Assembly: GCF_009834535.1 (NCBI RefSeq)
Contig: NC_045696.1
Span: 38,504,001 to 38,568,000, forward strand
Origin: Camelus ferus
Lineage: Eukaryota
Direction of reading: 5' to 3'
DNA length: 64,000 nucleotides
Shown here: positions 1-64,000 of the stretch, in pieces
Position numbering within the stretch: the first letter of the stretch is position 1
Layout: the number at the start of each line of letters is the position of its first letter
Notes under the pieces: generated by a model
What the model was told of the DNA's origin: nothing
Seen by the model: only the letters and a program-made list of their open reading frames with translations
The model's database searches: none
Position numbers and translations under genes: made by a program

Positions 1-1370
1 ACTTTCTAGCTGCAGTATTGACGTTTGTTGGGAAATATTTTTATCTTGGGTGATTTGTTTGTTTTTCGGAAATGAAGTTTGCATACTTAATAAACAGAGA
101 AATAAGGAAGAGGTAGAGAAAGGATAAGGGATGTATAAGAAAGTAATTTAAAAGTTTTCAAGACATTGGTACTGATATCCCATTTTTAAAGAAATACAAA
201 CAAAACCTAAAACCACTAACTAAAAGAGATGCAGAATGTCTATTCCACTTACAGAATTCTAGTAATCTCATATTAGACATTAATGAATTAATGATTTATT
301 CATTCACTCATTCAACTTTTCAAGCATTTATAAAACTAAACATGTACTTGAAACATGCATTGTGGGTATAAGAACGGTAAGGCCTGTGTTTGGCTTGTGG
401 CATTTATAAGAAGTTGAGGTGATGATTTGATCAAGTAGTTGTAATATAATATGATTTGAAGCCAAAAAGAGTGCAAGATGCTGTATACCATTAATGTGTG
501 CTATATGAAAAGAATGTTACTTCCTGAAAAAATGTTTTTCTAACATTTAAAAAGTATAATCCTTAATTTGAAATGAAATTATAGACTAAATTCCAGTATT
601 AAAATATTTAAGGTAGTAACTTAAGAATCCAGATATATTTTATAAGTTCAAAATTTTAAGGTTTTTCAAAGGTAATTTTGAGTAGACAAACATTTGAAAT
701 CAGGCATAGACTTGAGAGTTGTTATGCCAGTATCCAATTTGTATTTGTATATTTTGCAGTAGGCAAAAATAAGTGAATAAATAAATTCATATAAATAATA
801 ACTTCAACTGGAAAATTTTTTAACAGCCAGCACACTTTGCAATATTAAAATAATCATTTTTGAGTTGTAGTTGAATCACTTTCAAGATTTTTGCTGTTTC
901 TGTCCCTTATTTATAATAATTCAAAAAGTCCAAAAAAATCTATAAATTTGTAGGTAAGATGAATTATGCTATGATCAGAACATATACTGAGTAGACATGC
1001 ATAATCTTCTGCAGGAACTTAATTATCAGAGTACTCACACATTGTCCCAATCAGTAAAACAAGTATGGACCAATCACCGACTTTCTGACAAGCGCTGTGC
1101 CAGCCTGTCCTTGTGATGCTTACAGACATGAAACAAGTAATTGTGAAGGGGTTACTAACATGGAAAAGGCACAGGTGCTTGGAGAAACTAGTCTAGGAAG
1201 TCAGGAAGGACTTTCTAATAGAAGTGAGACCTAAAAGATGACTAGGAGTTAGCAACCTGAGTAGGTCATGTGGTAGAGATGGAGAGAAGGGATTTTTCAA
1301 GGGAGGAAAAGGCTCAAAGCAGGTGAAAGAGTATAGTAAACACATAGAAGTTAAAGGAGTCCCTCAGCAG

Positions 1371-1830
1371 TTCATTCATTCATTCATTCATTTACCAAAT
1401 ACTCATTGAGGGCCTAATAATGCCTGGCACTGCTCTAGGCCCAGGAGATGCTTCAATGAACAAAACAGATAGAAATCTCCACCCTCATAGAGCATACATT
1501 TAAAGGGGGAAATGGCTTCAAAAATTAAATGTATTAAGTGTCAGATGTTGTTAAGTTATTTGGAGATGGGAAAAAGAATGGAGAGTAATATGGATTACTG
1601 AGATGGGATGTAGTGGGAGTTGCAATATAAAAACAGAACTGGTGAAGGCTTTATTAACACAGTAATATTTGAATAAAGATCTGATGTAAGGGAGGGAGCA
1701 AACCATTCAGACAGCTGGGTGAGAGTGAGTGTTAAAGGCCCACTGGCAGGAGAGTGCTTTGGATGCCCAATATTCTGAAGGAGGCCAGTGTGGCTAGAGC
1801 AGACTTTCCCTTGGGTACTCAAGAGGACTG
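1371..1830 (-). mobile_element. L2 LINE 3' end fragment
   Basis: (TTCA)n followed by ..caaatactcattgagggcctaataatgcctggcactgctctaggc..gaacaaaacaga, the reverse complement of the L2 3' terminus. Confidence 0.8.
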
Positions 1831-2202
1831 AGGGAGAAATGGAATGTAAAAACATTTTAAACAATGTGATTCAATGTTGTTTAATGCCATCTCCCAGAAC
1901 TACACAATAATCTCCTTTAATGTGGGCATCCTCACACTTTGGTAAGCACTGTTATCTTGCATATGTGGATTTCAAAAATACCTTTTAAATTAGCAACCTC
2001 AGCTAACATGTGAGGTTACTATTGTGTTACTAATTTTGAATAACAAATTTTATTCATTAATATTAGCATATGTTGACTTTTCTGTGTATGTGTGACACTG
2101 AACTCTGAGATCCGAAGTGGGTATAATTTAGATTATGTTGTATGTGTACAAATTAAATAGTTCTAGCAGTAATAAAAATAATTGTTTTTTCTGTTTTTAC
2201 AG

Positions 2203-2358
2203 CTTGCAGACCAGGATTCTATAAAGCATTTGCTGGCAACACAAAGTGTTCTAAATGTCCTCCACACAGTCTAACCCACATGGAAGCAACTTCTGTATGT
2301 CAGTGTGAAAAGGGTTACTATCGAGCTGAGAAAGACCCACCTTCCATGGCATGTACCA
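2203..2358 (+). CDS. EPHA6: Internal coding exon (probably exon 4) of ephrin type-A receptor 6; Cys-rich/EGF-like region
   Basis: Polypyrimidine tract plus AG (ttttttctgtttttacag, AG at 2201-2202) and donor A|GTAAGT at 2359. 156 nt, phase 1-1. Translates (A)CRPGFYKAFAGNTKCSKCPPHSLTHMEATSVCQCEKGYYRAEKDPPSMACT(R), with typical Eph Cys spacing and matching EPHA6 as I recall it. Missed by the ORF track. Confidence 0.95.
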
Positions 2359-4273
2359 GTAAGTCTATCCATTTTGCATTTGAAAATCCTATTTCCAACC
2401 TTTTGGTGTCTTTAGCCTGATTTTTTTTTTTTTTTAAGAAGTGGATACAAAATCCTACCATCAATGCGATTTGTCTTTGATAAAAGTCAAGGAAAAAGTT
2501 TCTCTTTCTTTCTTAGCATAATTGCTTTTCAACAGCTTGCAGAGAATGTATTAATTCTTCAAATATCACATTGATCCTTGACGTGCAAATGCCAGCACTG
2601 GTTTGGAGGCCCTACAAAATTTTCCTAACCATAATCTGTCCTTAGAAAGTTAAAGCAGTTTAAAACTACCTGAGAATTTATAAACAAAACTTCTGTTCTT
2701 TGCTTCAAACCTTGATCGTTTGAAGGCACATCAATTTAGGACCATCAAGTCTGCTGTGTCGGGGAGCTTCCACATGAAACTTTAAAAGTCATTGTGCTGT
2801 TGTTATGCGGAAAAGTTCCAGTTTTCAAACTTGATATTTGTCCTTAAAGGAAGGTATTTTTGAGTTTATCCACATTTTGCCTCTCACTTTTTCTCCAGTT
2901 TTGGGATTGGAGCCAATAGAATATTAAATGTAAATGTGAAGGTCATTTTAATTCATGTGCTGAGAATTTAAATTATTTGTATGCTCCTGTTACTAAGGTG
3001 TTGTGAAATATATGTATACTTTAAAAATAAAAGTTAATATATTAATGCAAAGCTAAGCCATGCAAAAGTAAAATGTCACCTCTTAAGGTAGCTGTGAAAG
3101 TCTTGTTAAATACTTAAATAAGGTATAGTGAAAATTTGCCCCTCTTGTTGATGAATTGGGGTCAAAATGTTGCTTATCTTGTGTAATTCTATAGAAGCAG
3201 AAATAGATTGAAAATTATGTAATGTCACATATTTCTTAGAGACAATGAGATGTTCCATTCATTTTAACTAATGCAGTTTATAGATTTGTGTGTATTACTG
3301 CAGACATAAAATATAAAGCATTTTTATGGAACACATTTAATAAAAATGCAACAGATTCATTAGTAGATGTAATTTTTGCTTTCTGATTGTAAATGCTGAA
3401 TGACTACTTTCTTCAGAAAATTGTAGCGCAGGAAATTTTTTTTTCTAGGAGCATATTCTTAGTTTATAAGTAGGAAAAGGAAAATTCTAAATATAATTTT
3501 TCACCTAATTGTGGAAATAGTTTTGAACAGGAATAGTTTTTTATTATCGTTTCATATTCTATCCTTTTTGCATGGTTGCTGTATATTACTATATTATATG
3601 GTGAAAAGCATACTCCAGCTTAGGTAGATGGTGGTGTTTCAAATGGCTACAGGTCTGCCAGGGAAGTTCCCTCAAAACTTACATCAGAAACTAAATAATG
3701 CTTCCTAGGTGAGTGATAGAGGAGAATCTCCTCTTTTTATTTAACTGGAGGGCCATAAATAGACGACACATTGAAGGAATAAACTCATTTCCATCAATAT
3801 AACCCCTTCAGTGAGGTGGCAGAGTAGGTAGTTGGGAAGCCTTAGTTCTTTGTGTGAGAAACTATTAAGAAAATAAATAGAGGATGTGACAAGGTCTATG
3901 AACTCAGTAAACTAGTCAGTCATTGTTGAATCTGATATGTGTACTTAATAGCTTAACATTTTATGTTTCTTAGATTTTCTTTTTTTAAAAAATACTTTGT
4001 TAATGCTTTTGTGTTTACAATAATGCTAGCCTGTTTTGGCTATACCAAATGGAAGCAGAGAAAGTTCTAATTCTGGTCATCATTGGGCAGAGCTTTAGAC
4101 AGGGAATGGCATGTGTTGCCATCAGGGTTTAGAAGAGAGAACCCAAAGAAAAATGAAAACTTTTCTCAAGTCCCCCCTAGTCTGGCCACTGGAAGCTCTG
4201 CTACTTCCTTGAGGACTTCTTTGCCTTGTTTTAGCAAAAACTTAGCACAGTGTGCTAGTAAGTTCAGCATCTT

Positions 4274-4455
4274 TTAGAGTCAGACTATGAGTGTGAATCT
4301 TGGCTTTGGTACTTACTAGCTGGGCAAATTATTTAACCTCTCAACCTCTGCTGCACCATGCATAGTGATAATAACAGCATCTGCCTCATTCTGTTATTTA
4401 TAATGATTAAATAAACTAGGAACACTACTTAGCATGTAGTAGATAATAAGTGATT
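4274..4455 (+). mobile_element. MIR SINE
   Basis: gagtcagac..gaatcttggct..acttactagctgggcaaattatttaacctctc..gataataacagcatctgcctca, the MIR core. Confidence 0.75.
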
Positions 4456-5479
4456 GTTTAATGCAGAAAGTTGTTCTCTTACAATTCATTTTTATATAAT
4501 TTTTGATAAGTTAGTATTTAAACTATTAAATAGACTTTGTTGATAGTATTATGCTGAGCTCACAGCTTCCATCATCTGCATTCCTACAAACTGAAAAAGT
4601 AATGTGCTGAATTTGTACAACCTTTTCACAAAATATGTTAAATCCTTTACTCTGTGCATATCTGATATCAGTAAAGTTTTTTGAATTATACTCTGACTAG
4701 ATAAGAGACCCTAACAGTTATTACAATATATGCAGAAAAAGCAAGGACCATAAACTCCAAAGCATCATGCCCCCTGAAAATTAAAAGATTAGATTGCTGA
4801 GGAAGAAAAACCAGGAAAATAACAAGCAAAGAGGCCATTGAATGATTTGACTTAAGAAGAGCAGGGTAGCTTCACCAAGATGTAAAACTTCTGAAGCCAA
4901 GAATCAAGCAAACTGTCAACATTTCCATTTTTTATTAACTGCAAACAATAGCCAATTTGTAATGCTCTTAATAGACAGAAGCTTCCTTAACTTCTAGATC
5001 ATGTGTCTATGATTTAACCATGGCTATTTTTTTTTTTTTTTTTTTTTGGTCTTAGCATGGAAAACATACTTTCAGAGAGTCTTCCAGGGATTTAAAAGGA
5101 GATTTTTAAAAATTTTTCACTTGTTATCAGGGGCAGAGAGATTTTGAATGTTGGGGTTTAAAAGAAAATGAAGGACTAAAATATTGAAAATGACTAACCT
5201 AAGACATTCAGTTAGTAAATGGCTTAGTAGGGAAGAAGTTCATAGATAAGTATAGTATGTAAGTAATATGATTTTTAAGGACCTCAGGAGACCTTTCCCT
5301 GCTCCTTAGTGCTATCACCAAAACAAGAATGACCCATATGTTTCTGGTACTACACAGCATGTGATTTCACCATTAAGAGTTTTTAATTTCTTTGGATTTT
5401 CACTATCGAGATAGATGTCTTTTTAAATTTCATAATCTTGAGATGTACAATACATATGATATAGTCACAAAAATACTTC

Positions 5480-6485
5480 TCATTTTTTCAAGCAGTTTTA
5501 GAATCAGAACAAAATTAAGAGGAAGTATAGAGATTTCCTATATACCGCCCTGCCCCCTGACATGCATAATAGCCCCCTGCATTATCACCATCCTCCACCG
5601 GAGTGGTACATTTGTTATGTCTGATGAACCTATATTACCATATTATAATCACCCAAAGTCCATAGGTTACATTAGGGTTCACTCTTGGTGTTGAACATTC
5701 TGTGGATTTGGACAAATGTGTAATAACATCTGTCAGCCATTATATGGTCATTAAGAGGATTTTCACTGCCCTAAAATCTGCTGGGCCCATGTTCATCCTT
5801 TCCTCCTACCAACCCATGGCAACCACTTATCCTTGTACTGAATCCATACATGTGCTTTTTCCAGAATGTCATATAGTTGGAATCATACAGTATGTAGCAT
5901 TTTTCATATTGACTTCTTTTACTTAGTAATGTGTATTTCAGATTCTTCCATGTCTTTTCATGGCTGGATAGTTCATTTCATTTTAGTGCTGAGTAATACT
6001 CCACTGTCTGAGTATACCAGAGTTTATTTATCCATGTACCTACTGGAGGGCAGCTTGGTTGCTTCCCAGTTTTGGCAATTATGAATAAGCTGCTTAAAAA
6101 CATGCATGCACAAGTCTTTGGACTTACGGAATTTTGTATTTTGTACTTATTTTTGTACTTACGAAAACTTATGGACATAAGTTTTCAACTCCTTTGAGTA
6201 AATACCTAAGAATGTGATTGCTGAATCATATGGTAAGAATATGTTTAATTTTGTAAGAAACCACCAAACAGTACTATTTTGCATCCCTACCAACAATGAA
6301 TGAGAGTTCCTGTGCTCCACATCCTGGTCAGCATTTAATGTTACCGATGTCATGGATTTGGGCTAATTCCAATAGGTGTATAGTGGTACCTTATTATTAT
6401 TTTAATTTGCATTTCTTTGATGACACTCGATACAGGGCATCTTTTCATATGTTTATTTGCCATCTGTGTCTTCTTTGGTGAGGTA
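5480..6485 (-). mobile_element. Old L1 3' end (L1MC1-like)
   Basis: agcagttttag..ggagtggtacatttgtta..cacccaaagtccatagg ttacattagggttcactcttggtgttg 3'UTR signature. The minus-strand ORF 5978-6178 carries an ORF2 C-terminal remnant (KTCACMFLSSLFIIAK..KQPSCP..WINKLWY..EYYSALK). Confidence 0.85.
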
Positions 6486-6639
6486 TACACATAAAGATTT
6501 GTAGATGTTTCAAATGACTACAGTTAAAAAAAAAGATGTCTCATAATCAAACCAATCCCTCAAATATTGGTCGAGGGTTGGGGTGATCTAATCCTTCAGT
6601 CTTTGGCTGGCCCTGGCTATTATTGTTAATTTCCTCTTT

Positions 6640-8200
6640 TGACATTTGTTTCCAGTGACTCCTTCCTCACTGCCCATAAGTATACTCAAATTTCTGTCAT
6701 TAGAAAAATGCTCCCTGTCCAATATTTTTTCTTCTCCACAACAGACACCTTGGGAAAGCATTCTTCATTGGCTGTGGCTACTGCTTCACACACTTTAATT
6801 TACTTTTTACTCTACTACATTCAAATTTTTGTTCATTACTCCACTGCAATTAGATTTTTCTTCCACCACTTCAGGTAAACTGTGTAAGAAAAATCACCAA
6901 TCATCTTCTTTGCCATTTTGTGTGAGAAACATTTTCATTTTACTATTCATGACAGTTCTGTTGGTCACTTCCTTTTTCTTGAAACCATCTGTTTCTTTAT
7001 ATTCTAAGACTACAATCTCTCCTTTACTCTCTTATTTTTCTGACCATTGTATTTGTTGCCATCGATGGTTTCTCTTCCTTTACTCACTCTTTAAATGTTA
7101 ATTTTTCTCTTGTTCCTTTCTTTGCCTTGCCTTTTGACATGTTTTCAATCTCATGGCTTCAAATATTACCTGTAAATAGATGAGGCCTATGTTTTTATCG
7201 TATCTTCTCTCCCAAGGTCCAAAGTTATCTTGCCAATGAATTATGGGATCTGACAATCTGTATGTCCTATGGAAACCTGCCCACATCTTCAACCTTGTGT
7301 CATACCATACTTTCCCTGGTATTAAACTCATGGACTTCCATGATGCTGAACATGCTCTCATCCTATTGCCAGCGATTCCCTCTACTTGAAATGCTCTCCC
7401 TTTAGGTCCTATGATGGCTGTTTTCTTTTTGCCGTTCAGACTCAGATGTCAGGTCTTAAGATAGCCATTTCCTGGCCATCCATTCAAAAATAGAATCCCT
7501 CTAAATTACCGTCTTTTGTGTCAAATGCTTTATTTTTTATGGATTATATCATTCTTTGAAAATATCTCATTTATTTGTGCACACAGCTCCTTATTTATTG
7601 TCATTCTGCTTACATTAGATTACAAGGGGATCATGAATGTTCTTTCTTTACTGTATCTCCAGCGCTAATGATAGTACTTAGCAAATACATGCACTAAATA
7701 AATATTTGATGAACAAATAAACTAATCATTTAAGCTCAACCTGCAAAAGCCAGTTTTATTGTTCATACCTCAGCCTGCTCATCCAACCCAGCTTGTTTCT
7801 TTACCCTGGTGAATCCTCATCTACCCATGCATCAAAGGCAGAATGCTTAGAATCATAACCCCCGTCCCTCTCCTTGATGTGTCTGTCCGAGTAGTCACAA
7901 GTCCTAGCAATTCTGCTTCTTAGTATTCCTTCTGTCCATTCCTTTCTGTCAATTCCTGGCCCTTCCCTTTCTGTTAAGGTCCTCAACTCTCTCAAGCTAA
8001 TTTAATAATATTTTGGCAAGTCTCCATCCTTTAGTATTCCATCTGTCCACATTTCCCAAACTGTTAGAAAATATAATTTTTGAACAAAAACAAAACCTTG
8101 TTCATACTCCCACTTCTTCTGCCTAAAGTCTTTTTAAACTCCAGCTCCTATTAGCCACAGTTGTAATAGTCAATTCAAGGACAACCAAAGTCCAGCTGTG
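6640..8200 (+). mobile_element. Degenerate L2 fragments
   Basis: Pyrimidine-rich L2 body motifs (cttcctttttcttgaaac, ctcatggcttcaaatattacc, tgaaatgctctcccttt) and a 3' end ..taaataaatatttgatgaac at ~7700; a second piece spans ~7730-8200. Confidence 0.6.
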
Positions 8201-10651
8201 GCCTATCTCTCCCCTTCCAATTTTAACTATACTAAGACCTCTCAAATAGTCCTGGTATATATGCAGTTATACCAGCAACATACTTGTAAGTTTGGGCCTT
8301 CTTGATTGTTTAAAAAATTCATTGTGCTCCTTTTGTATGAACTGCAAAAAATATAAAAGAAATTAGGAATAAGGAATTTGAAATGAAATGCTGGAATGTT
8401 TTCTCTGTTATCTTAATCTACTTCTTAAACTCTTAATTTTATTTCTCAGGTGACTCTTTAATGTATGTTCTGGGCTTTAAAAGATGAGCTGTAGAGGACA
8501 CTCCACAATACCAGGTCTTGGTCAATTAGGGCTGCCTCTGAGAGCAGTTCAGAGCACAGGAGATCCTGCTGCCTGCCAAGAAGTCTGTTATCAAAATAAC
8601 TGCCTAAGGCTTTTCTAGGCCAGAAGGGAAAAATGCTCACTAATATTGGAGAAACAAAGGACTATACGAGTTACTAAGAAAGTACTTGTCAAGCAAGAAA
8701 GGCTGAGAGCATGAAAGGATTGAGAGAAATGAAAAGAGGGTCTAATACATGGATGCACAAAACGTTAGACGGAATATAATTCCACAGTCATAGCACTTTC
8801 ACTTTGATGTTTCTCATGTTTTAAAATCAATAGGAGGATTGTTATTTTAAAACTGCTGAACAGATGCTGGAAGATTAACACATTCAACAAACATTGTGTT
8901 ACCTACTTGGAAAAGTTCAAAACAAAATGTAAATCATATATGTGGGTAATTCTAATGCACATCACTGAGGATAATCAGATACCTTGAGTAAAACCAGTTT
9001 CTTCCAATTTCACTTTTAATACACAGGCAAATAGCATGTCTTTGTATCTTTGTGTTTGATATACAGTGACAGTGATTGGGATGAAAGTGTAAAAGTTGAA
9101 TTTTTTTGCTCTAAGGCTAACATTGTAAAGCATGGCTTCTTTATTTCTGAAATAATTGTCTGCTTGAAAAAGTCGCTATTCTCTCATTCATTTTGAGTAG
9201 AACAAATATTGTGTTGAGATGAAGTAGGAAAGTTGCTCTTCCCTACTTCAGCTGCCCTACTCAGGTCCCCCACTTCTGGGTAAGGACAGGATGCTCACAT
9301 CCAGGTACTCCTGCTCTCTGTCTCTTTTTTTTTTTCCCCTCATCTCTTTGTTTTTGGTTTTTGGTTTTTTTGTCTCCTTTCTAAGCTTGTCTTGCATGGA
9401 AAAAAACATTCTAGTTCCTTGCTTTTCCATTTCACAACTGAAATAGCAAAAGGGCAACTGATTGGTTAAGTGGCTCATTGTAAACACAATGTAACAGCCA
9501 CAATTTTGTGGAGGCCAGAAAGGGAGATGTTGCAAAGATGAATTTTTTTACCTCTAGCAGCCTGTTACATTCTAGACTTGTTTTCATTATGGAAAGTAAC
9601 TCTAAATATTTCTCTGTGTATTGCAGTAATACATTTTAAATTTAAAATGGTCTTTATATTACAGAAGAGATACCTGTATATAATGAATCCTAGTCTCCTC
9701 AATACAGATCACTGATGTAAGATGTCAGTTGAGCTTCATGGAGTTTCCTAAATACAAATACTTTAGTTTTTATATCAGCGAAGTTCCTTTTATCAAATTA
9801 CCTGAAAGAGGTTCCTCCATAGGAAGAGGTATTAAGTGGTTATTCTGCTGATGCTAAAGAATTGAGTTACCACTTGCTGTAGGGTGAATCTATTTTTGTC
9901 ACCTACAGTTGGAACTCAGAACTGTACCATTCGGAACTCAGAGAGAACTGTACCATTTAATATCATCTACTTGTACATAACAGACCAATTACCATGAATC
10001 ATCCATAATTGTAAAGAGAGCATTCATAATTATCCCTACAGTGTTATGCTTTGTGAGAAAGGTTTATTAATTTGCTTTTATCTATTTATTTATTGTTTTT
10101 CTTTTCCCTCCCAAATTATGACAGTGCTTACTCTCTTCATATTTCTCTTTTTGATTTCTAATGAGTGTTTAATTAAAAATAATTAACTCAAATATAGAAA
10201 TGGCTATATGTAGGTGTGGTAAATTTTTTTCATGGTATTAGGGAAACTGGATGATTTTTAACTCAGAAGACCCAAGCCTAGGCCACTCATGATTTCATTC
10301 GTGTTTTAGTGTCCTTTCATTATACATGTATTTTTGCCCTTTAACTCTTAACTCACACACAGCTATAGCATATTTCTGTCATTCTTAGCATTAGTTTTCT
10401 ATGGGTTGATATTGAGAATGTTTTTTCTGCACTGATGAGAATAGTTGATAACTATTTTTGGAATTTTCCAAAGGTAATAGTATGTCTATGCTCTGTAGCA
10501 CAGAAATTTAGAACCACAAATGCTTACTTTTCAAATGCTTACAGTGTGTCCAGAACTGTATTTTGAGCTTTACATTCCTTCTCAATGGGTAGAGAGATGA
10601 TGGGTGCCTACCCATTTTGATATGAGTTTTTATTAGTTAATGCCAGGTTTT

Positions 10652-10817
10652 TAGAAGAAAAATTTATGTGTTTTTAAATTTTATTTATTTTGATGGGGGT
10701 AATTAGGTTTGTTTGTTTGCTTGCTTGCTTGTTTGTTTTGGTGGAGATACTCAGGATTGAACCCAGGACTTTGTGCATGCTCAGCGTGTACTCTACCACT
10801 AAGCTATACCCTCCTCC
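10652..10817 (-). mobile_element. Camelid tRNA-derived SINE (Vic-1-like)
   Basis: Minus strand GGAGGAGGGTATAGCTTAGTGGTAGAGTACACGCTGAGCATGCACAAAGTCCTGGGTTCAATCCTGAGTATCTCC has pol III A and B boxes, followed by (AAAC/AAGC)n, CCTAATTACCCCC and an A-rich tail. Degenerate TSD at 10637-10651 and 10818-10831. Confidence 0.85.
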
Positions 10818-11956
10818 TTAACACCAGTTTTCGTAATATAAACATTCCCTTCTACTTCATAAAAGTGATTTTCAAGTCATGTGGCTGTATCCTGAATCAA
10901 TAACACTGAATTCTTGCAACTGGAACTCTCTATTCTCCAATATTTGTCAAAATTTGTACTATGTAAAAATTAATTTTTGGAGGATTGTACAAAACCAAGC
11001 ATTCTATTCATTCCCTTAATTAAAACGCATGTCACCTTTGTATCAAGCTGGACCAGAATAGACTGGTGTACATGAATACAAATATTTCATTGTAATATGT
11101 ACATTTGGTAAGCATCAGTCACCTTTTCTATAAATAGCATATTAACAGCTGTCTTACAGATTTACTGTGATAATTGAATGGAATGTTAAGTACATTCCTT
11201 AAAACAAAAAAGTGGGCTCAAAAATATTGGCTATATTTCTTTGAATACACGCCTACAATGTATAAAAGTAATCAATCCTGCCTGAGGGCAGTGGGAAAGT
11301 GTCACAAAGAGGGTAACATCTAAATCAGAATGTGAATGATAAGTAGGAATTTTCCACAGCAAAAGGTAATGGAACAGCATGTGCAAAGGCATTGAGGTAC
11401 AGCAAAAGGGAGAAAGTGGCTAATGGACAGGCGTAGTTATAAAGACATATGGAGAGGCTGAGAGATTTAGATTTTATTCTGGAAGTGAATGGTATTTGGT
11501 CTATTAGATTTCTTTTTTAATGTTTGCTTTCTTTAACTATGAGTTTTAGAAGTAAGGGAAAATCTAAAAAGAATCATCTAAGTCCTCATTCACAGTATTA
11601 TGAAAACATTAATAGATAAGTCTTAATTTTAGACATCAATTAATTACTGAAATAGGTGCAGTAATATTGATGAAAATGAGAATATGTAGAATTCAGAAGA
11701 TCTGAAGTGTACATGTTGCTGTATCCTCAGCAATATTTTATCCTAAAGATTTAATTCTTGATTGCTCTTCTGTAAAAAAATTATTTTTCAATGTGTTAAG
11801 GTAACATTATTAACAGGAATCTGTTGTAGGAAGACAAATAAATTGTTCTCTAATTGGTGTGTTTTAAAAATTTGTATTTGACAATACTCTCTAAACAAAC
11901 CACTATAAAATACTTTAAATATTTATTTACCAGACTTTCTCTATTTAAAAGATAAA

Positions 11957-12105
11957 TACAGTGTGATAGAGTAGTATAAAAACCAAACATGAAATGACCT
12001 AGGTATAATCCTACCTCGTGCACTGCATGATTCTGACGTAATTACAGAACTTCCTTGGGCCTCAGTTCTTTATCTGAATAAACTGATTTATTCCCTTCCC
12101 TGTGG
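11957..12105 (+). mobile_element. MIR fragment
   Basis: acagtgtgatagagtag..gacctaggtataatccta..aacttccttgggcctcagttctttatctgaataaa. Confidence 0.55.
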
Positions 12106-12514
12106 TGAAGTTGAAGCCCATTTTATGACTACTCATCATCCATTTCCAAATATACAAACATTTTATGAACAAAACTTACAGATAGAGCACTTAGTGGTTT
12201 AGAAAAGAATACGTAATTTCTTTTATAGATGCTTTTATTAAGTATCTTTTTCAAAGATTATATAGGAAGGATATTAGATTAACAATATAAATGTAGATAG
12301 CAGTTAAAATTGATAGTGATAGTGCATAGAATGAAGTGACTTTTAGAGTTTTAAGTTATGTCTACATGTAGATCTGACAACTGATATTTTTTGTACATTA
12401 TTAAAATCTGGAGTTGTACTTTTTCATTTGTTCATATGTATTTATATTTCTTTAGTAAATTCTACAATTTACTCCTTTGGAAAAACATTTACCTAAACAT
12501 CTCTAGATGGTTCA

Positions 12515-12534
12515 ATATATATATATACATGCTA

Positions 12535-12586
<52 letters not shown>

Positions 12587-12657
12587 TGCTATGTATATAT
12601 AGCAATATAGCATATAGCAATATATATATACACACACACATACATACACACACACAA
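12515..12657. repeat. Compound dinucleotide microsatellite (TA)n/(TG)10(TA)11(CA)5/(CA)n
   Basis: Read directly from the sequence. Confidence 0.95.
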
Positions 12658-14699
12658 TAAATATATGTATATTTAATGCTCTCTTTGGCACAGATTAACA
12701 TGGAATTACTTTTCTCTCATTTGTAACCTCATAGGTATGAAGAAATATGCTTTTTATTAGGGAACTGTCCTATTACATTCTTGGTATTCATTACATTAAT
12801 AAACACATTTAAATTATTGCCAGGTAGTAACTTAAAAACTGTAAAATACGATTTAATAGCAGTAGCCATTCATGACTTAATATCCTCAGTTATTTGGGTC
12901 AAATTTTCATTGTTCTTAAAGAGACTTAAAAACATTAAGAGTTAATGGATGAGTGAATAGTCACTCTTAATATAAAAGAGTTAATATGAAAAGGCCCCTG
13001 TTTGTTTATGACTTAACATATTTCTGTAACTATAAACATAAAATATTAAATCTACAGCAATTGATATAGTAACTGAAATGTGACCCCTAAGTTTGTTCTC
13101 CTTCAGTGTCAGCCTTTATTTAAGGGTGTTCTGCAGAATGCTAGCATTCCTTCAGATGCTTCTTGGAAAATGATGTTCTGTGAATAAATGTTTTGGAAAT
13201 ATAGGAGTCAACAAAGTGAAGCAAATTGTGTTACTTTTGTTTCAGCATCAGTCTGTCAAAGGAATCTTAATTTGAGCACCAAACTCATTTTTTTATGCGG
13301 TCTCTCGTGGAACCAGAGATATTACACAGGATATATTTTGGGAAATATAGTTCTGTTTCGAATACTTACATGCAGAAAAAATTAAAATCAAATGAAATAA
13401 AACAAAAATCACCCCCACCCCCTACCCTCTGCTACTCTGAGAGAAATGTGTGGGCTGCAGAGCCAGACGCTCTTCCTGGGAGGGACCTGACAGCACTGCC
13501 TTAGGCTTCTCCTAAGTTTACTCCTGGAGCACTATTCCTTTATTCGTTAAAAGTGTAAAGGGGAAATACAAATTGAAGCCAGAAAAAGAAGACGAAAATT
13601 GAAAATGTGTTTTTTTGATAAACTAATGGAAGTAAAATTGTGGTTTTCACAAAAGTTTATTATATGATGGGCTTGGGAAAAAAAAGCTGATTGCAAATCA
13701 AAATGATTGCCCTTTTCTTACGAGGTCACCTGAAGGGTGAAGTATGGAGGTTGCTTGTGTTCTATGTGAATTACTTGTTTCATTTGAAGAAAATAAAATC
13801 AACATAAGGAAATCCCTGAGAATTTTCAATGCATATGTCGCCGAAAGAGTTAGGACTGCCAAGACTTTTTTTTCTCAATGTGTCACATAATCTTTGTATA
13901 ATTTATAAATGATAACAAAGCAATCAGGCCACATTCATAAAAGCCCAGTGACACATAATTTAGTTGAATCTGAGGATTAGAATTAATTGTCTCTCTTTAT
14001 TCTAAGTTCTAAATCTTAGTAAATGATTCACTGCATGTCATTACAGCTTAATATTTGCATGAAATCACAGTTTAGCTGGCATAATTTAACAGCAATTAAA
14101 AAGCTATTTAATCGTCATGCAAATTGGTATGAGAGCCCTTGAGTAAGAAGGGTGTCTGCCTTGTTTTTTTAAAGTATCTCTAGGCGGACGGTCATACACT
14201 TGCAGACACCGATAACTTAATTGATAACATTCTTCCTGTTCTTGGAAATATAAGTTAGTAATAATTCATGTTTTCCATTATAAATGAGAGAAGAGAACAA
14301 CAATATGAATATATCATTCTCTAGGAAGACATTATTACGATAATGATAATGAATCTTTATCTCCTAGGCATGAGTCTAGGTTGGAGATAAGAACCTACAC
14401 TTGTCTCTGTGCTCTAGTTTATAATTCCTTCCATATTTTCCTTTCTGAAGGCAGACGTTTTTATAATGCTCTGAAACATGAAATGGCATAAAACAAGGTA
14501 TGCAGAAACTTTTTAGAAAAACTAAATGCCCCATTTCTAGGTCTAGCTTTAGTTGATATGCATATAGTGACTGAGATTCCTACCCATCATGTTGTTGATA
14601 TCAGGATCCAGCAAAATAAAAAAGGAAGATATAACATTTCTTAATATCTCAAACCCAATTCACAGTCGTATTGATTTAAGAGTGATGTTATGTTACTTT

Positions 14700-15565
14700 A
14701 ATACCGTAAAACAGATCTTGCTACTGAGTCCTCTGTACTCATTTAGACCATTCCTCACACTATAGCCAGAATGCTCTTTTTAAAATACATCACTTCCATG
14801 CATAGAATCTGTCAGTTTCTTCCTGTTACATGTAGAAAAATATCCAGACTCATTCCAATGAGCCTAGCAGCCTTGCATTGTCTGGTCCCTTCCTGTTCCT
14901 TAAAACTCATTTCTTGCTTACCCCATTTGCATTCTAGCCACAGTGATTTTGTGCCAATTCCATGACTATTTTAAAATACTTTTGACTAAAGACTACACAT
15001 CTTCTACCTCTAATATTCTTCCAACTCGTCTGTACATCTTCCATATCATTTGCATGAGGCTTTCTCAGAATGTTTCTCAGTTTGGACCCCCTGGAGTTTT
15101 CTCCTGCCCTTGGACCAGAATTTATACCATCAGCAATCCTAGTATCTCTGGCCTTCAACCCAGGCTGGAGCTTACACACCAGCTTTCCTAGAACTCCAGC
15201 TTTCTGACTGCAGATCTTGGGGTTTTTCAGCCTCCATAATTGTGTTATCCAATTCAATATATATATATATATATATATATATATCAACTGATATAAATGC
15301 ACAGCCTAGAAAAAAGATTGGTCCCCTTGATACTTTTTATTTCAGCTCTTTTCCTTTTGATTTTCATAATTGCAATTATTATAAATTGAATTTTATTATT
15401 TTGTCGATGTGTATGTATTTATGTTTACCTAGCCATTTAGCTAAATGTAAATAACAAGAAAGCAGAAATAATGTCTATCAGACTCATGCTGTAAACTCAA
15501 GATCTAGCAAAGTAGGTGACACACATAGTGATTACTACAGAAAAGTATTTAATAAATGAATGACT
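14700..15565 (+). mobile_element. L2 3' region interrupted by an LTR fragment
   Basis: ccattcctcacactatagccagaatgctctttttaaaata..tccagactc.. and a 3' end tttaataaatgaatga at ~15548-15563. Confidence 0.65.
15090..15285 (+). mobile_element. MLT2-type (ERVL) LTR fragment with (TA)n, nested in L2
   Basis: ttctcctgcccttggac..ctctggccttc..ctccagctttctgactgcagatcttggggtttttcagcctccataattgtg..ccaattc (TA)n, the MLT2 3' region. Confidence 0.75.
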
Positions 15566-16848
15566 GTATTTTGAAATTCAAAAGGAGCTTTTACAAAAAC
15601 GTGAATTTCTTTCTATGGAGAGAATGTGACAGAGAATCCTTTTCCATCTTCTAAGCAAATTTTCCTGATATCAAATTTAAAGAAATGTTTTTGATTTCTT
15701 AAAACTAAGCCTTTCAAACATGGTAAGAATGTTATTTAATTTGTTATTTATGCAATGAATTACTTTTCAAATATGTATCTTAAGCACAGTCTGTTACAGA
15801 AAAGACTCTGTGGTATTTCACAATGAAGTACATGGTGCAATGCCTAGCACCTAGTAGACCTTCAGTTAATATTTGTTCAATGAATGATATGAAACTGAGG
15901 TTTGAAGGACTGTGATAGTTGTAAAAGATTGTTGATACAATTTTAAGAAAAGGCTGTAATAGTGAGAGGATATTAAGTACTGTATGTAGTGTGATCTGTA
16001 TTGAAAAATAGTGAGAAAGAAGCCTGAGGGAAGATGCTCATCGGTCATCCACGACCAACTTGGTTTATGCAGAGTCTCATTGACGAGTAAGAGGATTATG
16101 TGGATCTCCTGATAAGCTTTTAAAGACACACTTACTTTGTGTTTAGTAAAATTCATCTAAATTAAAGTCTAGACACCATATATATGGATACTTCCTTTTA
16201 TCCCTTCTGTGTAATGCTTCTATCCCATGAAATTGGCAAGACCTAGTAAAAGCTTTTGTGTAGCCTCCAGTTTCCCTTCCTCTTCCTCTTCTTCCAAAGT
16301 GCCTGTCCACGCTAAATTTATGGCCAGTTATTCTCAGCCTATGAGAAACAGATCCTCAGAGATTGTCAAAAGTAATGAATGGGAGTTTTAGTTACAAATC
16401 AAACATAGTTTGAAGACTGAAAGACTGAATACAGTATGTTTTATACATGTAAGTTATTATTTTTTTCAAAATTTTCAAATGGTGATGTAATTATTAAAAT
16501 GTAATTAAAACTATCACATGATTTAAAATAATGTTTGGTTATTGTATATTTTCAGTCAACAAATTTTAAAAGTTTAATTACGGTATCTTTTGGAGATGTA
16601 GCTTTTGGCATTAAATACTGAAATCATTATACCAAAAAGTTAAGATATAGACCATCTCCACTCCTAAGACTCTCTACTTATTAGACTTAATCAGATATTT
16701 TTAACCATATTTCTTTATCATTCCCAGCAGAAGAAAGAGTGCAAAGTAATATAAAAGACTAGCAAGTGTTTGCTGATGACGTTTTCAAGTTAGCATCGTA
16801 ATTCATTGTCCTATACATGTACATTTGTTTTTTAATTATTTTCTCTAG

Positions 16849-17184
16849 GGCCACCTTCAGCTCCCAGAAATGTGGCTTTTAACATCAATGAAACAGCCCT
16901 TATTTTGGAATGGAGCCCACCAAGTGACACAGGAGGGAGAAAAGATCTCACATACAGTGTAATCTGTAAGAAATGTGGCTTAGACACCAGCCAGTGTGAG
17001 GACTGTGGTGGAGGACTCCGCTTCATCCCAAGACATACTGGCCTGATCAACAATTCTGTGGTGGTACTTGACTTTGTGTCTCACGTGAATTACACCTTTG
17101 AAATAGAAGCCATGAATGGAGTCTCTGAGTTGAGCTTTTCTCCCAAGTCATTCACAGCTATTACAGTGACCACAGATCAAGACG
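16849..17184 (+). CDS. EPHA6: Internal coding exon (probably exon 5) of EPHA6; first fibronectin type III domain
   Basis: Acceptor ttattttctctag (AG 16847-16848) and donor G|GTAAGT at 17185. 336 nt, phase 1-1, in frame with the upstream exon (A+GG=Arg). Translates RPPSAPRNVAFNINETALILEWSPPSDTGGRKDLTYSVICKKC...HVNYTFEIEAMNGVSELSFSPKSFTAITVTTDQD, with Eph FN3 motifs LEWSPP-DTGGR-D and NYTFEIEA-NGVS. N-glycosylation sequons NET, NNS, NYT. Confidence 0.96.
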
Positions 17185-17468
17185 GTAAGTTCCATTGCTG
17201 TTCTCTCGAAACAGACCTATCATTCCTTTTATTCCTTAATATCCTTGGTGGACCTATATTCACTGAGGTGCAGTTGTATACTCTATACATTATAGGGGTG
17301 ATTTTCTGGTGGTTGTCCTTATTGTTTCCCAAGGTGCAGAAAGGTATTTTTGATATTACCTCTTAGTAGTATGGTAGTATGGTTAATTGGATATAATGCT
17401 TCTCTCTAATATCTATGCATTTTTGTTTATGAGCAAGTCCATTGAATTACCAGTGAACATCAAACATA

Positions 17469-17474
17469 AATAAA
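17469..17474 (+). promoter_or_regulatory. Candidate intronic polyadenylation signal AATAAA
   Basis: AATAAA about 100 nt after the TAG (17364-17366) that closes the exon read-through frame; a T/GT-rich tract (tctcttttgtatgt) follows at ~17521. The hexamer is common in AT-rich DNA. Confidence 0.35.
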
Positions 17475-18015
17475 ATGTCGCTAAATGAATTGAAATTCAG
17501 TTGCCCTACATATGTAGCCATCTCTTTTGTATGTCAAATAAGAAGATGGTAGGAATTTATGTTGATTTTAATTCCTATTTATATTATAAGAACAGTATAG
17601 CTAATATGCCTGACCATGATCCACTCTGAAAAGAAAGAGCAAAAAATATTTAGAAATGAGTCTAAGTGCTGTTGTTTAGGTGAAGTTTTTTGTAAAAAGT
17701 AGTTAAACTGTCTGTTTTAAAAATCCAATGGCTTTCAGCTGAAGATTTCCTTTATTACACTATAGGACTTTACTGCAGTGTAGTTAGGCATGGATATCCT
17801 ATGATTTTTATAAGTATATAGTCTCTTTAATTCCCCCATAACAATTTATCACAGAGCATGATATAGGAAAAGCTTCAGAGATTTTAAAAACTCCCTTTGA
17901 GAAGCATTCATGAATTAGGTGGATACACCAGTGATTGTGTTATAGCAGAAAGTATTGTTGTATATGAACACAGATAGATGAGACAAATTTATGCAGATAA
18001 AACTACTCTTATACG

Positions 18016-18398
18016 TGGTGTTTGTTTTCTAGGTCTACTATAATAAATGCCATAGACTAGGTACCTTAAACAACAGAAAATTTTTTAACCATTCTAGAGG
18101 CTAGAGGTCCAAGACTAAGGTACCTGCAGAGTTGATTTTTTTCTAAAGCCTCTCTCCTTGGCTTGCAGACAGCCATTTTCTCCCTGTGTCTTCCCATATT
18201 CTTTCCCTTGTACGTGTCTGTGTCCTAATCTCTTCTCATAAGGACACCATCATACTGAATTAAAACACACTCACATGACTTCACTTTACCTTAATTTCCT
18301 CATTAAAGGTCCTAACATCCAAATACAGTCACAATTCTAAGCTACTGAGGTGGGACTTCAATATATGAATTTTAGGGACTGCAAGTCAGTCCATTCCA
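18016..18398 (-). mobile_element. MLT1A-like MaLR solo LTR
   Basis: ttaaacaacagaaa..ttctagaggctagaggtccaaga..ctctctccttggcttgcagacagcc..gtgtcctaatctcttctcataaggacacc..ttcaatatatgaattttaggga..cagtccat; near full length. Confidence 0.85.
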
Positions 18399-18453
18399 GA
18401 TGCACGAAGGCAGCATCTGGTGATGTTTAAAATGAAAATATATCAAAAATGTT

Positions 18454-18747
18454 GGAATACTACTCAGCAACGAAAAAGAACCAACTGTGGGCAGATACAA
18501 CTTGGATGAAGTTTAAGGGCACTATGCTGAGTGAAAAAGCCAATCTCAAAAGGATTCACTTATGTAACCCTCTTGAAATAGCATAATCTTAAACAGATTC
18601 TTGGTGGCCAAGGGTTAGGGATTAGGGGGAGAGATATGTCTCTGTGAAAGTGTAGCAGGATAGAGCCTCGTAGTGGTAATACATTTACATATCTTGATTG
18701 TGATGGTAGTTACATGAAGTTAGATATGTGATAAATTGCACTGAGCT

Positions 18748-18780
<33 letters not shown>

Positions 18781-18978
18781 TACACACACACACACATACA
18801 TACATATAGGAGCCCTGTGGATTTTACCAATGTCCATTTCCTGGTTTTGATATTGCACTATAGTTATGCAAGTAATTAACATTGGGGGAGGCTAGGTAAA
18901 GGATGTATGGGACCTTGCTATACTTTTTTTTCTAATTTCTATGAATCTATAATTGTTGCAAAATAAAAAGTTTAAAAA
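18454..18978 (+). mobile_element. Old L1 3' end (L1MD-like) with internal (CA)n at ~18751-18806
   Basis: ggaatactactcagcaacgaaaaagaa..tatgctgagtgaaaaagccaatctcaaaagg..ttcctggttttgatattgcactatagttatgcaag..aaataaaaagtttaaaaa. Confidence 0.8.
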
Positions 18979-19734
18979 CATTGCTAAACCTGTAAAACAC
19001 AGGAAGAAAACTTTAATATTCTACTAAAAGCATATTTGTAATAATGGATATGACCATTTTATTCAAATATTATGTATAATTTCACTTTGCTGATAATCTT
19101 CAGAAATACAGCTAATAAATAAAGCAAAGCCAAAGAGTACTGTACAATCACCATTTTTATATTTACTATGTAGTATTTCCCTTCATTTAGCAAATTGCTT
19201 CACAGCATAGAATCTGCTTTATAGTTGTTCAAAATGGAATTTCTGTTTTCTCTTTCCTTAGTTCTTTCCCATAGTCTAAACAAATCCTTGTCAAATATGT
19301 CTTCAGAATGAGACAAATTAGGGTCTTCTGTTCCTCTCTGCATTAGCAAATTATTTCTAAGGCTTTATTTCTGCCACTTGATCAAAAAAATACAATCCAG
19401 TACAACCATTTTAACTATAGGATATAAATAATTAAGTTTGGGAATAAAACTAATATATCACCTTAAATAAAATATATATAAATAAAATATGTTTACATAA
19501 TTTCATACATTAAATGTACATTCTATGCCTTTCATTCTAGGATTAGAAGAGAGTTCATTTAGGCCATTTTTCTACCTAGCAGAAGGGCAGAATATGAATT
19601 ATTTCCCACTTTGAAAATGAGAGAATTTATTCAAAGTGTATTGCTGTAAGGGCAGAAAATATATTTTAAGCATGAAATAAGACATAGTATCCATAGATTG
19701 AGACTATACAAAATGATATGAGCTATTCATAAGC

Positions 19735-20060
19735 GTTTGATTTATTCAACATATATATGGTGGTGAGCAAGCCCTTATGAACATTACACTCTGGTGGGGA
19801 GGCAGATAACAAACAAATAATTTGACAAAGACATAATTAGTACTGTGATAAGTCCCACCAAGGAAAATCCAGGGTGCTCTGAGAGCATGTATTCTTCAGG
19901 TCTGAAGGATAAGGGCTGGTCTTCTTGAGGAAGCAGTATTTAAATTAAGTTCAGTTCCGAGAGATGAGTAGAATGTGAGTAGGTCAAATGAGGCCGGGAG
20001 AAGGGAAAGAATGCAGCATAGAAGGAACCAAGCAAAGATTGAGCAACTGAGGGATTAGGT
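19735..20060 (-). mobile_element. L2 fragment
   Basis: tttattcaac..gcccttatgaacattacactctggtggggaggcagataacaaacaaataa..ctgtgataagt..tcttgaggaagcagtatttaaatt. Confidence 0.55.
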
Positions 20061-22230
20061 GTTGATGACTAACATACTAAGAGCATCTAAGAAGTTGATA
20101 TATTGCAGAGGCACAACAGGATTTGGGGAAGGAACTGAAGATTTAACTTTAAATTTGGAGAAATGAGTTGCAAAATAGACAACACAGGTTAGAGAAACAA
20201 CCATTTAGCAGAAGATGCTGATATATTATCAGGGCTATAGACAGGAGAAAAGAAAATCAGCAGAATAATAATATACATGTGGTGACATTTGTCTGAATAC
20301 TAAGTAAAGTAGTAGAGACTGAGAAATACAGATAGTTGCACTAATTATGTTTTTATTACTCTATGTATGCACAGTGTGGAGCTTGAGGATAAAGGGAAAG
20401 TCTGCATTAAATTTGCTTTTCTTTCATGAAGTTAATTATTTGTATATGTCTTTTCTCATACTTAAGAAGTATTAAGGAAACAACATTAAACAACCTTGAC
20501 TTAATTGTTTGCTATCTGTTTACAATTAAATAAATGTAAAAAAAAAATCTTTTCCAAATCACTTAGAACCATTTAGCTATAGTTAGAAGAAACATTCCTT
20601 GATTATCCTGATTCTAGTTGGATAAATAAGATTATAGATTTAGAACTATGACTCTCATAATTAGAAATCTTTGCAATAAACCTTAATTAACTGACTTCTA
20701 CATTCCCTAAGAGCTATATTTGCAACCTTCTATTTTCATAGTTTATTTAAATGGTCTTTAAAGGTGGTTCATTTAGAGGGGAAAACAAGAGAGCAACACC
20801 TAGGAAACATTTGATTTTAATCTTCAGTGCATGTTAGAAAAAAAATAAGATGTGTAGTTTAGTAGAAGGAATTATTCGGGTCGTAGACAGTAAAGGAAAA
20901 TGTTGATCATGGATAGTCAGCCTGAAACAAATTGTGTTTGTAGATATCCTGACATGTGCAAAAACCTTTAGGGACTATGTTCAAAGTGAAAGACATGCTA
21001 AATTACCAACCAATTCTGCTGGTATTTCCTAAAGGGTCTTTAAAGCAATTATTGTCAGAAGCAGTTTGTCCAATTCTTTTGCTTCTTAAAATATATATTC
21101 AGCAGTCCTATCCCTGCCATTGCGTGGGTATTCTGTATAGGTTTTGCCTTAGGATTACATTTTGCAGGCTAATATATGCAGATTTCATATATTTGCTCAG
21201 GCAACAATAATTAATTGAACTGATATTGAAAATAGATTTAAATAAACAAGTCTCCATATATGTATAAACTTGAAATATCTATTTGATTTACCGTTCACTG
21301 CATTCTGAAAATACAATCTGTTTCAAATATGGACGTTTTGCATGTTGCTAGAGTAGGTAATTAGGGATATTGTAAAGATTCATTCATCTTTATGTCTGTA
21401 TTTTAATTGTTTTTGGTCTGGATATCCCTCATAATCTTCAGTGTGTTTTCAAAATTCTTGACAGTGAATACTCTTTTTTTCTAAGTCTATTCAAAATAAA
21501 AGAAATTGGTGTAAAAATCTTAAATGCTTACTAAAAATACACTGAATATAAGCTAGTGACTTGATAAGTTAGAAAAGGAAAAAGCATTAACCATAATTTA
21601 AGCTGAGTGATGCTATACTATTTGTATTTTTTATATTTCTTAGACATAAGAAAATTACATATTCAAAACCTACACTTTATATTGAAGGATAAAATTCCTA
21701 TCTCCTAGGAAGAGTGTTTTTCTTCCAAAAAGTGCACTGAATATTTTATGTAAGGGAGATAATTTAAATGTCAGTCTAGTTAATCATAACTAAATAACTT
21801 TATATTCTAGCCCAAAATTAAATTATAATAGAGTCTAGATGATTGTAAACTTTGTTTTTACTCCTAGGAAACATCAAATTACTTCCAAGTCTAGTGTCTT
21901 TTTGTGGCATGCATCTTTTGAATAAATGAATGGTGTAGAAAAGGCTTTTAGACCCTAGCAGTGAGTTTCCTGAAGTTGGTCAGTGGCTCAGCTCGCAGTC
22001 AGCAAGTATAGAAACCGAACTGCTCCCAGCCACTTACACACAATAGCACACGCGTGTCTGTCGCACTGGATCATAATCATATTTTGATAGTTTGCTTTTC
22101 TGACCAATATGTAAGCTTCTTGAAAACAACAATGATGTGTTATTTGAGCATATCCTCAACCTATTTTGTCTGTAATTTAATAAATCTATTTACCGCATTA
22201 ACAAAAATTATAGATGGTTTCAGTTAATCT

Positions 22231-22590
22231 TTCATTCATTATTTCATTCACTCAAAGTATTTATTGAATATTTTCTATCTGCCCAGAACTGTTCTATGTG
22301 TTAGGAATATAGCAGTAAAGGAGAAATACAAATGGTTAACCAGGTACCTTCCTTCATGGACATTATATTTTAGTGCCAAGTAGCGATATGTCCCATGATG
22401 AAAAACTAAGCAGAATAAGAGATTTGGAAGTAATGGGGAGGGGGCTTTTTACATAGGGCAACCAAATAGACTGCTCTTGACAACATAACATTGGAGCAGA
22501 TCATGAATTAAGGAGAAAACCCTGTGAATATAAAAGATGATTCTAGGCAGTGGGAATCAAAAGAACAAAGCCTTAAATTTAACCAGGAAT
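22231..22590 (-). mobile_element. L2 3' end fragment
   Basis: ttcattcatt..caaagtatttattgaatattttctatctgcccagaactgttctatgtgttaggaatatagcagtaaa. Confidence 0.75.
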
Positions 22591-23564
22591 TTGTCTAGAA
22601 AGTAACTAGGATATATTATTGCATGTATATTCTTCAACATATTCTAAATTTCATGGTCACTAAGTCCTCTGGTCCTGTCCTTACAGAATTTTTAGCAAAA
22701 GGTTTTAATCAACACTAAACCATCCGTTAGTAGCAATCATGGTTTTTCTTGATGATCATACATTGCTAGAGAAATGTGCTTAATCCTAAACTTGTCTTTA
22801 AGCAGTTGGCTTTTAGAATCATCAGCTGTTTCTCTGAGAAATTCTCATTTGTACATTTTTCAGGAAAGGTGACTAAGTGTTTTCTTTAGCAATAAAATAA
22901 TTAGATCTTATTGCTATTTTGATGCCTCTACTATTAGATTAACAATTTTATGGCATTTCTCCTACAAATTGGAAAGTAGTAATAGGGATTGTTTGGTAAA
23001 ATATTTTAAATCCTATAAAAATAAACTGGTTAGCAGCGAAGATAAGTGCATATGATCACATTTTACATAATCTGTAACTATCATATGATATAAGGCTCTA
23101 CTTTATGGCTAAGCAAATGTCTGGCAAATTGTTTGTTATTTTCAATGCAGTTCTTTGTTTTGAAAATGGAAGCCAGTTTAATTTCATTAACTAATCTCTG
23201 CCTGCATAAGAGACTGACTGATTTGGATAACTGCTTCAAATGTGGTTACTATAAAGTACTAGGTTTTAATTTCGGGGGAAAATTTTCCAAAAGTCCCTTT
23301 TACTTTAAAGTAAATATTAATGAAGATTTTTAAAAAGTTAATCTGTAAGAATAAAATTAAAACATTGTCAAGACTGACAGATTATTCTGATCATTATTAA
23401 AAATGTGAAATGTCTTCATCTTAATAGTTTGTAAAGATTGAAAACTAATTGCTGACCTTTTAATCAGACTGAAATCCACTATAGCATCTTTAGATTAAGT
23501 AGCTTTTTTTTTTCTTCCATGTATTCCTCAGCACTTTTCTATTTGGTTTGGATTCTAAAACAGT

Positions 23565-24365
23565 CAGTTCCAGCTACATAATTTGTGATGCCCAGTGAAA
23601 AATGAAACTGCAGGACCTTTTGTTCAAAAAGCAGGAAAAAAGGGCCGTTAAAGGTACTAAAATATAAAGCTTTTTCCTTCTGCAATTTCTCTCTCTCAAT
23701 TTGTAATGGTGCTTTTTTAATTGCCATTTAATGTCCTTTTAAGTAAAGAAAAAGTAAATTTCAAATTATTACCATACACTTTACCATTTGTCTTTATATT
23801 GCTCAATGCTTCTTTTAAATGTAAACATAAGAGCATTTAACTCATGTGGAATCATAAAAATCACACAGTTCTTTTCCTATAGTCCCGCACCACTCCCCAT
23901 CCCCAGTCCCCAAGGGTGTCTCAAGTAGACCAGAACAGACAAGTGTAAGACTCAGAAAGTTTGGAAAAAGGAAGAGAGGGACCCCACTGGAGACAAGGGA
24001 CAACCCAGGAATGTGGTCCTCTGTCCTCAGAAGTTAACATAGTCATTTAACCCAGGTGGAGAGTGGCAGCAATCAAGGAACAGGGCAGGAATTGCAAGAC
24101 TGTATGGCGGAGAGCAGGAGAGTGTGCAGGAAAAACACATCCAGAGGGCTATGGTGGGGTAGGTGGCCAGAGCCTAGACTTTGCCTAGAGCCGGGGATTC
24201 AAGCTCCCAGTGCGTGCTCCATTGTCCCAGCAGACTTCACTTACAAAACATGAGTTAAAGGTAAAATTATTAAGAATTTCAAGATGGCAACAGCTGAGCA
24301 TTAAACCCTAAGCGGGGTTAGGGAGCTATGCAGCTGTGTAAGTCACACTCATGAAACCAGCTCTG
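23565..24365 (-). mobile_element. MER45-family (hAT-Tip100) non-autonomous DNA transposon, long variant, both ends present
   Basis: Ends match MER45 termini: cagttccagctacataatttgtgatgcccagtgaaaaatgaaa at left and aagaatttcaagatggcaacagctgagcattaaacc..catgaaaccagctctg at right. 8-bp TSD aaaacagt (23557-23564) / aaaacatt (24366-24373). Confidence 0.85.
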
Positions 24366-27300
24366 AAAACATTTTATAACATAGTGATGTCACTGTTGTT
24401 CCCATTTACCTTTGTGGATTAGTCAGCAAAAAAACTATATTCAGTAACTGTGATGTGCCACGTACCATTCTGCATGCCGTGTAGTGAAAGAAAGATGCAT
24501 GTTTGAGTGTTTGAGATGTGGTGTACACTATGGAGAAGTCAGCAGTCTTTTCCTTCTTTAAGGTTTGGAAATGAGAGCTTGGCTAAGTAAAAAAGACTAA
24601 ATTAAACTTATGATATCTGATTTAATATACATTTTCAAGAACTGAGTGCCTGAAATATTAGTTAGTACACAAGCCCTTAAAATATGCATAAAGTAATAAA
24701 TGATTAACTAGTGAGATGATAGTGAATGTTGACATTTCACTTTTCTATTTTTATGAAAGAGACTAGTTGTTTTACCACATATTTATTCTGTTAGACAATG
24801 AACAAAGCTTTTGGTAATGAAAGATTAAAAATAAAAAATTGAAAGGTAGTTGTAAAATTTGCCTAATGCTATTCTAATTATTTTGACATTCTGATAGACC
24901 TAAGAGTAGGTTTCATAGCTGTTGATCCCTTTGTGCTCTGCTCTGTACTGTCCTACTGAGTCACTTCCAAGGTGCACCCTAAGATAGAAAAGTTCTTTTT
25001 TTCCCTGAAAATAATTATGCCATGACTCATTGGATTATTTGTATTCATCCTTTCAAGTAGTTGTCCCCTTTACATATTTCTTAAGTAATCTTTCACTGAA
25101 GCAAATAAATGAATATTCCAAGAATGATAAATGTAACTATGTGAATAGAAATGTACTTTTTATTCTATTTCATTTTGTCTTTAAAAATTTATTTTACTTT
25201 TCTGCTGAATCACTAAATCTCTAAGATGTGATTACCTTTTACTTTATAATTCTCAAGTGAAATAATGCCCTCTGTTTTTGACTTCCTATTTCAAGGCTTT
25301 TTTTATATAAATATTGAATGACTATTTTCTATGGGTTTAGGTTATATTTTGATGTTTATTTTCTATTTACGTCCTATCATAATTTTATACTTTTAAGTTT
25401 TTTTTATTACTTCTCATAAAGATAAATGTGTTGGTCAGTTGTAGATGTGAATTACACATTTAGATATCTAGAAATTGGGAATAGGGTCCTCATTCTGCTT
25501 TTATGAGAGTAAATATTTAATGTGCTGAACAGTTTTGAATATTTAAAATGTTCAACTGCTGTTTTTATTTAGCTATTTTACAAAATGTGAGATACTTGTA
25601 TTAAGAGCAGAACAATAAAACTCTATTTGAAGTGCTACTTAATTATATATTTAAATTTAAAGATAACTGACATGCAAAATTGTGTCCTAAAATAAACTAC
25701 TTTCCACCATCTGAAGTTTATTAACCTAACCACCGCCAACTCATATTAGTTTTATACTTACAAGGTGACAATTTTCATATGCCTTAAAGAATCCCAAGAG
25801 AATTCAGACTTCAAGTACAAGTCATCAGGCAAGATATAAATATAAATGTTATAAATAACATTATATAGATAAATATATTTTTATGTTACAAATAAATATT
25901 ATTTTTATCCCATTTCAAAGATCTCTAAGAAGGAATTCCAGTCCCCCTGTATCTTTTAACTGACTCTTTTAGGCTGGTATTCTATATATTTCACCTAAAA
26001 CTTTCCTTCTGCCTATTAACCTATTTAAGAAGAAAATACAAAAAAATAAATTGCACTTAAGGAGATAGAAAGTCCCTTTGTCTGCACTATCACTCTTTGT
26101 AGATGGGAAGACCATCAGTAGAACATTCTAGTTAGATAACTTTTATTTATCTCACTTATTATTTGCCAGTTTATCAACCCCCAACCCAACTTCTTCCACT
26201 GTTCTGCAATTCTGTGTTTCTAATGGACTTTAGAAGTGTTTTGCATTAATGGTCACAAATCTTAAGGGTGTCACAGGAGGAGTGACAGTATATCAGACCA
26301 AGGATTCTTCAAGACATACTTCTTGGATGTAATTTCTGGATAATCTGAGGGCCTCTCAGTCATTCTCTTAAATACCTGCTAAAGCAATGTACGCTCCAGA
26401 GGAGAAGACCTGTCCAAAAGGAGAATGAGAGTCATGGAATCCAGAAAGCTGTTCAAAATTTGAATGCTTCCACCATGTTCTTCTGGCACAGTAATGGTGC
26501 CTCCATGGAACATTCATACAAAGAAACAAAATTAATTATTGTGCAGTTACTGATGATGAGCAAATGTTGGGTTTAGTCACTCTTGTAGCTCAAACTTTTG
26601 TGACCCAGATCCTTAAAACAGGAAAGTGTTTGTCTTTTTTAAATTATCTAGTTTTAAAAAATTTTTTGGTAAAATTCACAAAATGAAATTCCATGTGAAA
26701 ATATTACAGGGTGCTTGAACCTTGTTTTATATGACTAAGCTAAATCTAACACAGTCATGCTAAAAATATATAACACATTTTGAAATATTCAATAATTAGC
26801 ACATTTTATGTAGCATAAATTAGAATAAGGAGATTATTTGCTTATATCAAATTTAAATAAACTATAATGGGAAAAAGTTTTAGAGGTTTATGTTCAAATC
26901 TCATTAAAAAGTATTGCTTTAAATTATTGATTTAATAAAATTGTAAAAATAGTTTCTTATAAATGTCATATCATACAATTTATTGATATTTTGAAAGCAA
27001 ATATTAGATATAGTGACCTTATAAAAAATAATTTATTTCTTTGTTAGAAATAAAATTTAAAAATAAATTGTTAATATGTAATTTTTACTCTAATTTTCTC
27101 AATTAAAAATCCATGGTAGATGAAATGCAAAAAGTAATCTAATTGCATTAAATTCTGATGGTCCTTTTATTATAATACATCCTTGATGTACCCTCTTTCT
27201 TTATATGTGAAGAATTAAAGTTTTGATGATCTTTTAAGGTAAAAATCCTCATTCTTGTACCATGATCTAGAACTCAATATCTTTTTCTAAACTGTTTCCT

Positions 27301-27559
27301 ATAAGTGTTCAATTACTTTCATTTCTCTTATTAATTTGAATTTTATTCTCTACTTCCATACACTTTTCCTTTCCCCCTTGTGGTGGCTCACAGTTTCAGG
27401 AAGAGGGAATGAAATCATAAACCTGTCTTCATGTCACTTTTAAATCCATTGCAGCTTATCATGGTATCAGAAGCACCACAGAAAGAATATGGGAAGAGTC
27501 ACCCTTTATTTGAAATAAATCTGGCCAATAGGGTATTGATTTTGTAGGGAAAAGTATAT

Positions 27560-28985
27560 TTTTACTTTATTTTTTATTGAGATAATGGTTGATGTACAGT
27601 GTTATATAAATTACAGATATACAATATAGTGATTCACAATTTTTAAATATTATGCTCCATTTATAGTTATTATGTAGCTATAGTCCCTGTATTGTACAAT
27701 ATATCATTGTAGCTTATTTTATACATAATAGTTTGTACTTCCTAATTCCCTACCCCTATAATGCTCCTCCTCCCTTCCCTCTACCCACTGGTAACCACTA
27801 ATTTGTTCTCTATATCTGTGAGTCTGTTTCTTTTTTGTTATATTCACTAGTTTGTTGTATTTTTAGATTCTACATATAAATGATATCATATAGTATTTGT
27901 CTTTCTCTGTCTGACTTATTCCACTTAGCATAGTATCCTCCAAGCCCATCCACATTGTTGCAAATGGCAAAATTTTGTTTTTTTATAGCTGAGTAGTACT
28001 CCATTGTATATGCATACCAAATCTTCTTTATCCATTCATCTATCGATGGACACTTAGTTTGCTTCCATATCTTGGCAATTATACATAATGCTGCTATGAA
28101 CATTGGGGTGCATATATCCTTTTAAATTAGTGTTTTTGTTTTTGTTTTTTTAAGCTTTTTTTTTATTAAGTTATAGTCATTTTACAATGTTGTGTCAAAT
28201 TCCAGTGTAGAGCACAATTTTTCAATTATACATGAACATACATACATTCATTGTCACATTCTCTTTCACTGTGAGCCACCAAAGATCCTGTATATATGTC
28301 CCTGTGCTACACAGTACAATCTTGTTTATCTGTTCTACATTTTGAAATCCCAGTCCCTTCCCAAACCCCATCCCCCTGGCAACTACAAGTTTGTATTCTA
28401 TGCCTATGAGTCTGTTTTGTATCTTTTTTTTTTTTTTTTGATTCTGCATATGAGCGATCTCATATGGTATTTTTCTTTCTCTTTCTGGCTTACTTCACGT
28501 AGAATGACATTCTCCAGTAACATCCATGTTGCTGCAAATGACTAGATAAAGAAGATGTGGTATATTTATACAATGGAATACTGTTTTTGTTTCTTTTGGA
28601 TATATACCCAGGATATATACCAAATGGTAGTTCTATTTATAGTTTTTTGAGAAATCTCTATACTGTTTTCCAGAGTGAGTGTACCAATTTACATTCCCAT
28701 CAGCAGTGTATGGGGGTTGCCTTTTCTTTACATCCGTGCCAACATTTGTTGTTTGTGTTCTTTTTGATGATAGAAATTCTGATAGGTTTGAGGTGATACC
28801 TCATTGTGGTTTTGATTTGCATTCCCCTGATGGTTAGCGATATTGAACATCATTTCATGTGCCTGTTGGCTATCTGCATGTCCTCTTTGGAAAAATGTCT
28901 GTTCAGGTCTTCTGTCCCCATCAGGTTGTTTGTTTGTTTGATGTTGAGTTGTATGAGCTGTTTAGATATTTTAGATATTAACCCA
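27560..28985 (-). mobile_element. L1 3' end (artiodactyl/L1MA-age), split by a younger L1
   Basis: Poly-T start and 3'UTR ..ctacccactggtaaccactaatttgttctctatatctgtgagtctg. ORF2 C-terminal remnant MFIAALCIIAKIWKQTKCPSIDEWIKKIWYAYTMEYYSAIKK (27870-28103). The element resumes at ~28582. Confidence 0.9.
28142..28581 (-). mobile_element. Young camelid-type L1 3' end with a 5' inversion, nested in older L1
   Basis: Poly-T tail then tattaagttatagtcattttacaatgttgtgtcaaattccagtgtagagcacaa; segment 28538-28581 lies in the opposite orientation. TSD tgtttttgttt at 28131-28141 and 28582-28592. Confidence 0.85.
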
Positions 28986-29904
28986 TAACTATAATTCTAG
29001 GGTCAAAAGACGCTAATATCATTTTTGCTCAATTATTAGATAACTAAGAAAAATAAATATGTTTGGAATGTTAAGTTGAATGGGAATAATGCTGACAATA
29101 TTGTAAGTGCTGCAGGATTAAAAACTCTATATACATTATCACCCAATTACGTAAACTGATGTACACATATAGTCAGTAAGAAAATGAATGGCAAAATTTT
29201 CTAATGTTGACACTGTGCGTCTCTGTGTGGTAGTAATATGGTTGGTTAGTCTCCTAAAGTGACTTGTAAGGTTCTTTATGCTTTGGCCCTGAATGTCCTT
29301 TGATATCTCCTTATATTTACCCTGTCACAGTATTTACTATGCTCTGCATTCCAACTGCTGTCAGTTGGAATGTTTTTTCTATTGGATTAACCATAAATGT
29401 TTATATCCTCAAGGCCTAACATAGCGTATTTCATATAAAATCTATATATTAAATATTTACTAAATAAATTAGTGAATTAAGGGTATGGATATAGACATAT
29501 ATACATTTACCCCCCCCACACACACACAATTTCTACTATACTTAAAGTGAACCTTTTAAAGCTTTAACACTGAAATACTTTTGCCCCTTAGTCATAAAGT
29601 GCTCACTTAGGACAATAAGCATTCTATTCATCAATTCAACATCCTGGAACAGAACTGCCAAAGGCGTAGTGTTCAGTTGTGTAAACCTAAGCAGGAACAC
29701 CCTGAAAATATGCAGGAGAGATTATTGTTTATTTGTTCTTATAAATCTCTGGTGCCTGAAATTCCATCTCCTGTGTATATATAGTTTTGTCTGCTATTTA
29801 CCATCTGCATTCTCATGAATTTATAACTCATAATGCCATTCTTTTTTTTTTCTCTTGAAATGTCCAGTAGTTTAGTCAAAGAGAAAGGCAAGTTAAACAA
29901 ATGG

Positions 29905-30020
29905 TCATAATCTGATCAACTCCAAGTTCTAGTCCCTAAACTGCTGCTATCCAGCTGTGTAAATTCAGGCAAGTTATGTACTCTTCCTGGACCTCAGATT
30001 CTTCATTGGATAACATGATG
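29905..30020 (+). mobile_element. MIR fragment
   Basis: aagttctagtccctaaactgctgctatccagctgtgtaaattcaggcaagttatgtactcttcctggacctcagattcttcat. Confidence 0.65.
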
Positions 30021-30679
30021 AGCCTTCTATGTGCAGTCTTTTCATATTTAAAATCAGTTTTCTATATAACTTCAAGACTTGATGTAATAAAAATAAGAAA
30101 ACAACACAGTTTGTGAACATGCAAAACTCTTTTTGACACCTCAGTAAAAAGAAACCTTCTCCTAAAAGTCTCACCAACTTTCCAAGCATACAGCTCTTGC
30201 TGTAGGTCTTACACTGTAATACTTCGCAGGATTATTGAAAGTTTACCGTGGTGACTTCAGGTTGTACAGTTGTTTTTAGAGGTAAAGGAGAAGTATCTTA
30301 GTAACATTTCATCCCATGTTCAAGTCCATATCACTTTACTCTAGTGAGAAGAAATAAAAATCTTTATGGTTTTTGGAAAATAAATACATTATTGGAAATT
30401 ATGTATTATTGAAAAATAAGTACATTATTATGTCACATTAAATACTTGTTTATGTAAATAGATACAGTTTTCATGGTTTAAGAATAAAAATAAGAATGTT
30501 GTTCACTCTTTTTCTTTACTTCTTCCCCCCTCACACTCTGGTCTGTCACTGTAGACTCTTTTTCTTTGTTTACCCCTCCCCCACCCTCTCCTTTCTCCTC
30601 CTCCTCGTATTTGATTTTTGGTTACCTCTTGTTTTGACCGTATGTTTATTTCTCAAGTTTGTATCTAAGTCACTCTTTG

Positions 30680-31170
30680 AAATGATTTGCATATGTTCTT
30701 TATTCTGTTACTTATTTCCATGATGTAATAAATTCCAAATATAATTTGGTCTTTCAACAACAGAATTTAAGCTCCATGAGAGCTGGACTTTTCCACTATA
30801 TTTTATTGATCAGGCTACTCTATCCCTGGAGAACTGAAGAGTACTAGGTATAAAGCTCAGTAAATATTTGCTTAATAAATGAATGAACAAACATTCATTA
30901 AGCCATGTGGCCCATCATATACTACTGGTAAGAAAGAAAGAGGTTAATGTGGCTTCCTCAAATGCCTTCCTTTACTCTAATTGGGGAGACAAGGCTAGCA
31001 GACTGAAAAAGGCCTAGCAAAAAATAAAAGGAAACATTTTTTCAGTTAAGTGCTTAAATTATAAGATTCAGAACACAAAGGCTGTAGTTCAGAGGAGGAA
31101 AGCTTAATTGAGCTGGAATGCTTCCTGGAGGAGCTTTACCCTAAAGGAAGGATAGCATTTGGATTGGCCA
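30680..31170. mobile_element. Two L2 3' fragments tail-to-tail (+ then -)
   Basis: + copy: agaatttaagctccatgagagc..gctcagtaaatatttgcttaataaatgaatga. - copy: aaacattcattaagc..ctaattggggagacaag..gcttcctggaggag. Confidence 0.55.
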
Positions 31171-32634
31171 TATAAGGAGTGTTGAACCTTGAGATTATGA
31201 AGCCTTGTAGGAGAGGAACAAATTTTCAAAAAACTTTTTGCTGGCCAGGTTTTCAAAAAGCCTAATTCTTCATGTGCATATCTGAAGAAACTTTCACTGA
31301 ATCAAGATTTACCACAGTCAGTCTTTGATAAGAAAGTTATAGAATCATGCTCATTCAATTTAGGAAACAATTTGCACACAGAATTATGGACTAGGTCTTA
31401 GTAGCAATGTTCTATTCTGCTTCCTCAAACATGAGCAGCGCTGGATAAAAAGATTTGAATATCAAGGAAGAGATTTGTCAGAAGAAGAAGCTTACTTTGG
31501 TGGTGGCAGAGTGGGGAGTGGTTCTTTTAAGGAAGCAGGCTTAGCAAAAAATAACTTCCATGGGGAGGAAATTTACATGGCACTGTTACAAGATGCACAG
31601 TTTTGATAGTGATTTATAAACAGCCATTAGAGTGGGATGCTCGTCTTCCCACAGCAACATCTCTGAGCACTAAGCACTTTTTGGTCAAGCCCCTAGGATT
31701 TAACTGCAGGGTGTTCAGTTATAAAACCGTTCTTCATCGATCTGAGCTGTTGAGTTCTTAACTGTAGCTTATTTTCACTTTGACTTTGAAATCCATAAAT
31801 GCCAGTCACAGCATTTAGGAACTAAAATCATTGGCACAAGAATTTAAATGAAGAGTGATAAATCAAGGCTGCCAGTGGCTACTGCCTCAGCCAGATGCAA
31901 ACACCACAACCACAGTTTTTAATAGCCTTGCATGCCTAATTTCAAATTAAGTGTGACAAATTAAGCAGGAAGTTAATTACTATCTTGAAACAAATAGTCT
32001 GATGTTGATTGGAAAGGGCATCATAAAGCTGTGTTTTATCTTAACACAATACCCAGAGGAAATATTAGAAAATAGAGATGTACAAATAACGATTAGTTCA
32101 GGTTAAAAAAAAAGCAGAGGGGAGAGGTTTAATATGCATCTGGTTAGATCACTGTAGGTATATGAAAAGGAGACTTCCTCTGAGAATAGCTTTACTAGGC
32201 TAAAAACAGGAAGTGAATTCACAGATGCATCAGAATTTTGGTACCTGTGTGGTAGATGAGGGAAGACGAGGCTCCGGGGCATATATCTCTACCACTGCAG
32301 AACAGACAATTAGAATGCCTGCCAGCTCTTCTCATGGCAGAAGTGCTAATCTGAATGACTGCACTTAAAGTGAATGTGACCTTAAAAATTTGAAGATAAG
32401 TCACAAAATTCTTAACTAGTCCTTCATTTATTTTTCTGTACCTGCTGCACTCCATGGCCCTGATTGTCTTTAGACATTTATTGGACAGCAGCTTCTTCTT
32501 TAAGTGACTTCCTACTTGACTTAATGATTTTTAATACTGTTCGAGGAAATGTTTCAAGAAAGAATCTGTTCTTTGGAGTTCAGATGGATCTTAGGAACAA
32601 TATAGTTCAACTTTCATTTAATGTGATATAGTTA

Positions 32635-32890
32635 AAAATCACTTACTGGGTCAGACACTGTCCTTAGCACTTACATTGAATCCTAAAATCAACCAACCCA
32701 GTAAGGTAAAAATACCTTATTATTAATAAGATATGACAATATAAGCATTTTCCAGATGAGGAAACTGACTCACAAAGAGACTAAGTAAAATGCCAATATC
32801 CCTGTTACAAACCAGACATGGACAAACCAGAATTTGTAGCTAGGTGTCTGGGCCCAGAAGTCTGCACTCCTAACCATTGGTAGTACATGG
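32635..32890 (-). mobile_element. MIR SINE
   Basis: cacttactgggtcagacactgtccttagcactt..cattttccagatgaggaaactgactcacaaagagactaagtaa..ccagaagtctgcactcctaacca. Confidence 0.75.
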
Positions 32891-33409
32891 CCTTTTTAAC
32901 CTGGGCCCCAAGAGAGCAACAGTAGTTATAAAAGTCTAATTATTTAGTCACAACTTACTCATACCAGTCTCTTTTCTTCTCTATTACAAATCAGGAACAT
33001 ACCTACCTCAGAAAATAAAGATTAGACACAAAGATTAAGGTAGCTTTTTATCAGACCCTATAGAAAATATGATGAGCCATCACAGTGCATGTATAGACTG
33101 CAGGAGGCTTTTGAGCTGTCCTTTCTAGCCTCTTATCACAAATCTTGCCTAAATTGGAGTCTGTAAATCAGAGGAGGATACTGAAACTCAAAAGTGTCTC
33201 CTTAAAAAAAAGATTCTTAGGTCTTTCAAACTCTTAGGTCTTGACCCTGAAACAAGTATTTTTATTGTTTATATGTTTATAATAGGGCACATTTTATACA
33301 TTTTAGAGAAAATGAAGGAAGGGTTCAAATTTAAAATGCATATATTCTCTGGTACAGTTCTTCACATACATGTGTTTTGTCAATTCCAAAAGAAAAGTAT
33401 TTCATAAAA

Positions 33410-33820
33410 CCTGAGCCACTCCACCCAGCCATGGTAGTCTTTTTCTGTTGTCCAAACACCCCAGGGACATTCCTGCCTCATGGCCTCTCTTTTTTGTTAC
33501 CTCCTTCAGGTCTTTGCTCAAATGGCACTTGGTCATGGAAACTTTTCATGGCCACTTAAGTTAAAATTATAATTTTTCATGTCCACCACTCCCAACTCCA
33601 TTTTCTGCCTTCTTTTTTTTTCTTATGACACTTATCACCGTTTTCCATTTTATTCAAATGTTTATTTTCTGTCTTTCACCAACTTTTATGTGAGCTCCAT
33701 TTAGGCAAAGACTTCTGTCATTTTTATTTACTATATTCCCAGTGTTTAGAATAGAACCTGGCTCATGCCAGTTACCCAGGGTCGTTTATTGAATGGGTGA
33801 ATAATTGAATAACTGAATAT
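33410..33820 (+). mobile_element. L2a 3' end
   Basis: cattcctgcctcatggcct..ttcaggtctttgctcaaatggcact..tgtgagctcca..cccagtgtttagaatagaacctggc..ttattgaatgggtgaataa. Confidence 0.75.
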
Positions 33821-34883
33821 TTTTTCAAGTTAAATTTCATGATAACTTAGTGGCCATTTTCTAATTAGATAGCGTATGTAGATTAGAATTGATATAAAAC
33901 TACCTAATATTTACAGTTAAAGTATCTTTTATTTTGACATTACTTTGACATTTTCACTCTAGTCAATTATTAAAATACCCTGTAGGATCAGCATTTTGTT
34001 TTAAAAGGTGATGTTAACTGCTAAGCAGAATCAATGTATATTTATTAATGACCATGCCTACACTATGAGCAGGGCTTAGAGATGTGTTTTGGGGGAACTA
34101 TAAAACATGTCAAAATTACTTGAAAGAACAAATCTTTAAAGTTGTTATCATGGCCAGTCTAAACAGTTCCTGCTCTGTAGTTAGAAATAAATTGAATTCA
34201 TTACTGTATCCTCAGGGCCTAATACAGTGCCTAGCACCTGGGAGACCTTCATAAACATTTGTTGAATAAAGGATTACATGATTAAGTAAAGGGATGGACT
34301 TTTAAGTTAAGTTTTCATGATGCTTTACTAAACACCTTCTACTTAAAGGGGATATGTATACATAGAGAAACAAAGTTTGCAATACAACACATTTACAGTA
34401 CAACCAATTTTTTTCATTTATAATGATTTACTAAAGTATATAAAGATGTAAAACATTGTAATATTTAGGAAATTTTATATTTAATAATATGTTTGTAAAA
34501 GATGTAGAATTTTAAAATACCTTTAAGGTATAGAATTTTGTGTGATTATATCAAAGCTCTTTTCTAAGGAATACCATCTTAGTATAATTGTGACACTCAA
34601 AGTTGAAAGAAGAAAAATTAAGATAAGATGTGTGTTGCTAGAGAGAAGAGTATAGTGTGATAGATAGACTTCGGACTGAGGGTCTATAGCTCCTGATTCT
34701 CATTCTGATGAACCATTCTCATTCATCTTATTTGGATGAAGTTGGGACATCCTTGTAGTTTTCTGTATGGTACCAGAGCTTTTTCATGACATAAAAGGAC
34801 AGTTTCCAATATTTATTCCAAATAAACAATGTGAGGATTCTATGCAGGTAGATTCTAGATCAGTTCACGTATCCCCTTATAAT

Positions 34884-35104
34884 CTAACCTTTTTCTATAA
34901 AAGGCCAGATAGCAAGTATCATAAAGTATATGGCTGTGTGGGCCATATATTCTCTGTCAGACTACTAAACTCTGCCCTTGTAACAGGAAAGCAGCCCTGG
35001 ACAACACTTAAATGAAGGAGCATGGCCGTGTGCTAATAAAACTTTACTTACAGAAACAGGTATTGGGCTGGATTTGGCCCACAGGCCATAGTTTACCAAC
35101 CCTG
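34884..35104 (-). mobile_element. MER58A (hAT-Charlie) MITE
   Basis: tttttctataaaaggccagatag..actctgcccttgtaacaggaaagcagcc..ctaataaaactttacttacagaaacagg..gggctggatttggcccacaggccatagtttaccaaccctg; the left TIR is degraded. Confidence 0.85.
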
Positions 35105-37029
35105 TCCAGATGATAAAACTTTATGTTCTTAGATAAAGTAATTGGATGCTTTGGATTAATATGCCCATACTTAAAATCTGAAGGGAGAAGGAAATATTCT
35201 CTGAAGACAGATGGTTTTCTCATTTAGAAATCATCCTTTTAAGGTAGATAGATTTTTTTTTTTAATTTTAAAGTGATGAAGGCTATTTAAGGCTTTTAGT
35301 TTTCCTGAAATAGTGTGAGGCATTGTGAATCTTAATTTGTGAGAAAATGAAATTATGATCATTTTTTATGTAAATGCATACACACAGTATGAATTAAAGA
35401 ATTTTAAATCACCTAAACAAATTGTCTCACCTAGTTTGGGGAATGGTCAAATTTTATGTTTCTCTAGTTCCTCCAATTCCAGATTTCATTTGTGGATGAG
35501 CAGTACAAAACTAAATTAAATTTAATGGATAATTAAAATGCTAAGATTTCAAGTTAATAGGGATTATTTCCACATGAGTATCATTTACAGAGATTCCATG
35601 TTAAAAACAATAAATCTAGACTTTTGTAGATATTTCACTACCACTAACAAGTAACAACTTATTCCAGCTGTTTAGCTTTCAATTCATATGCTTGTTACTT
35701 TAAAACTTTGCAAATTCAATACAAAAGCAGTTGTCAAAGTCTGGATAGATTGGTACAATAAGACGAAACTAAAATTTAATTGATTTGAGCCATCAAAATA
35801 GAAAGACTGACTCTTACTCATCAAACATTTTTCTTAAACTTGTCTTGATGAACTGCACAAATCCTGGCAACCTACTGCACAAATCCTGGCAACCAAGTAA
35901 GAATGATTTGAAAGTATGGTACAAATATAATACAAAGAAAAGAAAGAATTTAGAATTTGATATTTGGCTTTTATTTTTTTAAAGATGGACCCGTACATAA
36001 GTATTTCACCAGAGTTTTCCATGAGATGATTTGTATATAGATAAAGTCATTTGTGTATAAAGTCAGTTTATACTCCATTCTCCATTAGAAATATTTAAGA
36101 ATAGAGAGGTCTTGTCATGAAATAGAACAGACCCAGGACTATTGAGATCTGTAGTTAATGTTTTGTAACTACAGCAATTTGTTATTTTAATGTTGAAATA
36201 CGAGTTTAATCTGCTTATTAAGTGAAAATTAGCTACATTTTTGTTGATGCATTTGTTTGCATCTTCACATTGTAAGTATGCGTTCCTATACCTGTGAACA
36301 TTTCATTATGTTGAAAAAGTAACTAAATAGCAAATGGTTCCACAAGTCAGTTTAAATAAAAGTACTATAGTCTCCCTCTTTTTCCTCCTATTGTAGTTTT
36401 TTTCCTGTGGGTTCTGTATTGGTAGGAAATTGCTTAATTTTTTTTTCTGACCACAGATGATCAGTCCTCTGTGGTCTGAGACACTTTCTTTTACCAACTA
36501 AAATAGAGAACTATAATCCAATTTAGATCTGTTTTCATAATGCCTGTCAGAGTCCAGCCCTTATTAGAATAGTTTAAGATCAATAGAAAGGAAGGAAGGA
36601 AATAACACAATAGTGTTTGCCATCTTTTCTGAGATACAGTATGTGTCATGTAATGGACCTTCAAATAAATGTTGGTTGACTGACTAAATGAATAAAAAAA
36701 TGAGAAAAAGAAACTTATGTTTATGTGTACTGTCTCTTTTGATTTCATAGCCATACTTTGGCTTAGGAAGTTTTGTTTTTATTTTCTTCTCTTGACCCAA
36801 ATGGAAGAAGATTGACATGTTTAAGTCTAAAAATCACCAAACATATGATCACAGTGAAGTAAGTTTGAATTGGGGGAATTCTAGGCTAAAGAAAGTGTTC
36901 TGTAAATAGTCGTCTTTCCTCTTTTAACTAGGATAAATATTCAGTAGTTGTCTTTGTTTTCTGAGCAATAGAGAGGTTCCCAGGGAATTAAGTCTGAAAA
37001 TGCAGAGAATAAAGATAAGCAAATAATTC

Positions 37030-37538
37030 TATCAGTTAGGAATGCATTTGGCTAAAGAAACAGAAAATCTGACTGAGTTTTCTTAAAGGAAAAGGAGTTT
37101 ATTTTTCTCATGTAACAAGAACAGAGGTAGAGTCTCACTGGAGGCGGTTGAACTATCCAGTGATAATTCATGGCTTCTGGATCTTTCTGTATTTCTATAA
37201 TGTCATACAAAGATTCTTGGCATCTTTTTTCCTGACTGCAAAGATGCAAGCTGCACATCCCGGGAGCAATCACAGCAGAGAGAAGGATGTACAACAAAAT
37301 GGTGACAATACCTCTGTCTGTCCCTTTTCACTGGGGAAGAAAAGGCTTCTAGCAAACCATAACTAGCAAACTTTTGTTTAGATTTCAGTAGTCAGATCTT
37401 GGCCCTGTAGCCACCCATAACTGCAAAGCAGGCTGGAAAATCAAGTTTGGTGCATTTAAATCCCTGTAGGAGAAAATGACAGCAAAGAACACATTTGAAA
37501 ATTGGTGTTGAGTAGGTTGGCCTGTAGTGTCTGTCACA
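37030..37538 (-). mobile_element. Old MLT1 (J/K/L-like) MaLR LTR
   Basis: tatcagttaggaatgcatttggct..aacagaaaatctgact..tttatttttctcatgtaacaagaa..gccacccataactgcaaagcaggctggaaaat..gtgtctgtcaca. Confidence 0.7.
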
Positions 37539-38308
37539 ATAATCTTTAGCAAATGAATTTGTTAATTGAACTATATAATAGATTCTGAGAAAATTAACCA
37601 ATATGAATATTTAAATGAATTATAAACAGTATTTAGATCATAAATCCTATTTCTAGGTTTAGAGAAAGCAGTTGGAAGGCTAAATTCTAAAAGTTTAGAA
37701 GTGGTTATTTTGGGGATATGAAGTGATCACTTGTTTTTTCTTGTTACTATTTATTGTATTTTAAAAACACTTTACAATAAGATGTTTTGTTAAAAGAATG
37801 AAGATTAGCTTTTCTAGGAAAATAATAATAGGGATGTTAGTAAGTTCCTTATACTTTAATATTCACTAAGTAAATAGTTCTACTTTATAAAATATTTATT
37901 TTATAAATTTATTGAAGAGATTTATTAAACCATACTGTGTTACTAGTACTTCATACCATCAAATAGTATAGGTCAGAAAATAATAAGGTATAGTGTCCTT
38001 CCTCAAAGGTGTTATTCTGCTTAGGAAGATCTTTACATTTCTTTTGTCTGCAATACACAGTTGAGTTAAATCCATATTTTGTTGGATCTGTTAATAAGAA
38101 AACTTTTTCAAATTCACAAAAGATAAGAAATTTAAAATTGGTTTGTTTTTTCAGACAGAAATTCAAGAATGCACTCCTCCATTATAGTGAACAATCATAC
38201 TTATTTTTATCGTACTTTAGCCTTGTGGCTAATCATTTCCTCTTCATAATCATGTTTTAAACTAGGTTCCATGCTCTTAAAAGGACTCTCTGTCTCTGTC
38301 TCACTTTA

Positions 38309-38369
38309 GTGTGTGTGTGTGTGTGTGTGTCTGTGTGTCTGTGTGTGTCTGTGTGTTTGTATGTGTGTG
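38309..38369. repeat. Interrupted (TG)n microsatellite
   Basis: Read directly from the sequence. Confidence 0.95.
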
Positions 38370-39721
38370 AAGCCATTAAGTAACTTTGAAGAAACAGTAG
38401 GCAAGTTCTGTCTGATCTAGAAGCAGTAAAGTTTTAGTAATCCAAAACACAATAGAAAAATTACAAAAGCAATGGTTAGTCATTGCACCCACACACACAA
38501 ATATTTTAATTCTCATTTTTTGATAATATGATCTTGAATTTTTATTATTTCAGTAATTGTCTTTTATTAATTAAAATACTTGGCTATTCAAGTTTGTAGA
38601 TATTTAAATTCACTGCTAATTTCACAATCCAGTGTTGCCGGGACATAGAATATACTTTGTGAATCCACAGTTTGAGTTTGGGTTGCCTTAGCATTGTCAA
38701 TAGGAATGTAATTTTCAGAAAAGGCTAAAAATAATGATAGAATTTAACAGTATCAATATTTAGATTTTACAGACTTTACAATTAGCGAAAGAAAAATTGT
38801 TCCAAGAAGTTATTTGAAAAATAAGGAAAATATTTTGTAAACATTTTTATTCCTATTATCTCTCCTATAAATTCTCCTACTAATTCTATTTCTACTTCTC
38901 TAGTGCTACGTTGCCAAAGAGGAGCCCAAGAATATGTTGATAAAGAATCTCCTTCAGGGAATTACTTTCATCACTTTTTCCCCTGCTGGTTAAGAAATCT
39001 TTTTATCCTCCCAAGACCTCTTTCTGGGCTTAAAGCATGTTAGCAATCTTGCCAGAAATTAATGATATGTGTCATCTTGGCTTGCTATAGGGTACGTTAT
39101 TGCATTTGTATTTTTTTCTCATCAAAAGAGAATATACTTCCTCTTATTAAGTCAGTCATATTTGCCTTAGACAACATAATTTCTCTGAAGAACTCCATTC
39201 TGCCTTTATGACAAATGCATTCAAAACTTCATAGCGTAACTGAATTAGGTCATGTTACTATAGCCAAAACAAGGCAGAAATATATCATACTTTAGTTCAG
39301 TTTTCCTAACCACTGAAACTCAGCAGCAGGGTTGCCAAGTTTAGAGAATTCATAATACTCTCCAGTACAGTTCCTCTGTAGAATGTCTCCAGTGCAGGCT
39401 CAGAATGCTTTTTTCTACTCCTTTTTTTAACTTCTTCACTCATAGACAAGTGCACATTATTATGAACATATGCAGTAAATATCACTGCAAAACAGAGAGC
39501 CTGTAGGGCATTCCCTGAATTCCCAGAGTCAAAAAGTAGTCTATAGTTAATGATTTAATTTACCCAAACCCTATGGTTGCCTAAATACAGGGACCACTGA
39601 GGATTCAAATGACATATATAGCCCTTCCAGAGCATATTTCATATTTGGAAATCCAGGCATTCATTAATCCCCTCATCTGTGACAATTAGTAAAAGCCAGA
39701 TGATAGGTGGTCAAGGACTAA

Positions 39722-39847
39722 ATTGACCAATATAATTTACATCCAAACTGGGGCATTTCTGAAATGAAAGAGGAAGCTATTTATAATCATACCAGTACAC
39801 AAGGCATTAACCTGGATTGTCCCAGGCAAACCCAGATACAAATAGTT
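39722..39847 (+). mobile_element. MER94 (hAT-Blackjack) MITE
   Basis: tgaccaatataatttacatccaaactggggcatttctgaaatgaaagaggaagctatttataatcatacc..aacctggattgtcccaggcaaaccc follows the MER94 consensus as I recall it. Confidence 0.7.
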
Positions 39848-40490
39848 TGATGTGGTGGTAGAATGAATGAGCTTCTGGATGGACACATTCTGCATGTGCA
39901 GCCTTAATCACCAAATCTATGATTTGTCTCCTGAGTTCGTTAAAATAAAAAATATCAATCCATGCTAAATATTTTACTGCCTTTTTCTGTGTGCCTTCTG
40001 TCTTTAAATCACTTTAAAGGTTTTTAAAGATAAAAAGTCCACCAGAATTTCTCTTATAATTCATACAATATTTACATTTTTATACAGTTTAAATTAAGCC
40101 AATTAATGTCATATACATTTTCAGTTTTTCATAAGTAACAGAAAATCAATGGCTGCTCCTTAAAGGATGTTCATTAAGCATTCATGTCATTCTCTCTCTT
40201 ATTTTGATTTGTCATAAGCTTCAAAGCATATACAGTAAAAAATAAAATGAGAGTTTAGACCCAATAGCTGCTTTAACTTCTCAGTTCATCTCTTTAAGTA
40301 TTTTAGAATGTCTCTTAAATAGTCAAGTCATGAAATGAGAACACACAAATCACAAAGTAAGAAAAGGATCAAAATAACCACCCTGGGTTTGTGGTTTCCT
40401 TCAATCTGTTCTTAAAATATTTGTTTGGAAGGAGAAATATGTTATTTTTAATCTATAGATATAATTTATGACTTATTAACATTGGTTTAA

Positions 40491-40763
40491 CCCCTTTCCC
40501 TGATAACCATAAGATTGTTTACTATGTCTGCGAGTCTGTTTCTGTTTTGAAATTTACAAATGTTAGCCACTATGTATAAGAATAGATTTTTTAAAAAGTT
40601 TCTGCTGTATAGCACAGAGGACTATGTTCAATATCTTGTAATAACCTTTAATAAAAAATATGAAAACAAATATATGTATGTATATGCAACACTGGGACTT
40701 TGTGCTGTACACCAGAGATTGATACATTGTAACTGACAGTATTTCAATTAAAACAAAAACAAA
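40491..40763 (+). mobile_element. Camelid-type L1 3' end with a 5' inversion
   Basis: 40546-40763 is colinear with the L1 copy at ~46404-46612; 40491-40549 is the reverse complement of the part of that copy at ~46323-46382. Confidence 0.88.
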
Positions 40764-41369
40764 CCAGTGCTCTGTGAATGTTAGAAAAAAATTTTTTACA
40801 AACTTTATCTTATTAAAACTCCCCTGCAAAAGGTATGCTATTTTATAAAAAGAAAATGTCACCCTAGCAAGTGTGATTAAGCAAAAAAATGAGCCCTCAC
40901 AGGCATCTTTTGAATGCTGTCAGATCGCTCAAGTGAGGAGAACGGGGAAACCTATAAAGCAAAGCAGGTCAGAGCAGGGGAAGTGCAAATTAAAATCAAG
41001 GAAGGCTTAAGTGAAACCAAAGAGCACTTTACAAGAAAGTCCAAATCTAGTTACATAATACATCACAGGCAGGAAGCCAAGCAGAGAATCAATGAAAACT
41101 GGTTATGATCAAGGTGGATTCAAGGATGGAAGAAGATAGCAAAGAGTAAATGTTTAACGTAGATTTTTACTGAAGACATGAGTGACATTTTCACTCCCAA
41201 ATTTTCTTTAGAAGGAGAAAGGTCAGAGAGATTAGATCAAATAGGTGGTGGTAATCTCATTATAGAGTAGAAATAACCATGAATAAATTGTATGCTTCCA
41301 AGCATTTTGAAATAATTGAAAGATGAAATTATGAAAGTGTTCATCTAAAGGTTGGGAAAGTACCTAGAC

Positions 41370-41510
41370 TGCAGGATTTTCCTCTCTGTGAAATAAGGGT
41401 TGATAATAGTGTCCCCTTTGAAGGATTGCTGTGAAGATTAAATGCAGTGACATCAATAAAATTCTCAAACAGTTCCTGGCACATTGTACGTGCTCAACCA
41501 TTATAATTTT
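41370..41510 (+). mobile_element. MIR 3' half
   Basis: tttcctctctgtgaaataagggttgataatagtgtcc..ggattgctgtgaagattaaatg..aacagttcctggcacattgtacgtgctcaa. Confidence 0.75.
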
Positions 41511-43019
41511 TGTTATTTAGCAAACCGAAGGATCTTATAGGATTAACAAGCAAACACCAGTTGAAACACAGTAAACATGGTGAGACTCACTGATACCTGG
41601 ATTACAACTTTCGCTCTCCTATCTATATTGATTTTGACTTATCTTGACCTTTCTCAAGGAAGTTTATTTTTCTGTGCTTTTTCACGAGGTTGAACTAGAT
41701 TATTTGTATGGTCTCTTCTAGCACATGTATGATTTTTAGGACTTTTTATCAACAATCTTAGTATCTTTATACAGTTGAGGTCTATCAAATATACATGTTC
41801 TTAAATTATTTTAATATTTATGTTTTCCTTATATATCTCTTCCTAAGGTTGTGAATTTCATGCTTTATACAAACATTAGGGCAAGTTTGAATACTAAAGC
41901 ATTTCTGGAATTCACTCTCAAAGGTGGAGTCGAGTTAAATCTCTATCACCCTTTGATATGTACCTATGAACATAATAAGCATGTCCTGCAAGACAAGCAG
42001 TTTGACTCCATTTCCCCATCTCAAATGATAAACTTAACAGGTGGTAAATCCAGAGTTGGCAATTTGTTCTCTGTATACTAGAGAACTTTTGTCTTTTATC
42101 AATATATCTTTATCATAATTCAGTCACTTGGCAATTTCTGCCTTATTTTAAAATTAAGTAACTTTTTTATCAGGGTTGTTTATAAACAAAAGAAATTGAC
42201 TTTGATTAACTTAAGCTACAATAGGGATCTCACAGAAATTAAGAAAAATTGAACTACGAATCTAAGAAAGGATAGGAATTAAGGCAGTCTAGGATCTAGA
42301 AAAGTAGACATTCAGAGCATTATTGTTGATATGACTCAGCTCCAACTTTTTTTCCTTCATCAGTACTATCACGGTTCAAATAAACAAAATAAAGACCCTG
42401 ATATTCCTAGAATGTGCCCCATACTTGTACTTGGCAGAAGAGGGAAAGTTAAACTGCCCCAAGAAAATCATACACAGTGAAGGAAAATGTCTCCTCTCTT
42501 CCCAGGCAAGAGAGTTTAGTGTTATCAGATGACACTCGGAAGGTGCTACCAAAAAAAAGAAGGAGAGTTCTGTTTTCAGTTTGTAAAGTTGTGAGCTAAA
42601 TTGCAATGACTAATTCAAAGTGTATGTGTGTTTTAATGTCACTGCTTTATTAGAATTATCCACTTTAATACAATTAAGTTACAACTTCTCTTGGGGGAAA
42701 GGAAGCATATATGCCAAAGAGAAGGGTGGCATTCCATTTTAGTTTGTATTTTAATTTGCATTATTTTTATTTGTATTTGCATATCTCTTTTTATAAGTTA
42801 GTTTAGACATTTTGTCGTACTGCTAAGGGAGAGCAAATTCTCAACCTTCTTAATTAAGTGTACCTATTGCCCCAGACTCTCACTCTGCTTCCAATCATTT
42901 TTCACCCTACACTATAGAAAATTTCATAAAATACCGAAAAAAGAAGCCTGAAGGGGCTGAAATTATAAGGCAAATGAAATAAATTGTGATTGTAATAATA
43001 ACAGTATATTCAACATCAT

Positions 43020-43750
43020 TATCATCATTATTAGTTAGATTTACTCAGTGCTTTCTACGGGCCAGGTACTAAGGATTTTGCGTGTATTAACACATGTGAT
43101 TCTCACAACCTGCCTGAGTATAGTAACAGTATTATCCTAATTTCACAGATGAATAAATTGAGGCACAAGTGAGCTCTAAGTCAGTGAGGCTTCTGGTAAG
43201 AACCAGGTGTTGCATTTAAAGAGGGGTAGCTTTTCAAAGGAATTTAATGAAGGCACTGCTTATAGAGGGGTAGGCAGGATTAAGATAATGGACAGGATAG
43301 TGAGATCTAAGGCTCCAGCCTAGTGGGGAACCATCACCTTGGGGGCTTAAGGAGAATGAGGAACTCTGCTTCTTCAGACTGAGGCTGTGACACTGGAGCT
43401 GTAACTGTAGAGAAATGCAGCCACCAAACGCTGTTGGAGGGGTAAGAACAGAACAAAGGGGAAGAAATATCCCAAATGTCTCTCCTCTTGCTCCCTACCC
43501 TACCCATGCCTCCCATAGGTGAAACCCACCTAGAATCCAGAGGTCAAGGTAGCTCTGGTGTTGTAGTTCATATGGGTTAGTTTTCTAGGGTATCTAACAG
43601 GGCATAGATGTTAAAGAAAGAATATAGGGAAATCAGCTTAACCAACACATTTTTGTTACTTGGCTTGGATCACACAGCTGGTGAGTGTGGAAGCTGCAAT
43701 TATGTTTGTGATCTGAGAAACTGTCTGCCCTGAGAACCACTCTCTTAAGG
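43020..43750 (-). mobile_element. MIR split by an LTR insertion
   Basis: atttactcagtgctttctacgggccaggtact..attttcacagatgaataaattgaggcaca (to ~43175), resuming gttacttggcttggatcacacagctggtgagtg at ~43655. Confidence 0.7.
43178..43649 (-). mobile_element. LTR41/LTR33-like ERVL solo LTR
   Basis: Minus strand tgtgttgg..gagctaccttgacctctggattctaggtgggtttcacctatgggaggca..gaggagagacatttgggatatttcttcccc is typical of the LTR33/41 group. Confidence 0.65.
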
Positions 43751-44189
43751 GCCGTTAATGACAGTTTGCACAAAAAAAAAGCATTCCATAGACTACTACT
43801 TGTTTCAAGAAATGTCCCACCACAAAAAAACCCTCACCTCTAACTCAGAACAATCATTTCTGTTTTGTAAGATTCCGATTTGTTTGTTTATACCTTTGCA
43901 GCCAAGGTATGCTTAATATTATGCTTGCTGATCAGAGATTGTCTCAAGATTTCTTCTTTTTATTCTATAGCACTTACACTCTCTCTTCTAACATCTTAGA
44001 AGCATTGCCAAAATACAGCAAATAGGTTCACTTGCCGCCAGTTTATGAATAAATAGCCTTTGTTAATTGTGCGTCCAACTCAGTGTTGTCTTTGACAATT
44101 CTTACCTGCTGTATTGTACTACTTCTCCAGACTAGCTCTCCTACAGAACTATTAACTTAATTAAAAATAGCAAAGAACAGAATAAGGCA

Positions 44190-45580
44190 TGGGTACATAC
44201 TGCAGTGGCCAATTGTGGGACCAATTTGAACATTGAAATACATATGGTCAGCAATAGATGATCACCTATTGAATAAAATAATAATTGATGAATCTATACT
44301 GACAATAAAAGTGAACAAATAAATGAGAAAATAAGGAAGTGAAAAAAATAAATAAGGGAAAGTGAAATCTTTCTGCAGTAGAATGTCTTCTAAAAGATAT
44401 AGAAGATATGAAAGACTTAGAAAATTACCATCTTGTAGTCATAGCAAAAGTATATTCAAGCAAGAATTAACAGTGAGGCTGCATCCTGGGGATAGGAGTG
44501 ATGTGATGGGGAACAATATGTTTGCATGATCTCAAAGAATATTCTTCCCAAGTTACTCACTAATTAAAAAGGGGAAAATAAGAACTAGATTATGGATAAA
44601 ATAGATAACACTTGAATAAAGTGATCCAAGTTGTCATCACCAGTCAAGGCGAATGGGCATTGCCTTGGGATGTGAGAATTCAATATTTTTTTTTAGTGAT
44701 GAGATTTCAGCATTTCTTCTGTATTATCTCAAACAGAAATGCATAACCTAGATGTATAATCTGATGGAGTGATCAAGTAAAAATGGAGAATGTCAAAATC
44801 AAAATGCTAGAAAGAAAAGAATAAGAAAATAAACATAAATAAAGAATTAATGACAAAAAGCCCCCCAAAATATATTTGAAAACAGAAGGAACACTGGTGT
44901 GTGTAAACCAATTCCATGACTGATTTTGAAAACAGCAACAATTTGCAAGTGAATTTTCTTCTACATAACAGAGGAGAAAACACTAAAAATTAAATTGAGG
45001 AAATAAGCCCAGAAAAAGAGATAATTTAACATAGTACATCATAATAATTGATATCAAACTTCAAAATTTGGAGGAAATTCATGATTTCTTAAGAAAACCA
45101 AATATCCTTTCAAAGTATGAAGAAATAACACTAGACAAACTTGGATGAAACTGAAAATTTTATCAAAGCCCTGGGTATTGTCAGAGTTGAATTTTTTCAC
45201 ATATTTAAGTAAAAGACAATTTCTGTCATTTATGGAGCACAGAGAAGAAAGAAAAATTTTCAAACAACCTGATCCAAGCCAGCATTACACAAGGCCTTAA
45301 AAATAGTATATAAAGAAATAACTAGATGAATTATACTTATGAATAGCAGTGCTAATTATCATTAATTAAATGTTTACTTCACTCCAGAAATGCAAAGCTA
45401 TCCAATGTCAGATAATCTATTACTAACTCAAAAGAGAAAACAATTATCATCTTAAAGGACCCCTCCAAATCTGCAAACAAAATTCAGTACCAATCCAGGC
45501 TTTAAAAAGTAGAATTGGAAACTTTTTGGCAAATCATTGACAACATTATTATGATAGCAACCCCCCAAAACAGCATAGTG
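44190..45580 (+). mobile_element. Highly degraded old L1 (L1MC4/L1ME-like) fragments
   Basis: A-rich strand bias and 3'UTR-like motifs (ccaatttgaacatt, attgaataaaataataa..gaatctatactga, gtgatccaagttgtcatcaccagt). Subfamily and limits are uncertain. Confidence 0.45.
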
Positions 45581-45589
45581 TACAATAAG

Positions 45590-45805
45590 GAAATTTGTAG
45601 ATACTGACAGGCATATGTAGAATAGATAAACAAGATTATACTGTATAGCACAGGGAAAGATCTTGTGGTAGCTCACAGCGAAAAAAAAATGTGACAATGA
45701 ATATATGTATGTTCATGTGTAACTGAAAAATTGTGCCCCACACTAGAATTTGACACAACATTGTAAAATGACTATAACTCAATAAAAAATGTTAATGAAA
45801 AAAGA
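45590..45805 (+). mobile_element. Young camelid-type L1 extreme 3' fragment
   Basis: Reverse complement of the 28165-28340 type: gtagaatagataaacaagattatactgtatagcacaggga..gaatttgacacaacattgtaaaatgactataactcaataaaaaa. Confidence 0.85.
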
Positions 45806-46090
45806 AATCAAGTAAAACAAAAAGAATGTCTTATTTTTAACTTTCTAACTTTAAAGTGGGTTTGAATTTTTTCACAGTATGTATAGATTAAATCTCTTTT
45901 GAAAATAATTTAAAGGATATGAATATTGCAGAAAAATTTGGAAAATATCACCAAGTTTTTATATAATGCGGCATGCATGACAAGAGTGTGGTATGTGGCC
46001 AATTAGGAGTTCCAAGACAGTATATGAGGCCTATCTTGTGATAACCAAAGAATGTTTATACATGTAGCATTTAAAAAATTGAACACATTT

Positions 46091-46614
46091 AAATGCACAT
46101 TGACAGATGACTGGATAAAGAAGTTGTGATATCTTTAAACAATGAAATACTGCTCAGCCATAAAAAAGAATAAAATAATGTCATTTGCAGCAACGTGGAT
46201 GGACTCAGAGATGGTCATTCTAAGTTAAGTAAGCCAGAAAGATAAAAAAAAAATACCATATGGTATCACTCATATGTGGAATCTAAAAAAAGAAAAAAAG
46301 AGAACACTAATGACATCATCTACAAGACAGAAACAGACTCACAGACATAGTAAATAATCTGTGGTTACTGGGGGAAAGGAGGTGGGAAGGGATAAATTTG
46401 GGAGTTTGAGATCTGCAAATGTTAGCCACTACGTATAAAAATAGATTAAAAAAACAGATTTCTTATGAATAGCTCAGGGAGCTGTGTTTAATGTCTTGTA
46501 ATAGCCTTTAATGAGAGAGAATATGAAAACAAATATATGTATGTATATGAATGACTGGGATATTGTGCTGTACACCAGAAATTGACATGTTGTAACTGAC
46601 TATACTTCAATTTC
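46091..46614 (+). mobile_element. 5'-truncated L1 with 17-bp TSD
   Basis: gatgactggataaagaag..catttgcagcaacgtggatggac..tgtaactgactatacttcaat. TSD aaaaattgaacacattt (46074-46090) / aaaaattgaacatattt (46615-46631), preceded by a TT|AAAA endonuclease site. Confidence 0.9.
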
Positions 46615-48308
46615 AAAAATTGAACATATTTCCCATTAAAAGTACATTTCTTAAGATATTTACAGTATTCACATAGGGACTTGTTTTCATATCCAGCTTT
46701 TTACAGCAGTTTTATTGAAAGACTGACAATTTCAGTCAGTACTCAGACATTTAGCATCAGCCATCATAGAAACAAAGGATGCTATTGGCAGATTAATTTT
46801 CAACAAAAAGTAAACTAAGTTATGCTACCACAACCAAATTGCCTTGTTGTATGTTTTCTGCATTATTCCGTTACTGACTTGGAATATGAATTTTCAAGCT
46901 AACAACCAACATTAAAAAGAAAAAAGCATATAAGTAGATTAGTCTATATTATACAAAAAAAGACAAATCAAATTAATTTTGAAAAATTTTAGTCCTATTT
47001 TATAGATTAATACTTGAAATATAAAATATTATTTTGTGGACATTAAGACAAATAGGAAAAAAATCTCATAAATTATGAAAAATATTCAGTGAATAATGTA
47101 ATTATGCCAGTCTTCTTGAACTTTATGATTAAATTAGCAAATAAAATGATAGGGTATAGTTTTCTCAGTAGACAATTACACAGTCAGTATTGTTAAGCAA
47201 TCTAAGGTTTATAATTAAAAAATAGTAATAAAAATTATTTTTAAGTAACCAACCACATTTGATGACATATTATTTGTGATAAATAAAATTTTATGAGACT
47301 GAGTTCTAAAAAAGGCAAAGCATCAAGTTTCAATTCAAACAATCAACTAGAAACAAAACTAAAACAAATTTAGTTGTCTCTAATTTAAGGTTACATTCCA
47401 AACTACAGTCTTTACTTAGATATGTAATAAATTCCATGATCTCATAATCCTCTTCTTCTACGCTTAAAATGTTTTAGAGAATTGTGTTTTGTGTTTCTGT
47501 TACTCATTGCTTACTTTACTGCATAGCATGTAATAGAGAATGCATGTTTGAGCCAGTAAATCCCTGTATAAAAAATGTATATCCCTATAATTTTTAAATA
47601 AATTTATTTAATATTTACTCTTCATGACATTGTATACCTACTTTGCATAAAAGCAGAGTTAATATTTTTCCCACAACATATATTTCATCATTATTGTTTT
47701 AGTAGCTTTTGAAATCTGTGCCCTTTGGTTACTTTTGAATAAAAAAAAAATCTCTGCAAGTTCCACATTAAAATTGATTCCCCCCTGGTTTTGCAGGGAG
47801 AAAGAAGCTTGTTTGTTTAAGAACAGTTAAGAGCTCTCATTTCTCTTGTAATCTTAACTTTTATTAAGAGACCATCTTCTCCCTTTAAATCTTTCATTTA
47901 CTTTTTTTCCTTTTCTTTACCCATGAGTCCTATTTTGTATCTCCTCTCTTTTTTTTTTTGTTTACATGTTTAAATTGTATGCTTCAGTTAGTACCTCTAC
48001 TCCTCTGCTGAATCAGCTTTTCTAAAAACGTCTTCCAAATATGTGACTGCCAATTCCATACACTAAGGGGGCACTCATGTCTGAAGTGCCAGTTCAGCAC
48101 TATGGAGTAGAAGTGCTGAATAACGTAACATGAAAAATAGTGAACTATTCCAGATTTCACCCTATTGTTACAATAATGATTTATTACGGTTGCTATTGAG
48201 TTGGAAGAAACAAATCCCCAACGCATTTCTTTCTCATCCCAAGAAATACAGATACATAAAATCCTTAATTTTTATACCAATACAATAATTAGAATGATAG
48301 GTACACAT

Positions 48309-48349
48309 TTAAGAGTCTCATGCTCTACCGATTGAGCTAGCCGGGTGCC
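48309..48349 (-). pseudogene. Tailless retropseudogene of the 5' half of tRNA-Lys(CTT)
   Basis: Minus strand reads ggc-aCCCGGCTAGCTCAaTCGGTAGAGCATGAGACTCTTAA versus tRNA-Lys-CTT GCCCGGCTAGCTCAGTCGGTAGAGCATGAGACTCTTAA (2 transitions). Flanked by the direct repeat gataggtacacatttaa at 48296-48312 and 48350-48366. No 3' half and no poly(A). Confidence 0.9.
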
Positions 48350-51300
48350 GATAGGTACACATTTAATTATATAAATGACATCTTTTATTTTAACAATTTT
48401 ATGGTTTATATGCTTAGCATTTAAATGGTCTTAGATGTAGTAGTTTAGGGAGAATTTTGACTGTATATCCGTCGAAAACTTGTCTGACCTACAGGATATT
48501 GCCATCCCATAAGCCACTGCTGGTAGTCATTGATCTAGCCACGCAGTTGAAATTTAAAACACAACCACTATTCATCTTTTAATAATAAACTTCAGAGATG
48601 TTAGTGATGGTTAAATATTTCTACTTTGTCAAATATTAATTAATTACACAAAAGCATGACTATAATTAATAAGCCTAAGACATTGGGTATGTAGTATTTT
48701 TTGCTCAGAATATTCAGAGTATTTTTAAATTTTTTCTCATTATTTATAGAGGTAATATGATAAATGTATTCTCTAGATGTTCATTATATACTTATAAATT
48801 ATCTAACTAAATTATAAGGCCAAGTAAAGTAAAAAATTAGTTATAGCTAGATTTTATAATCAGTGTACTTTGATATGATCATTCCAAAAATTAAATCAGC
48901 TACTTAGGGATACCCTTTATGAAAGACCTAACGTGTACAATAAATTAACATAATTAAGTCATAAGATAGGTTGTAACTTTATTTTTAAATAGAAATCTTA
49001 TTAATAAATTATAAAATTTAATTAAATTATTAGGAAAAATCTGCAAGAATATGAGATAAATTTGTCCAAATAAAAATACCAAATTCTTTCTCACTGGTCA
49101 ACAAATACTTAAGTGACCTTGTTTCATTCATGTTTTAAAACATGATTATTAAACAATTTATTCCAATTGTTATATACTCTAAAAATATTCCAAAATAATA
49201 TTCGTACATATACATATATATGCATATATGGAATAAAATATATTCCAAAAAAATATACATATTAAAATTTTTACAAAAATACTTGAAACATTCTTTCATC
49301 TGAACTAATATTTGTGGTCATTCTCTAATCAACACTAGTATTAACAACTACTACTTCTTTCTATTAAGGTTGATTTTTACTTCTGATATCAATTTTTATT
49401 GATATTGATAATGTGATATGAATGTTTTATCTAGCTCTAGATTAAGAAATGAAAATTCTATTCTCCTTACTGTAATTGTAAAATAAATGAACTTTAAAAA
49501 CAACAGTTTACATAATACTAATGTGAAGACACCAAGAGAATGTACCAAATAGCAGTTAAGCTTGCTTTCCATGTTCATTCTTGAGAGGGATTAGCTCTAA
49601 AATAGCTTTATACTTGCTGTGACAAAAGCATCTTGATGTATTTGTATGTCAAATATTCTTGCATCATTTTTGACATCTTAATAAAGTGACTTGAGTGATC
49701 ATTTTAAAGGAGTTTTAAAGACAACTATATTCTATTTTTATTCCTTTTCCAAATCCATTGACAGATTTTGTACCAAACATAAAACCACATTTGCCTTATC
49801 TGATCGTTCAGAGTTTTACCAAAGCATTTTATTTCCATTTCTCTCATTGTCTCCTGAATTTGCCCTAGTAATGGGAATTTCAGTTCTACAGATGGGTTTT
49901 GATCAAGTTTTATGGCTAATTTCTATAAGAAATGAAAGGTTAAGACTCCCACAAATCAATCTTAGTGTGGCTGTGACTGCACTTTTTCATGAGCACAGGC
50001 AAGTATTAGATAACAGTTACCACTATGCTAAAGGAATCACAGCATTTTGTTTCACTTTTAGTTGCTTGTTTCTACGATATGGGAAGAACTTAGTGAATAA
50101 TTAAATGTGGTGTGAAGGCTACCACCTTACTTGACAATTCTTTTTAAAAATTAACTATACTCTGGGTCCTTCTTTAAATAGCTTTTTTAACCTTGACACA
50201 TGTCTAAATTGTCTGTAACATGCTAAGAATGCATGACTTAATCCTTGTTACCAAATATATAAAAAGAAACAAATTTTCTGTTAGTCATAGACAAAATAAA
50301 GATTAGCTAATGTTTATTATTTAGTAAGAAATGTAACCATTATTCATTATAATCCACACATATATATTGAGATATTTTTGGATTGATTTGCTTCTAAACC
50401 ATTCTACTCTTCACCAAAGCTCAATATATACAAATGTAATTATTATTTTTTTCCTAATGTCAGGGAAAAAATCATGCGTGTACGCCTCATAAATATATAG
50501 AATCTGATTAGGAATTTGAAATTTAAATTCTAACTTTGTTGCAGTCTTCCTAATTAACTTGGGAAAATCACTCACTGCATTTTTTTTCTACTTAATTTTC
50601 TGATTTTGAAATGGTTTTATTTAACATGCATTTTTAAAACACTGCCAGTTGATAATCTTATAAAAGTGCTTACAGAATATGCACTCTCAATGCTTGCAGA
50701 ATAAGCTGTTTCTTGGAACAAAATTTTACAGAATTTAGTTTTACTGTTATTATCAACAGAGAAACTTACTGTACAATCTACCACACTTCAGTCTCTCTTA
50801 AATTCCTCTTAACTATCCTTTGGCTGGATAGTTTTCTACTGCTGATCAGAGTGCGCGCATGCACCTGTGTGTGTGTGTGAGTGTTTTAGACCTCATAGTC
50901 TTCCTATTCAGGGACTATACGGTCATGTACAAGCATTCCTTTTATCATTTAAGTAAGCTATCCCTTTCAAAACTCAAGAAAGAACAAAAAGAAAACGTAT
51001 TTAGATTGAAGCCATATACCCCAAGGATTGAAAAGCGTTGCTTTGCCTAGAACCAAGACCAAAGGGAAACAAATGAGGGAGACATTGTTTACTTTTAAAT
51101 TAGAAGGATCTTTCCTAGGAGATCTGAAGCAGCCATTTGAGAAGAATAGACATTTATTTTTATCTGAAAGGAAGTTTTAAGAGCACCAAGTGTCTATCAG
51201 CATTAGAGACTTTATAAGGTGATCAGAGAAGACAAAGTCCATTATGTAAAATATATTTGTATGACTTGATAATTTTGTTACATAATTATGTATATGGTTT

Positions 51301-52879
51301 TATATTTTTTCTACTTTAAGGGAAAATTTATTTTGGGAACTTTTTTTCTCTTAATAAATTGACAAATCACATATAGGTTTCCTTGAAACCCAGAATAGCA
51401 ATTATCACTAGACTTTTCTAAGGTTATGCCTAGGTTAGAAAAGAAGTTTTTCATTTAACATATTTCATGAGAAACACATGGCCTTTAGGGAATAGCATTG
51501 TTGAACTGAACCTAGTTAATAATAAATTGCATACCGTTGGTTAATTTATTAGCCACCTGTTTCATTACGACAGTATAATAGTAAAGTTAGGATTCCATTA
51601 TTTGTATGCAATATTTTGCACTCTGAATGTTCAAAGAAATATTTCAAAGCAAATTAAACCTCAGGAGTTGAAACTAAGAATAAACAAACATTCATAACTT
51701 TCAAGAAGATTAGATATGAATTCACTCTTTAATATTTTCCTTTATTATTCCCTTTATCATAATAGCCTTTTATTACAAAAAAAATCTAAAATAAATGGAG
51801 AGAAATCAAACTGAATTCCTCAGATCTTGAAATGGCTTAACACCAATACAAAAACAGTTACTGTAGTACTTCAAGCTTCACTATATCTGTCTGGATGAAA
51901 AAGCACTATGAATTCCAATAATAATTGTAACTTGAATGAAGACAAAAAGTATGTGAGTATCCTGGGTAAAGACAGTAATTTTGTGCATTACTCTTGACTT
52001 TCATATAAGACATTGCTCACACCCCACTTCAGTCACTCCAACAAAGTGTCCCTGCTGTACAGATGATCACTTTCACTTTGCCCCCACCAAATATGAACAC
52101 ACTTCCACACATACGTGGTGGACAGTGGATCAACTTTGGTAAATCAGGGACACGTTTGTGATGGTACATCAGTTAATTGGTAGGAATGTGACTAGAGCTT
52201 TTGATACCTTCCAAATACCAGGAGATATCTAGCCCCAGCCCAGAGTCAGTTTTATTAGATATACTCTGCAGTGAATTTGGGTTAGCTCGGCCAATCCTGG
52301 AGGAGACAGGATTCAGGGCAAGAAGGCACTTGGAACAGTTAAAGTTGGTTTAGAATTGAGGGCTACATGGTAATAGGCTTGAAGCATGACCTTACGCTCT
52401 CAAGGCATGACAAGAGAAAACAAAAACAAAGGAGCAGTGCCATCTGCATATCTTCCCTGGCATTTAGAACTTGTCTCAGTGAGATTCCATCCTGGGAGAG
52501 CCCTGAAATTATGTGTTTCCTTTCATCAGGATCCACTGAAAACTCAGGTGCTTCTTGAAGCCATTCAAAATTAATGCCTGTGAGTTAAACTGTCCTCCCC
52601 AGACTTTGAGATTCTAGTTTCTAGCTTCTGTGTATCCAAATAGCAAGCCTACAACAGCCTCTGGTCTTGGCAGTGACCACTTGTGTATCTTCTTCTGCTA
52701 CTTTTAGATAATCCGATCTTGGCAGAGTATTTTTTTAAAAATAGAAATGACAGATGCTAGCTAGAAAGCAAGTTTTAACTTTAACTATTTTCTATTTTCC
52801 CTAATAATCCCACAACCCAGAAAATTCAGCATGTTGACTAACTAGACATACTTATTATTCTTTTGATTGTTGATTATTT

Positions 52880-53135
52880 AATTTTAGTCAGTTTATTTAA
52901 TTTTACAAACACATAGCATTCACTATGCATCAGACAATGTGCAAAATGGTTTGAAAATATAAATTCATTTATTTCTCACAACAACACTATGAAAGGCTTG
53001 TTATTTTCCTCATATTATAGATAAGGGAACTGAGGCAGAGAAAGAACAAATACCTTGTCTGTCATGATCAAACAACTTGTAAGTCTTGGACCAGGTTTCA
53101 AACACAGGGAGTCTGGCTCCAGAGTCTCTTAACTG
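52880..53135 (-). mobile_element. MIR SINE
   Basis: cactatgcatcagacaatgtgc..tcatttatttctcacaacaacactatga..tatagataagggaactgaggcagaga..gtctggctccagagtc. Confidence 0.75.
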
Positions 53136-54989
53136 TTAGTCATTTTAATCTGTTGTTCTTATCAGGCTACTCATATCTTTCTTCCTGTTAATCTTGACAT
53201 GATCAATCAATATTTATTAAATAAATGAAAGCTCTGATATACATATCTTAGATGACATAATGGTGTGCTTTTAAGACACTGGCAAAAAATTCATTCTGTA
53301 TATTCAATTTTTCACTTATTATGCTATGAACCTGATGTTTGTCGGGTAAAACAGGTCACTCACCTGTGTATTTAGCAATATGACTTCTTGTTTTAACCAT
53401 GTTTCAGTCTATAAGATTGGTACGATATTGTACAAGATTTTTTTTCAGAGATTCAAAGGTATTAATCATTAAACTAATACAGTAACTTCAAAAACTAAAT
53501 ACCAATTATTTAGTAGTATTAAGTATTTCTATCTAGTGAGAAAAAGCAAAACTCTATTAGGAAAATTGCTTATTATACTTAGAAAGTATTTTTATGATGT
53601 AATTCAAACATCTAAGTTATCTATACACTAAAAACAGGTACTAAATTAATTTTTAAATTGCTATTTTGTTGGAAACGTATTCAAGTACTTCTTATGTATT
53701 TAATTATCTTTTTTTATGTCATTATTCCCAAAACTACTTCACTAATTAGATGATAAATTTTAGTATAATTTCAGTAATACTTTTTCTGTATAATCAATGA
53801 ACACTTTTTGACAGAATGAAACTGTTGGGGTAAACATCTAAAAAAATTTTTGATGAACCAACAAATGTTTCCAGTAACCACCTTTGTAATTTAAAAACAA
53901 TACAACAAAACAGAGATGGGCATTTTTAAAAAGTAATTGGCTTAACTGTTTACAGTAGCCATCATAAGACATTGAACTATCAAAGAATAACTTCACACTA
54001 CCCTTTTGAAAACCATGATTTAATCCAAAAAGCCATTAATAAATCTTCAGAAAACAAGCAGGATCATGTAATTTTCCTGGTCAAAAGACTAGTGACTCTT
54101 TTTTTAGGAGAAAGCCAAACTTCTTAATCCCCACCCCGCTCAGCTCTGAAGACTATAAAATCTATCCCACCTTATCTTTTCAATACTGTATCCTATTCCT
54201 TGGAAGTGTTCATGTTGCAAATGTCAGAAAACCCAACTCAAAGAAGTTTATTCACTAAAGAGAATGCTTTCTCACAGTTTGCTAGCAGTCAATAAGTATC
54301 ACGAAAGCTGTTAATAAACGCATGTAACTTGAAAAGGAAAAGCCCTTTCAATTTAGAAAGAGCAAGCCACAACTGACCACCTGATCTCAAATATGATAGA
54401 ATTTATAATAAAACGATTGAAATGTTTGAGAAAGAAGATGCTGAGATGAAAATGAGCTTCGTGAAATATACATGAATCTTGGGTAGTGTGAAGGACCAAT
54501 GTGAGCATTGTTGATTTGTTCCTGTGGAAATTTGAGAGCAGCATGTACAATTTGGTAATCACTGTTGCCCCAAAAATTGACACTCAATTAAAAATAGAAG
54601 CCTGATCACATCAGGTTGGTTATTACTGCTAGTATCAGTAAATTTGAAGTCGCGTATCTCAAAGAAAAGGCTGTGTTGACACGGTCTTCCATCTTAAAAT
54701 TAGTTAAGTCCTCAACAAATACTAATCCTCAACAGATGTATTTTTTTATGTATTCTCTTGCAACTAGATTATAACTATATCTTTTTGGTCCTCCAAAGTG
54801 TCCATGAAGTGTTTTAAACATAAAAATTATTCCAAAAATATTTATTGATTCTTTGTTTCTCCTTGAAATAGCCGAAGTAGCAACTTTCTGTCAGTCTCTC
54901 TCTAAGATCCGTCTGTCTAATCCCAGGATCGTTACAAAAATCTTTTTTCCATGTGTTGCTAACCTTGATATTTTTCTTGTAAAGTGTCT

Positions 54990-54993
<4 letters not shown>

Positions 54994-55037
<44 letters not shown>
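54994..55037. repeat. (AC)22 perfect microsatellite
   Basis: Read directly from the sequence. Confidence 0.97.
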
Positions 55038-55040
<3 letters not shown>

Positions 55041-55554
55041 TATGTCTCTGACTATCCCTTTTCCCCTGGAGACAGGTTGATCAACCTGATGAGTAAACTA
55101 GAAGAAAAGAGAGGTGGTCTCAGGTACATGGCTCCACCTGCCTTTACAACTCTAGTGAGTTGGATGCCTTTGCAAGCCTGGATGCTGAAGTGCCAAAGCT
55201 AGAAAAATATTTCTTCTATTCCTTTTCTCCATGATGAAATATGAAAGTGGTGACAGAATATCATGTCTATTTTCTGAAGATAGGAACTCTAACAACCCAA
55301 AACACTTTTCTCTGGGATAAAGTGGTTAAAATAGATAATTCTAAGCACATCTTCAAATATGTGTTTGAAGTGCTCTCATTATCCTAAGTTCCTCTCCAAT
55401 CTTGGGTGTCTTTCTCAAGCTCTGGCTGTCCTGATTTCTCTGAAGACTTGCCCATGTACAGCCCTTTCTACTCTGAATCATCCCTTGGATGATGCTTTGC
55501 CAAATGAAATAGCTATCTGTTCTGGGTCAGTGATTTGGGGTTTTTTCTTTTAAT

Positions 55555-58500
55555 ATAATACAGATATCAAGTTGCTCCAGCACCATTTAGTGAAAAAAGT
55601 TTCCTTTCCCTTTTTGAATTGTAATGGCAACATCAAAGAAAACTAAATAGTCAAGTGACTAGATTGTATTTGGACTCTCTTTCATTGATTTGTCTTTCCT
55701 TATGTGCATGCCCACACTGACTTTATTACCTTATCTTTATTATAAATTTTGAAATCGTATGGAATGTTTCTATAACCTTTTTTTTTTTTTTTGAGATTGG
55801 CTTCACTAGTCTAGGTCCTTTGTATTTTTATACCTAGTTTAAAATAAGCTTATCAGTTTCTGCAAAATAGAAACATACCTCACTGCAGTTTTGAATGGGA
55901 ATGGGTTGGACCTATAAATCAACTCGGGGAGAATTAACGCCTTAATGATTTTGAGTTGTATTAAACAGAGTTCTTCCTGAGAAACAGGAGTTGGCTCTCT
56001 TGGTTTTGGAGGCTGGGAAGTCCCACAATCTGCTGTCTGCAAGCTGGAGAACCAGAAAATTTCGTGGTATAACTCAGGTTCAAGGTCAAATTTTATTCTG
56101 AGCTTTTATTACATTTTATAAACTTCTATCACCACTCAGTATTTAAATGTTTTCTGATTTCAATTGTGATTTGGGTTTGGTTTTTTTTTTTTTGGCTTAT
56201 GAAATTTTTAGAAGTGGTTGTTTACTTTTAAAATATTAAAGAATTTTTTTGTTATTTCTATTAGTTAAATTCCATTGTGGTCAGATAAAAAATTCTGTAT
56301 GATTGCAATCCTTTTAAATGTGTTGAGGTTTGCTTTATGGTCCACTGAATGTTCCATATACACTGGAAACGTATGTGCATCCTGCACTTGTTTGCTGCAG
56401 TGCTTTATAAATATTGATGAGGTCAAGCTTGTTGCAGATTCTTCATGTCTTCAGTATCTTATTGCTTTTTTCTCTGCTTGTTCTTTCAGTCACTTAGTGA
56501 GGTGAATTCACATCTCCAACTATGATGGTTGTCTGTTTGCTGTTTTAGTTCTGTCAATTTTTGCTTCATGAATTTTGAACTAATGTTATTAGTTACACAC
56601 ATATTTGTGATCACCTATCTTCCTGATGAATCAGCCCTTTTATTATATAGAACTTCCTTGCTTTATTTCTGTTAATTAATAATCTTTAGTCTGCTTTTCT
56701 TTATATAAATATAACCACACAAGCTTCTTTTGATTAATTTGTATATTATTTCTCTTTTCATTCTTCTACTTTTAAACTATCTCCTTACATTTAAAGTGAG
56801 TCACCTACAACTATCAAATGGTTGAGTATTCTATTTTTATGAAGTCTGATAATCTTGGGCTTTCAATGGAGTATTTAAATATATATAATATAACTAGATT
56901 TCATTGGGTTTAAGCCTGCTTTCATACTGTTTGCTGTTTTTGTATTTATTCTTTGTTTCTTTTCAATTCCTGCCTTTTTGGGATTAATCATATTTCTTTT
57001 ATTTTATTTTTATCTCCTTTACTGACATTTGAGATTTCTTTTTATTTTTTAAGTGGTTGCAGAGATTACCAATGATTCATTAACTTACTACAACCCGTGT
57101 TGAAATAATACTATACCACCACACAAGCAATGTAATAATCATTCAGCAGTATAAGTTCTGCCTAGTCCTTGCTTAATTGTTGCCATATATTTTTTACTGT
57201 ATATATTTTATAGACCCTACAGTGAATTGTCGTATTTTATTTTAAATAGTCATTAATTTTTTAAAGAAAAAAAATAATGGTTTTCTTTCCAGAACTCTTG
57301 ACTCTTTCCTAAAGATCTGTGTTTGCATCTGGGAGGATTACTTGCCTTCAGCTTGAGGCACTTCCTTTGACAGTTCTCAGAGTGTGTGATGTTGTTGACA
57401 AACTCAGAATTTTTTCATTTGAAAATGACTTGTTTCATCTTCATTTGAAAGAGATAAATTCTTAGTTACATAATTCCATGTTGGCTTTTTTTTTCCTTTC
57501 AGTACTTTGAGGATACCATTCCTTTATGTCCTACCTTCAACATTTTCTGATGTGAAACCAACCAAATTATTATTGTTTCCCCTGTAGGTGATGGGTTGAC
57601 AGTTTTCAGGATTTTCCCTTCTATTATTAGTTTTCAGCAGTTTGACTAAGATTATGCTTAGGTGTGGGTTTTCTTTATGTTTTCCTGTGTAGGGGTTATG
57701 AAATTTCTTGGATCTATGGCTAAAAACGTTCATAAACTTTGAAAAGTTTTTACTATTATCTCTGATATTTCTTCTGCTCAGTTCTTGCTCTTTTACTTGT
57801 CTTCAGCTACACTTAGAGTAGATGGTATTGTTCCACAGGTCTCAAATGCTGTGCTTCGAATATTGTCATCATCATTGTCATCATCTCTACGATGTGCTGT
57901 GATCCTTCCATGATCCTTCTTTAATTTCAGAAGTCTTTGCTTTCTTGGGTCCAGTCTACTTTCAGATCCAATAAATCTTCATTTTATATAGTATATTTTT
58001 AGTTCTAGCATTTCCATTTGACTCTCTCTCTCTCTCAGTGTTTCCACCTAAATACTTTTTACCCATGTTATCCATTTTCATTCTAAATTTTTTATATATT
58101 TCTAGTGCTCTTTTTAAACATTTGTTTGAAAACATGAATAGCTGGAGTATCTGTGGTGTGCTTGTATTGACTTTTCTCTATTGATTACGAGTCAATTTTT
58201 CCTGCTTTCTCTATCTTGTCATTTTTAATTGTATGCAAAACATCTTGTTTCAAATATATTATTCTTGAATGGACCAATTATTTTCTGTCTGGCAGCCAGT
58301 CTGAGGAGCGAATTCACTGTTCTTTTTAATAATTAAACTAGATAGGGGCCATATTGCATTTTTAGTAAACTTCAGCCCATCTATGATTTCATAAGTTTTG
58401 AAGTGGAATTTCGTATTCCCTCAACAGGACTATGGCATCTGGGGACTGAAAGACTAGGGAATCTCTCTTTGTTTTCCAGTTCTTTTCTCAGCTTCTTACA

Positions 58501-58920
58501 TTGCCACTTGCTCAGCAAAATGTTCCATAGGAAAAGTGACAGGCAAGAAGATCTAGCTTGGTTTATAGGCTCTCCTAAATTTCGTTATAAGCCGTGTCAG
58601 CTCATACGTGGCTGTCAAAATGTGTTTATTTACTCCAGTGGAAAACAAAAAGTTTCTCCGTTGTTGAGAAAAGTTTCTGTCTTTGGCGAACTTATTTCTC
58701 CAGCAGCCATGCAAGCTAGCTAAGTTACCCTGGGGATGGAAATGACCACTGGTTACACTAACCTTGAAAAGGCTTTTTTCCTTTCAGAGATTAGTTTATT
58801 TGGATCTTTTTATACACTGACAAACTTCAGTGACTTTAAATACACATATTGAAAATGTGACTTCATATTTTGTTTTGTCATTGTTACAGTGAGAGTGATC
58901 TTTTCTGACTTTCTATATCT
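55555..58920 (-). mobile_element. Old L1 (L1M/L1ME-like) remnant with ORF2- and ORF1-derived pieces
   Basis: Minus-strand ORF 55839-56042 contains IIKALILPELIYRSNPFPFK (cf. ORF2p IVKMSILPKLIYRFNAIPIK). Minus-strand ORF 57524-57733 contains IILVKLLKT..ITYRG..FTSENVEGR (cf. ORF1p IIVKLLKT..ITYKG..FSSETMEAR). T-rich strand bias. Confidence 0.75.
55957..56085 (-). mobile_element. MLT2-type LTR fragment within the L1 remnant
   Basis: tgtatt..gagttctt..gagaaacag gagttggctc..tggaggctgggaagtcccacaatctgctgtctgcaagctggagaaccagaaaa. Confidence 0.75.
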
Positions 58921-60513
58921 AAGTAAATGGAAATAAAGGATTATCTAAAACTTTACACATGCGTAGTTGCATCACCGTCTCTTCCTTTAGCTTTAATAGT
59001 CATCTTTATGATATTCCAAATATACTGTATATTATATACAGTGGAAACTACCAATTTAATCTATATTTGTGTATGATAATATTCCTTTTTGACACCCATT
59101 AGTTTCCTCTAATGCTCAGTCATTTAAATAACATAACAACAATGAAAATGTAGTGATTGATCTTATTCTATAGTATTGTTTCTCCTTTTATCTAACTAGG
59201 CGTGTACATAGAAGTTATGGAATGTTAGAATTCATAATTTGGAAGGACAATTAGTGGGTCTTGAGTCACTAGAGACTGTAATAAGGTTTGCAACTAATGA
59301 ATTATGCTTTCCAACAGTGGGTCTTTATTTCATGCTGAGGTGTACTGCTTGATTCAGAATATAAGAGCTGAAAATCTGAGGCTCCCCATATGCACTGAAA
59401 ACCTTCATGCTGAATCACAAGCTCAAATATGAGGCAAAAATAACTTATTTTTTATAAGTAAGAGAATAATAAATTCTAAAGTGTTTGTGAAAAGTTGGAG
59501 GGAAGAAATAAATTGAGTAGAAGAAATAAATTAAATAGATATTAAGTAGGTGCTAGGGGTGCAAGGGAAAACAGAAGTTAACTTAGAAGATGGTCAAAAC
59601 TAGGTGGTGGTGGAAGTTGATGTGACAAGTTTGAAACCCTAAATCAAACTTACTGACATGCACTGGTGACCAATACCACATACACAAAAAAAATATTCTT
59701 TAAGTCTTTATCACTAGTTGCTTCTTCATAAGAGCTGTTTCATTGTATGCTCAAAGAAAATTATCCCATATATCCAAAGCATCCTATAGTGACTAAAATA
59801 ATTACTTCAAAAATCAGAGTACTTTTGAATTCTGGTTGCATGTCTACATTGTAGAAATAGATAAGTCAGTATGAATCACATTGATTTTACTCCTCCAAGG
59901 AGGGAAGAGTTCTCTGTGTAGGAGCTTGCAGATACAAAGAATTAACTACAATTCTAATGATCTTTCATAGATGTTGTGAATGAAACCTGTAGATTCAGAC
60001 TTTTTTACAAAATAATATATGTTGCCATCTAAGCAACTGACACCATGATATAGCAAACTGTTCCCTTTCCGCTTCGTTTTTTGCCTATCATCAAAGTTGC
60101 ACAATACAAAGGGGTTGCACAATACAAAGTTTATGTAAACAAAATAAGGAATAGAAAAAAATGCACAACTACATGCCTATTGAATTTATTAATTTCATGG
60201 CAAACAGTCAGTGCATTATAATATTAGAGAAACTACATACTAAATTTCTTGCCCCTCCCAAATGAGATGGCTTTTCTATATCTTCACTGGTCTCTGTAAA
60301 AGAATTTTAAACAATAAGTGTCTTCCACTCTGTCCAAAAACTTATATGAAGAGAAGGAGTAATACAAAGGGAAGAATTAGAATCAAAGGTGGAATATAGG
60401 AGATACATAGCTTAGAGATCATATAATGAATTTTATATGAGTATAATATTTCTTAAAAGTGGCTTTGAAAACCAGGGAAGAGGATAACATTAGCCAAGTT
60501 TTATTACTGGTAT

Positions 60514-60764
60514 AACTTTATATGCACAGGGGGATTAGAGCATTAAAAAAAAGCTTTAGCAAATATCATGTCCTTTAATCTTTTAACAACCATATGAAAT
60601 GTTTGTTGTTCTCATTTCACAGATGAGAAAACTAAACTTTCTATGCATAAGGGGTTTAGAGCATTAAAGACAAAAAAAAAAACTTTAGCAAATATTATGT
60701 CCTTTAATCTTTTAACAACCCTATGAGATGTTTATTGTTCCCATTTCACAGTTGAGAAAACTAA
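60514..60764. repeat. Two-copy tandem duplication (~120-130 bp unit) including part of a minus-strand MIR
   Basis: Units 60514-60634 and 60635-60764 align end to end with about 11 substitutions plus an A-tract length change; the MIR continues after the second copy to ~60840. Confidence 0.92.
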
Positions 60765-61814
60765 GGTTCACACTGAAAAGTGCCAGGGCCAGTTTTGAAG
60801 CCGGGGTTCCTATTTCATGTCCTATGTTCTTTCCACCATCATTTTTATCTTTCTATAAGTCTGTATAAAATTTTAAGTTATAACATAATCGTAATGCTAT
60901 TTCATGTAATTCAGAACTATTAGAACTGGTTCTACATTAAGAATGCTTATAAAAATTTTCTTGCTTAAATATATAGCTAATTGGTTATATATAATATATA
61001 ATTAATGATTTTCAAACATCTTTTAGAATTTTATGTTTTATAATTGCTTTAAAAATGATTTAGTATTACAATGAATGACTAAGTTCCATTGAATACACTT
61101 CCCTCCAGATACAGAAAAAATATTTTTTAAACTAGCTAGCTGTTTTACATAAACCAAAACAGACAGATGAAAAATTACCTAATAATTGAGCCAAAATCAC
61201 GAGAGGTTTGCTGAATTTAAAAAATCAGTACTGACAACTGACAAGTTTTATTTTCTAACATTAAACAAGTGTAAAATACAAATACCTTATGATCAGATGT
61301 ACTCATATGCATTGCATTGTGCACTCCCCCAGGAACACCAATCCAGGGGGAATAAATAATAAGTGTTCTAACCAGAAGGAAAAGACTCACAAATAAGGCA
61401 TCTTTTCAGAGGTTTCTGCATTTTCTAAAATGTTGTATGTCATGTATTTTGATAGTCCCCTTAAGAGTGTAGTATTATAATCCAAACCTTGATGCTATTA
61501 AATATATTTTGTCATTCAGATTCAGGCGTCTAGATATTGGAATGGCCTAGTAAATTTATCTACTTATCTTTAGCTTCATATTTCTTTACCCATATGAGAA
61601 TTATTCACATTTTTAAGCTAAAATGCCAATTGTACTATGAAATCTTTTTTTTTCTAGTTTTATTTCATAAGTAGTATTAAGAATTGGAGAAAGATAGGAG
61701 AAATGGGAATACCACAAATGCTTTGGGAGGTTTTCAGTAAGGCTTTAAGTTAATTAAAAATGTTTGTAATCTAGACAAACAGATTCTTGATGGATGCCAA
61801 AAGACAGGAATAGC

Positions 61815-61950
61815 TCAGATGCTATATGTTCTTATTTAGCTGTGTGATCCTGGAAAATAAGAATAAACATGCCAGCCCTCAGCTGTTTTATCTATAAAGT
61901 GAAAGAGATATATATACTAGGTAAACTCTAAAAAGACTATGTTCACCTCT
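61815..61950 (+). mobile_element. MIR/MIR3 fragment
   Basis: cttatttagctgtgtgatcctggaaaata..ccctcagctgttttatctataaagtgaaagagat..actaggtaaactctaa..cctctagatactat. Confidence 0.55.
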
Positions 61951-62084
61951 AGATACTATTTGACTTATTAATATATTTTAAGTAATTCAATATAATATGA
62001 AATTATAATACCTAAAACAACATTGCATCACATATATGTTGTAAACTCAAATGGTACCTCAGGTTGCCCTCTTAGGACAGATAA

Positions 62085-62110
62085 AAAAGAAAAGAAAAGA
62101 AAAGAAAAAG
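62085..62110. repeat. (AAAAG)n pentanucleotide repeat
   Basis: Read directly from the sequence. Confidence 0.85.
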
Positions 62111-64000
62111 TGATCAAAGAAAGGCCACTGTGGTACTGTCACTCTCATTATGATTTTCTGAAAGGTTAATTTATCTTCCCAAAAGATCAACAAAATCCTT
62201 GATGTCACGTATAGAACTCCTGGAGATGATCATATTTACAGCACTCTCCATCCACACAGTTCTTGTAAAAGTTCAATTATAAAGAAACAGTAAGACCTAC
62301 AAGTCAGTTCTGTTTTGCCCACCTGTGTAACCTAAACACATAGATATTTTAACATACTATGAAAGAATGTATTTGCTTTTAATTCTATGATGAAAGCTAC
62401 TTCAATACTCATTAAAATTATAGTTATTGTGATAATGAAGTAACAAAATTTTCCTGAAAGTTATTTTATAGTTATTTTTTTTCCATTTACTTTTCTTAGA
62501 TACACCCCTTGGATTTAACTGATAACTAGATTACTATTCAACCTTTTAACTTTGTGCTCCTTTTTTATACTTATCATTATACATGAATGGTTTTTTAAAA
62601 TAATTTATGCCCCCATGAAACAAAATTCTGTAATAATCCAGATTATCCCTAATGCGCAGTGTCTGAAATTCATCCACAAACTCCTTCAGGACAAATGGAA
62701 GCAGGTGGTGATTGGGGACAATGAGATAATTGGGTGCAGAAACCTCTAGGTCTGTGATGATTACTAGAGGTCCATGGAGATAAAGCCTCCAGTGCAAGAG
62801 GAGGAAAGGAATGACAAGATGGATACAACACAATACAGAACCCAAGAAGCCATACACATGGAAGCTGGAAAGAACTGTTGGTTATAATCCAAGTGGACAG
62901 GTGATCAGCAGATCGTGTTTGGTTTGCCAGCGAAGAGACTCAAATGCAAGACTTGTAGAAAATTGTTCTGAAGATGATCTACTCTTGTATGCAAAGAACC
63001 CAAGAGCCAGATTTCCAAGTCTCAGTTTATAGATACATAATTTAGAGTTTAGAATCATCAGATGCTAAGATCTGCTTTGGGAAAATACATAAACCAATGG
63101 AGAAATTACAGGTTCCAACTGAAGTACAACAATGCCATTGTGGGACATTGTAATGTTAAAGTTCATAATAGTTTTAAAACTCAAAATATAAAGAGAATAA
63201 ATACAGGAGGACAGGGGCAAGGAATTGAAACGGTCCTGACAATCTAATCAGAAGGTATTATTCACTGTGAATTTCATATCACTGTCACCACTTCTTGACT
63301 GTATTCTGGCTTCTCTTCTCAGGCAACTTATTGTTAAGATGTCTTATAATTGCTATCTTGCAAACATAATAAATATGTTTTAGTTCCTAGCTTACTTTAT
63401 CATACTGCGTGAAATAACAAATTATGTTGCAGCCTGATAGGAATGATATAAAAAGCAGAGTCTGGATTTCTCACGTCCTCCTTAATAACCTGAGTTTATT
63501 CAGTATTTCTTAATTGGATTGATGACCAAGGATGTGAGGTGTCTATGGTATTATATAAATATCACAGTCAACAGATGGCTTTGATTAAAGTTATCCAACA
63601 AAACCGACTTTCTATAAAAATTTGATAAACTATCACTAAATGTTTTAATAACTGAAGTGATTTCTTTCAAGTAAGCAAATGAAGTGAGTCCTTCTATTTA
63701 TATAAGCTCTTTGCGGTAGTTATTTATATGTAAAAAATGAGCAATTTTCCAATAATTGAATTTGTTTTTCTAAAATAAGAAATAGGAAAAGGATATTAAT
63801 AAGTTATATGACTTCATACTGGCCAAACTAAATGATCAAAAGTTGATATTAGTCTATTCCTTTATATTTAGAAGAAGTTATTTTACAATATCAGTTGTAC
63901 TTTTATCATTACAGAGATGTCTTCATGTATAATTTTTCCAACGTTTTGCTTCAGTTTAAAACCACTCATCTAGTTGCATTCTCTGTGAAAAAATGAGACT

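Follow-up and report, generated by a model that had tools for sequence, protein, structure and literature searches.

The 37-nt insert at 48313-48349 of the window (the whole 64-kb stretch of Camelus ferus DNA that was analysed) is very probably a tailless retropseudogene, made by LINE-1 from a leader-bearing pre-tRNA-Lys-CTT that was primed internally. The intron in which it lies belongs to an Eph-receptor gene; the original prediction had named EPHA6, and this assignment was confirmed as far as an Eph-receptor gene.

To describe the anatomy of the insert, we read it in the orientation of the tRNA, i.e., on the minus strand. It is bounded by perfect 17-nt direct repeats, which read GATAGGTACACATTTAA on the plus strand, at 48296-48312 and 48350-48366. 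The minus strand of the insert gives GGC, then A, and then 33 nt matching tRNA-Lys-CTT positions 2-34. The insert has no T arm, no CCA and no run of A; the tRNA portion passes directly into the repeat without an oligo(A) tail. The downstream repeat opens with TTAA, which at the same time represents tRNA positions 35-38, and the copy ends at positions 34-38 of the 73-nt tRNA, inside the 7-nt anticodon loop. The features are as follows, in tRNA orientation.

48350..48366, minus strand: upstream (5') copy of the target site duplication (TSD), reading TTAAATGTGTACCTATC; 17 of 17 bases are the same as in 48296-48312.
48347..48349, minus strand: GGC, three additional bases in front of tRNA position 1, interpreted as a pre-tRNA 5' leader from its identity with the leader of gene L017 and from the leader test on the family.
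48313..48346, minus strand: tRNA-Lys-CTT positions 1-34 with G1>A and G15>A, from the comparison with L017 and an exact match to the 2-34 pattern.
48309..48312, minus strand: TTAA, either tRNA positions 35-38 or target DNA (4 nt ambiguous), the probable priming overlap; the same overlap is present in 13 of 29 sister copies.
48296..48312, minus strand: downstream (3') copy of the TSD, from the direct-repeat scan and the 17-mer search.

Positions 1-34 comprise the 5' strand of the acceptor stem, the D arm, the 5' strand of the anticodon stem and the loop up to C34. A tRNA-Lys-CTT locus with a GGC leader, for which the original prediction had suggested a search, was found in the same genome as the intact gene L017, and the insert is identical to its three leader bases plus positions 1-34 at 35 of 37 sites. 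The insert departs from L017 by G1>A, which falls at a CpG (context CGC), and by G15>A (context AGT). A rough age can be based on one non-CpG change in 69 sites (1.4%), with a 95% interval (0.04-7.8%) that is too wide to call the insertion young or old. A repeat scan of 47800-48900 (at least 12 nt) detected a single direct-repeat family, with two copies of 17 nt, 100% identical, at a spacing of 54, and no inverted repeats. The 17-mer occurs at only two exact places within the 64-kb window; the shuffle control for it was weak with three mismatches allowed (mean of 0.42 matches; at least two matches in 9 of 100 shuffles). Removal of the insert reconstructs the site as ...ataa TTAAATGTGTACCTATC attcta..., with the target TT|AAAT. 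The sequence, the repeat scan and the L017 comparison thus bear out what had been predicted for the locus, namely 37 nt between perfect 17-bp repeats, tRNA-Lys-CTT from position 1 to ~34-38 preceded by GGC on the minus strand, absence of T-arm, CCA and poly(A), a loop TTAA coinciding with the start of the repeat, and two transitions, one of them at a CpG.

The insert is dead on arrival and without function because its 37 nt include neither a T arm nor a B box nor a tail. The B box of a tRNA gene is situated in the T arm. Compared with the functional tRNA-Lys-CTT genes (L017, and the cluster L012-L016 together with L032), the copy at 48313-48349 is alike over positions 1-34 and the GGC leader (35 of 37), but lacks positions 39-73, the T arm, the B box and a terminator of its own. 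The complete cloverleaf by which tRNA finders recognise a functional gene was not detected: ARAGORN predicted no tRNA genes in the window, and a search of 48000-48700 against Rfam at E values up to 10 gave no tRNA match. Five Rfam matches to other families (SNORD24 at E 0.6 and others) were far below the gathering scores and were taken as chance. As an insert in an intron it has no promoter and no plausible function.

We searched the 2.09-Gb genome for tRNA positions 2-34 with up to two mismatches and found 52 places, vs. none with a reversed-pattern control. Fifteen of them are intact full-length genes and 37 are copies cut in the anticodon loop (C34 to U39). ARAGORN called tRNA-Lys(ctt) at 15/15 full-length loci and at 0/3 cut loci tested. 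Clear TSDs (score of at least 10) were present in 29 of the 37 cut copies, with a median of 16 nt and a range of 10-22; the statistics exclude the eight copies with a weak TSD or none (L002, L003, L011, L021, L024, L030, L034, and L048). Aligned to tRNA positions 35-40, the 5' flanks of the 29 copies carry T (25), T (27), A (27), A (24), A (21) and A (19), i.e., TT|AAAA. TTAAAA is the site of the LINE-1 endonuclease, and in the family it lies in register with U35-A38 of the tRNA. The last base that could derive from the tRNA lies at positions 35-39 in 29/29 copies and at position 38 in 18, and the 4-nt overlap (TTAA) found at 48309..48312 is shared by 13/29. Matching past A38 was not above expectation, with U39 reached in 3/29 copies.

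The best evidence that the arrangement at 48296-48366 is not due to chance is that 36 other copies of the same build exist in the genome. The original prediction of an L1-mediated tailless retrocopy at TT|AAAT is therefore supported both by the site and by 29 sister copies, whose TSDs measure 10-22 nt and whose target is TTAAAA. No paralogous empty site was found in this genome because the flanks of the insert are single-copy there. In the TSDs, TGT followed TTAAA+ in 4 of 13 cases vs. a background of 4.6%; this P of 0.002 is post hoc and we do not claim TGT as a motif. As for the wider region, 0.87-0.94 of the words sampled from an 8-kb stretch around the site were found in 20 of 23 listed sequencing runs (three organisms, 10 studies).

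The insertion, presumably a germ-line event, would have started from a nuclear, unprocessed pre-tRNA-Lys-CTT that retained a 3-nt 5' leader GGC, as in the L017 gene. The LINE-1 endonuclease/reverse transcriptase would have taken this precursor in trans at the TT|AAAT target in the intron. The nicked bottom strand, with its T-rich 3' end, could then anneal to UUAA of the single-stranded anticodon loop (35-38), and DNA synthesis would proceed from the loop to the 5' terminus of the RNA, so that the leader was copied as well. Cleavage of the second strand 15-17 nt away would give rise to the direct repeats.

Alternatively, the template may have been a 5' precursor fragment that was already cut (leader plus positions 1 to ~36-38) and was primed from its end at the nicked target, which we consider unlikely. 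The confinement of the last tRNA base to positions 35-39 in all 29 copies, mostly at 38, speaks for such a fragment, as does the lack of any sign of pairing past the loop; however, loop confinement is equally expected if only single-stranded bases anneal. A skew of Lys-CTT over Lys-TTT (37/52 vs. 0/10 cut copies, see below) would fit tRNA-specific cleavage. The available part of a 2025 preprint (10.1101/2025.02.02.635956) also attributes the tRNA portions (1-37 nt) of LINE-1 chimeras to cleaved halves. On the other hand, the accessible text of Noll et al. (2015) (PMC5322556) reports that a search of human small-RNA libraries gave no fragments whose ends coincide with 5S and U2 retrocopy breakpoints, from which internal priming was concluded. 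For the camel insert we prefer internal priming on a full-length precursor as the probable route.

That the template was a precursor, cut or uncut, is suggested by the bases in front of tRNA position 1. All 29 well-bounded copies have 2-8 extra 5' bases, with a purine first in 22. In 19 of 26 copies, the final three of these bases coincide with the final three bases of the leader in one of the 15 genes, vs. a background rate of 0.156 (P 1e-10) or, with a null matched to the base composition of the extras, 0.251 (P 4e-7). In a control using the 3 nt upstream of the TSD, 4/29 matched. Longer leader matches were also detected: TCTCC (5/5) to L014, GCCT (4/4) to L051, and CAGTT (5) to L012. GGC alone recurs in 4/29 copies and CGGC in two more, and the GGC of the insert is identical to the three bases preceding L017. 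Since a single copy would match one of the 15 leaders over 3 nt by chance with a probability of 0.16-0.25, the leader reading draws its weight from the family rather than from this locus. On these sequence comparisons, a pre-tRNA leader is the best reading of GGC, ahead of untemplated bases; of the two options given for it in the original prediction, the leader stands and untemplated addition is disfavored.

A mature cytoplasmic 5' half, released by angiogenin-type cleavage of finished tRNA-Lys-CTT and extended by an untemplated GGC, is a very improbable template. Lys-CTT halves are abundant small RNAs, and the length of the copy (1 to ~34-38) is equal to that of 5' halves. The view taken in the available part of 10.1101/2025.02.02.635956 points the same way. 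However, a mature half would begin at position 1, the end processed by RNase P, whereas this insert has three extra nt and every well-bounded sister copy has at least two. The match of the extra bases to leaders (19/26 vs. 4/29 in the control) also argues against it, and the differing recurrent leaders fit different genes, which untemplated addition does not predict. In addition, A37 of mature tRNA-Lys bears a bulky modification, which would hinder the pairing proposed at the A37/A38 junction. We concluded that the template was most likely an unprocessed precursor with priming in the loop, rather than a half cleaved from the mature tRNA, because the extra bases match gene leaders and the leader was thus kept. 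The original prediction had left the choice between a tRNA half and an internally primed (pre-)tRNA; the loop-primed precursor is the more likely and the mature 5' half, which it had put first, the less likely.

Many mammalian SINEs have tRNA-derived heads. An origin of the insert as the head of a tRNA-Lys-derived SINE, or as what was left of a complete tRNA gene or SINE after a 3' DNA deletion, is nevertheless barely credible: only 52 places were found in 2.09 Gb at up to two mismatches, which is not the high copy number of a SINE; the 46 candidates from a BLAST search with 701 nt around the insert were all within the tRNA part; the insert is 35/37 identical to a real gene plus leader; 0/37 cut copies enter a shared, tRNA-unrelated body and tail, each running instead into its own duplicated target; and a perfect 17-nt duplication starting on the TTAA of the tRNA is not what a deletion would produce. 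The original prediction had named a better match to a SINE head as one of the findings that would refute it; none of the 52 genome matches has a SINE body.

The loop bases do not account for the preference for Lys-CTT. tRNA-Lys-TTT has the identical TTAATCT from position 35, yet 0 cut copies were found among 10 places, and microhomology therefore cannot be the whole story. For this reason we rejected the loop UUAA as sufficient for retrocopying. By counts alone, as for Lys-TTT, Thr-AGT gave 0 cut copies among 16 BLAST matches, and 15/31 Ile-AAT matches ended at query positions 35-42, TSDs aside. In the human list of Noll et al. (2015) (supplementary file 2, PMC5322556), LysCTT has 28 occurrences vs. 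3 for LysTTT. It is possible, though we put it forward with some doubt, that loop-cut Lys-CTT retrocopies come from leader-bearing nuclear precursors under a strong selection of Lys-CTT over Lys-TTT, a matter unsettled in print. If so, pre-tRNA-Lys-CTT would have a specific feature beyond microhomology: its 5' end might be processed slowly, germ cells might contain a leader-bearing 5' fragment of it, or LINE-1 particles might capture it preferentially.

The locus itself, a dead 37-nt insert in an intron, is of very little significance. Given an empty site, it could serve in the phylogeny of the host lineage as a clean presence/absence marker, which would be its sole use. The family is of modest value, as the match between extra bases and leaders provides a simple genomic test of mature-half vs. 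precursor origin; judged by sequence matches, the test favours precursors in this genome.

The insert is a genuine but unremarkable member of a pseudogene class that is already in print (Schmitz et al., 2004; Noll et al., 2015). Tailless retropseudogenes in mammals have been described since 2004 (Schmitz et al., 2004, Genome Res 14:1911, as cited in PMC5322556 and PMC3747384). According to the accessible text of PMC5322556, they have an (almost) complete 5' end (with an overhang of up to 5 nt in the screen of Noll et al.), a 3' truncation of at least 10 nt in a loop or single-stranded region, no oligo(A), TSDs of 8-35 nt that are at least 70% identical, and a TT/WAAAA target that is able to pair with the final bases of the RNA that was copied. 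The mechanism proposed there is LINE-1 target-primed reverse transcription (TPRT) with internal priming, the source RNA being 'processed or unprocessed', so that some copies retain a leader. The camel insert has positions 1-34 with 3 nt before them, a 3' end in the anticodon loop, no oligo(A), a TSD of 17 nt (100% identical), and the target ataa TT|AAAT with a 4-nt TTAA overlap with the tRNA. It is therefore like the tailless tRNA retropseudogenes in 5' end, loop 3' end, absence of a tail, TSD and target, and nothing of substance differs from the class as given in the accessible text; the species and locus are others, and the target is TT|AAAT rather than TT|AAAA.

The human LysCTT entries in supplementary file 2 (23 of 27 rows shown span 35-42 nt), compared by coordinates alone, have the same source tRNA and size as the camel insert. 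Human and camel also agree in the skew away from LysTTT (3 human occurrences; 0/10 in the camel genome). The tRNA-half/LINE-1 chimeras described in the available part of 10.1101/2025.02.02.635956, where pieces of 1-37 nt joined to LINE-1 are ascribed to pre-cleaved halves and twin priming, share with the insert the tRNA part (~1-37 nt) and the LINE-1 machinery. In those chimeras, a LINE-1 segment is attached and the tRNA is mostly antisense to it, whereas the camel copy has no LINE-1 sequence between the repeats and carries a leader that points to a precursor.

The site described in the original prediction was re-examined by repeat search and sequence reading, and the description of the repeats, the insert, the tRNA part and the missing tail was right in all particulars. 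The features of the window are as follows.

Features of the window
48296-48312 and 48350-48366, plus strand: direct repeat GATAGGTACACATTTAA, two copies with 37 nt between them
2157-2417, plus strand: exon-like open frame, Ephrin_rec_like (Pfam E 5.9e-6)
16836-17363, plus strand: exon-like open frame, fn3 (Pfam E 3.4e-10)

The 17-nt pair, with identical copies, is the sole direct repeat of at least 12 nt in 47800-48900, and the 17-mer has no third occurrence within the window. With three mismatches permitted, two matches to the 17-mer were reached in 9 of 100 shuffles, and this control was given no weight. The minus strand reads repeat, GGC, A, 33 nt corresponding to tRNA-Lys-CTT positions 2-34, and repeat; the TTAA opening the second repeat also corresponds to positions 35-38. 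The copy has no T arm, CCA or A run. ARAGORN detected no tRNA in the whole window, and an Rfam search near the insert (E up to 10) gave no tRNA match. A weak SNORD24-like match at 48588-48656 on the minus strand (21.7 bits vs. a gathering score of 41, E 0.6) was taken as chance.

The window contains 158 ORFs of at least 60 aa. A Pfam scan of the 47 ORFs of at least 80 aa gave the two plus-strand matches listed, and the closest solved structures to the fn3 frame were EphA4, EphB2 and EphA2. The two frames and their structural neighbors place the window within an Eph-receptor gene, assigned to Eph-receptor level. The insert is antisense to this gene, 31 kb past the fn3 exon in AT-rich surroundings (31% G+C), and is presumably intronic.

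We searched the whole host assembly (2.09 Gb, 2043 contigs) for the pattern of tRNA-Lys-CTT positions 2-34. At most two mismatches being allowed, 52 places (L001-L052, L001 being the window's copy) were found, and none with the reversed pattern. Each place was examined together with 42 nt of preceding and 70 nt of following sequence. Fifteen are complete tRNA-Lys-CTT genes, all called by ARAGORN, and 37 end in the anticodon loop just like the window's copy; three of these cut loci were submitted to ARAGORN and none was called. At least seven tRNA-Lys-CTT genes are clustered in ∼33 kb among Pro and Arg tRNA genes (G000:C18:14623800-14656010; L012-L016, L032), and a further full-length match at C18:14649294 is present in the BLAST list only. 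Every cut copy continues into a sequence of its own, itself duplicated directly upstream of the copy. In BLAST of 701 nt spanning the window's site, only the tRNA part was repeated in the genome and the flanks were single-copy. The head of a tRNA-Lys-derived SINE was ruled out by the presence of only tens of members, the lack of a common body 3' of the tRNA part, and 35/37 identity to a real gene (L017), which upholds the earlier reading of a retrocopy of tRNA-Lys itself.

A simple, ungapped scoring (cut-off score 10 or more) gave a clear target-site duplication (TSD) in 29 of the 37 cut copies, with a median of 16 nt (range 10-22). L002, L003, L011, L021, L024, L030, L034 and L048, with weak or no duplications, were left out of the target and leader statistics. 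Aligned in register with tRNA position 35, the 29 upstream flanks give the consensus TTAAAA, the LINE-1 endonuclease site TT/AAAA; T stands in the first two columns in 25 and 27 of the flanks, and A in the next four in 27, 24, 21 and 19. The consensus fits the TT/WAAAAWW derived for tailless retropseudogenes in the target-site portion of Noll et al. (2015; PMC5322556). The overlap that tRNA and target could both account for measures 4 nt in 13 copies; it is 3 nt long in 8, 5 nt in 3, 2 nt in one and 1 nt in four. With this overlap counted, the tRNA part could extend as far as position 38 in 18 copies, position 37 in 6, position 39 in 3 and position 35 in 2. The window's copy (target ataa TT/AAAT, overlap 4 nt, repeat 17 nt) is a typical member of the 29. 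TGT follows TTAAA+ in 4 of 13 such TSDs (L001, L009, L029, L031), whereas its background frequency over 418 kb of sequence is 4.6%; the observation is a post hoc one (P about 0.002).

In all 29 copies, tRNA position 1 is separated from the upstream repeat by 2-8 extra bases, the first of which is a purine in 22. These were compared with the eight bases preceding each of the 15 intact genes. Of the 26 copies having at least three extra bases, 19 end these with the same three bases as the leader of some gene. The chance rate is 0.156 from flank 3-mers (P 1e-10) or 0.251 from the extras' own G-rich base composition (P 4e-7), and in a control the triplet preceding the upstream repeat matched in 4/29. 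Four-base matches were found in 6/14 (background 0.049), and entire extras are identical to gene leaders in TCTCC (L014), GCCT (L051) and CAGTT (L012). GGC alone is present in four copies (L001, L027, L031, L052) and CGGC in two (L007, L038). The original prediction had left GGC as pre-tRNA leader or untemplated; the gene search favors a leader, as GGC also directly precedes position 1 in the intact gene L017 (...caGGC), whose body is unchanged and which has a T run nine bases past its end. The matches across sister copies indicate that the extra bases are in all probability 5' leaders of primary transcripts. A 7-8-nt leader (GGCAGCT, GGCAGTT or GGAAGCT) occurs in L023, L050, L039 and L036, one base off the nearest gene leader, CGGCAACT (L005); a single prolific source gene, transcribed from -7, is suggested, and its leader may have changed later or the gene may have been lost.

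Over leader and positions 1-34, the window's copy differs from L017 by G1>A, at a CpG formed with the leader's C, and G15>A. Non-CpG changes amount to 1 in 69 comparable sites (1.4%, 95% interval 0.04-7.8%). G15>A, which lies in the D loop outside any CpG, is found in L001 (window 48332), L026 and L028, whose leaders differ (ggc, agccc, gtggtt), by independent hits or a shared cause. Sequencing runs of three organisms contain 0.87-0.94 of the sampled words from the 8 kb surrounding the site.

Removal of the 5' leader is an early step of tRNA maturation. Since the copies kept their leaders, the templates were probably unprocessed precursors; of the two templates proposed originally this one is retained, and the kept leaders argue against the other, a 5' half cleaved from finished tRNA in the cytoplasm. 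The most economical account of the window's copy is a four-step LINE-1 path: TT/AAAT would be nicked by LINE-1 endonuclease, the T-ended primer would anneal to A37/A38 in the open anticodon loop, copying would run from U36 back to the first leader base, and a second nick 15-17 nt off would produce the direct repeat. The precursor could have been full-length and internally primed, or a fragment already cut in the loop and primed at its end. The tRNA matching stops within the loop (U39 is reached in 3/29 copies), which is compatible with both and cannot separate them. Noll et al. (2015; PMC5322556), in their discussion of 5S and U2, favor internal priming, having found no matching truncated RNAs for these two, whereas the portion of a 2025 preprint (10.1101/2025.02.02.635956) on 1-37-nt tRNA pieces joined to LINE-1 prefers cleaved halves.

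From position 35, tRNA-Lys-TTT reads TTAATCT, as does tRNA-Lys-CTT. All 10 host-genome places matching tRNA-Lys-TTT positions 2-34 are full-length genes; cut copies thus number 0/10 vs. 37/52 for Lys-CTT (Fisher P 3e-5). With the loop the same from position 35 on, this sets a limit on the microhomology idea: the choice of precursors copied is set by something beyond loop sequence. By counts only, 15 of 31 BLAST matches of Ile-AAT (e.g., C8:6018910-6018948) and 0 of 16 of Thr-AGT end at query positions 35-42; the ∼15 short Ile-AAT copies likely belong to the same class as the Lys-CTT cut copies. Among the 667 tRNA-naming rows of the human supplementary file 2 of Noll et al. (2015; PMC5322556), LysCTT occurs 28 times, IleAAT 23, ThrAGT 11 and LysTTT 3, and the ranking of Lys-CTT over Lys-TTT is common to this list and the host genome.

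The window's copy is a tailless retropseudogene by every defining feature tested: its 5' end is intact, it is truncated in a loop and lacks a tail, a TSD flanks it, and its TT/WAAAA target overlaps the end of the RNA. We conclude that the finding is real, was correctly read in the first place, and is ordinary. The precursor template agrees with what Noll et al. (2015; PMC5322556) say of unprocessed tRNAs, namely that tailless retropseudogenes include them in good number and that they have to encounter the LINE-1 particle inside the nucleus, and human copies of the same source tRNA and the same size are already in print among the entries of that work.
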